Part shown: piece by piece, positions 1 to 64,000 of the stretch
Position numbering within the stretch: position 1 is the first letter of the stretch
Layout of the letters: each line of letters begins with the position of its first letter
DNA from: Callorhinchus milii
Lineage: Eukaryota
DNA: 64,000 nucleotides
Direction of reading: 5' to 3'
Assembly (NCBI RefSeq): GCF_018977255.1
Contig: NW_024704742.1
Coordinates: 80,912,001-80,976,000 of the forward strand
Translations under genes and position numbers: made by a program
The notes under the pieces: generated by a model
What the model was told of the DNA's origin: nothing
What the model saw: only the letters and a program-made list of their open reading frames with translations
Databases searched by the model: none

Positions 1-879
1 CGCTCGTCAGTAGTTACCAACCTTGGCAGTTTCGCTACTATAACTGGAGCGATGTCCCCATTTATAAGAGTACCCTGGTATGGATGGTAACTTTATCATC
101 CTGTAACTTTTTAACTTGGAACACGCACCATGCACTAAACTGGTAAATTACTCAATCCCTTATCTGTATTTGCAAAGTTAACAGGCAAACCAATTCAGGA
201 ACCAACCAATTCATAGTTCGGGGGAAAAATCCTCAATCTGATATTTGAGGTGTCACTCTGTTTCTAATACTCTGACACTTACTGATACCATTGATTCCAT
301 AAACAAATGAAACATTGACAAAGAAGCTATGATAAGCCTCATAATAGTGTTAAAATGGTATTAATTTTGCATGGCATCCTTCTGTAATAAAAAAGGTACG
401 GAGCCCTAATTAAATTTTTAAACAGTTTAATATTTAATTATATGTTAATATGTTTTTGGATGGTATCCAACATAATGTATTATGCAAAACTATGTAAAGT
501 TATACATGAAGTGGTCCAAAGTCTATTTGATAAAATGTTAATGAAGTAGCAAATTCCTTCCCACAGGGAAGACAAAGACCTGCTTCTTAATCGTGAAAGA
601 GTCTCGGTTTGCAGTAAAGCTAATGTAGGTCAATCATAATGTTCAGCTAGGAGTATTGAAAGCAAATAAAGGCAACAGGAATGCCCATTCTCCAATATGG
701 TTGCGTTCAAAGCACGACAAAGTCATGCTTTCGGGATACTTAACGATAACCAAGATATTGGGTTAGTCCTTTCCAATCTGCGTTAGCAAATCCCATTCCT
801 TGCCCGGTTGCGTTCCCTTCTCTTTTGAAGGTAGTTCTGAGGATGCTATTAGCCTTACCCAAACTTAAATTTTAATAAA

Positions 880-1325
880 GCTTTAATCTCTAGGACCTGA
901 ATTTGAATCCAGTCCAGATTTTTGGATGAAACTCTCCTCTGTCTGTTTACTGTAAAAGTCTTCATGCCAAGTGAGTCTGACCCACATCCTTGTGGGTGTG
1001 AGCTCACAGCATAAATTTGCTCTTAATTTGACACCAACTTGGCATTCTTATTCAGAGTCGAAGAATGTAGAAAGTATTAAAAGTTAAAGAGGTGCAGTGG
1101 GGAAACTCTACTGAGAATTGGGCTTAAAGGCATTATTGGAATCAAGTGGGGGAGCATTACTCTTCATCTAACTGGGCTATACCTGAAACAAAAACAGAAG
1201 TCTCTGGGAAAAAAAAAGCAGGTCGGCCGCATCTATGGAGAAAGGAAAGTAAGTCAACATTTCGGGTCCATGACCCTTCATCAGAACTGGGCTATATCTG
1301 TCCTGGGAGTTTTTATTGCTGACAC
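880..1325 (+). mobile_element. LF-SINE-like ancient SINE, interrupted by the copy 1 insertion
   Basis: ctttaatctctagg...tttgaatccagtccag resembles the recalled LF-SINE head; 3' gctatacctgtcctggg resembles its tail. Confidence 0.45.
1186..1284 (-). mobile_element. Short Penelope-like-derived element with hammerhead core, copy 1
   Basis: Reverse strand ctgatgaagggtcatggacccgaaatgttgac...ccatagatgcggcc, flanked by a 16-bp direct repeat aactgggctata(c/t)ctg at 1170-1185 and 1285-1300. Confidence 0.75.
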
Positions 1326-1674
1326 TAGGCATCCAAACTGATGAAATGTTCCATTTTCCAGCAATAACAAAATTTCCCTGAAAAAGGAAAGAGAAACAAT
1401 TTTTTTGTTTTTGACAGCTCTTTCATACAGACTCGGGAGAACAATGTGAAAGCTGGGGATCATTCAGCTCACTGAGTCCACATCAGCTCACAGAATAAAG
1501 ATTTCAATTAAATGTCACTGCCCTGCCTTCTACCCATACCCCTTCAATCCCCTCGCTTTCATATGCCTGTCTACTTCCCTCTTGAAAACTACAATATACT
1601 CCGCCCTCACCAACAACAACAACAACAAAATTACCTTTGCATAGCGTCTTTCATTTCGGGAGGACATCCCAAGG

Positions 1675-2050
1675 CAGGGAGTTCCACACCGCAACAACTC
1701 TCTGTGTAAAAAAAAATCCTCCTAAGTTCTCCTTTCGCTATTCTTGTTGCTATCTTATAACTATGTCCCCTAGTTACTGATTCCCTATCAATTGAAATAA
1801 CTTATCCCTTTTTACCCTAACAAAACCTCTCAGAATTGTCTACACCTCTATCAGATCCCTCCTCAGCTACAATGTAAACAGACCCAGCTTTTCTAATCTC
1901 TTCTCATAACTGTAGCCCTTCATGCCCAGAATTATTGTCTATGAACCTCCTCTGCACCTCCCCTAAGGACTATTTCTTGGTGAGGTGCCCATAACTGGAT
2001 GGATTTTGGGCACCTCACTTCAGTTGTGGCCTAACCGATGATTTGTATAA
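1675..2050 (-). mobile_element. Old CR1 3' fragment
   Basis: Resembles the 3' RT/tail region of the 9.5-10.9 kb copy (acctctatcagatcccctcc, actctctgtgtaaaaaa). Confidence 0.65.
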
Positions 2051-2679
2051 ACGTTTAGAAATCATCCTGAAGTCCTGTCTGCTTGTTAAAGTGGAAGTCA
2101 AAGGTCCAATGGCACTATTTGAAAGACAGAGGAGTTTCTCCAAGTGTCCTGGCCAACAATTCTCCAGTTCAATTAGTCATTCAACTCAGGGTCTTTATGG
2201 GACTTTGACGTGAGCAAACCTGCTGCTTTCACTGCCTACTATAACAGTCACTATTGTGATAGTAATTACCGTGAAGTACAGTGGAGCCTTGTTACAATGT
2301 GGATAGAGCCACATGGTGACATTTTACAGGAAGTGGCATCCAGCCTGTGGCCATTTTATAGGAAGTGGGGCAGTTTTTTCAAAACAAGGTTTGTGACAGT
2401 GTCTCTCTCTCTTGGCTATATAAGTACGAGGAGAGCTACACTGAGTCACTGGAGTCTTCTCTCCTACTCGGTTGCCTGACACCATCTGGTCGGAACCTGC
2501 CATGAGGTTATAGCAGCTAGAGAGCTTTCTGAACAAAGTATCTCAGTCAATTTGTTCAGCAAAAGGTGAGTTGTTGGTCCTCCTTCCTGACCCCCTCTCC
2601 TGCCCTCCTTCCCGCTCTCTCACACCACTCCATTCCCCCGTCTCTGTCTGTCTTACTCACTCTCTTTCCCACACACAAA

Positions 2680-3120
2680 CTAAAGGAAGGCATAGAGGAA
2701 ATTGATTGGAAGATACATGGGGCATCAATCCCAATTGTTCATTCTTATTGGTACCTCGGCGTCATGGTGGACACCAACTTCAGCCTGAATACTGTTCTGA
2801 AGGACTACGCTGAGAAGGGGCGAAGGACATTCTGGTTCAGAGGCATATTCAGAACATGCTCCTCCCTCTTCAAGATCCCAAAGCAGGTCAAGCTTGTCTT
2901 ATACAAGATCTGTGTGTAAACAGTTCTCCTTTATGGATCTGAGCTCCTGGTACCTACCATCCACCTAGTGAGGGCTCAAACCTGCACTTGTTGGATGTCA
3001 CATGACCAACTAGTGACTATCCTCCTGGGGGGAGGTAATTGGGGTCTCTTTGGAGCTGAACTTGTTCCTGGCAATGGAATGTCACAATCGAGACAGCCCT
3101 CTGTGGCAGTCTCAGTCTTT
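2680..3120 (+). mobile_element. Fragment of an unclassified non-LTR retrotransposon (RT thumb to C-terminus)
   Basis: WKIHGASIPIVHSYWYLGVMVD...VKLVLYKICV*TVLLYGSELL...VTILLGG. Homologous pieces at 13095-13720, 14617-14945(-), 25940-26172, 36310-36660, 60570-60840. Confidence 0.7.
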
Positions 3121-3415
3121 CTCTCACTGCCTCTTACTCTATCTGTTTCTTTGTCTATCTCTCTCAGTCTCTTTCTCTCTCAATCTCTCTCTCTGTCTCT
3201 CTCTCAGTCTCTCCGTCTCTCTCTGTCTCTCTTGCAGTCTCTCTGTCTCTCTATCTGTCTCTCTTCGGTTTCTTTGTCTATCTCTTTCAGTCTCTTTCTC
3301 TCTCAGTCTCTCTCCTGTCTCTTTCTCTCTCTGTCTGTCTCTCTCTCTCTCTCTCTGTCTGTGTGTGTGTGTGCCTCTCTCTCTCCTTCTCTCTCATTCT
3401 GTCTATATTTCTCTT
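3115..3415. repeat. Imperfect (CT)n microsatellite
   Basis: Directly visible. Confidence 0.95.
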
Positions 3416-4796
3416 TATAAAAAATAATTTGGTCACTTAATCCACGACTTTTTGTAGGGCACTGCCGTGCGCAATTGTCTGCCGTGTTTCGCCCACAAAT
3501 TAGTCACTGTATTTTACAGTATATTCTGTGAAACGCTTTCAAACATCTCAACAAAATGATAAGGCTCTATATCAAATACAAGGATTGGCAGTGTTGTTGT
3601 TGTGATACTTGGGAGTTCTGTAAAATCCCAACCCCTTTTATGTGACAAATGGTCACTCTGCATGTTGGCAGCTGGTCAGCTCGCTACCTGCACATGCACA
3701 ATGCACAGAAAGTGACGTCGGCCATAACCCAATGCAGCACCTGAGAGCCAAGTGAGGCAGCTCTAAGCATGCACAGTGAATGGGACCAGACCCCAACTGG
3801 GTTATAACTGAATCAGCGTGATAAAGAAGCACATTACAACAGGCTGCAGTATGCTTTGAGACATTGATATCATAAGCACTATAAAAATACAAGTTATTTT
3901 TTATACTGGCTGCATTGTCGCTGGACAGCCAAAGGTTTGCTAGTCTTAACCAAATTGCCTGTTTAAAGTTCCTCTGGAAAAAAATGTAATTAAAAAGGGC
4001 TTGAAGCCAATTTTTGGTAAATATAGAAACATCAGACACAATGCAGTCAATAATGAATGAGCCTGAAAGAATAATCAATTATTAAAAAAGGCCAAGCTGA
4101 CAATCCCAATCCCGCCTTTTGCTCTTCGTTTACAAATTGGGATTACGGATAAATCCCCAATATCCAGGAGAATGATCAATGCCTCATTCACTGTTGTAGC
4201 AAACTCCAGGAAATAAAATAGCAGTAGGAGCTGCATCAGTTGCTGAAACATGCACTTTCCTGTATAATCAGAAATCAGTACATAGACTCAATGCAACAGA
4301 AGCAGGTTGATAAAAGTTAAGATCTTCAGCTTGGTTGCCTAACAGAGACTATTTTAAATGGCAAGGGGGGGGAGGGGTGAGGGGTGACAATTAAATGGGG
4401 AAAAAGCAGCAGTACTTGTGTATCTGGGTCTGATAACAGAAACACTAAGATTCAAGAATGAGAGCACAATTTCTAAAGTTGCATGATGCCTGATTTGGAT
4501 TTTAATCAACTCTACAGATTAATTCCTGTAGTTTGTATTCCTGAGGATCTTTTAAAAAAGAACTACAGCGAGATTGTGTTCTGAGATACTGAAATCGTTT
4601 TTAGAAGGTAACATTTTTCAAGGGCAGATGGAAGAGAGAGAGGAGAGAGAGAGGGGGAAAGGAAACATGCACAAACCAAAGAAAGCAGATGTCCGAGAAG
4701 GCAGGTCAGTAAATTAACTGTGAGAGACAGTTCGACAGAGGAAAGGCTGAGAAAGAAGGACAGATGCTCACAGAGAGGCAAGCAGTTTTTACTTAC

Positions 4797-4985
4797 AATG
4801 GTCGTGGGGGTTGCTGCCAGCACACAGTACAGTATGAGCGGGGAGATGAAACTGTCCTCCTCTGGTCCTGGGTATGGCTTCATAAGATCACCATCCTGAC
4901 AGAAGAAGCCCTGGATGTGCACTTCAAAAGTGTCGGTGCACTCAAAGTAATAGGCGAGCAGCACAGTCCCAGCCATTATGACGAG
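4797..4985 (-). CDS. PLPPR1: Phospholipid phosphatase-related protein 1, second coding exon (189 nt, phase 0/0)
   Basis: Translates LVIMAGTVLLAYYFECTDTFEVHIQGFFCQDGDLMKPYPGPEEDSFISPLILYCVLAATPTTI, nearly identical to recalled human PLPPR1. Acceptor tttcAG (4987-4986), donor GTaagt (4796-4791). Confidence 0.96.
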
Positions 4986-7900
4986 CTGAAAGTACAGCAT
5001 AGTTAACATAGAGATTAGCTGTCGTCACCACAAAAGCTACTGCAAAACCTCAGATTGTTTTGGTCCCATAGTACATGCTCCCTCCAGCATCCCAACAGTT
5101 ATTCAGCTCCTGAGCTACTGCCTCGTCCCCTTTGATCCACTGTTACATAAATCCTTTGGCAGACGACACTAATGAATGTTTCGGATTGAAGTGGGGCCAG
5201 GCTGTGCTGCTCTGAGGGCTGGTGCTTTCAGCTGCAACTTTATCAAAAGACAACAGAGTGTCACTAATCACCAAGTGATCAATGGCCATTAACAAAAGGA
5301 CCATATCTAAGCGTTAAGACAACCGACACAGTTCAATTTTTGCCAGGCCCTCTGTTTCACAATCATCAGGGCAGAGCAAAATGTCGGCAAGCTTTGGTTG
5401 CCGGCTTTTTGTATTTTTGGACTCGTTCACTCATGCTTTAAATCACAGATCAATTGGAGCAAGACAGACTTCCCATCCTGACATTGAATAAAAGCAACGT
5501 GCCTGACTGAACTGCTGGACAAGGACAGCAACTGCTGAATATGTTCCAAAATCTGGAATTTCCATCCCAGTCATGGAATTATCTGCAGCAGATGACAAAA
5601 GGGATTTCACTGGTCTCATTTGGGTATTTTCTTCCCTGTGCTTCATTTTTTTTTAAGAAACAAACTAATATTATCCAAGTTTGACTGGCTGCTTGTCAAC
5701 TAACAGCAAGAAAATGTCTTGCCCAAAACCATGATAAATATATATCAATCTCATTTAGTACAGCGCCTTTTAAATCGGTAACACGTCTCAAAGCACTTCA
5801 CAGGATTTACTGTAAAGTGCAGTGACTGTATTTTGTAGGAAAACATGGCAGGCTGTTTGTGCACAGCAAACTCCCACAAACAAGCATGAAGTGAGTGACA
5901 AATTTTATTTGGGGGATTGTTGTCCAAGACACTGGGGATAACTCGCTCCTCTTTTCAAACATACTCATTGAATCTTTAATATTGAAGTGTTCAGGGGGTA
6001 GACCAGACCTCGGTTTATTGTTTCATCCAAGGGATGGCACCTCCAACATTGATTGGAATGTCAGCTTAGACTATTGACGTTCCAGTGTCTGAGATGGGAT
6101 GGTTGAAATCACAACCTTCTGACTCGGAGGCGAGAGTCCTACCAACTGAGCCAGGCTGACACACAAAAGGCTTCAGCCCGCACTAAAGAGAAAAATACCA
6201 GAAAATCATTCCAAACAACAATTTCCACTGTTATTGGATTTTATTTTTTGACTTTGGGGCAATATTTTCTATTGCAACCCCAGAGACAAATTAAATCCAC
6301 TCCAGGTGATATTTGTTCGGTTATATATCCTTCAAGAGAGCACATGAATCGAAAAGCTTTTTTTAGAATTAAATTTTAATGTGCTTTCATCTATTTTGGA
6401 AACTTTTATTTGTAAAGTAAATGCATCTGTCTGTGTCACAGTATGTTGGAGTCTCTGTAAAGGATTCGCTGCTCCGCAATACATCATGTACCAAGTTGCT
6501 GTTGAACGTGGAGAGGTCAAGCTGTCTAGTCATCTCTTAGTGGCCAGCTTCAGAGCTTTGCCAGAGGTCCTTTTGACCAAGGAACAGGGCATGGGGAGAA
6601 TTAGGAGAAGGAAAACAATAATAATCCTTGCAATTGATATAGTGCCTTATCACGTCTTCGAGACAATAGTGTGTTTGAAGAACATCCATCATCAGAATAA
6701 TTTTTTTTCTATAATTAATAGATAAGCAATCCTCTAATGCTAGTCCTTCTCCTTCATTAAGTATGCAGATCAGGTAGAGCAACAGATATGATAGTGAGCC
6801 TCTGGGGCCTTTCATTCGAATTAACATTGCATGAAAAATGGTTCTTGCTTCAGTGAGTGGGAATATGTCGTTCACTTAACCTATTCGAATCCGTGATAGG
6901 CATTTTTTTTTGTCGGTCATGGAAGGAGAAGGGTTGATGGGTTGAATGGCCTTAATTTGCTCCTTGTTTTTGGGTTCAAGCACCACTTCATGTTTTGAGT
7001 TTACAATTTAGGCTGACATCAACGTAATACTAGAGTGCTGGAAAATCAGAGATGCCATCCTTCGATCTGCCTGTTCAGGTGGATGTTAAAGACCCCATAA
7101 CACTATTCGAAATGCCAACAATCTCCCAGATAAAATTGGTTGTTCACTTCATGACTATGTGCAAACTAGCTGTTGCATTTACCATAAAATGCAGTCAATC
7201 CACTTTACAGTACAAATACAAAATACAAGATTACATTTATAAAGCACCTTTCACATCGGGAGGACGTCCCAAGACGCTGAACAGTCAGGGATTACGACCC
7301 GAGCGGGGTGGGGGGAGCTATATAATATAACTGTCAATGGATATACTATATACCCAACAATTATTATTATTTAACCTTAAGATAATGCTTTCTAAACAAA
7401 AGACCTTGCAGTTCATGATTCTCCGCCAAATACCGGTCTAAAAAACAACTTCAAAGGTTAAAGCTTGAAGTTAAAAAGTCCCTTTGGAGCCTAAGATTCA
7501 AAAATCAAAATATATCATCTAAATTAAAGTGCAACACCAGAATGTATTTGTGTTCCCAGAGGATAAAGGGTTGCAAATAAACTTGATGTCATGATGGGAG
7601 ACAGTAGGCTGGACACTCTAGAAGGATAACATCAGATGGGCTGCGGGGCCTTTTTCATCAAAATATCTCTTGTAATCTTGTGAAATCATAAAAGTTACAG
7701 CATTCTTGAGACCAGAGCCTTGGGATGCCCTCCCGACGTGAAAAGCGCAATACAAATGTAATTTTGTATTGTATTGTCAGGTCATTGAGACTTAAGAATG
7801 CCATCTCATCCATCAAACCAAACCTCTTATCCCAATTCTCTCTTATATTGTTCCTCCCTTTTGAAATATTTATCCAATTCCATTTTAAATAGTGTTAGCA

Positions 7901-9169
7901 TCAGTAGTCACTTAAGGCAAAGTATCATTTCATGTTCTAATAACTCCCTGATTGAACAGATTTATCCTCAATTCTTCCAGTGAGAATAATGCTCTCTCTT
8001 TGTTACGATCACACTCCTTCAGGCTGGAGAGCAGAATTTGGGGAACACCTCCACCTGGGTTTATATTTATACTATTTTCTTAGCATTTCAAAGTGATTAG
8101 AATTTGGAAAAGTCTACATTCTTAATTTTAAAACCATTTTTCTGTAAACCCCCCCCACACACACTCCATATTCAACATGTCTTAAGGCTGCCTGGCTTAG
8201 TTTATAGTTTTTGCCTCTGAGTGAGACGGTCCAAGCCCCACAACTTTAAGCTCACCTACTCTTGGCTGACACTTCCCTCCGGTGGGGAAGTGCCTCATGT
8301 TAGAGGTACCATCCTTTGGATGAGACATTAAACTGTTTTCATCTACCCGTTCAGGAGGACATTGAAAATCTCATAGCATAATTCGAAGTGTGTCTCTCTC
8401 GCTGTCACTGATAAAATTGATCATTAATTTCATGTCTATTTGTGGGACATTGCAGTGTGCAAATCGGCTCCTGTGTTTGCCACTTTACAGTAAATCCTGT
8501 GAAGCGCTTTCCCGATCAAGAAGGCACTATATCAAATGCAAGGGTTATTATTTTATTGTTATGCTTTCTTCCCGCTTCCCCAGCACACTGCCATGGGAAC
8601 TGTTGCACTTCACCAAGCATTTCAAATTAAGGAATTTAAATGTCAGGCTACGTTGAAATATAAAATGCATTGACCTGATGAGTTCAGCAATTAAGGTTTT
8701 CAAACAGAAAGTAGAAATTGAAGAAAAGTCATACCCATTTGTTCTCCACTGACGCCCCACAGCCCAACCTCAGGTTCAATTACTGTGATGGGGGCATGGA
8801 TTCTAGCTTGACCACCACTGCAATTTTGAGGCGGTCATGATTATTAGCAATAATAATTATCACATCACATCTCACCATTTCCCGTTGTTGCAGAAATAAT
8901 CGCCGTCGGGATATTTAGCTTCAACATCTGTGCCAAAAGTTACTGCCACTGTAAGCATTTAACTCAATTGCTATTTTTAGTATAGCATTCAGAGACCGAC
9001 TGTCATCAGTAAATACAGAGGTCTTGCACACACTATTAATCATTACGTCTTTCCTTTCGTCTGGAATAGAGGTACGTTCCCACTCAGTTATTACTGAACA
9101 CTGAGATAACAACTTCCAGGAATGTCATGCACATTTACAGACAAGCGTGCCGTATCGAACCAGAGAAAT

Positions 9170-9400
9170 TACCAACACAGATGACGGCCATTCATTCTGT
9201 CATGTCTAGGCTTGTTTAAAGAGCAATCCTTTCAATCCCATTTGCCTGCCTTCTACCCTTAATCCGGTATTTGACTCCTTTTTAGATTTCTATCTGACTC
9301 CCCTTTATGAAGCTAATATGGATTCTGCCTTAACCAATGCATTCAGCAGGGCATTCCCTATCCTAACTACTCTGTGTGAAAACACGCTCTCGTAATCTCC
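9170..9400 (-). mobile_element. Old CR1 3' end fragment
   Basis: Translates FSHRVVRIGNAL...VKAESILAS, like the CR1 C-terminus FTQRVVNLWN.LP. Confidence 0.6.
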
Positions 9401-9463
9401 TTGTTTGCTCGCTAACCTGATCAACACGCTCTCTAAAATGCCCATATCTTCAGAATGAATGAT

Positions 9464-10930
9464 CATAACATAACATGTAGGAGCAGGAGTAGGCCATTCG
9501 GCCCTTCGAGCCTGCCCCGCCATTCATTCATGGCTGATCTTCTAATCTAACTCCAGCTAATAACCTAACCCTGCCTTACCCCATATCCCTTAATACCTTT
9601 TGCAATAAGAAATCTATCTATCTCAATCTTGAATATGTTCAAGGACTGAGCGTCAACAGCCCTTTAGGGTAGCGAGTCCCATACATTCATCACCCTTTGA
9701 GTGAAGAAGTTCTTACTCAACTCAGGGCTGGCCTCTGATTTTAAGGTTGTGACCCCTGGTTTTAGTTTCTCCAACCAGGGGAAACAATCTCCCACTATCT
9801 ACTCTATCATGCCCTTTGATGATCTTATAGGTTTCTATAAGATCCCCTCTAATTCTTCTATATTCTAGAGAATATAGGCCCAAATTGGTCAGCCTATCCT
9901 CGTAACTCATCCCCTTCATCCCTGGCACTAAACTAGTAAATCTACCCTAAAACCCCTCCAAGGCAAGTACATCCTTCCTTAAATGAGGAGACCCAAACTG
10001 CACACAGTATTCCAGGTGTGGCCTCACCAGGGCCCTATACAGTTGCAGCAAGACTTCCCTACTCTTATACTCTAATCCTTTCATAATGAATGTTAACATA
10101 CCGTTCGCCTTCCTAATCGCTTACTGCACCTACAGACTAACCTTCTGTGATTGGTGTACAAGGACACCCAAGTCCCTCTGGACGCTAACACATTCCAATC
10201 TCTCCCCTTCTAAATAACCAGCTCTACTGATTTGCTGGGTGGAGGACTTCGCACTTCCCTACATTATACTTCATCTGCCACCTATCTATGTCGCGCTGCA
10301 TTTTTTAATGTCGTCCTCTGTGTTGACACTTCCTCCTAGTTTGTGTCATCCGCGAATTTAGATATATTAACTTCGATGTCATCATCTAGATCGTTGATGT
10401 AGATGGTAAATAGCTGAGGCCCAAGGACTGATCCTTGTGGCACTCCACTAGTCACATCCCGCCAATCTGAAAAGGACCCGTTTATCCCTACTCTTTGTTT
10501 CCTACCCGTTAACCATTCCCCAATCCACGTTAATATGCTCCCCCCAATTCCATGGGCCCTTATCTTTTGGACTAACCTTTTATGCGGCATATCATCGAAT
10601 GCCTTCTGGAAGTCCAAATAGACCACATCCACTGATTCACCCTTATCTAGTTTATTCGAAATATCCTCAAAAAACTCTATGAGATTTGTCAAACATGACT
10701 TCCCTTTTGTAAAGCCGTGTTGACTTGGCATAATTATATTGTGCTCTCCTAAGTACAGCACTACCACATCCTTAATCAATGATTCTAAAATTTTTCCTAT
10801 CACTGATGTGAGACTAATTGGCCTATAGTTCCCCATCTTTTCCTTTCCACCTTTTTTAAATAGTGGTGTGACATTTGCGATCTTCCAATCCATGGAGACT
10901 GTTCCAGAATCCAAGGAATTTTGGAAGATC
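9464..10930 (-). mobile_element. 5'-truncated CR1 LINE (RT 3' half and tail)
   Basis: ORF 10336-10914 carries [33 protein letters not shown]. Tail cctactcctgctcctacatgttatgttatg. Small internal deletions near 10230-10290. Confidence 0.93.
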
Positions 10931-13900
10931 AGAACACACTATCTCATTCTCTGAGCAAAATCTCATTAGGTCATCTTCAGCCTAAAAACAAGTGATTCCT
11001 CCATTCACAGCTGCCACCCACACAAGTCTGTGTGATGTGTAGAAGGTAAAAGCAGCAGACAAATGTATTCGCAGTCACGGGAAAAACAATAAACCTAATA
11101 TATAAACCACAGCAGGGTTTCCCATTGGTGTAAGAAAATGAGTTTTTGATAGTTTGGAAATAGGATGTAGCTGGATGTGGAGACAATTTTGCTGTGGAAA
11201 AGTGAGTCTGGGTTGAAAGGCCTCCTGTTGCTCAGATGTTTCAATCCCTAACCAGGTTACAAACAAAGTAATTAGTCTCCCTGGGAGTTTTAAGGAGAAT
11301 AAAATACAGAAATTATCATTTCTCACCTCGTCCCCCCAAAAAGGCATAGCTTCCATTAGGAAATGGTGAAGCACAAAGCTCAGTGTCAGCCTGGTTCATT
11401 TGGGAAGTTTCTCCCAGTGTACCAGCCAACAATCCCCCAAATAAGGTTGTACCTTCACTTTGTGGCTGTTTGTGGGACACTTCTGTGCACAAGTTGGCTG
11501 CTACTGTCACCTACAAATCATACAGTCACTACAGTAATTCCCGTGAAGCACTTTGAGATGTTTCAATGACAGACAACATCTCTATATAACATGAAAAGAT
11601 TATAATTTTGGATACTAGCTATGTCTCTTTCATAATAATACAGTCCTTCTGTTTTGATATGGCACTTATAAAGGCAAAATAGCATAAATGACATCCTTCC
11701 GAGCTTGCGGCAAAATGTAGTGAATGTTTTTATATTGCAACAGCTGCTTTCGCGTACAGCAATGTCCCACAAACAATAGGAAGTGAATGACCAATTTTAT
11801 CCTCACAACACTGAAATAAATTCCCTTCTCTTTTTGAATTGTTCGATGGGATCTTTGAAGTTGATCTAAACAGGCAGATAAGACCCCAATTTAGCATTTT
11901 ATCTAAAGGATGACAAGACAGCACTCCCCATTATACTGGAGTCCTTGCCAAGATGACACAGGTTTCAACCCACAGCCTTCTGACTCTGAAACAAAAAAAA
12001 CTATCACCTGAGCCATGCTGACATCTCTTGCTGACAGAAGTGTATGTGAAGGCAAGATGAAATAAAAAGTAAAGATGGAGAAATAAATGAGGAGGAATAA
12101 CGGATAGCCACAGGCAGTAATCTCAGCAAAGATCCAAGGGTGCTGGAAAACATAGTTCCTTCACATCTTTTCATAAAATGTGAAATAGAGCAATATTTTG
12201 AATTGGAACAATACGAGAAACATTTTCAAAACTGCTTCCAATTAGGTTTAATAACAGAACTAATTTTCTCCTCTGTGGATGTCAATATTACAACCATTAA
12301 CTGCTGAAGATTAATTTAAGTCAAAATTCCCATGCTGTGCTTTTTCAAAACCGGCTCCTCTCATTTATTGATGTCCAACAAGTACAATTACCATTTCACA
12401 TCTTCAAATTAACTGTTCAGAGACGTGAGTCCAACAGTTATTACCAGACGTCACTTAAATACACAGTGATGCTTCCAATTACAAGGAGAAAGCAATTTCA
12501 TTATAATTTGCCGATATACTGCATTGGTACCTGGTAACTAGAACATCAAGCAGTTTTTAGACACAAGTTTTTATTTTGCATGTTTACTCTGAAGTACCCA
12601 AGATTTTAGGTGTGTTTCTGAAATGCTATAATTTCTTATTAACATAGCCAAACCATTGTGCAAATCAATAAATGTATCGGAAGATATAGCTCTGCAATCA
12701 GGAATAGTAGATCTACACTTCTCCAGTTCTATAAATGAAGGTAGACCCACCTCTTCTGGCTTCTGATTCTTATCAAGCCTTACGCTCTCTTTTTTCAGAT
12801 GCAGGGAAATGTTCATGTGTAAGTGGTATGCATATGTAGAAGTCTGTCTGGTTTGGATATTGTTATGCTTGGTGACGAGTTTCTGCATATTTCAGGCTCC
12901 CAGCTGATCAAATAAAACCCAGAGAAAATCTCTCCTGTTGCAACCAGGTAAAGGAACATATTCAGGATTTCAGCCACTCCGGTTTGGGGTTGATATTGTC
13001 CTGTTGGTGGACTCCCTTGGGGGCCTTTTGCTTTACACCTGCCATCTTGAACCCTTGGCCAACCATTGTGGAATCATGGTTCGACATACCTCGAGAGAAG
13101 GTATCGAGAGAATTGATTGGAAGATACAAGGGGCATCAGTCCCAATTGTTGATTCTTATGGATACCTGGGGTTTGTGGTCGACACCATCAACAACAACAA
13201 CTTACATTTATATAGTGCCTTCCATGCCAGGCGGAGTCTCAGAGCGCTTAACAAGGGCGGAGCCCGACATCAGCTTTTGCTTGGACACTGTACCAAGGAT
13301 CACACCGAAAAAGGGCAAAGGACACACTGGTCATGCTAACCTCTCTTCAAGATCCCAATGCTTGTCCAGCTTGTGGCATACAACAACAACAACAAAATTA
13401 CATTTGTATAGCACTTTTCATGTCGGGAGGACATCCCAAGACCTATGTGCATATAGTCCTCCTTTACGATCTGAGCTCCTAGAAATGCACTGAAGAGGCT
13501 TGATCTGCAAAATCCAGGATGGATTTGCAGCAAACACAGGAAGTGGCTGTAGGGAGAGAGGGGATGCTGTCGCCACGCACCCTGTAGACTGAGGCGGCTT
13601 CACAATGGGCACATCTGTTTGCCAAAGCCCCTCACATGAGGACCTAACTTAACCAGTTGGTGCTGTGGAAGCCTGGAATTGGACTTGGACCTTGAGAACA
13701 TCAAGGCGCCTGGCCTGTTACAAGCTGTTCTGTAAAGCTGAGTTGCAAGAAACATTCAGGGTCCTGGGGCATTTCTTCATTACAGGGTTTCTTAAGCAAA
13801 TGTTTAGCCTCCAGATGTTTCAATGCAATTTAAAACCATTCCAATTGTTTCAAATGAGTTTAACTGAAGTGAATGTCTGCTTTGCTGCTTCCCTGCACAA

Positions 13901-14234
13901 ATCAGGATTTTTCATCCATACATAAAGCAGTATGTCCCCAATGGAATCTTCTTCAAAAACGATTCTGATCCACAGATGTGCTGATCTGTAAAGGACCAGA
14001 AGCATAATTGGATCTAGCTACCGAATTTATAAATACATGGCCGTTTTAAGTGATGTGAACTCTCCAAAGAATTCTGGCGGAAGTCAAGTGCTCAGTCCTA
14101 ACGCCGCAAGACTCAATTGTAGTCCCAATCCACAGTGCAATATGTGAGTAAATATAATAATAACCCTTGCATTTGATATAAAACCTTATCACGTCTTTGA
14201 GACATCTCAAAGCGTTTCACAGAATATACAGTAA

Positions 14235-14375
14235 CCGTTCTGATGAAGGGTCGTGGACCCGAAATGTTGACTTAACTTTCCTTTCTCCATAGATGCGGCC
14301 TGATCTGCTGAGTGTTCCCAGCGACTTCTGTTTTTGTTTCAAATTTCAAGCATTCTGCAGTATTTCGCATTTTGT
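14235..14375 (+). mobile_element. Short Penelope-like-derived element with hammerhead core, copy 2, inserted in a SINE
   Basis: gttctgatgaagggtcgtggacccgaaatgttgac...ctgctgagtgttcccagcgacttctg. Interrupts the SINE tail at 14155-14450. Confidence 0.75.
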
Positions 14376-15081
14376 TTATATTGTAAAGTGAATTGACTAT
14401 ATTTTATGGGCCAAACGCGGCAACCAATTGCGCACAGCAGTGTCCCAATGACGTCATTGATGACCTAAAGACTCGGAAGCACTTTAATAGTTTTTTTTGC
14501 ATGCCACATGATAACAAGGGGTCTGAGTTTATTAATCCAAATCACTACATTTTAATAGAATCGGCATCCAATACAACTGTGCATGTTCGCATATAGCCCC
14601 AAAATTAGTTTTCAGGGTGCTGGGATTCCGTTTATTGTTGTTATCTGACCAGAAATTGATCTTCCCTTCCGAGTCGCCAGGCTGGCTGAGCTGTCTTCAG
14701 CAGTGCCCTGAAATACTACGCACTCGACTGGCTCGGGAACCAGACTACTAAGACTGCCACAGAGGGTGGGCTCGATCTGACAGTCCTTTTTCAAGCAAGT
14801 CACTTGGATACACAGTTCAATTCCAAAGAGACCCTGCTTATCCCAGCCCCCCTCCCCAAGAGGATAGTCACTAGCTGGTCATTTGACATCCAAAAAGCAC
14901 GGATGGATTTGAGCCTTCACTGAATGGATGACAGGGACCAGGAACACCTTGTGAGCTTCTTGGGGGACAATACAGCTCAGAATGAAATGTGGCATATTGG
15001 ACCTGTATATCGAGCACTGGTTCCACCAATAAGAATGTGGAGCTTGAGCAGCAGCCGTTTACATTTCTGCAAACTAGTCAA

Positions 15082-15390
15082 GAGTCCTGTAGCTCAGTGG
15101 TTAGAGCACTTGCCTCACAAGCGAGAGACATGGGTTTGAATCCCGACAGGTCAAAACCTTGGGCAAGTTTCTTTACTCTACACGCCTGATAATAATCACT
15201 CAAGAAGAAAAAGACAATAATAATTTGGTCACTCAATTCCATGACTGTTTGTGGGACACTGCTGTGCGCAATTAGCTGCCGCATTTCACCCACAAAATAT
15301 ACAGTCAATTCACTTGATAGTATATTCTGTGACGTGCTTTGTGATGTTTAGACAACGTGAAAAGTGTTATATCAAATGCAAGGATTATTA
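15082..15390 (+). mobile_element. tRNA-derived SINE with L2-type tail
   Basis: Head gagtcctgtagctcagtggttagagcact (A box) and B-box-like gtttgaatcc; body gtgggacactgctgtgcgcaatt; tail atcaaatgcaaggattatta. Confidence 0.88.
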
Positions 15391-16955
15391 AGGTGGATTC
15401 CATGTGCTGGGTGTACAAACATGTTTACAAACTCGGACTCCAGGTTACGCCTTGCAGCAGCTGTCGGCCCAAGTCTCAGAGTTTCCTCGTCAGCTATCTG
15501 ATGGACATGTTCCTTCAGCATGGTGGGAGGACCTTTGCAGGCCAGCTTGCAATGTGACAGCCACCTTGGTCTCAAGATCCAAATCCAATATCGTGTAGCA
15601 GGTTTACTCAGCATCAGATGCTTAATCAGGTCATCATACGAAGGGCCTCAGCAAAAAGATATGCCCACTGTGAAGATGCATCCAACTCCAAGTGCTCAGT
15701 GACAGATAGACCAGAGCCCTCTCTCCCTGCATTTCCAAGTGATTCACCTGCATCCACTTCCCCTGTTTACCACAAAAAAACTTCACTGCTTCATACTGGA
15801 CTTTGCAGATGGGTCATAGGAAACCCGTACTGTTCATCTCCAGGAGCTCAGAATCATATTTGGACACATGTCTTTTATGCCACAAAACATAACTTCCATT
15901 TGGACCTTGCTGACTTTAAAAAGAGACCAGAGTGCTCTTCGCCCCTCCTCAGTGCAGTCCCTCAGTAACAGCATCCAAACAAATGCTGCAAATGCAAACT
16001 GATGAGAATCTCCACTTTAAAATTCTGATTATTCTGTGAAACACAGCTCAGTAAATCAACTGTAGAGAATTATTAAAACCATTGGATACATTACCAAGTG
16101 ATTCACCTGCATTTGATCCACTCCCACACAGCACTTTCCAAGGTTTTTTTNGTGTAAAAGTTATTTCTGAATCACAAGTTGAAGTACAAGACTTCAATGA
16201 GGTTATGCAGAATACAATCATGGAAAGAGATGTTTCATCATTTTTGACAGTTTCTGTGGAATGATCTGAAGGTGATAATGAAACATATCTATCTACTCAA
16301 CCTCTTGACATTAGAGTATTGTTGACTTTAAAGTGCTAACCTTAAAACTATTTCCAATTCAGCAATAATAAATGAAAGCAACCAGGCTCATAAATAATTC
16401 AATATTTTACAAATACAGTCTGAATCTGACTCAAGGGTACAAAGATTCTGCCTATATGTCAACTACTTTCCAATCAAGGTGCGTCATTATTGTATATGGT
16501 TTAATTTACATATCTGTGAAATCTTACAATTAATCTTATTTCAATTTGGAAAAGACTTTAAAGCAAAACAGATAGAAATGGAAACAATTTATCTGTGGAC
16601 ACTCACAACCTTGGCTAACACTGAGGAAAGGTTTGGGGAGTATGTGTTGGGGTAGTGAGTCTAACCAACTAAAATCTGATAGCTTGCCATTGAGAGCACT
16701 GCCTGGCTAAAGGTGACAGTTGACATCTGCAAATGGACACACTAGCTTCCTGTTTCATATTCCAGGCTTTCTGCCGCTTCTATTTTTAAAACACGATCCT
16801 ATAGGGAGGAGTATGAGAAGCCAGAGTGAGCTACGTCCGGAGTGAGACGAGGCCAGAGTGAGAAGGAATTGGGCGAGAGTGGGAATTAGGTGCAGAGGGG
16901 GAAGTATATCTTCTAAACGACAATAATACAGGGATAATTAGAGTGAGAGGAGAGA

Positions 16956-17907
16956 ATGACCTGGCAGGTGATGTGTGAGGAATGTGGTATGTGGAAGTTG
17001 ATGGAGGGCAACCTGAGCCCGGGCGACTTCATCTGCAGCAAATGTCTGCAACTGAGGAAGATGCTCCAGCTTAGAATAGCTGAGCTGGAGTCTCAGATGG
17101 AGACACTGCGCAGCATTAGAGATGGGGAGAGCTTCCTGGACAGTTTCACCCTGGAGCCAGACACTCCCACGAGTCCCAGGGAACATTCCGTTGCCAGCCA
17201 CGGACAGGACTGGGTGACGGTCAGACAGGCGCGTAAGGGGACCCGAAAGAGAGGGGCAGAGAAACCCCAGGCTTTAACCTTGTCCAACAGGTATGAAATA
17301 CTTGCAATGTCTGTGGACAAAGAAGTCTGTGAGGAAGATGAGCAAACTTACCCCAACACCCCTATACAGGAGGCCACACAAAGGGGAATAGTCAGAAAGA
17401 ATACAGTGGTAATTGGGGATGAGACAGTCAGGAAGACTGACATACTTTTCTGCAGCCGCAGCAAGGAGACAAGAAGACTCTGTTGCCTTCCTGGGGCCAG
17501 GGTGAAGGATGTCACTTCCGGCTGGAGAAAAATTTGAAGCAGGAGGGAGTGGATCCAATTGTTATGATTCACATAGGGACCAATGATGTAGGTAGGACAG
17601 GTAGGGACGAGTTGAGAAGCAAGTTCCGGGAATTGGGAATAAAGCTAAAGAGTAGAAATTCGAAGGTATTAATATTGGGATTATTGCCTGAGCCAGGGGC
17701 AAATTGGTACAGACAAAAAAAAATTAAAGATCTGAATACCTGGTTAAAAGAATGGTGCGGAGGGCAGGGGTTTCACTTTATAGGCCACTGGCACCAGTAT
17801 TAGGGGAGACAGGAGCTATTCCAAAGGAATGGACTCCACCTAAACAGGGCTGGGACAAATGTCCTTGCAACACGAATAAATAGGGAGGAAGACAGGGCTT
17901 TAAACTA
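16956..17907 (+). pseudogene. CR1 ORF1 (zinc finger/coiled coil plus SGNH-type esterase), disrupted
   Basis: CEECGMW...CSKC, heptad-like LQLRIAELESQMETL, then VIGDE, LPGARVKD, HIGTND and GLHLN motifs. Frameshift near 17520, stop at 17801. Confidence 0.85.
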
Positions 17908-17965
17908 CGATGGGGGGTGGGTAAATTCAATCACATGTAATCCATTACAATTAAAATTAGGACCT

Positions 17966-20870
17966 ATGAAAGTGGGAGAGCAGATTAACCAGGGAGATGA
18001 GCTAAGGGTGTCAAGCGGGGAAAGGAAGCCCAGGGATACGGTACTGGTGAATAGGACTAATAGCCCGAAGTCAGAATTAAAGATGCTATATCTGAATGCG
18101 CGAAGCATTCGAAACAAGATAGATGAGTTAAATGCACAAATAGAAACAAACGGGTATGATCTGGTAACCATCACCGAGACATGGTTACAGGGAGATCAAG
18201 GGTGGGAGCTAAATATTCCAGGGTACGTGGTGTATAGGAAAGATAGGCAATGAGGAGGGGGAGTGGCCCTGCTAATAAAGGATAGGATAAAAACAATAGA
18301 GGAAAGATTTTAAATCAGAAATGCATGAAGTAGAGTCAGTATCAGTAGAGGTACGTAATAACAAGGGGCAGAAAAGTGGGAGTAGTTTATAGACCCCCGA
18401 ACAGCAGTCACAGTATCTCTCAAGGTATAAATCAGGAAATTAGCAGAGCATGTAGTAAAGGAAAAACATTAATTGCGGGTGATTTTAACCTGCACATAGA
18501 TTGGGACAACCAAATTGGGAAAAATATGATAGAGGAAGAGTTCATAGAATGTATTAGGGATAATTATCTAGATCAGTATGCCAAGGAGCCAACCAGGGAA
18601 CAAGCCATATTAGACCTTGTTTTGTGCAATGAAGCAGGGCTGATCAGCAAACTGGAACTTAAGGCTTCTCTAGGGCAAAGTGATCATAATATGATGGAAT
18701 TTAGCATTAAGTTAGAGAGAGAAGTAGTTAAGTCCGATGCAAAGGTTTTAAATTTAAGTAGAGTCAATTTTGCTGGTATGAGAGAGGATTTAGCCAAAAT
18801 AAACTGGGAAATTAGACTTAAGGATTTGACAGTAGACCAGCAATGGCAGACTTTTAAGGAGAATTCCCAGCGAGCACGTATTCCTTTGAGGAATAAGAAT
18901 GCCATGGGAAAGGTGGCCCAACCGTGGCTAACTAGAGCAGTCAGGGAAAGTATAAAGTTAAAGGAAGAAGCCTATAAAACAGCTAAGATGAGTAGTAAAC
19001 CCGAGGATTGGGAGAACTTTAGGGATCAACAAAGGAGAACCAAAAAAGTGATTAAGAGGGAGAAAATGGAATATGAGGGCAAACTAGGGAGGAACATAAA
19101 GACAGACTGCAAGAGTTTTTATAAATATATAAAGAGGAAGAGGCTGTCAAAGGTAAATGTGGGTCCTCTACAGGCAGAGACGGAGGGAATTATAATAGGG
19201 GACAAAGACATGGCAGAGTCATTAAACAAGTACTTTGCTACTGTCTTCACCTTAGAAGACACTGAAAATCTACCAAGAATAGAGGGGAACCAAGAAGACA
19301 ATGTTAGAGAGCAACTTGGGGAAATTAATATTAGTAAAGAAATGGTTTTAGGTAAATTGTCAGGTCTTAAAACTGATAAATCCTCTGGATCTGATGGCCT
19401 ACATCCTAGGGTTTTAAAAGAGGTGGCTACTGAGATAGTGGATGGCTTATCTTTGATCTTCCAAAATCCTCTGGTTTCTGGAACGATTCCCATTGATTGG
19501 AAGATTGCAAACGTAACACCACTATTTAAGAAGGGTGGGAGAGAAAAGATAGGGAACTATAGACCAGTTAGTCTGACATCAGTGGTAGGGAAAATTCTTG
19601 CGTCCTTAATTAAAGATGTCGTTATGGGATTCCTGGAAGACCATAACAAGATTAGGCAGAGTCAACATGGCTTTACAAAAGGGAAGTCATGCTTAACTAA
19701 TCTTTTAGAGTTTTTTGAAGATGTTTCTAGCAGGTTAGATAGGGGGGAACCAGTAGATGTAATATATTTAGATTTTAAAAAGGCATTTGACAAAAGTGCC
19801 ACACAAAAGGCTATTGCACAAGGTTAAGGCCCACGGGATTAATGGGAACATATTAGCATGGATTGAAGAGTGGCTAACGGGTAGAAACAGAGAGTAGGGA
19901 TAAACAGGTCATTCTCGAATTGGCAGGATGTGACTAATGGAGTGCCACAAGGATCAGCGCTTGGGCCTCAGCTATTTACAATTTACATCAATGATCGAGA
20001 TGAGGACATTGAATGTAACGTATCTAAATTTGCGGATGACACTAAACTAGGTGGGGAGAGTAAACTCTGAGGATGATGCAAAAAGATTGCAACGGATATA
20101 GATAGGTTAGGGGAGTGGGCAAGTAGGTGGCAGATGGAATTTAATGTGGGGAAGTGTGAAGTTATTCACCTAGGTAGAAAAAATAGAAAAACAGATTATT
20201 TTCTAGAGGGGGAAAGATTAGATAGTGTTAGTGTTCAGAGGGATTTGGGTGTCCTTGTACATCAGTCTCAAAAAGTTAGTTTGCAGGTGCAGCAAGCAAC
20301 CAAGAAGGCGAACGGCATGTTAGCGTTCATTGCAAAAGGTTTAAAGTACAAGAGTAGGGAAGTCTTGGTGCAACTGCATAGGGCCTTAGTGAGACCGCAC
20401 CTAGAGTACTAGTACTGTGTGCAGTTTTGTTCTCTTTATTTAAAAAAGGACATACTTGCCCTCGAGGGGGTGCAGCGTAGATTCACTAGGTTAGTTCCTG
20501 CGATGAGGGGACTGACCTATGAGGATAGGCTGAATAAACTAGGGCTGTATTCTCTAGAGTACAGAAGAATTAGGGGAGATCTTATTGAAACATATAAGAT
20601 TCTTAAAGGGCTGATAAAGTAGACACTGAGGGTCTGTTTCCCCTGGTAGGAGAATCTATAACCAGGAATCACAGTCTTAAAATTAAGGGTCAGCCTTTTA
20701 GAACAGAGTTGAGGAAACATTTCTTCACTCAGAGGGTAGTGAATTTGTGGAATTGACTACCCCAGAAAGCTGTAGATGCTCAGTCCTTGACCATCTTCAA
20801 GGCTGAGACTGATTGATTTTTTAAAAATAGAGGGATTAGGGAATATGGGGATAGGGCAGGTAATTAGAGT
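17966..20870 (+). pseudogene. CR1 ORF2 (APE endonuclease plus reverse transcriptase), disrupted
   Basis: YLNARSI, ITETWL, GDFN, LDLVL, SDHN (APE); NYRPVSLTS, QHGF, YLDFKKAFD, GVPQGS, KFADD (RT). Several frameshifts and stops. Confidence 0.92.
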
Positions 20871-21390
20871 TAGGTCTGAAGATCAGCCATGATCTTGTCA
20901 AATGGCGGGGCAGGTTTGAGGGGCCGAATGGCCTACTCCTGCTCCTAATTCTTATGTTCTTAAAGGTTCTCTGATCAGAGAAGTGTATCTTTACCCGATC
21001 TAAGCCCTTTGAAGCCCAACATGGGATAACGAGTGGACCTGTACATCACTTTTCATGTAGAAGAAAGATCTTAAAGTACTCAAACCACACTCTACCTTTG
21101 TAAAGGAAAACAAAGTCTTTGAAACAAAATTATGTCTGACCTTACCTTGTTGAAAACATCCTTTGCAACTCTATGTGGAGGCAAGCATTGCTCTTCAATG
21201 CATTGCATGGATTGTAAACTTGAAAAGTTTCAGGGTATAATGTTTGTAGTGTTTGAAAACATTTCTTCAGAAAAAACACCTCCAGCTTCAGCATAGCTAT
21301 CTAGGTGCGCACTTCCCCTTATTCTGTGAAGTTTGTAAAACAACCAATTCAAGCTGAATTAAGGGTAGTTTTGTCCAACATGTTCCATCA

Positions 21391-21455
21391 TAAGCTGTAT
21401 TGGTATTGCCCTAGTCTCATTGTCGGACAGACTAGGGCAATGCCAATACAGCTTA
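21391..21455. repeat. Inverted repeat: 27-bp arms, 11-nt loop, one mismatch
   Basis: taagctgtattggtattgccctagtct / agactagggcaatgccaatacagctta. Confidence 0.95.
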
Positions 21456-21559
21456 AAGAGGACCTTTATCATTGATCAGGTGATGAGACTTTCATCCATT
21501 TAGTCAGTCTGAGTTCCATTCAGATAAGGTTCAAATTATGCCATGAGGATGATCTCCAG

Positions 21560-21940
21560 TAATGTAGACAAGCTGGGGTTCTTCAGTCTTGAGAGAAGAT
21601 GACACAAGGGGACCTCATAGAGATGAATACATTTTTAAATGAGATTTAACAAATAAACCGAGTGATCCTTATTTAGAAGGCAACAAGACAGCATATCTTT
21701 ACATTTGTAAAAGACAATTTCAGGACAGATAGTGGGACGTTTTTCTTTACTCACATGATGATTATAGACTGGAACAGGTTGCCAGGAAGGGTGATTGAAG
21801 TCAGGACACTGGACTATTTTAATTAAAATGCACCCTAATGCTGTAATGGGAGGGTGCTATTTTGGCGGGTTAGTATTCTGATGTGATAAAATCAGATGAG
21901 CCGAAGGGCCTTCTTCATCCAAACCAATCTTATAATGTTG
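21560..21940 (+). mobile_element. Old CR1 3' fragment
   Basis: gctggggttcttcagtcttgagagaaga...ggggacctcatagag...tttctttactcac...tggaacaggttgcca. Confidence 0.6.
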
Positions 21941-23300
21941 TGAAAAGGAAAGAATGCATAGCAACCATGCCCACCATCTCCCTCCTTCCCAACTAGATTC
22001 TTTAACACTAGGAAGTGAAAGAAGGAATCATTAGAGTTGACTGTACAATTGAGTCCAACAACAACACTAATTAGGATCAACCTTTTTATAGACATGAAAA
22101 TAGTATGGAAATCAGGTCATCTTGTGGAACTCAATGTACAATATTAACCAAAGCGTTCTTCCATCAGCAGTTATATTGTGAACTTTTCATGTCTCTGCAT
22201 GTTTGTATCAGACTGCTACCTTGCTCTGCTGGTTCAGGCGTGGGTAAAATCAGGTACTGGGGAACATCACGTGTACGCTCAGAACTAAAGATTTTTACTG
22301 ACATTTCAGCACAACCTAACAAATGTGGAAAAGCATACATATGCTTATCTGGCGTGCAGATAAGCAAAGCCCTACTGTATTGTATTCCAACTGTATCATC
22401 ACTTTTTCATTCCAGTCACCAAAATAGGCTTAGTTTTTCAAGTCAAATAAAACTCACCAAAAATACCTGGCACATCTATTGCTTCTGAGTTATGTGCAGC
22501 ATGGATTGAATTGTCAGTAGCTTTTTTCAGCCTAATCCTTTAGGCTTCACACCGTTAACAAATGAGCAATCTTGTAGAAAGATTCCGCATTGAGTGGCAC
22601 AAAATGTTTGAATAGCATCAGACACGACATGGTGCAATGTGCCAGAAGCAATGTAACAATTGCAATAAGTACTTGCAGAATAGGTGATAATCGGGGCTCA
22701 CCATAGCACAAAGACTACAATTAATCTGTAATGTGCTCAATACAGCCAGAAGCACGCTCTGAGAATTTGAAGTAATGTTTGACTACAGCTGAGTTTCAAC
22801 AGAAATAGCAGAGTTTAGGATATTCAATATTTGTAAGCATAAGCCTATTATGTTTCCAAGTGCAACTGAAGATTCAGAACATTGAAAACATTGGAAGCAA
22901 ATTTTTGAATGCTAGATTTACTCACATCAGTGTGAATTTGGTACTCTGGTCATCTCACTATAAAGGGTTGCCCAGACTCTGGAGATAGTTCAGAATAGGA
23001 CAACAAGGCTGATCACTCACATTAGATACAAGAGCTAGGGCTCAACAAGTTGTCTCAGAGGGATTTTCTAGAACTAGATAAGATGCTAATATGAAGATAC
23101 TCTACAACAAGAAACCAACTAACTTATTTGCTGGTTAAGTAGAACCATCTCTGTTCCAAATTAACAACTAAAGCCAGGATAGAACCCCAGCAGCTAATAC
23201 CTGATCCATGCTGTTTCCATTGCAGTGCACTTCAGGTGCAAATGTTTTCTCCTTTGAGCCACACAACACCATCATAGACAACACAATAATAGCATTTTGG

Positions 23301-23937
23301 GAGTCCTGTAGCTCAGTGGTTAGAGCACTCACCTCGCAAGCGAGAGACCTGGGTTTGATTCCCGGCAGGGCGAAACCTTGGGCAAGTTTTCTTACTCCAC
23401 ATGCCTCATAATAATCCATCAAGAAAAAAATAATAATAATTTGGTCACTCAATCCATGACTGCTTGTGGGACACTGCTATAACAATAATCCTTGCATTTT
23501 GATATGGCGCTTTTTTTAACTGTTTTCTAGACATCTCAAAGCACTTCACAGAATATACTGTAAAGTGAATTGACTGTATATTTGTGGGCGAACGCGGCAG
23601 CCAATTGCGCACAGCAATGTCCCACAAACAGTCGTGGATTGAAAATGACCAATTTATTATTGTTTTGGGAGGGATTATTATTAGGTGTGTGGAGTAAGGA
23701 AACTTACCCAAGGTTTCACCCTGCCTGGAATTGAACCCAGATGTTTCCCTTGCAAGGCGAGTGCTCTAACCACTGAGCTACAGGACTCCACTATAACTCC
23801 ACTATGCGCAATTGGCTGCCGCATTTCCCCCACAAAATATACAGTCAATTCACTTTACAGTATATTCTGTGAAGTGCTTTGAGATGTCTAGAAGACGTAA
23901 AAAGCGTACATTAAATGCAAGGATTATTTATTATTAT
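23301..23937. mobile_element. Two nested tRNA-SINEs: plus-strand copy interrupted by an inverted copy (about 23484-23789)
   Basis: Head at 23301 (+), second head ending at 23789 (-), outer tail resumes near 23800. Confidence 0.88.
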
Positions 23938-25589
23938 CTGCATTTGATATACCATCTATAACTACACAGGATTTCAAAGCACTTTGTGGTACTTTGTCAA
24001 AAGTCTGTGTATTTTATAGATAAACACAGCAGCCAATTTGTGCACAGCAATCTACCACAAACAGTCATGAAGTGAATTCATTTGGAGAATTTTAGACCAA
24101 GAGACTCCCTTCTACAAAGTGCCATGGGATCTTCAAAATTCATAGGTAGACAGATGTCAGTTTAACGTCTCATCTGAAGAATTCTCTGAGGTGAATCTAA
24201 TCAAAGAGGTTTCAATGTCTTTAACTAGGGAAAGTTTTATAATTTCCATCCTAACCTTGAGATCAGACAACCAACAAATTGCTCCAGGGATTTACTTAGG
24301 GCTAATTTACATTTTATAGGCTAACTTTTAAACTGGTGTTTTTGTTCAGTTTTGGTTCCAGAAACTATCCTGGACAGCAATGTTCAGTAGTGCAGATAAG
24401 TGATTGCGATTAGATTTAGAAAGAATCATTCCAAGATATAGTAAATGATAATAAACCTTTCATTTGATACAGCACCTTATTACATTGTGGTAATGTCTCA
24501 AAATGCTTCACAAGATTTACAATGAGGTGAGTTGACTGTATATTTGCAGACAAAAGTCTGCCTGCTAACAGGTTAAATATTCACAAAGTTTCTCAAACCT
24601 CTGAAGTAGCTAAAATAAGAATCTCGCTAAAACCGGTTCACATAATACATCGAAACAGTGAGTGAATCACAGCTCTTTACAAATACAAGAATGTAAGCAA
24701 TCCCCAGGTATCTTGTTGAAAAAACATTAGCACTGCACAATACAATTTATATTTAGATAACACTTTTCATGTTGGGAGGTTGTCCCAAAATGCTTAACAC
24801 TGCTGGTTGGGTATCCAAGCAGGGGGCTAAGGAAAATTGACCAAAGTGTAAGAAAGAGATACACCTTGAGATGAGACTTTAAAAGCAGGAATATGCTCTT
24901 TTTACACTCTTACACTGATGAAAACAAGAATTTGGCTGCAACTACACAGCCACTACAATTCGCAGTAAATATCCTGTGAATCACATTGTCAGGCTCCTGA
25001 CAATGTGAAAAGCCACTGTAACAAATACAATAATTATTACTATTATTCAATCTGAAAAGGATCAATAAATGTGGGGTTTCTGCAACTGTAAAAATAGAAA
25101 TTTGTATTCAATGGGAAATCCAGAGAGAATCACTGGCATCAAAGAATCTTGACACAGAAAACAAGTGATGCTTAAATAAAATTACAAACTAGTCTCAGAG
25201 CTGATCAAATGCCTTTATCATATCAAGGCTAAACAAGACTGTTTAAAAAATCTATCAACCAAACAAGGGATTAATTAGCTGTTTCCAGTAATACACAATG
25301 GGAAAATTAGGATTCTGCCTCTTGAACAGGTCTTTTTTTTCTCAATCAGGCAGGTGTCTGACACAGAAACCCATTACTGTGCTTGGGATCCAAACTTTTA
25401 CAGTTCCTTGTATACATGAAAATGTCCATTTTTCTGAATTGAAGTGCACACTGTCTCCCCAAAGGAAATACTCTGCTCACCTAATCCAAGAAAGTATGAG
25501 GCAAGCGCTGAGTTTGCTCAAAGGTGATACGTTTGGGATCGCCTTGGAACGTCCTCCTGACGTGAAAGGCGCTATACAAAGGTAATCTT

Positions 25590-25910
25590 AATAATAATAA
25601 AAATAATAATCCTTGCATTTGATACAGCGCTTTTCACGTCTTCTAGACGTCTCAAAGCACTTCACAGAATATGCTGTGAAGTGAATTGACTGTATATTTG
25701 TGGGCAAAACGCAGCTGCCAATTGCACACAGCAATGTCCCACAAACAGTCGTGGATTGAAAATAACCAATTTATTTTTGTTTTGTTTTGGAGGGATTATT
25801 ATGAGGCATGTGGAGTAAGGAAACTTGCCCAAGGTTTCGCTCTGCCTGGAATTGAACCCAGGTGTCTCGCTTGCAAAGCGAGTGCTCTAACCACTGAGCT
25901 ACAGGACTCC
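25590..25910 (-). mobile_element. tRNA-derived SINE
   Basis: Full head, body and (tta)n tail on the minus strand. Confidence 0.88.
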
Positions 25911-26819
25911 ACAAAACTCCATGTTGTTGTTGTTGTTGTTTGGCAACGGAACGTCAGAATCGAGCAAACCCTCTGTGGTGGTCTCAGTAACCCAGTTTGT
26001 GAGCCTGGCAGGTCCGCAGTGCTTCAAGGAGGCACTGCTGCTGACTGAACAGCCAGCCTGGCTCATTGGCAGAACTTGGCAGAGCCTGGGATGGAGACTC
26101 TTCCTACTCACTACGCTAACCCTGCAAACCAAAGCCCTAATGGGTAGGGGGGCCCATGCTGGACAAGCAGTGTCTCTTTTCAAATAATGCCGTGGGATCT
26201 TTAGCATGCACCTGAACAGGAAGAGAGGACCTCAAATTACACTGCACTGAATGAAGTGTCAGTTTGGACTATGAACTCAAAGTACTGATATTGGTCATTT
26301 GTTGTTTGTTAACCTTGATACTTCAAGAACAAAATTAAAGAATGATACACTTCAGACATGTGCCTAGTTTTTGTCCAACAGAAGATAGATCCTGCATTAG
26401 TACTGTAAACTCCAGCATTGAAATTTAATCAACCATCCAAAAATATTGACCTCCAATATTTTTAGTGCTTGATCTCTGTAAAATTCTCATTGATCTAACC
26501 CTGGAAGAAACATATCTTGATTTGATGAATGTAACATTTGATTAGATGCTAAATTGAGTTTCCACCAAATATTGATCACTGATGCTCCAAAGGAGCAATG
26601 GACTGATGATGTTTAATAAAAATGTAATTGAAAAATATATTATTAAAGATCTGCTTCCAAAAGACTTTTCAAAATCTCAGCTCTAAACATTGTAATTTTA
26701 CAGATACAATAGGTCTGAGTCTCCAATAAAGTATTGAAATTGTACATATTTTAAGTGAATAAATAAATCACGGCAGATCCTATTTCAGTCATTTTACTTG
26801 CTCTTTTACTGAGCAATTA

Positions 26820-27150
26820 ATTATAATAATCCTTGCATTTGATATAGCACCTTATCACGTCTTCGAATCGCTTCTCCGAATATACTGTAAAGTGAATTGA
26901 CTGTTTATTTTGTGGGTGAAATGCGGCAGCCAATTGTGCACAGCAGTGTCCCACAAACAGTTGTGGATTGAGTGACCAAATTATAATTTAAAAAAAATTT
27001 TGTAAGGGATTATTACCCCTGGAAAAGCAATCTGCTAATCGACTAACAACTGAGTTCCTACTTGCTGCTGGGTAAACAGAGGCGTGTGGAGTAAGGAAAC
27101 TTGCCCAATATTTCAACCTGCCCAGGAATCAAATCCAGATCCTCTCGCTA
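26820..27150 (-). mobile_element. tRNA-derived SINE, long variant, 5' end incomplete
   Basis: Same body and tail plus the ctgtttacccagcagcaagtagg insert. Confidence 0.82.
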
Positions 27151-27319
27151 GTAACATAGACTCTGGGAACCCAAAGCTTTGAGGATTCACTTTGAGATGG
27201 CAGAAATACAGCATTTAGGTGCCTTCACGTATTTGAGAATCACCATGTCAGAATGATGGGTTGAAGGTTCTAGCCAAATGAGCCCCTGATCTCAAGTTTT
27301 TACATAAAATTGCAGACTG

Positions 27320-27485
27320 CACACTGCCAGATACACACACAAGTGTGCACTCACATATTGCCAAACACACGCGCAGGCACACTGCCGAACACAAACATGC
27401 GCACACATACAAATTCACACAAATGCTTGTACACAATGTCAAGCACAAATATGCACACTTCCTCACACTGCCAAACCCACACTCG
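27320..27485. repeat. Degenerate CA-rich tract
   Basis: Directly visible. Confidence 0.75.
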
Positions 27486-28959
27486 CATCAAACCCCCAAA
27501 ACTGCCATGGTTATACAGTAACATTACTGCAGTGGATCACTGACAAATAAACAAGGTTTTATCTCCAAAAATAACGAAACGTCAATGGTCTTGAGCACAT
27601 ACCTCGTCCATAGCACAGTGTGAAATGTAAGAGATCAGAGCTCAGACTAAATCCTCCAGCAAATACAACACATAACAAAGCAGCTCTTCAGCAACACATG
27701 AGACAAGGCTGTGATAAATATAGTATTTGTCTCATTCCTATACATGGTCAAGCTGCTGTTTCCAGATGTCAGTGCTTTGAGTGTAGCTGCTCTTGTGACA
27801 GAGAGGAGCCACCATCTTTCTGAATAGGCAGCTCATTGCACGGCCAAGCATTTATCTTCTTGGGAATTTATTGGAGCTCAATCAAAGGTTAAAAGAAGGA
27901 CATGTGAAAAAAAAATTTTTTACACCTCAGGCAGCATATTATATGACAGCTAGGTCGCTTTGAACATCAACGAACCAAGGCATTTTTCAGCACCGAAGAA
28001 GGCGATTTGGCCAATCGTGCCTGTGCCGATTCTCTGTATTAAGAGCCGTCTGCCTCGTTTCTCTGCCTTTTCCCCATACCTTTCTCGGGATTTTTCTTTT
28101 CAAGTATTTGTCTAACTGTTTTTGAGCGCCAATGGCACTCTAAAATATGCCCTCATCAAAAACACATACGACAATGCTGGAGAAAATTCTCCAAGCGTGA
28201 GTAAATTTACTGACCTTGGGTGCGTTGAACTAACAATGGGAAAATCCCATAATAAAGATCCCAGCAAAGAATCAAATACTCCCCTGCTCGCATTAGTTTA
28301 ATAAAGATTATTTTTTTTCTTTTTCATGCATCCTGCAAAATACACAGTCACTGCACTTTACAGTAAAATCCTGTGAAGCGCTTCGAGACAACTACCCATC
28401 GTGAAAGTAAATAAAGGATTATTATTATTAATCTGCACCAATTTCTGAGATGTGTAGGTTCTCCACTCCAATCCTAGTTGTTTCTTCAATTGAACCATCT
28501 AGAGAAGAAACTCCCTTTTCCCTGACAGGTGGCAAGGGCAACCCAATGGAAATATACTTTTACGTGTTTTCTCCCTGGGTTTTCTCATCCAATGATGGTG
28601 AGAGGTGGTGGATTTTAATAATAATAATCCTTGTATTTGATACAGCACTTCGTCATGTCATTCAAAACCCCTCAAAGTGCTCTGCAGTGGCTAAGTGATC
28701 AATCCCCCAAATAAAATTGGTTGCTCACCGAAGGGTTCAGGGACTGTATTTGCATGGAATTTGTGCACAGCCAACAGCCATGAGCAAACAACCAATTTTA
28801 TCTGCGGGATTAATCGCTTAGACACTGGGAGAAATTTCCTTTCCTTTTCAGTTGTTGCTATCCATCTTTAACATGTAGATGGATCCTCGGTTTAATGTCT
28901 CAACCGAAAAATGGCTCCTCCAACAATACCATTCACTCTTAGCACAGTGTTGGAGCCTA

Positions 28960-29765
28960 CAACAAACAAAAACAATTTGCACTTATATAGCATCTATATA
29001 GCAGTGTAGCATCTCAGATCGCTTAACAATGGCGGAGCCTGACTCTGAGTCGTGGGGGGCTGGGAGTGGGGTGTGGGACCGTAAGCACGGTCGAAAAGGT
29101 TTTCAGACGGGTCTTGAAAAAGGGGAGATAGGTGGAAAGGCGGAGGGATTCAGGGAGAGTGTTCCAGAATTTTGGGGCATAGTGGCTGAAAGCGCGACCT
29201 CCGATGGTGGGGCGGAGTGTGCGAGGGACGAGCAGGAGGCCGATGGCAGTCGAACGCAGGCACCGGGTGGTGGATTGGGGAGTGAGGACGTCAGAAAGGT
29301 AGGGAGGTGTTAGGCAGTGAAGGGATTTGAACACAAGTGTGAGGATCTTGAAGTCGATCCGTTTGGTGATGGGGAGCCAGTGGAGCCTGACCAGAACAAC
29401 AAGAAGAAGAACTGGTGAGATGTGGGTACGGAGTTTGGTCTGGGTCTGGGTCAGTATGTGGGCGGCAGAGTTTTGAATGAGCTGGATCTTGTGAATGGTG
29501 AAGCTGGGGAGACAGGTGAGGGGTTTGCTGGAGTAATCCAAGCAGGAGGTGACAAATGCATGCATGTGGGTTTTGGATGCATTTGGGGTAAGGGACAGTC
29601 AGAGGTGGGCAATGTGGCAGAAGTGAAGGAAGGTGGTCATGGTCAGGGACCGGATGTGGGGGAGGAAGGACAGCGGGAAATCGAACCGGATGCTGAGATT
29701 GTGCAATGGTTCAGTGAGTCTGAGGGAGAGCCCAGAGAGGTTGAGGAGTTCAGAGCCACAGGAAT
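28960..29765 (-). mobile_element. L2 LINE 3' fragment
   Basis: HAFVTSCLDYS...IQLIQNSAAHIL...LHWLPITKRIDFKIL...GGRAFSHYAPKFWNTLP, typical L2 ORF2 C-terminus, with a ttg-rich tail. Confidence 0.9.
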
Positions 29766-31754
29766 GAAGATGTTGACGGGAAGCGCATAGATGATGAGTT
29801 CAAAAAACATCGGGCTGAAACCCACAATCTTCTGAACAGAAGCCTGAAAGCAGAACCTGTGACTGGAAAATATAAAGGTTCGTCTTTCTCTTTTTGGGTC
29901 TCTTCTGTTTGCTTCCCCTTTCAAAGGCTAACTTGTTATCAACACAAAGCGCAAAATTTGCTGCAGCTTCTAAGCTTGAATATTGACCTGAACGTACCCA
30001 TCTGAGAGGATGGGAATATAAGGAGGATCACTACAGGGCAGACTGTTCTACCCAGTAATACAGCCGTAAAAGTAAAGGAAATATTAGCTACTCCATGGAA
30101 GAGTGGGACATTGGAGATGCATTATGTCTCTTTGTGATGGCATGCCATCTACAGGACAAAAACCCGAGATAGAACATTTCTGCTTTACAATCTCATTGCC
30201 TCAACTACCAGCCTTTCAGCAGAGTGTTTTCAGGCTGCTAACTGTGGGTGACATGCTGCATGTCTTCAGGGCAGGGTCTTGGAGCACTTATCAGTGGCGG
30301 ACTTTGATGCTGTACCTGGAGGACAGAGGAGGTGACTGTAGGCACGGTCAAAGAGGAAGGTCGTCAGATGTATTTTTCTGAAAAGTAAGGAGGGATCAAG
30401 GCAGAGGCTAAACGTGTCAGAGTTTTGGGTTGTTGTGACTGAAAGCACAGCCAACAACGGTGGAGCGAAGGGGACAAGCAATGCAATGGACTGATTTAAT
30501 AATAATAACCCTTGCAGCTCATGAGCTTCAAGAATAATTGGTGCCATTTGTAGGCAAACACAGTAGCCAGTTGTCCAAATCAAGGTTCCATACAGTCATG
30601 AACTGAATTGAGGTTTGAATCTGATTTCTTTGGACATGGGACCACTATATTGAATTGTGTGCTAGAATATACATTATTTAAAATAATCATTGCAATTTGA
30701 TGTTGTGCCACTCATATTGGGAGGATGTCTCAAAGCACTTCACAAGATATACTGTAACTTGTAATGACTGTACCTTGTGGGCAATTGGAATGAAGAGAAA
30801 AATATTTTCTTCCAACAAATATCTCCTTAAAAAACTTTTACCAGTCAATTGATTTTGGGTGGAAATACAATGTTTCATAATAGTTACAAGAATTATCAAA
30901 TGTTTCAGTGAATCTGTTAGGAATCATCAAAACATAAATTGTTTCATATGTTTCTATCTCTATTCTTAAAGGTACTACATCAAATGCAAGGATTATTATT
31001 ATAAACTGAACCCTAATAATGTAAATTATTTTTTGCTTTTGACTGTATTGAACAGAGTTACAGACTCAAGATCATAATCAGAGAAAGGAAAACTAACAGT
31101 TCAGATGTAATTATTTTACACAGAAACAGATGAATATGTGTAATTGACTACCTAGGGAGGCAGTGCATACAGATTCGGTCAACAAATTCAGGAAAGAGAA
31201 TTTGATTTGAAAAATAAAGGATGAAAGTTAATGTTAATGGACAATAGAACGTTGTTTAAGGTAGAACTAGGCAGATACCAAAGATCTTTTCCTGTTTCGT
31301 ATATTCCTATATATGCCCCCCGCCCCCCCCATTAAAGAAATCTGTTCCCAGTATCTTCCCATAACAAAACAGTGAATATTGCACAAGATCCTTAAAGGGG
31401 GTGGAAGTATGATCTTAGCATGTCACTGATGGTACAATGTGTTGTCACACAGTCGAGGTTGCACATTTACAGTAAAGTGGAGCAGGATTGATAGCAGGAT
31501 TGTGAAAAAATTAATCATATGTCCTAGCAGTGTAGGTCAAGGGGTGCATGAACCAATGATGTTGAATGGAGATAATTGAAGGCACTAATTACAAAGGTAA
31601 AATGTGTCTGAGCTGTGGCTGCACTGCTGTGTATCCCATCCTTTACTGTAATAAACGGTTACAAATATAGAAACCTGATTGTCTGCAGATTGTACTAGAG
31701 TGGAGAGAAAATGCAGTGCATCCACTGACTAAAACTGTGTACTTTCCTCTCCCA

Positions 31755-32055
31755 TACATAGAAATGCACATATATACATACATGCATTACACACATACAT
31801 TTACAAATGCACACATCCATACAGACACACACACATTCACATCCATGGGCAAAACCTTGTGCTCCCTTTCCCCCAAACACAGACACACAAAAATACACAT
31901 ACATTTACACATATTAATTTATATACACATACAACACACTTCAGTTGTAGACACACATAGGTATACAACACAAATGCAAACACAAACACAGACAGCCACA
32001 TATGCATGCACACACATACATTTACATACACACACACTCATACATTCAGACACTT
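31755..32055. repeat. Degenerate (CA)/(TA)-rich low-complexity tract
   Basis: Directly visible. Confidence 0.85.
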
Positions 32056-32335
32056 TCATTAAATGAGTCTCTGTACAACCTATGTTTCAGAGCACCCATT
32101 TTTCTTATCATTTTAGCCTCAAGACAGTTGTCTTAAAATTTAAGATTGTGCAGAATTTTTTTTAAAAAAACTTTAAATTGAGTCTTAATTTGAAATCGAG
32201 TTGTCATCAGTTCCATTTAGAAATTGCAAAAACTCAGCTTCTGAATTAAAGGATTTTCCAAAATTCTGCGCAACCATTAATATGAAATGAATTGTCCCTC
32301 GACTCCTTAGCATGAGGAATCGTGAGCTTCAGCAG

Positions 32336-32350
32336 CCAGCAGATGGCAGC
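32336..32350 (+). promoter_or_regulatory. Candidate CTCF site
   Basis: CCAGCAGATGGCAGC matches the core consensus CCASYAGRKGGCRSY at all positions. Confidence 0.5.
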
Positions 32351-33039
32351 AATGTTACAGCTTCTGAACTTTTTAGCTTCATCCAAAAAAGTGCAATACT
32401 CCAGCAGCAATTTGGATCAATGTACTGACACAAAACAGTGGAGCCCCGTTACAACCTGGAAGTTGGGGTCCATAAAATCCCAACCAGCATTCTAATAGGG
32501 GCACAATCGGCGATCGGTGCTTTTGCATTTACTGCTCCTTCGTGCAAAAAGACAGCTGGCTCCATCAGCAAATTACATGTCTGTCCAAGTAGTGTGAAGA
32601 GGTTATTTGACTATGGTAAGGCATCACAGTGGAGACTGATTATGTCCTCAATTAAGGTTGAAGCACATGCACATTTTCAGGAGGTGTCATTGAACAGCGA
32701 TTAGACGCATGAATCCTCCTGAGCCCAGACAGCTGTCACACTAGCAAGTGGCTTTTAACAACCCGCATCGGTGTGGGGAAAGATAATGTCACAGTAGCGG
32801 ATGCTTTTTTGAGGTTGGACTGAGAGTGGAATAGGTAGAGCGGAGGCTCATGTGGAGTATTAACAGCAGCGCAGACAAGTTGGGCTGAATGGCCGTATCA
32901 CTCTATGTAACTCCATTTAGTAAATATATCAGAGATCTATAAGAAACAGAAACGCCAACCACTAAACTTACACAGACTCAAGAACAAAGCAGCAAGAGGA
33001 GGCCATTAAGCCCAACAAACTTGTTCCAAAACTTGAACT

Positions 33040-33390
33040 CACAGACTAGGCTGACATTAGGATGACTGGGGGAGCACTACCACTATTGGAGCTGATGTCC
33101 CTTGGATGAAAGATTAAACCAAAGCCCCGTCTGCCTGTTCAGGTGGACGTAAAAGATCCCATGGCAGTATTTGAAAAATGCCAGGAGTTTCTCCTGGTAT
33201 CCAGGCCAATAATCACCTAAATAAAATTGGTCACTCGCTCCATAGCTGTTTGTGGGACACTGCTGTGTGCAAGTTGGTTATTGCATTTGCCAGCAGTTAC
33301 ACTATCACTACACTTTACAATAAATTGGATGAAGCACTTTGAGACATGTTCCTGATGCGAAAGACGATGCATCAAATGTAAGGATTATTA
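33040..33390 (+). mobile_element. Older Deu-domain SINE (SacSINE1/AmnSINE1-like). Related copies near 2070-2275, 5745-6160, 8200-8545, 11740-12020, 40130-40450, 44300-44735, 48560-48900, 50240-50470, 55900-56160
   Basis: gttcaggtggacgtaaaagatcccatggcagtatttgaa...ggagtttctcctggtatccaggccaat matches the recalled Deu-domain consensus. Confidence 0.72.
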
Positions 33391-33761
33391 GTTTACAGCA
33401 TAGCTCCATATCGAATGCCCAATAAAGGTAAAGGGGCTCAGTTTGATGACGAGGTTAGTCCATTAATCTTATTCTACAACCATAAAATTGGCTCATCCTT
33501 ATAAAAAGACATGAAGAAAATCTAAGCAACTAACCACTGTTAGCACTTTCATTACCAAGAATCATGTCAGCTCAAAAGAAAGAATGGTTCAGACAACACA
33601 CAGGTTAACAATGTCCCCAATGACTAAACCAAAGCTTAAACACAGACATGCTCTGACCTCGAAAGCATGTGGGTATTAACTTTGCATATCACCATGACAA
33701 GCTCTTCCTGTGCTAACCCTTCATAAACAAAACAGCCTGCTTTAAATAACCTGTTAACACC

Positions 33762-33985
33762 TTTGCAACCTGTCCGCTCCCTCCGCTCAGCAGGCTCCAG
33801 CCTGGTCCATGTCCCCCGCCCGGCCCGCCCCACCATCGGCGGTCAGGCCTTCAGCTTCTCTGCTCCCACCCTCTGGAACTCTATCCCACACTCCCTTCGC
33901 CTCAATCCCTCCCTTGCTCCTTCAAGGCACGTCTCAAGACCCTCCTCTTCGATCGTGCCTTCGGCCACCCACCTACCCTCCAGTA
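33762..33985 (+). mobile_element. L2 3' fragment
   Basis: QPVRSLRSAGSSLVHVPR...IGGQAFSFSAPTLWNSIP. Confidence 0.8.
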
Positions 33986-34778
33986 CTATTACTAATAATA
34001 TAATAATAATCCTTACATTTTGATATAGCGCTTTTCACGTCTTCTAGACGTCTCAAAGCGCTTCACAGAATATACTGTAAAGTGAATTGACTGCATATTA
34101 TGCTGGCACTTTGATTGGCACTTTGACCAACCCTAGATAGCTTTTCTTTAAACCATTATCTTTCCTTTGTCAACGTCACATTTAAATGGTATTTTAAGAA
34201 TGGACTTTCTCAGCTGAAAAGATTGACATAGAAAATACACAGCTACTGCAGTTTGCAGTGATACAAGATGCCCTGAGACAAACCTCCCTACACACACACC
34301 AATATGAAAGGTGTCACATCGAACACATGGGTTATTATAAGGTACTAAATGTGGGTAATGCAGCAAAAGTATAGCTGCTACACTCAGTGGATAGGTGACT
34401 TCTGGAAAAAGGCCCAATGCATTGAAAATGAAGAGCAGAAAAGTCAGAAAGAGACTTGTGACTTGCTCCAGGTCACTATTATGTGCTACCAGCTGCCTGA
34501 GGGGAAGCAGCAGGTCATTGGCACATTGACTCAGCTGGGAAGTGACATGTGGTAAAGAACACCTGGGAAGAAAGAGGAAATTAAACACCTAGCAAAATCC
34601 ATGCTTTCAACAGATGTTGGGAGTAAAACTGTGCATTAATTGGTGGCCTAGGGAGTGCATTATGAGCATTATATGCCTCAATTTCCACCCAGTCTTAGCT
34701 TACTGTATGAGCAGAATAAAAACACAAGTACTTTAAATGACTAGAGTACCAATGTTCCATCTGGAGTCACCCACTCAC

Positions 34779-34844
34779 CTCCACGAATATGAAGCATGGG
34801 ATGATGGAGTAACTCCTCTGAATATTGTTCACTTCTGTTGCCAT
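34779..34844 (-). CDS. PLPPR1: PLPPR1 first coding segment, MATEVNNIQRSYSIIPCFIFVE (whole exon 34779-34894, including 50 nt of 5'UTR)
   Basis: Manual translation matches recalled human MAVGNNTQRSYSIIPCFIFVE. Kozak agaATGg, donor GTgagt at 34778, acceptor ttttttgcAG at 34896-34895. Phase 0 joins the 4985 exon in frame. Confidence 0.95.
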
Positions 34845-37800
34845 TCTGATTCATCAGATCACTCTTCCAAGAAAGGTTTAAACGTCTTACAGACCTGCAA
34901 AAAAGAACGTCTATTACTAAATACATTATTTTAGTTCCTTTATACGGATCCAAACTAATTCTAAGTATGATAACCCAAGGGAGAAAAAAAACAATTGTCC
35001 TTGGTACTTTTACAACAAGTATGCCTCCATATCCCACTACTTAATTTGTTATACAACCTTTAGGATAGAGAGGCCTAAGTGGAAATGTAAAGTTTAATTG
35101 TTCAGTCTACAGTGCTTGCATTTTTTTAAGGCACTGAAGATGCAAATTCCAGAAAGCAGGCACCAACAAGGCTGAAAAGAACAAGAGAGTGGATAGGATG
35201 AATCAAATGATGATTAGATGAAGCCAGGTTTGGGTTGTAAAAACTATGGATTACGTGATGCAGAGAAAGCAGAAAAAGTAAGGAATTTGACAATTTGTCA
35301 ACCCTAGTGAGGATCACTTTATATCATTAATCCAGAGACTCAAAATGCAGCAACAAACTGGAACAAAGTGCTACATTTAATGTCTCTTCTGTTCTGAAAT
35401 GTGTCTCCCAATTTCTGGAGGGCTCTTGTGACAACTGATGTTTGATGCACAAATATCTTTATGCCACTACGAGGTTCCAAGCAGACTGTCACATGTGTGC
35501 AATCGGCCATTCAAAATTTATATTTGTAACTTCCACTGACCAAATCATGGCAGTGGAGATCGGGAGATGTGTCTGAATACTGGATAACTTTACTCTTGGT
35601 CCTATTCACAATTTCTGCTGCTGTTATAAGGGTGATAATAATACGTACAATTGCTATAGTGCATTATCAAGTCATTGAGATGTCTCAAAGAGCTTCACAA
35701 GGTTTGTAAGTATGAAAGTCTGAGAGCATTGCAATACTGACACAATGATGTCGAGACAACTATTCATGCCTAGTATATCAATGGATTCAGTGTTCCAGTG
35801 AGTTTTTCATTGTGGAACTGGAACTTGTATGTGAAGAGGCAACGGGTGTTTTGACTCCAATCGGGGTTAGGGGAAAGATTGGCACCGGGACAACCAGCCA
35901 TTTATATTGGGCTTTTCCTTCAGAAGAGAGTTCATCCCCAAAGAAGAATGTAAAATCACCACTGAAATGGAGACAGTGTGATGGTTTTCATTTCAACAAC
36001 AATTTGTTTTGAGGGGGGGTTATTTTGGTCAGCCAGGTGGGTGTCTGACACAAGAGGAAACCCATCACCATGCTTAAGAGCATCCAAACCATCTGAGATT
36101 TCCATGCATTTCACCTACACATGGAAATCACAGAGATAGATTGTTGGAAAGGAATGTGCACTCTCTCCCTGGAGGAATGCATCCTGCTTACCTAATTTTG
36201 GAAATTATTAGGCGCAGGTTGACAAGGGTCAAGGCTTGGGGAGTCCAGAGTGGGCATTGGAGTCTAACCAGCTGAAACCGCATGGCTTGTTATTGATATT
36301 GCTGTTTGGTAAGCTTTCCATCTGCTTGTCCAGCTCGGACCACCCCACCCGTTAGTGCTTTGGCTTGCAGAGTTAACAGTAGCTGAGTGGTTTGACGCCC
36401 TGACCCAAGTGATTGGTCTGCCCTCCCAGGTCCTGTCAATGAGCCAGGCCGGCTGTGCTGTCATCAGCAGTGCCCTGGAATACTGAGGATCCGCCTGGTT
36501 CAGGAACCGGCTTACCGAGACCGCCACAGAGGGTTGACTCCATTCCGTTGCCAAGCATGTCACCTTGGAGCCAGTTCAGCTCCTAGGAGACCCCAGGGCT
36601 CTGCTGATGACAGCGCAGCCAACCTGGCTCATCAGCAGGACGTGGAAGGGCAGACCAGTCACTGTTAATCCCGCAACATTTATGATGCATCCTACACGTC
36701 CAATAATGTCTTGGGACACTTTATTACGGTAAAGGAAATAGAATGAGTGTCCGGGATGATGTGTTTGCCACTTACGATCAGAAAGGGACACAATAAATCA
36801 TGTTTCATCCAAAATTCATTTATCAGTGCTCATTTGTTTTGCTGGTGCTCAAGACCAGTTATCTCTTGTAAATTGAAATTCTGTGGACTATTGCACGCAC
36901 TGCCCAGTAACAGAGTTAAAAGAGTTAAAATGAAGTCTCCACTACCCTCTAAATAAATTGAAAGTGTTCCATATCTATTCCCATCCATTACATACACTCA
37001 AGGTACATGAACTAAATTATTCAAATCCGTGCCTCAGCAAACCGTGGGTATTGTACAAGTCGTAGTAAGAGGTGTGTCTAAGAAAATTCTTTGAGCTCAC
37101 AGCATCCGCTACAGCTTTCCATACCCAAACACATTTGTTATTCTACAAAAAAAAATCAGAAGAAGTGATTTACTGAATGTGAAAACAAAAAAACCTGGAA
37201 GTGTGGAAGCAGGCATTTGTGAATAATTAATCATAGAATCAAGTTAAACTGACTGGGATCCTGAAAGCTAAACACACTTTTTTTNGTCTGCTGAACCTGA
37301 ATTCAAACCCATGTGATACCTTCTTTTATTTTAGGAGCCTGTCTTTGAATCAGAATTTTTTTTTGGTAATTAAATCAGTTAATTGTTTAAATGAGAATCA
37401 CACCCTCCTCCCCTCCTTTATCTATAGACTTAGCAGATATGAGCCAGTCAAATACACCAACAACTAAACGTTCACATGTATAACTCAATAATGTGACTGA
37501 TTAAGCGATTGCTTAATTTAATAACTGCTCTCAACATCAACATTCCCACTGAGCTGGTACCCAGTCACTCACCCTACCTACAGTACAAAACAACAAAATT
37601 ACATTTGAGGAAGAAAATAATTTGTTTAAAAACAATGTTTTCAATAAATAGGATTTGTGTTTCATTGTTCTAAAATCTAGTATTGTTTTCAAAACGGCAG
37701 ATCTTCTGTTAGAAGAGAAGATCTGATACACATGTATTGAGAAAACATGATTTGAATTCATCTTTTAAATCCACGGAGTAACAAAATGCAGGATTGCAGA

Positions 37801-38669
37801 GCTTGAACTGTTGTGCAAAGAGATGATGTACTATTTCTACCCTCCCGTTTGGTTTATTGTCCATTTCTGCGAGAGAATCCCTCACGCACATAACATACAC
37901 ACAGCCCTGGGAGATTCTAGTGACACAGACACACACACACACAGCCTCCATTTCTGAAATAGAGGAAACCCATCGAACAAAGTGTAGGTGAAATCAATGG
38001 GTAAAAGCACTCACCACCCACCCACCCTATTGTTTATCTGCCATCCCTGATCTGATCTTCATGGGGGATTGAAACTGACTTGCTAAAGATGTGATGGCAT
38101 CTGACACTTCTCATCTCTGCAATCTCTTGATGTTAGGGGTGGGGAGATAGAGAAAAAAGCATGAGGTTAAACCCAGAAAGGCACGACTGACCATCACTTG
38201 CACGATTCAGTCTTTAGGAATTACAAACGTGGAGCTCGGCTGATAATGATCGACTCCAAGTCCAAAGCCAACTGCGAACTGGGGCCAATAATATTACTTT
38301 CACCATTATTTCAGGGAGGTGGAAGCTATGAGTGTGAAGAGAGACGATAAGTTTCTCACGAACTTAAAAGAAAAACTGGTTGGGTTCTCAGTTAACCCCC
38401 CACCCTAATGGAGGGGAACATTGCTACTTGATTTATTGGCTGAACATTACAAAGAAAACAAGGGGAAGGCAATTCCTAAAGGCTTTTTCGGGGGGAGATT
38501 GGGAGCAGAAATGGTCCTTCACAAACAATACATACATTGTTCTGGGCAACAACCGGTGGACTCGAGTTACACAGCTAAATAAACCGCGTTGAACATCACC
38601 AAATAATAACAATAATTATAAACAGATAACAAAAAGATAAAGTCAACAAAAAATACACATACGTGTTCA

Positions 38670-38698
38670 AAGAAAGAGAGAAAGAGAGAAAGAAAGAG

Positions 38699-38741
<43 letters not shown>

Positions 38742-38770
38742 AAAGAAAGAAAGAAAGAAAGAAAGAAGGA

Positions 38771-38858
<88 letters not shown>

Positions 38859-38897
38859 AAAAGAGGAAAGAAAGAAAAAGAGGAAAGAAAGAAAGAA
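38670..38897. repeat. (GAAA)n microsatellite
   Basis: Directly visible, about 230 bp. Confidence 0.97.
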
Positions 38898-39091
38898 AAA
38901 AAAACCCAGAGAGAAATGGTAAGAGGCTGATTCCTGGGGAACACAATGGAGGGAGAAGGGATCCCAGTGTCAGATCCCAGTGCTCAGCTCTGCACACAGA
39001 GGGGGGGGACCTGGGTCTGGTTTAAAGGAGGAGGACACCAGCTCCCAACACACAAAAGGAACAGCGGCCAGGACAGCCCCATCATCCCTAC

Positions 39092-39350
39092 CTGTGTCTG
39101 TGCAACCGTCTTGCTGCCACAACCCTGCCAGTGCCCTGCCAGGAGCAGCACCATCAGGCAGCCCACAGCCCCAGCAAAGAGGAGGAGGACTCCCTTTCCC
39201 TTTGCTGATGCCACCAGCAGCTCATCCTCAGCACCACCATCACCATCCAGAGCAGTCAGGGCACCATGCACACATCTGCCCTCTCCTCTCCCCTCCCCTT
39301 TCTCTCTCTCTCTCTCTCTCTCTCCTGCCACTCACGTCTCACTTCCTGTG
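39092..39350 (-). other. PLPPR1: Candidate non-coding first exon (5'UTR) of PLPPR1
   Basis: GC-rich block free of interspersed repeats, ending in donor CAG|GTAGGG (GT at 39091-39090), 4.2 kb upstream of the ATG exon, which has an acceptor and so needs an upstream exon. TSS not determinable. Confidence 0.5.
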
Positions 39351-39430
39351 GGAGAGGGGAGGCAGGGGGTGGGGGGGGGGGGGGGGTGGGGGTGGTAGAG
39401 AGAGAGAGAGAGAAAAAGAGGTGGAGTTGC
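39300..39430 (-). promoter_or_regulatory. Candidate PLPPR1 promoter with ETS-type and ACGT-core motifs, GA repeats and a G-run
   Basis: Minus strand CAGGAAGTGAGACGTGAG at 39348-39331, flanked by (GA)n tracts and a long poly-G tract. Confidence 0.35.
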
Positions 39431-39583
39431 CAAACAGCCAGTCTGCAGAAGTTGCTGAAGATAGAATTATTCCTTGCATTGTGCTTCGATAAAAGGGAGC
39501 GAGTCCCTGCTCTCTGATCCCGTTAGACGATCCCGATCAGACTTAGGCATTTCGTTTCTTTTTAAATTGATGTAAAAAGGCAT

Positions 39584-39894
39584 GTCCTGTAGCTCAGTGG
39601 TTAGAGCACTCGCTTTGCAAGCGAGAGACCTGAGTTCATTTCCCGGCAGGGCGAAACCTTGGGCAAGTTTCCTTACTCCACACAGAGCCTAATAATAATC
39701 CTCCAAAACAAAGCAATAATAAATTGGTCATTTTCAATCTACGACTGTTTGTGGGGCATTGCTGTGCGCAATTGGCTGCCGCGTTCGCCCACAAATATAC
39801 AGTCAATTCACTTTACAGTGTGTTCTGTGAAGCGCTTTGGGACATCCTCCCGACGTGAAAAGCGCTATATCAAATGCAAGGATTATTATTATTA
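39584..39894 (+). mobile_element. Well-preserved tRNA-derived SINE just upstream of the candidate promoter
   Basis: Intact head, CpGs retained, (tta)n tail. Confidence 0.9.
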
Positions 39895-42800
39895 TGTAAC
39901 AATTTTTGGTATCGTTCGACTTGCATCTTACGTTTGATAGATTTCAAAGCTATTCCTGCATTTTTGTTTCGTGATGAATTTTAGCAATTTAAGTTAATTT
40001 ATACAATGTTTGTACAAATCCAGGAATAGCTGGTAACTAGGATGAACATTACACCGTAACATCTAAAGAAAGGCAACAACACTTGGATTTTAATAACAGT
40101 TTAGCCTCTATAATATAATTAGAACAATCCTTACATTTGAGATAGCTTCTTTCATGCCAGAAGGATGCCTCAAAGTGCTTCTCAGGATTTACCATAAAAT
40201 ATAAATAACATTTATATAATGCCTTTCACATCAGGAGTTTGTCTCAATCAACTTTATTGTGAAGTATCCTGACTGCATATTTTTTAGGTGAATGCAGCAG
40301 TCAGTTTGCATCCAGCAACATCCCACCAACAGCCACAAAATGAATGACCAATTTTATCCAGGGTATTGTTAGCCAGGACATCAATAGAGATTCCCATTAC
40401 TTTTTGAATGGTGCAACAAGATTTTTAATATACACCTGAACAGGCAGACTGGATGGATTTAGGTGTTACATCAATGCAAGGATTATTATTATTAATAATA
40501 ATACTCCTGGAAGCCTAATATGTCCTTCACTCACTTTTCTGTCAGCAGAATTCTTCTTTTAGAAATATTGTGTCTTTCTCAAACTGGCTCCACGGGGCAC
40601 AGACTTGAGTGTTTATCGAAATGAAAAGATTTGGTTCTATTAAAATGCTCATCTGTAATTGCTCTACACTGTCCAACCTGTTTAAAGTGTGAAAATGCGA
40701 AGTGATATATCAGACCTGACACTAACAGTACTGAAATTGCACAGCAGTACAGCAAGCTTAGGTTCCAAAAAAGTCTAAAGAAAAATATGCAGAGAATTAG
40801 TCTCAGCATGACTGAAAACACAAAGTATTGAAAGAATTAAACCTCTGCTATGCTCTAGTAACTTTAAAACTTTGAGCACTAATAAAAAATGTTATCTTTT
40901 GTGTATTGAATGTCATAACGTTTCTGATTTTGTAGTAGTTTTAAAAATGATGAACTAAAATATTTCAGTCTTCTTACATTTTTGGATTCAGGTCAGAAAT
41001 GCTCCCACAGTAGTGTAGAAAGGATTTGCTGTGTTCCTTAATACCCAGCAAATATATTCAAAGCATCAGCAAACATTTTTATTTCACTGACTCTTTCTCC
41101 TTGCAATGCAATTTCCTATCCTGCAACTATCTCTCGACCGTGCTTAAGGTCACCTCCCTCCTCCCCCCCCCCCCCCCCCCCCCGGCTTGGAGTCAGGCTC
41201 CGCCACTGTTAAGCGCTCTGCGACACTACCCTGCGTGGAGGGCACTATATAAGTGCAAGTTGTTGTTGAACTGTGCTTGGCTGTGATATCCCCATAGATC
41301 AAATCGTCTACTGAGACCTACTGTCCATCCTGCAAACAAAGAATAGTTACTTGCAAGAGATAAAGCAGGATTCTCTAGTGCTAGTAGAAACATATTCGCT
41401 TACAAAAATACATAGTCACTGCCTTTACAGTGTGAAGCACTTTTAGCTATCTTCTCAATATGAAAAACGCTGCATCACATGCAAAGTTTATTTTATTTAC
41501 AAACCACACAAATTGCTGCCTTTCTAACCAAACTGCCACATTTCACCCAAGCCATGTTTTCTCCTTTTTCGTGTGTTCTGAGTTCCACGTACCCTATGCC
41601 CTGACCTTGATGTTTACAATTGACTGCTGTTTGCCAACAAGTTTGCAGTCACTACACTTGACAACAATTACCCGTGAACCAAACAAGATGTTTCAAGGCT
41701 ATAGGAAGGTATCAAATGAAAGAATTTATTAATTTATGATGAGCACAAAACCAACACATATACTGCCATTAAACCTATCTCTTCAACCATATCTACAGTC
41801 ACCTACCTCCTCCCCCAAACCCTATTTTCGAATCTGGCACCTTCTCTGTAAAGCTCTCCAGACATAAAGTGCACATGCATTATTCTATGTGAAGGGTGGT
41901 ATATAGATATAACTTGCTGTTGATTTTTCAATGAGTAAAAAAGACCTCACTGATAAGAAAAAAACGCTGCCTGAGAAATCTTGTAGCTGCAGTGCTTTAC
42001 ATCACGTATATACAATAAGACAATGTAGCACTGGCTAATTAATAATGTAGAGTTAGTTGTTTGCATAGAATAAAAATGTCAGTTAGTGAGGCATAGCACT
42101 ATGGCTCTAGCACTGATTCTCACATGCACATTTAATTGCCATAATAAATTTTCCACCAGGGTATTCCAAAAGAATGTTTTATGCCTGAACCCTTGAATAT
42201 TTTTCCTTGCAGAGCTTCTAATGGTCTCATCAAGCAATGCATGAACAATACAACAATACAAATTTACATTTAGATAGCACCTTTCACATCAGGAGGTTGT
42301 CCCACAGGAGGCATGAGAGGAGTTTCTCCTGGTGTCCTGGCCAACATTCCCCTGATAAAATTGGTCATTTGCTTGATCATTTGTAGGAAATTGCTGTGCG
42401 CAAATTGGCTTCTGCATTCCCCTACAAAATACACAGTCACTACCTTTGCAGTAAAATCCAGTGAAATGATTTAATATATTTCGACAACGTCAAAACGCAC
42501 TGTATCAAATCGAAAGATTATTTATTTATTACTTATTTAAATGCGTCATATGTGGCTGAAAGGGTAATTGGGGCTGGTAACACACTCATGTCGTTCATCC
42601 AAACTAATCTTATGGTGTTGTGGAAGGATGAGATCAAATGAAGGCTGAAGGGCCTTCATCCAAATGAATCATTGTTGTCATTCGGATATCTCTTGTTAGG
42701 AAGCACACAAAAGTTTCCCAACAAGGGGCCTTCACCCTCTATTTTCTGGCTTTTACAGATAGAGTGTGGGATAAATGGAAATTGCACAGTGTGGGCAAAT

Positions 42801-43157
42801 TGACCACAAGGTCGCAAAGTTGCAAGAAAGATTGAGTTAATGAAGAGTGCTCAGATTATTTGCAGCTTCTCATTGCAGAACCCCAACTGTGAATGCATTA
42901 AATAATGAATCAAGATTACATTGGGGCACAGAGACAAAGGAAATGGTTCACTAATTGTTTTTACATTAATCATAAAGCCACTCCCCATGTATAGAATAAA
43001 TACAATTTACATTTCTATAGCACTTTTGCACATCGGCAGGGCTTCTCAAAGTGCTTCCCAAGCTGAGAGTTGAATCCGAGCAGGTTGGGGAGGGGAAAGC
43101 TGACCAAAAGCGCAGTTAAAGAGGTACATTTTGAGACATGCCTTGAAAGAGGGGAGA

Positions 43158-43900
43158 AACAACAACAACAAAATTACATTTAGAGAGCGCCTTTCACGTT
43201 GGGAGGATGTTCCAAAGTCCTGAACAGTCAGGTGTCAGGGACGGAGCATGGGGGAGGGGTGGTGTAGGGTTGAGGGAAGGCAGAGAGGTGGGAGGGAGAC
43301 CAAAGGTACAGTCGAAGAGAAGGGTCTTGATACCAGCCTTGAAGGAGGCAAGGGAGGAAATGAGGCGAAGGGAGTGTGGGATGGAGTTCCAGTGTGTGGG
43401 GGTAAAGAGGCTGAAAGCTGGAGCCCGCTGAACAGAGGGAGCGGGCAGGTTGGCAGGGAGTCAGCAGGTCAGAGAGGTAGGAGGGGGCAAGGCCATGGAT
43501 GGCCTTAAAGATGAGGATCAGGGTCTTGAACTCGATCCTCTGGGGGATGGGGAGCCAGTGAAGTCGGGCAAGGGTGTGAGTGTTGGGGTCACGGAGCCTG
43601 GTGCCTGGGAGTACACGAGCTGCAGAGTTTTGGATGATTTGCAGTTTGTGAAGGGAAAAGTTGGGAAGACCGATGAGGAGGGAGTTCCTATAATCGAGCC
43701 TTGATGTGACGAATACGTGAGTGAGAGTTTCGGCAGCCTGAGGGGTGAGGCAGTGGCGGAGTTTGGCAGTGTTACAGAGATGGTGGTAGGCAGTGCCGGT
43801 TATGGCGCAGATTGGGGGAGAAAGGACAGTTCAGGATCAAACAAGATACCAGGTTTCTGACTGGCTTAGTGAGGTTGAGTGTGCAGCCGAAAGGGAGCTA
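43158..43900 (-). mobile_element. L2 LINE 3' fragment
   Basis: Reverse strand encodes HVFVTSRLDY...QIIQNSAARV and HWLP-like motifs; (ttg)n tail at 43158-43170. Confidence 0.85.
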
Positions 43901-45549
43901 GTCAGAGGGACTCCAGGATAAAGTTCTGAGGGTGGGGACAGAATGGCTGAAAGGCTGCCCACCAATAGTGGTGTTGATAAGGCAGGAGAAATGAAGCAGA
44001 TCAATATTCACTCACTTAGCGAAGTGAGCAGCCTGGCTGGCATGGTAGGAGGAGGTTGCAGAGCGTTTTTTTTGGGTGGTGGGGGGTAGTGGAGAGGTGG
44101 AGGCTGAGACGATGGAGGGATTTGGATGTAAGAATGAGGATCTTGTTCTCAATTCCTGGGGAGGTGGAGGTGGGGGACGTGGGGAGCCAGTGAAGCAGAA
44201 CAAGGTGGGATAATACATGTCACTCGTTTTGGTTTTGTACCCTATTACATTTCAGGCATCTTAGTGCTTCAATGGAAGGTGGAGATCCTGATACGCCAGC
44301 TTTGCTCAGTGGTGACACTCCTGCCTCTGAGTCAGAAGGTTTGGGGTTTCAAATCCTAACTCAGGATTTGAACTCATTCCGTCTAAGATGACACTCCAGT
44401 ACATCACTGGGGTGTGTTTAATTGTCAGAGTTGCCGTGTTTTGGATATGACATTGAACCAAGGTGTCTGTTCAGGAGGATGTTAAAGATTCCATGGCACT
44501 ATTCGGAAAGAGATCAGAGTTTCTACCAGAGTCCTGGTCAACAATCCACTAAATAAAATCTGTCACTTGTTTCATGGCTGTTTGTGGACATTGTGAGGCA
44601 ATGCTGTGCACAATTGTGCTGCCGCATTTGCCTCCAGATACAGTCACTCTATTTCACAGTAAATCCTGTGAAGCACTTCGAAAAGTCTTTCAACCTGATA
44701 AGGTGCTATATATACCAAATGCAAGAATTATTATTATTCTTTATTGCAGGTGCCATTTCTTCATTTGGAAACCCAGAGCTTTCCGTAAGTTAGCTCTGTG
44801 AACCCATTCAATCCACAATCCATGTTTGTGGGACACTACTGTGGACATTTTGCTGTCGTGTTTTGCCCACAAAATACACAGTCTATCTTCTTTACAATAT
44901 ATTCTGTGAAGCGCTTTGAGACGTCTCAACGACGTAATGAGGCACTATACCAAATTATTATAACATTTGGTATTACCGTTGCAAACCTATTTTGAAACTC
45001 TGGCTATTGCTGAGCACTTTCATCCTTTATGAAACTTATCCTCCTTTGTCCGATGTCCTCCTCTCATTTTCTGACAGCATCAATGAGCTTGAACACCATT
45101 TGGTTTTTAAATTTACAATCTGTAACACAGCTTTGATATTACGGGCAGTTCGTAAAACATTTAAATTCATCCCTTGTGGCTTGTAAAGTGATTTGAACAT
45201 TTCAATTGTACCGTAACCTTGGAATGAACTGCACATCTACTATCATTGTCTGAGTTGGTTAAGTTGCCTCCCTGGCAAGTAGACATTTCTGGGTTAAGTG
45301 GTGCTTTATTCTCTAGATAAAAAGTAGGTTTCATTTTCATTATTTATTGAAAGTTATTTGGAGGTAACAAAAAACTAGGTTAAGCTTGGAATACATTCAT
45401 TTGCCTCATTTTTTAAAAAGAAATCTAAGTAAATGTACTTTCAAAATATATTTAATTGATTTTTTTAAAATATCCATCATCACCTCAAATTGGAAATGTT
45501 AACTGGAACTCATAAATTTGGACAAGTAAAGGAACAAAGAAAGTCATTC

Positions 45550-45945
45550 ACTACAACAATCTGTATTCATATAGGACCCTTCACATTGGATAACATCTCA
45601 GAATGCTTCACATCCTAGCAGTTCGACAAAGAGCTACAAGGAAAGGGAGAAGGATGGGGTTGATCAAAGAGATAGATTTTAAGGTGTGATTTGAAGGTAG
45701 ATTAAGAGGGTGTGAAGCAGAAGGATAGAAGCAGAGAGTTCCAGAGGTCGGGGGCATCAATGACTGAAAGCTTGGCCGCTGATAATGATGCAGAAAGAGC
45801 GAGGGAAGTACAGCAGCTCTGTATTAACTGGACATTAGGGACGAGCAAAGAAGTGGTGTGCAAGGAGATCAGAAAGATAGGGAGGTACTTGGGCACCAAG
45901 GGATTTGTATTTGAGAGTGAAGATCTTGAAGTCAATCTGTTTGGA
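45550..45945 (-). mobile_element. Old L2 3' fragment
   Basis: ...KLSVIDAPDLWNSL... plus an L2-type tail. Confidence 0.6.
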
Positions 45946-47047
45946 TCACTGCTCTCAACAGCAATTATCTGTGAAATATTTTGAGACGTTTTAACATTAC
46001 AGGCACAGACAGTACATCAAATGCAAGGATCATTATTATAAACAGCAATGTACAAAATTACAATATTGGCCTTTTTTCTTTTTTGGGGGGTGGGGGGTCA
46101 GCTGGGCGTCTGATACATGGGGAATCCCATCACCATGCTTAAAGGTATCCAAACCTGAGAATTCTATGGTATTTTCTGTATGGAAATAGAGTGAGTCACT
46201 AATTCACCATGATTGCTAGTAAACAGTACACATTTCAATCTATGAAATGTCCAGGGTTGTTTGTAAAGAAGCCCTAGAGATGAATATAGAAAAATAACAA
46301 ATGTTGATGTATTCTCACTTATTTCCCATTCTTTAATTTCCCTTTAATATTTCAACAAAAGCTCTTCTCTTCTTCATTTAGCCTTGTTTCCTTGGGAATA
46401 CAACAACAACAACTTGCTTTTATATATTAGCCTTCTCACGATTAGCGTCTTGAAGTGCCTAATTGTATATTGCTAATGTATACTGCCGACCTTTATTTCA
46501 TCAGCACGATTGACAATAAAGAAATGACACCGTATTTCTACCATCAATAATTTATAAAATAAAAACATATCATTTCCATAAAGTAAAAGGTCATTCTGTC
46601 ACTTCCTCTGTAGCAATTATTTTGTGATAGTTTAACTATCATATATTGCTATCATATGTACAGAAATGTTTCAGTTATTATTATAGTTCCTGGGATGACC
46701 AATTCTGTTTACATTCAGTTCACATACACTGACGCTACAAAATACTAACATTATTTTAAGTTACTCAAATATCAGATAGCATTATGACTGCAATATTAGT
46801 CAAATATGAAAATTATAAATGTTCCCGGTCATCATTTTGTACTTTTGTTTTCTTCCCTAATTCTCTCTTTTTTAAAAAAAATTATACACTTTACTTTGAA
46901 CAATTAACAATGTATTTTTCCTCTTTTCTATCTATTCGAACCTTTAATACTAATTTTTCTACCTTTGAAGTTGATCTCCTACCTTTCTTTTATCTCCCAC
47001 TGTTCATTGGAACCTAGAAAAACATAAATAGGATCATTCAGTCCATT

Positions 47048-47215
47048 AACAGAAGTCGCTGGGAATAGTCAGCTGACGAAATTCTGACAAAGGGTCATGG
47101 ACCTGAAACATTGACTCACTTTCCTTTCTCCATATGTGCTGCCTGACCTGCTGAGTGCTCCCAGGGACTTCCGTTTTACTTTCAGATTTCCAGCATCTGT
47201 AGTACTTTGCGTTTT
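47048..47215 (+). mobile_element. Short Penelope-like-derived element, copy 3, with inverted 5' segment
   Basis: Same family. 47048-47073 is the reverse complement of an internal segment. 12-bp TSD attcag(t/c)ccatt at 47036-47047 and 47216-47227. Confidence 0.75.
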
Positions 47216-47427
47216 ATTCAGCCCATTGTTTGATACTGGTAAATCTTTTAATCCAATCCCTCACCCTTTCTCCATTAATGTTTAATATCTCTACCACCCA
47301 AGAATCTGTCTATCTCTCTTTTAAATATTCCTATTGATTCCCACTCTATAGCCTTCTGGGGCAGAGAATTTCACATCGCACAACCCTCAGTTGCAGAAAC
47401 TGTAATTAATTTGTAACTTATTTTGTG

Positions 47428-47738
47428 GGAGTCTTGTAGTGCAAGCGAGAGGACCTGGGTTCGATTCCCCAGGCAGGGAGAAACATTGGGCAAGTTTCCG
47501 TACTCCGCACATCTCTGTTTACCTACTAGTAAGTAGGGACCCGCTTGTTAGCCAATTTGCGCATTGGTTTTTTGGGGGTGATAATTCCTTAAAAAACTAA
47601 TAATAATAGTCACTGAATCTACGACTGTTTGTGGGACACTACGCAATTGGCCACTGTGTTTCACCTACAAAATATACAGTCAATTCACTTTAAGACATGA
47701 TAAGGCACTATATCAAATGCAAGGATTATTATTATTAT
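47428..47738 (+). mobile_element. tRNA-derived SINE, long variant
   Basis: B box ggttcgattccc, family body and tail. Confidence 0.8.
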
Positions 47739-48129
47739 TTTAAATGGCTTTTTCATTGTCTCAAAATCAGCATGACATTAGAGTTAGGACACTGAGGATA
47801 TGAAACATTTTGCATTACTGCATCTTTAAGTTCAAGTTCACAAATTGCATCTGAGCTGAGTAGCCATATGGGAAAATTCAAGAGGTGCTACGAACGTTTT
47901 AGGAAAACCAAATGAAAGAGGACAAATATCTGATTGACAGGCTTGGATAAATTACATTCATATACTAACTTAACCAGTGAGAAATAGATTTTCCCATAGT
48001 TCAAATAAAATTGTATGACTGTTTGTGGGACACTACTGTACCAAAACACACAGTCACTATACATTATACCCTGTGAAGCTTTAAAACATCCTCCTGATGC
48101 GAAATGCCTTATGCCAAATAAGAACTATG

Positions 48130-48456
48130 ATATTTGATATAACGCATTTATCATGTCTTTAGACATCTCAAATCGCCTCAACATATTGTAAAATGGATTG
48201 ACGAAACGCAGCAACCAATTGCGCACAGCGGTGTACCAGAAACTGTCATGGATTTAGTTATCAAATGCTTTTTGAGGGATTATCACCCAGGAAATCAATT
48301 GACCAATCGACTAATATCTGGACTTTTACTTACTGCTAAGTAAACAGAGACGTGCGGAATAAGGAAACTTGCCTGAGGTTTTGCCCCACCTGGGAAATGA
48401 ACCTGGGTCCACTCGCTTACAATGTGAGTGCCCTAACCACTATTCTATGGGACTCC
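48130..48456 (-). mobile_element. tRNA-derived SINE, diverged
   Basis: Family head and tail on the minus strand. Confidence 0.72.
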
Positions 48457-49434
48457 ATGCATATTGTAAATGTAAGGATTATTATTATGCATGTAATACA
48501 ATGCATCCCGGTATCAGTTTGGGTCACTTGGTAACATTTTTGCCTCTGGATCCGGAAGATGTGTGTTCAGGTTGGGACTTTGAGCCCCCTGTCCAGTTAG
48601 GCATTCCAATGCAGTACTGGGGGAGGCATTACCATGTCAGAGCTACTGTCCTTTAGATAAAAAAAACGAAGATCCCATCTGCTTCAACATTAAATAACCT
48701 ATGATACAATTAAAAAAAGGTAGTTTCTCCTGGAATCCTGACAACATCCATCCAGATAATTTGGTCATTTATTTTATTACTCAATTATTATTATTATTAC
48801 TATTATTATTATTATAAGACCCTACTGTGGGCAAATTGCCTGCTGTATTTGCCTGCAAATAGATAATCACCAGAGTTTGAAACAAATAAAGTGTGAAGCA
48901 CTTTAAGGTACGTCAGAAGTAATTTATAATCCCGGCATTTGATGTAGTGCCGTTCACATCAGGAGGATGTTTCAAACTGCTCCACAGGATTTAGTGCAGA
49001 ATGCAGAGTGTGTGCATTTTTTAGGTGGACATGTTTTAACTTTATGAGTTTAAATTCAAATTCAATGATTATTATTTTATTGCTATGGCTGTTTGTGGGT
49101 TTTTAAATAGTGATGGCATTTTAACTACACTTAAACTTCTCCACACCAGGGATAGAATTCCTGTCCCTCCGAATTCCAATCCAGTCCCAGGAAAAAAATA
49201 GAGTTCTACCTCACAACATCTCCGAAACTCTGTGTGAATTTTTAATTGAATGCATTGATGTTTTACACTGAAAGTTACTATTCAATAGGAGACCCACATC
49301 TCCGCTGAAACCTGTTTGGCTTCACAATTCCTGGGGTTGTGTTGCAATGAATGAGGTTGAGGTTTATTCATTTCAGTACACAGGAAGCCATTTATCAGCA
49401 AAATTCTATTCTGGGCCACAAACATTGACAGAGA

Positions 49435-49795
49435 TAATAATAATCCTTGCATTTGATATAGCGCCTTATCACATCTCCAAGATGTCTCAAAACACTTCAC
49501 ACAATATACTGTGAAGTGAATTGATTGTATATTTTGTGGGTGAAACACAGCAGCCAACTGTGCACAGCAGTGTCCCATAAACAGTCGTGAATTGAGTGAC
49601 CAATTTTTTTTGAAGAAATTATTACCCCTGGAAAAGCAATCTGCCATTCGACTAACAACCGGGTTCTTACTGACTCCTAGGTAAAGAGAGGCGTGTGGAG
49701 TTAGGAAACTTGCCTAACATTTTGCCCTGCCGGGGAATCAAATCCAGGTCTCTAACCTGTGAGGTGAGTGCTCTAACCACTGAGCAACAGGAATT
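49435..49795 (-). mobile_element. tRNA-derived SINE, long variant
   Basis: Family head, body and tail. Confidence 0.85.
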
Positions 49796-51499
49796 CACAT
49801 TTACAGGAGATCATTTTAAAGTGAAGGAAAAATGAATTGACTACATTCCATGCAATGCCACAAGAACACATAAAAACATGAACTTCCAAAGTTTACAAAT
49901 ACAGCTGTGTTTATATTGTAGGTGCTTAAGTGGAATATTTTAAACATTATACAGCATCTAGCCTCATGGCTTGTGTCCAACAGAACTGCTGTGATTGAAC
50001 CTTCTGATGAATGCTAAAAACCTTCATCTCCAATTACAAATAGGCATTTACAGAAACAATTTGGTCTAATTACAGTGCCAATAATACCAGTACTCATTAC
50101 GATTACGATCATATTAAATATAGTACTTAAATAACCTTTCATCTAAAATTAAATGTGCATAGTATGCAACGTTACTCGCCAAGGTACCACCAAGCATTTC
50201 TGCGTCAGATCATAACGGATGCTCTGTGGGGACAAACAGGGATTTTTGGCCAGGACAACGGGAGAAACACCCATCTCTTTTCAAAAAGTCCCCACCTCAG
50301 TAGGCAGACGATGCCTCAGTTTGAGTACTTATGCAAAGGACAGCAACATCGTCAACGTAACACCCCCCCGGCATTGCAATGGAGTGTCAGCATAGAGTTC
50401 CAGGTCCTGGCGTGAGTCATGAACTCACAACTTTTTAATTTGAAAGCAAGGATGTTACCAATTGAGCAAAGTTGATGTGTTCCCTTCCTTACAGAGATGC
50501 CTCTCAAGAACCAAACTAGAATCAGTCCAGAATTCACAATTCAGTGAATTTCTGGTCTAAACAAACCCATATTTCGATAATCCTATGTGCCAGCTACTTA
50601 AAATGTTATTGGTACAGTATTTTAGCAAAACATAGTGTTTTTCTATATTTAGATAAAAGTTTAGCATTTGGAAACATCTGGCACTGTGGCTCCAGCACTT
50701 AAAATAAACTTGTATTATAGGGCGGATAAGTATTTAAATATCTCATAACCTTGAAAAAGAGAGGGCGATTAGCTTATTCTACAGGGACCACAACATCCCT
50801 GATAAAGATGGTAATTTATTTCTTCCCTTCCAGCATTCATCCAAACTGTCTGAATTTAGAATACTTTAAGCAGATTTTAACACGGTACAGAATCAATGAA
50901 GTCTTCAGTGTTGGATATATTTTCTTTTTACACAGTGGGGAAAAAGGATAGTCCCTTAACAGTTCATTCAACCATATCATTTGACAAATGGAAAAGCGAC
51001 AGTCCTTTATATTTTGTGTCATTCTATTCAGTTTAGCTCTATCACCTAAAATGAATGACTTTAGCCCACTTGTGCCCTGATATAAATGTTGCTCTTGAGC
51101 AGATTAATCTATTTCTGCTAAAAATTGGAAAGAGTGCCAGCTTTGAGTTGAATACCCAATGTGCAATTTTATTCCATTTATATCCCTAGCAAAACTGCTG
51201 TCCAATAAATGGGCTGATCCCACCAGAGTCAGTTTATTTCTCTAGCTACATGACACACAAGGAGAGGACAGACATCAGACATCAAATACAGCAATGTGGC
51301 ACTGAGGTTTGTGAGTACAACTAACTCTTGTTGTAACTGGCCTGACGACCACAACATATAGCAAACAGTGGATTATTACAAACATAGAGGATTTATTTTA
51401 ATCGCTTTTATATTAACCTCAGTGGGCAAGGTCTCACAGTGGTTTATATCCTTTCCTAAATCTTTGGTAATAAAGCTTTATCTGGCATTGATTGAGTAG

Positions 51500-51552
51500 C
51501 TTTATTCCCATAATGTTTGGGTTACTTTCACCCAAACATTATGGAAATAAAG
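51500..51552. repeat. Inverted repeat: 23-bp arms, 7-nt loop, one mismatch
   Basis: ctttattcccataatgtttgggt / acccaaacattatggaaataaag. Confidence 0.93.
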
Positions 51553-51629
51553 TTTTGCCAATTGGCCACAGCAGTGTCCCACTGAATTGAACACTTACCT
51601 AATCAATCAGTCTCTTTTCCTCGTCTTTA

Positions 51630-52086
51630 TAATAATAATTATCCTTGTATTTGATATAGCGCCTTCTCACATCGTTGAGATGTCGCAAAGCGCTTCATAA
51701 AATACAATATGATACAAAATAGCATTTGTATAGTGCTTTTCACGTTGGGAAGACATTCCAAGGTGCTGGACAGTCAGGGAGATATACTGTAAAGTGAATA
51801 GACTGTGCACTTTGTGGGCTTTTCACGGCAGCCAATTGGCCACAGCAATGTCGCACCAACAGTTGTGGATTGAGTGACCAAATTATTATTCTTTTTTTTT
51901 GAAGGGATTATTACCTCTGGAAAGCGATCTGCCAATCAAACAACAACTGAGTTCCTACTTACTGCTATGTAAGCAGAAGCATGTGGACTAAGGAAACTTG
52001 CCAAAGGTTTTACCCTAACCAGGAACTGAACCCATGTCCTCTTGTTTGTGAGGCGAGAGCTCTAACTAATACGCTACAGGACTCCA
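51630..52086 (-). mobile_element. tRNA-derived SINE with a nested L2 tail fragment (about 51700-51780)
   Basis: Family head and tail, interrupted by tacaaaatagcatttgtatagtg...cagtcaggga. Confidence 0.82.
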
Positions 52087-52337
52087 CAAGTCATTCTCTT
52101 CGTGAGATGGTACCTGCGTTGCTGCTAATGCTGCAGCTTAAGGGCTTAAGTTCAGGAGATCAAGTGGCAGGTATGGTGGGAAGCTGGAAGATACAACCAT
52201 GAAGTTTATTTGCTAGGAAATGTATCTAAGCGTATATTTCCTATTCTACTTCATTGTATAGCCTGTACACCATTGGTTAATATAACATGATTATTGCAAA
52301 GATGAATTGGTTCTGATTCAAATTTCTCTCTTTCTAC

Positions 52338-53008
52338 CTGGGGATTGGAGGATTTATGATCTCCTCCACTACCGTATCAACTGATAGCCAGATATGAACT
52401 ATCCCCACCTGCTGCCAATGTTGGGCACAATCTTCCTCTGTAAGGAAACAGTGCACAGTCATAAGTAGTCCGTTGTGTCGGCCCCCATATCTGTGAGGGG
52501 ACAAAGCCCTGTCAATGCATTTCAAATACATGCAATTGAAGTAGATGCACATTACAGCAACTTAATGTGCAGGTCTTACCTTGGCATTGTTCTTCAGTCT
52601 GTCAAATACCTTCCTCATCTTCAGGCAGGATCACCTGCTGGCATTGGCAGCGATGATGTTGTTAGTTACCTTCAACCAACTTTGATGGCTTTGATGACAG
52701 GTGAAAAGCTGACACTTCTGTAACTGCATCACTGCGTCCGCCAAGCAAGCTGCTTCTTGGACTGCATCCTCCTCCTCATCATCCTCTGTCAGTCCCGTCT
52801 TTATGGGAAAGAAGAATGAGTGGAAGAGAAATACCTAATATGCAGAATTAAAATGAATCATTCTAAATGCTACATTTTTTTGTATTCAAAAATAGTATCA
52901 ATAAAAAAAGCCAGTGATGTTGCAAGACAGTTGATAAGAATGTAAATCATTCACATTGATTATAAAAATGTAATCAGATACGTCAGTTACCTCAACTTTA
53001 ATTTCCTC
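52338..53008 (-). pseudogene. Decayed intron-containing Myb/SANT-like (Harbinger-type) DNA-binding gene
   Basis: Exon 52798-52580 (73 codons): ...EAACLADAVMQLQKCQLF...SWLKVTNNIIAANASR*SCLKMRKVFDRLKNNAK|GTaag. Flanking candidate exons 53008-52991 and 52437-52338 have AG/GT ends. Confidence 0.6.
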
Positions 53009-55469
53009 CTAAAATCTTTTAATCTGGTTGTACAAAAATATATTTTGATGTAAGTAGTGCAAATTTACAATGCTCCAGTGCACAATAGATATTTTAGATG
53101 TGAATGTTGTAATTACAGGAAACTACAGATAAAGGGTCACTCCAAGGGAAAAAGGCTCAGTGACAAGTTATCTGGACTGGCGAATTAGGCATATGTATAA
53201 AATATAAATAAATGTGGCCTGGATATTGACAACATGATGACTTAAGTGGCAGTGACAAGTTAAGCCGGGGTTGAGTTATCGGGAGGGTTACTGTCTACAG
53301 TCTTCAACACCTATGAATGCTTATATTCTTCACATTGGAATAGCGATGGATGCCAAGTAAATGCATGTGCTTCATTTGTTTAAATTGTTACTGTGAATGA
53401 ATGCAACATCACAACAGAAAGATAATAATTCAAAACATACCAATAGCAATTAACAAATTTAGAAACTTCACTTGTTTGAAAATATTTGTTGTTATTAAGG
53501 AACATTAATTGAAACAGCCCGATATGGGAAGGGGGAAGAATGTGATATGTGCTATGATAATTGCTGGTGAAAATTATCATATCATCCACTGCAGTTCTCC
53601 CCCTTCCCCCACCACCCACAAACCTATACATTTATATACAAATCAAAACGGATTACAAGAACATTAGGAATTGTTTTTGAACAGTCACTAACACAATTTT
53701 CCTTCAGTGTTAACCTTGCAGATATCTTGTTTTCTGTTCTGTCATGCCAGTCTACCCACTTGTTCAATTTCACACTGAATGATTCAGATTGGAGACTTCT
53801 TAAATTAAACAGCTTAATACGGTACAGACTCTTCAGCATGTGTTTGAAACTGGACACTTTATTTCAGTAGCAATTAATGATGTGACCTTTTACAATGTTA
53901 TTTCACAGAGAATTTATTTTGCCCTCCCCGTCGCATAAGTATTTTTGAATGCAAATGCCAACTACTAAATTTAAGACCAAATTGAACTGGAGAGAAAATT
54001 AACAGTTCAAACTCACAGTAGAATTGCCAAGCATTCACGCTACTGCGCATACTCTAAGATTCTGCTCTAGACATCAAATGAGACGTCCCCACACAGAAGG
54101 ACCAGGTGTGGCTATAATGTTCGCAAATTACAAATTCTCTAAAGAAAAGATTGACTCCAAGCTGAGATATTGAATGGCTTGTGGAAACCAACAGAACTGC
54201 ACACTGTAGAGATCAGAACTTTTGAGAGGTGGGGAGAAAAANTTAGAGGAAAATTGAGGTGGGATAAAATTAATTTTAAAAATTGCCTACCTGTCATCAA
54301 TGGTTTACTATACAGTTCCCATTCTTATTGTGTATACTAAAGATGTCAACAACTTTCATTTGTATAGTACCTTTCACATATAACAACAAGATGGTGGTAA
54401 CAAGAATCAAAGAAAGTACAACTATAGAAAGAGATCATTTGGCCCTTTAAATTTTTGCTGTCTTAGTTTTTTCACCAGAATGATTGATTCTATCCCTGAT
54501 TCCCTGCTCTTTCTTTATAATCACTTCAAAAAAAGTAATAATTTGGTCATCCACTCCGCGACTGTTTGTGGGACACTGCTGCGTGCTGTCACGTTTCACC
54601 CACAAAATACACAGTGACTACAATTTACAGTATATTCTGTGAAGCATTTTGGGACGTCTTGAAGACTTGATAAGGCACTAACTATATCAAATGCAAGGAT
54701 TATTATTATACCATTTTATACTCTTCTTCCTCAAACGTGTGCCTATCTACAGTCCAATCTACAGTACAGGTAGAAAACACTGATAAAAGCAGAGTGGGAG
54801 TAATGATAAATGCTGCTGGCTCAGAGATGCTGTGTTTAAATAACAATGGTGCTGATGACAGTAGCCTTGACTTTAATAGAACATATACATGAGGCAGTGT
54901 TAGTGGTGGTGACACTGTCTCCAGAATCACTGACTACTGGCTTCCTCCATCATTTAGGATTCCCAGGAACCTATGCAGGCCATTGATGCCACTGGCTTGA
55001 ATGGACCCTCGTTATTCACTAGGAAAATCCAAGCCTGGGAAATGCCACAGTTTATGGCTTTAGAAATAACTCCATTGATCTGTGAATTCACACACAGCCA
55101 GTGGTTTCTATGATTCTGCCATGTTGTTTACTCCATCCTGCAGGCTACACAGAATGAGTCTGCAGCACTGTCAGCCTTGAGGCCCTGCACAGTCACTTGT
55201 ACATACAATACAATGCAATACAACTGTAGCAATGGACAAAAAGTGCAGCATTTGACAGATTGCCTAACTCCAAGACATGAATAATGGTAAATCAAACATA
55301 GTCAACATTGCATATTTAATGATTATGAATAGTAAAAANTACATTTCCTCCAATCATCTCAGCCTCCAACCATCTCATCAATCTCCCAGCATTAATCAAA
55401 CATTGACAATCAGATTTATTTCATCACGTTTGAAGACTGACAAATTATTTGTCGCCAGCCTTCTTCACA

Positions 55470-55730
55470 CATAATAATAATATAATAATAATAATAATCG
55501 TTGCATTTGATATAGCGCTTTTCACGTGTTCTCGACATCTCAAAGTGTTTCACAGAATAGACTGTAAAGTGAATTGACCGTATATTTGTGGACGAAACGT
55601 GGCAGTCAATTGCGCACAGCAATGTCCTACAAACAGTCGTGGATTGAAAATTACCAATTTATTATTGTTTTGGAGGAATTATTATTAGGCGTGTGGAGTA
55701 AGGAAACCTGCGCAAGGTTTCACCCTGCCT
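55470..55730 (-). mobile_element. tRNA-derived SINE, head truncated
   Basis: Family body and long (tta)n tail. Confidence 0.82.
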
Positions 55731-58700
55731 GCAACCCAGCAGCAGTAGGAAACATCTTAGGAAAATAGGTGCATGGGTTCACATACAATATCCCCATGCT
55801 ACAGTGATGTGCTTTGAGACATTTCAAACACATGATGAGGCATGATATCAAATGCAAGGATTATTATTACTATTGTACGGGACAAGGTCTTACAGTCCTC
55901 ATGGCTAGTTTTGTCTGCCTTTTCAGGAGGACGTAATCGACCTCATGGGACTAATCGAAAAGAGAAGAGAGTTTCTCCCGGTTTCATGGCCAACAATCCC
56001 CCAGAGAAAAACAAGAATTCATGTCTGTCTGAGAGATGTGTGCAAATTAGCTACAACATTCAGTTACAAAATAGACAGGCACTACAGTTCACAGTGAATC
56101 CTGTGAAATGCATTGAAATGTCCTTTCAGTACAAAAGGCACTATATCATCAAATGCAATGATGATCTTTATCTTTTATCTATACTGTTTAATGTGTTCAA
56201 AATTGTAATATTCCAAAACAAATTTTGAGCTCTAAATTCTTTATAACACACGACTTTTGGAAATTAAGGTGGCTGAAGTTATTTGTGGTGCTATATATAA
56301 AGCATGTGTTAATTGAATATCATAAATACCAAAAGGTTACTGCTTCTGTTTCTTGGAGATATGGTATCCCTGTGAAAACCACTATAAAGATTTTAGTTTT
56401 CCACAATTTTAGAGCAGGTTCTCTACCCTCCTTGGAAATTGCATTATTTTCATCCTTACAGCAAGAATATATATTATACATATATGCAGTTCTTTATAAC
56501 CCTGTAAACTCAAAAGCAAAATATATTTCAAAATATATTTTAGAGAAATATATCCATGAAGGAAACATAAACATGCAAAATAACCAAATGCATATTAGAT
56601 GTCAACAATAATTTTATTAACTAATAATAAAAAACAGGAAAACTAAAATATTTGCAATATTTCAATCCCTCACAACGTGGCTATCATCAGTGTACCATGT
56701 AGTATGTTTCCACTTTCTATCGCCATCTTCCCTGTGCGTGCTCACTAGTCTGACTCATAGTGCACCCCATATGCACTGTGTGTGAGGGGGAAAGATAGCA
56801 TGACCCTTGATAGTCTACAGGGTAGGGGTGAGGAAGAGAAGGTAGAGGTAAGCCATGCATAATAGACTCCAGAATTAAGTAAACAGGGCACATCCCTCCA
56901 CAGAGAGGGTGTGCATCTCATTGCAGACATAGAATTCCCATGTGTAGGTAGCATACATGTGTCAAACTGCCAGTTTGGTTTGGATATTCTTGGTTATGGC
57001 TTTTCAGACACCTGGCTGACCAAAACAAACGCTTAAATTGTACCACTCAAATCTAGCTGTTCAGCCCTGGTGTCACCATTTAGGATTCCAATTTAGCAGA
57101 GATCATTTTTAAAACCCGAAATAGCCTTTCAGTGTTTATTGAACTGTGGTAGTTCAGTATCTTGAGAGACTGCTTTGCATGCTCATATACAAGGCTAATG
57201 GGAATATTCCACCTGCATTATTGTAAATGATTGGAGTTTAAATGAACCATTGAAGACTATTGTTTCCAAAGAAAAGCTCCTGAGAGAATTAAATAATAAA
57301 AACGTGCCCATTGCTACAACAAGTTGTAAGTATTCGTCACTATACTTTACAGAAAATCCTCTGAAGCACTTTGAGATGTCCTCGCAATGTGAAAAGCACT
57401 ATATCAAATGCAAGGATTATTATTTCTGCACAGTGACAATGCTAAACAAAGCATCTGAATCAATCTTGTGCCTCTTTGCTGTTTTTCTTCTTCTCTTCTG
57501 CTGAAGCTATGGATTTATCATTGTGATATTCTACGGGTGCTGCTAACCCTCATGTACACAAGTGGCCAATCTTTCCACGTGAATCTAGACATGTTGGTGA
57601 GCTCTGTCACTGCTGAAGTGAGGGGGAGCAGCAATAGCTGGAATGCTTTAATTACAAGTTACCCATTGTACCTGCTTTCCAAACCACTTTGTTCAGGCCC
57701 TCAGTATCAGCAGGTTGCATGTTTGTGGCAGATCTTGACAGCCATAAACTAACACTGATCTAAAAGCAATCTAAAACAATTCAGTTCCCAGATTAAATGA
57801 AGGTTAATCAATAACAACAACAACTTGCACTTATATAGCACTCTTCATATGAGGTAGCAATCCGGAGCGCTTTAGTTTGGTCTGCAATTCACCCATTAAA
57901 TAAAGCTTTTGCATTACTAAAGCAAACTTTAATGCTGGAAAATAAACGCCTAGAGAATTTTGCTGGGTTTTTGGCATGTTTTGCGATATTTTACTCTCCA
58001 GACTCCATCATTCGCTCTACAAATGCGGGACCCAAATTGGTCCCCATAGTGGGTCATCAGGGAAATGTGAAGCCAAAGTCATTGCTGCATGAGAAAACAC
58101 TAGTTCCCTGGCAATAACAAGAAGATTGAGGCAAGCGTGAAGTCTTGCACAGCTTGCCCAGCTACACATGCAATGAACAATCAAGAACCACTTGACAGAT
58201 CTGAATTTCCAGTGGTAAAAAGTAAGTGGTTTCTGAGGATCCTTTCCATCTATTGATTATCTGCCTACTTTCATAGACGATTACTGTTTCCGGAGGCTGA
58301 CACTTTGAAGTGAACGTCTTAATGGAAAACCTGGAAAAAAAATCTTCAGTACATTCCAGAAGTTAAGGCATCAAGTCAACAGTCCATCGTTTAACAGAGC
58401 CGAATTCCTACAATTCTCAAAATAACTTCAGCTCCCTTCACGACTCTCTACCCCCTCCTCGCTTCTTCCCTTCCCTCCCCTCACCCTGACCATTTCCCCC
58501 ATGCTCGAGTCCTGACCCAACTGTCCAGCGCCTTGGGACGTCCTTCCGACATGAAAGACGCTCTATAAATGAAATCTTGTTGTTGTTGTTCTTATTGTAT
58601 CACAGAAAGACACTTCTACGAATAATAGAAAGTGATCCTTGCATTTAATATGGCACCTTTACCATTGAAATTGTTCTAACTACTTCATAGATTGTTACTT

Positions 58701-60843
58701 TGAAGTGTAATTACTGTGCATTTCATAGGCAAATACATAATTTCATAGGCAAACCCATAAACTCCATGAAGTGAAAGGCAAATTTATTTGAAGGATTATT
58801 GGCTGGGTTACCAAGAGAATACATCAAGGAGATACACTGTCAGATCCTTGGGAATCACCTAGTCGTGTTTGCTTTTCATGAATGTTTTTACAGTGAGGAG
58901 TTTCCAGCTTCAATCATTCCATCAAAAATATGCCATCAGTATAAATCACATGAAGGTGGAAGCAATGTGGTTGCCATAGTAACCGCTTCAGGCCACAGTA
59001 TTTATAGATCCCTGTATTTGCTACAGTTTAATGGAAGTGAAGGATGCACATGAAGGTAATATATTACACTGAAAATGCTATTTTATTTTTCCCAAAATAG
59101 ATATTGTTTTTAATGAAGCTAAAATTCCAAATGTGTCCATAAAAATGTGAAGCATTCAAACAACAAGGAAATAGACTATTCAGCCTAACTAGTCTGTGCT
59201 TCCACCCCTCTTAAGCCCCTTATTCTATTCCATTCTCCCTCAAGACTTTTGTGGTACACTGCTGTGTGCAATTGGCTGCCATGTTTCGCTCACAAAATAT
59301 ACAGTCAATTCACTTTACAGTATACTCTGTAAAGCGATTTGAGATGTCTCGAAGACGTGAAAACGCGCTATATCAAATGCAAGGATTATTTTTATTATTA
59401 AGTTTGCATCAAATTTCGTATTAAAAACATAGTTGCTTTTTACTTCATCCACAGTTTCCAACAGTGAGTTATACATTTTCCCCATCCTCTGTGTGAAATA
59501 CTCCTTTTCAGATTACTGCCACCTAATTTATATTTCTGCCCTCTTCTTTTGGACTCAACACCAAATGGAAAAAGCCTATCTACTGAGCAATTTTGTGTGA
59601 GAAATGACCGTGTCTCAATCAACATTGGAGTCATAACATTTTGCTTTCCGTTTTACTTGTGCTGAGTGCAGTTTTCACCTATGTATGGTTTATTCTTCTG
59701 TAATTATTCTCCTATAAAGGTAATGCAAAAGGTGCAAATGAAGCAAGTCAATCGCACGTCATATGTAACCAACAGAAAAGGTCTACTAAACATTAATACT
59801 ACACCTTCATTGAAGAATATCACTGTAGTCCAATCCACTGAGTGTTCTGCTATACCACAGGGACTAGGATGGTCACAAATTCATAAATTTAGTCACTGGT
59901 GTCAGTGAATTAGCTGATTTCAGCTGGGAATGAGGTGGACGCATTAGTGTTCCTGAGAGACGGGGGGTGGAATCCCTGATGATCTTTGTCAAACCTCTGA
60001 TGACTGTCTTGGTGATGTCTATATGTCAGGGATGGAGCAGAGACAAGGTGATCAAATTATACTTACATAACAATATTCTAATCAAACTATTTCTGTCAAA
60101 AATGCCTGAAATGTTGCTGGAATATGTTATTTTCTATTTATCTTCTCCCTTTCTCACTCCCTCCCTCTCCCTCCTTCACCTTGATTCCTTAAGCTCTATG
60201 TAACTTTTACAATTCCCTTAGACCTGTGTTGAGTAAGCCTTCTATGTGGCATTGGACTTCGACTGCTACTTCTAGAACATCAAGGTGGCTAGCACTTCCC
60301 GAAAGGTTGTGTAATGATCCTTCAACCACTCTGAAGACAGACGTCCATCAGATAGTTGATGAGTCCAGGGCTTGGTATCTCGCTTGATTGATTTGCAGAG
60401 AAATAAGTAGTTGCTGCTCAAGCTCTGCACCTCCAATTAGTGGAACCATCACTCAATGGGAAAGGATGTGTGTCCCAGCTGCGGGCAGGAAGATGGTGGA
60501 ATTTCTCTCACGTATATCATGCTAAGCTGTGTTTCCCACCAGAAAGCTCACAGGAAGTTCCTGCTGTCCATCTAGTGAGAGCTCAAACCCGTGCTTGTCG
60601 GATGTCAAATGATCACACAGTGACTGTCCCCCTTAACATGATTGATAATGGAACGTCAGAATCAAGTCATTCATCTGTGGTGGTCTTGGCAGTCTAGTTT
60701 TCTGAGCCAGGTGTGTCCACAGTCCTCCAGTGCATTGCCAACTAGAAACCAGCCAACCTGGCTCACTGGCAGAATTTGGATGTGCAGACTATCACTGGGG
60801 GAGGGTTCTTCCCATCCATCTTCTATTAATCCTGTAATCCTGT

Positions 60844-61070
60844 GGAGTCTTGTAGCTCAGTGGTTAGTGCGCTCGTCTCACAAGTGAGAGACCTGGGTTT
60901 GATTCCCAGCAGGGTGAAATGTTGGGCAAGTTTTCTTACTCCACACGTCTCTGTTTACCTAGCAGTAAGTAGGAACCTGGTTGTTAATTTATTGGCGGAT
61001 TGCTTTTCCGGGGATAATAATCCCTTCAAATTGTTTTTTTTAAATTATAATAATAATTTGGTCACTCAAT
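60844..61070 (+). mobile_element. tRNA-derived SINE, 3' truncated
   Basis: Head gagtcttgtagctcagtggttag and long-variant insert. Confidence 0.82.
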
Positions 61071-64000
61071 TGTTTGAATTAAGTAATCATTAGGAAATCC
61101 CCACGTGTGGGGGATAAACATATGTGGAACTCTCTGACTGGTTTAAATATTCTTAGTGATAGGTGTCCTAAATTGTCAACACAGAAATATATATTTAAAC
61201 CACAGTTTAATAACAGGGCTGAATTGTTGTTCAGTGTTGAACGTAATAACAATGATACATACAATAGTGCAAATAAGACAAAAAGGGATTTATTTCTCTG
61301 ATCTCAGTGATTAGATAAGATTATGTACACAAATCTTTAACAGTGAAAATTTGTGCTTGGGTGAAATTATGGGAATAAATAATCAGTTGTAATTTGTAGG
61401 ATAATAATATTAGAATCGTTGCATTTGATTTAGTGCCTGTAATGGCAAATTGCTTCATAGATAATTGCTGTAACATAAAGTGACTGTGAATTTGAAGCAA
61501 AATATTGGGGCCAATTTATATAGCAATGTCTCACAAACAGCCATGAAGTGAATGATCAATTTTATTAGGGTGATAGTTTCTGTGTACATCAGAAGAAAGT
61601 CCCATCTCTTTTTGAATACCGATTATCTGCATACCAATTATCTGCATGTCTGTTTTGTGTATAGGCCTTTGAAGTGGATTTTAGATAGTGGCAAAAGAAA
61701 TCTAGTTTTCGAAGTTAATTACTTGAATCGAATGCTTTGGTAACCAAGTGAGCAAGGGTACAACTATATTGTTTTAAGAAAAGTTGGAGTAATTTTACAC
61801 AGTGCGGGGGGACATAGTTATGTAAAAAGACCGATAGGCAGCAACAAGGGAAAAGAAAGGCAACACCGTAAATCTCAAGTTCCCACGGGGAGCTTGATCC
61901 CATCATTTTCTGCCTCGAAGTAAGAGTGCTACTAAGTCAGGCTGACATACAACATTTATATCTAGTTCAACCTGCACAGTTTGAAATTTAAACATTTTTT
62001 CATTGGGATTGTTTGGATTACTAAATTGATGTTTCTGCTGTCAGTTTGACGAGTGTTTGTTACATATGAATGAATAAGTAAAGATATGTAAAGTGAACAG
62101 AAGAGGTGGATTGACAGCTGGAAGTGCAAAAGAAGGGTTAAGAACTACAATTGGGCTTGAAAAACATGTAAGTTGTACAGTAGCTTCATAAATAATGCAG
62201 TTGAACAGTTGTCTGGATGGAGTTTTGAATGGTAGCCTGAAAGAAACAAGACCAAAGGATGGAAATAGCAATTGAGTTAAGTTTGAATATCTTGTGGAAT
62301 TTTTTAAAATTTGTTTTCAATTTGGAAGCTGATTTTCTGCAGTATGGAAACAGAACTGTAGAAAAATGGCTTCCAAATAAAAGCTGAATTTGACACTTAT
62401 TGCCAACATTCTGAATAATAGATTCCAGCTTGTGAACCAGTGGGTTTCCTTGGTTATTCAGAAAATTTTTATTCAGAAAATACCCAAAAGAGATCACAAT
62501 TGTTTGTCGGACGTTGCTGTGCACAAATTAGCTGCCACATTCGTCACAAAATCCACAGTCATTGCAACTTGCGCTAATTCCTGTGAAGCACTTTGAGACT
62601 TTCTTTGAAATGCTGAGATAACGAATACATCTTGACCCAGGTTGAATATCTCCCAACAAGTAGTAACAGATATACTGTGGAATTACAATGGACTTTGCTG
62701 CAAGAGATAGTGAATGTATTATTCAGAATATTAGAGAGTATAGGAAAAATAAGAGAAAATTGAGAACACAGTAAATAAGTCAATGGGGAAACTGGCACTA
62801 GCCTATACTGAATGTCCTCGTTGTAGGTTGTAATATCTATGATTCTATATATATTCCACCAAAATGAATCATTTTTCTGAGGCTGAACAATGAAGGCCCA
62901 GGGTAGAGGGATCACGTGGCATGAGGAAGATGTGTCTGAACCTGATGCGTATTCTCACTTAAATACATCTGTTGGTGAAGCTATGATGGACTGAGCTAGT
63001 TTATCAGACTTTAAAATGTTTTGAGACATCCTCCCGATGTGAAAGGTGATATATATAAATGTAAATTGTATTACATTGGTCTGCCGACAATACTAGAAAG
63101 ATTGAAATGAGGTCTGGAAAATATTTGTTTTTTCTTCCAAGGCTGAAAATAGATTTTCTAGCAGAGCGAATTCCAGAGAATCTACACATAGGTGGACACT
63201 GATGGTAGAAATTACCCTTTTAGAAAGATACTGACAGTCATTTACTGAGCTGGTGACATTTAGAATTTGCCTGTGGGCAAATATCTTCAGGGAGCTTCCA
63301 ACTGTGAATGAGGCCACTTAGTATTGATTAAAAGGTTGCGAGCTGGGAACCCCTGATCAAGGTCTTTTATACTACCCAACGATTTCTGCTGTGTAGTTTT
63401 TGAAGTTACTCATCAAAGGATGCATGGTTCAATGTAAAAATTATTCGACTTTTTCTTTGTGTATTTGAATTGAAAAGCAGAATCAATGATAGTAACACTG
63501 CATTTTTAGTTTGTTTGTCTCTGCATTTATACTGCAATTTGTGTAAGCAGTCCATTCATTAGAGAAGCTAACTTGTCAGTAGTAGTTTTATCATCTCATC
63601 CCTTTTTTTAACAAGATGCAACTTTCCTTTAAACATACCATGGCAAGGTTTGTAAGTACATTCATGGAAAGTTACAATAACCTGAATCAAATGATGTCTG
63701 CCTTCTAGTGGCAAATGGTTTGAAATCCAATATTTAACAATGAAAACCATGCTCTGCCAGAATATTTCATTTGGGTTAGCTATTCAAATTCGGTGACACA
63801 AACCTTTTAAATGTTTAATTCATATATAGGAATTAACTCTATCAAAAAAAATATTTTAATTTGAAACCCGATCCTTTCAGGTCCGTTCTGGTGAAGGTTC
63901 TGCCCTGTGCTTATCTCAGAATGCACTTAAAACAGCATATGTCTATAAATTATTCTTACAGTTCTGTAAGGTTGGCATAATGGTTCCCAAAGGATCATTA

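Follow-up and report, generated by a model that had tools for sequence, protein, structure and literature searches.

An intron end of PLPPR1 in Callorhinchus milii that probably serves both as splice acceptor and as a second, shorter protein start

The window, that is, the whole stretch of 64,000 nucleotides of Callorhinchus milii DNA that was analysed, carries on its minus strand the beginning of PLPPR1, whose product is a nerve-cell membrane protein. In the portions of the literature available, PLPPR1 (PRG3) and its paralogue PLPPR5 (PRG5) are described as driving neurite, filopodium and spine formation. The features considered here are as follows.

34779–34894, minus strand: canonical upstream exon with the long N-terminus (ATG at 34844, 22 codons ending IIPCFIFVE, GT donor at 34778)
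5111–5284, minus strand: conserved non-coding element of 174 bp, 126–299 bases before the acceptor, a candidate internal promoter
5040–5090, minus strand: three short upstream ORFs (ATGs at 5090, 5076 and 5069; 17, 8 and 10 codons)
5014–5018, minus strand: branch-point-like CTAAT at -33, which we take to be a candidate branch point from the motif consensus; its counterpart in the bird-like locus L001 is CTAAC at -32
5001–5009, minus strand: ATG TTA ACT, with the first in-frame ATG, non-conserved and in weak context (T at -3)
4986–5000, minus strand: intron end and short N-terminus, ATG CTG TAC TTT CAG (MLYFQ), its CAG being the splice acceptor of the long isoform
4797–4985, minus strand: PLPPR1 coding exon of 63 codons (LVIMAG...PTTI), GT donor at 4796 (GTAAGT)

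The donor at 34778 and the acceptor at 4986 delimit an intron of 29,793 bases (29.8 kb) and join the two exons in frame to give the RefSeq protein, so that at the level of sequence and gene model the exon at 4985–4797 is used as an internal exon. The two exon peptides are identical at 85/85 residues to the start of Callorhinchus milii PLPPR1 (XP_007890216.1), the only exact match to the two-exon peptide among the proteins compared, and in the tree described below this protein falls within the PLPPR1 clade (100/100) and not with PLPPR2 or PLPPR5.

A first-pass annotation had read the 24 nucleotides before the acceptor as ATG TTA ACT ATG CTG TAC TTT CAG in frame with LVIMAG, and this reading is correct on the minus strand, where bases 5009–4986 carry these codons and the frame continues as CTC GTC ATA ATG GCT GGG. 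MLYFQ corresponds to bases 5000–4986, the terminal 15 bases of the intron, and its frame continues into the following exon. The A at -3 that had been noted for the second ATG lies at 5003, as the Kozak -3 base of the ATG at 5000, and the same A fits a branch-point motif, TTAAC, at 5006–5002. The pyrimidine tract is weak, as had been described (9/14 pyrimidines at -18 to -5, compared with ttcttttttgcag at the acceptor of the upstream exon), and the roughly 700 bp upstream contain, in line with the earlier reading, no copy of the 20 largest of 34 dispersed repeat families, the first such copy beginning at 5754. Of the window's acceptor-like sites, 631 have at least 9/14 pyrimidines; in 8 of these an ATG occurs at -15, and in 2 of the 631 there is also a purine at -3 of that ATG. 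Roughly one such site in eighty thus has an ATG at -15, so that a single case is only mildly unusual and the argument has to come from conservation.

A scan of metagenome contigs returned 63 pattern matches, five of which were true relatives, with taxa and paralogue labels assigned by protein likeness. Their last 15 intron bases read:

L001, bird-like PLPPR1: ATG CTG TAT TTT CAG
L002 and L003, near-identical teleost-like PLPPR1: ATG TTT TTC TTC CAG
L004, teleost-like PLPPR2: ATG TTT TAT TTC CAG
L005, teleost-like PLPPR2: ATG TTC TAT TTC CAG

All five of these vertebrate loci carry an in-frame ATG at exactly -15 (background 8/631), and with the window included a purine stands at -3 of the ATG in 6/6, the fixed ATG and -3 purine being the pattern of a conserved alternative start. 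The residue preceding the Met is N, I, T or A, all with purine-initial codons, in 38/42 extended ORFs. Synonymous changes, a check proposed in the first-pass annotation, do occur (TAC/TAT and TTT/TTC) but do not discriminate, for among the six DNA sequences all of them are C/T exchanges that a pyrimidine tract would tolerate as well, and they are not proof of coding selection. A coding role is favoured by the purines that are retained inside the tract, those of the ATG and, in 4/6 sequences, the A of the Tyr codon, and by the unchanged spacing. Similarity between the window and L001 reaches to about -40, past the codons, and includes branch-like motifs at -33 and -21.

At the protein level, only the residues of the exon (9–71) were scored, because the motif itself should not be rewarded, against proteins of 39–125 residues that were mostly ORFs from raw contigs. 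An M-x-x-F-Q start precedes the exon in 62/85 short ORFs (PLPPR1-type 18/26, PLPPR2-type 38/53, PLPPR5-type 6/6) and a Met stands at -5 in 2 more; the rest comprise 14 that start at the next Met, which are uninformative, 3 with the long exon and 4 others. These ORFs are cluster representatives from callers that require a Met start, so the figures are neither independent observations nor counts of events. MLYFQ is unchanged in 17/18 of the PLPPR1-type M-x-x-F-Q ORFs, and the motif is lost or changed in the teleost-like PLPPR1 ORFs P0183, P0187, P0059 and P0189. Among 169 redundant M...Q forms, residue -4 is L (88) or F (81), residue -3 is Y in 166 and residue -2 is F in 163. At a control acceptor of the same genes, that of the G|VFAFG exon, the intron-end translations vary freely and have no fixed Met, in a set that is biased towards diversity, being drawn largely from a 50% clustered library. 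Loss of the ATG in other vertebrates had been named beforehand as a possible refutation; the ATG is conserved. The start MLTMLYFQ first proposed is kept in part, since MLYFQ from the ATG at 5000 is conserved and the ATG at 5009 is not. As a conserved start the latter is ruled out: a Met is found there in one other chondrichthyan-like ORF (P0002) and a Leu in Chiloscyllium, and the surrounding region differs in coelacanth and birds.

The short start resembles the end of the long exon residue for residue, with M-L/F-Y-F-Q (169 forms) in the place of F-I/L-F-V-E (172 forms). In the long form the most hydrophobic 19-residue window starts at residue 14, within the upstream exon. In the short form, by computation, the first Glu of the outer loop follows after 19 residues, compared with 11 from the next Met. 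A short bird form (P0305), modelled with AlphaFold2 from a 38-row alignment, has a helix at residues 2–21 with low-to-moderate confidence (pLDDT 60–67, mean 63.5). On these computed grounds MLYFQ is predicted to restore the first membrane helix at a length of 19 residues. The short protein would lack both the cytosolic head of 13 residues and the IIPC motif, which includes the conserved Cys, and should accordingly differ in targeting or regulation and resemble PLPPR5. The N-terminus of mouse PRG5 is described as extremely short, and GFP fused directly to it is reported to block membrane delivery (PMC11471602, available part), which indicates that the N-terminal end matters; the 'five amino acids' of that paper, as far as its available text goes, are a topology count and not the MLYFQ peptide.

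Annotated gene models of both types have been deposited. In Chiloscyllium plagiosum, PLPPR1 models X3 and X5 are short (XP_043571559.1 and XP_043571577.1) and X2 is long, and the short models share with the translation of the window's intron not only LTMLYFQ but also QSE (about 5057–5065), which fits an unspliced extension of the exon. In Rhinolophus ferrumequinum a short model (KAF6327889.1) stands beside a long one (KAF6327892.1), and further short PLPPR1 models are found in Molossus, Marmota/Ictidomys (X2), Apodemus sylvaticus, many birds, coelacanth, Albula, Acipenser and Polyodon; bats with short models number two. Such models are rare, amounting among the members listed to 2/38 chondrichthyan models (both from one species), 4/35 mammalian and 0/28 amphibian, and of the listed chondrichthyan models 31/38 are long and 3/38 start at the next Met. 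RefSeq 'X' isoforms are usually based on RNA-seq, and partial models of the bird or Ensembl type may be homology-driven; the bird, Ensembl-type and single-model records may be predictions that reflect DNA only. The automated models XP_043571559.1, XP_043571577.1, XP_048639255.1, XP_052031744.1, KAF6434175.1 and KAF6327889.1 are alike in that PLPPR1 begins with or runs through MLYFQ into the shared exon and is then spliced to the next exon; they differ from a described system in being scattered predictions, for which no describing paper was found. The annotated 5′ end of these genes is variable in other ways as well, with next-Met starts (11 residues before the outer loop) or exon skipping in P0136, P0141, P0144, P0158, P0160, P0292, P0295, P0339, P0342 and P0148.

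The same start is encountered in the paralogues. PLPPR5 has M-L-Y-F-Q straight before the same exon peptide (P0382, P0080, P0077, P0090), and the start given for it in the first-pass annotation, ...SSMLYFQMVIMAG, was found in proteins P0382, P0383 and P0385. Mammalian-type PLPPR5 differs from the short PLPPR1 in starting 11 residues further up and in having this as its standard form, whereas the standard form of PLPPR1 uses the long exon; from the sequences compared, the mammalian-type PLPPR5 start appears to be the intron-end form extended upstream. A primer given in the available text of PMC11471602 begins with the MPLL codons, matching the further-up PLPPR5 start. Lungfish PLPPR5 has both a long X1 (...PCFIFVE, XP_043941646.1) and a short X2 (...TIMLYFQ, XP_043941647.1), a turtle PLPPR5 record carries the long exon, and teleost PLPPR2 has both types. 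In three PLPPR5-type records (P0391, P0392, P0393) a diverged long upstream exon (…LPCFVLAE, …LPCSILVE, …LLCFILVE) is spliced past the shared exon, and the long PLPPR5 exon may accordingly be in decay in amniotes. One lamprey gene begins with MLYVQ in RefSeq models from Petromyzon, Lethenteron and Lampetra (4/6 cluster members, the exon being skipped in 2), and a second lamprey gene has the long start only (6/6 records). Protein records of PLPPR3/4, amphioxus and hemichordates, which do not extend to intron ends, show long-type starts only.

For the tree, 39 selected proteins were trimmed at the residue immediately preceding the shared exon, which leaves the N-termini almost without weight. 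It recovers a short-tail clade of 30 rows (100/100) that includes both lamprey genes, with PLPPR1 at 100/100, PLPPR2 at 99/97 and PLPPR5 at 93/87; the branching order among these three is not settled by the tree, and the placement of the MLYVQ lamprey gene with PLPPR2 is weak (87/87, on a long branch). By parsimony the dual start would date back to the ancestor from which the short-tail paralogues PLPPR1, 2 and 5 descend. The earlier suggestion that the dual acceptor and coding use predates the PLPPR1/PLPPR5 duplication is in this way upheld, the start being common to PLPPR2 and the lamprey gene as well. The teleost records P0252, P0259 and P0265 bear the name 'type 5' or 'type 5-like' but group within PLPPR2, and many fish 'PLPPR5' names are probably wrong.

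Upstream of the acceptor, the element at 5111–5284 is the only strong non-exonic match between the window and the 3 kb upstream in L001, the one other PLPPR1 locus with which it was compared, with 122/176 columns identical and a score of 118, where 30 shuffles reached 41 at most; its core at 5124–5195 is 81% identical over 73 bp (E 4e-12). The core contains TTCATTAG (5176–5169), TGCCAA (5161–5156) and TTATGTAA (5150–5143) at the same spacing in L001; these resemble homeodomain, NFI half-site and PAR-bZIP sites, respectively. Alignment upstream of L003, L004 and L005 (the last two being two PLPPR2 loci) gave no match, with scores within those of shuffles; the upstream DNA comprises 111 bases in L002 and 172 in L003. 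The element may be the promoter of the short form and could equally be an enhancer. The internal promoter proposed in the first-pass annotation is thus backed indirectly, by this element and by RefSeq models in another shark, and the role of the element as a promoter stays conjectural. The distance of the element from the acceptor lies within the range reported for hybrid-exon starts in the available part of PMC11797052. There is no CpG island (observed/expected 0.30–0.41 over 4750–5750). Three upstream ORFs lie between the element and the ATG, that at 5069 in good context, and L001 likewise has three upstream ATGs, with ORFs of 15–32 codons; transcription starting above 5090 would hinder translation on this account, and a start near the acceptor suits better. 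The element also contains TGACACT and, some 85 bases away, its inverted counterpart AGTGTC; the pair is kept in L001 and may represent two binding sites or a stem. An RNA structure is not claimed, the two-sequence consensus fold being weak (-10.5 kcal/mol over 174 columns); a single Rfam match in 3500–8000 fell far below the gathering score and was rejected, and a sigma-70 promoter scan was disregarded as inapplicable to vertebrate DNA.

Contigs from four runs, taken by guess to be RNA, were compared with 4300–5740. Run X1 gave a 232-base contig at 5446–5677 and run X5 a contig at 4736–4964, and X2 and X4 gave none; none spans 4986 or contains a joint, and the result is neutral for the short form. 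The X1 contig, of low depth, consists of unique intron sequence above the conserved element and could represent DNA, pre-mRNA or a longer leader.

Exons of this general kind are known as hybrid first-internal exons, of which tens of thousands are reported in human; their transcription starts are reported to lie at the 3′ splice site or no more than a few hundred bases from it, and they are more numerous in brain; most alternative terminal exons change UTRs, and gains between human and mouse have been traced (Fiszbein et al. 2022, PMC8769537; PMC11797052, both in the parts available). The PLPPR1 exon resembles them in being a single exon that would be internal or first, in a long gene with a long upstream intron. 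It differs in that its pyrimidine tract doubles as a conserved coding start, which takes over half of a membrane helix, in that this start is common to three paralogues and a lamprey gene, and in its weak tract and lack of a CpG island; a strong splice site and an upstream CpG island are typical of the class, as tendencies in human data and not as strict criteria. The name PLPPR does not occur in the main text of PMC11797052 or in one supplement of PMC8769537, as distinct from the exon tables. The available text of the family review PMC9520309 contains no mention of isoform, splice, exon or promoter, and that of PMC9657456 none of isoform, splice or variant. MLYFQ as a string was found in no paper, and an N-terminal isoform of PLPPR1 in none of the titles and abstracts, of the literature searched, to which most subscription papers do not belong. 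The hybrid-exon class and the automated short models are known; what would be new is an unusually old and protein-coding member of the class.

Both the sequence feature and its conservation over great evolutionary depth are firmly established, PLPPR1 probably has a second, shorter form, and translation from the ATG at -15 is held with good confidence. The explanation favoured here, which is considered likely, is that the exon at 4985–4797 is an ancient hybrid first/internal exon whose short start is served by a local promoter. In the long form the upstream exon contributes 22 residues ending FIFVE and is spliced to the CAG at 4986. In the proposed short form, of which the exon would be the 3′ part of the first exon, transcription would begin inside the intron, probably just below the element at 5111–5284, the predicted start lying between 5140 and 5001; the RNA would run unspliced through the acceptor, translation would begin at the ATG at 5000, as its conservation suggests, and MLYFQ would take the place of FIFVE and complete the first membrane helix.

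The short start might also be translated by way of splicing or retention instead of a local promoter, either from a non-coding upstream exon joined to an acceptor above the ATG or as five residues inserted into the long protein, in which case the conserved element would be an enhancer or a splicing element. Channa argus plppr2a X1–X3 read PCFLFVE-GRI-MFYFQ-LVIMAG and so use an upstream acceptor, an AG at -35 in the window would add 11 in-frame codons if used, and the next-Met models (the 3/38 listed chondrichthyan ones) imply non-coding upstream exons. L001, however, lacks the AG at -35, the Chiloscyllium short models match the intron translation further up, at QSE, as an unspliced extension would, and an inserted peptide would need neither a Met nor a -3 purine; this route is accordingly thought unlikely.

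Two further readings deny PLPPR1 a working short start. The 15 bases could be a splicing signal only, whether branch point, weak tract or the protein-binding site of a regulated exon, with the frame a by-product that PLPPR5 later recruited and the short PLPPR1 models annotation artefacts. The exclusively C/T synonymous changes are compatible with this, as are an F and a Q that follow from TTYCAG, the branch-like motifs at -33 and -21 common with L001, a -3 A that fits a branch point in both, the rarity of short models, and the exon-skipping models P0339, P0342 and P0148, by which the exon may be regulated. Several observations weigh against a splicing signal only: the ATG stands precisely at -15 in three paralogues and in a lamprey gene, with residue exchanges that are conservative (L/F and F/V); the teleost loci keep the ATG and the -3 purine, and in 3/4 of them the last 60 bases are free of branch-like motifs; the control acceptor is not conserved; and the length of the peptide restores a membrane helix. 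This reading is regarded as very unlikely. Alternatively, the dual start may be ancestral and still in use in PLPPR5 and fish PLPPR2 but a silent relic in PLPPR1, held in place by its overlap with the splice site. The listed short models (0/28 amphibian, 2/38 chondrichthyan) and the loss or change of the motif in some teleost-like PLPPR1 would agree with a relic; yet the window and L001 agree fully in the first eight bases (ATG CTG TA) and in the -3 context, with no alignment over the rest of the 3 kb of intron save at the conserved element, and the near-invariance of MLYFQ (17/18) among the PLPPR1-type M-x-x-F-Q ORFs argues the same way, leaving the relic highly improbable.

On a wider view, it is somewhat more plausible than its contrary that since the first vertebrates a short-tail PLPPR has had two swappable N-termini, one of them in an acceptor, that these were divided after duplication, with PLPPR5 taking the intron-end start and PLPPR1 both, and that mammalian neurons produce a PLPPR5-like PLPPR1 which has its own promoter and has been overlooked. 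Mammalian PLPPR5 would have kept the intron-end start while its long exon decays, a decay that may be under way in amniotes, and PLPPR1 would have kept both. If so, the short PLPPR1 of mammalian neurons would be without the cytosolic head and without the cysteine of the first transmembrane segment, and the intron-end start would explain the origin of the different N-terminus of PLPPR5. If the second PLPPR1 start is real, N-terminal reagents and knockouts of the first coding exon would miss one product. The locus offers a clear, testable case of 15 bases that would act as splice acceptor and protein start across vertebrates.

Other elements are encountered within the window. Inside the intron, 9574–10931 and 19454–20855 are 75–86% complementary and probably represent an old repeat that is present twice, once in each orientation. 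Dispersed short repeat families, SINE-like by appearance, have many copies on both strands between 3414 and 39897, one of them at 5754–5943. On the plus strand, a frame at 18002–18118 ends in ...LYLNARSIRNK, which we take to resemble the start of a LINE endonuclease.
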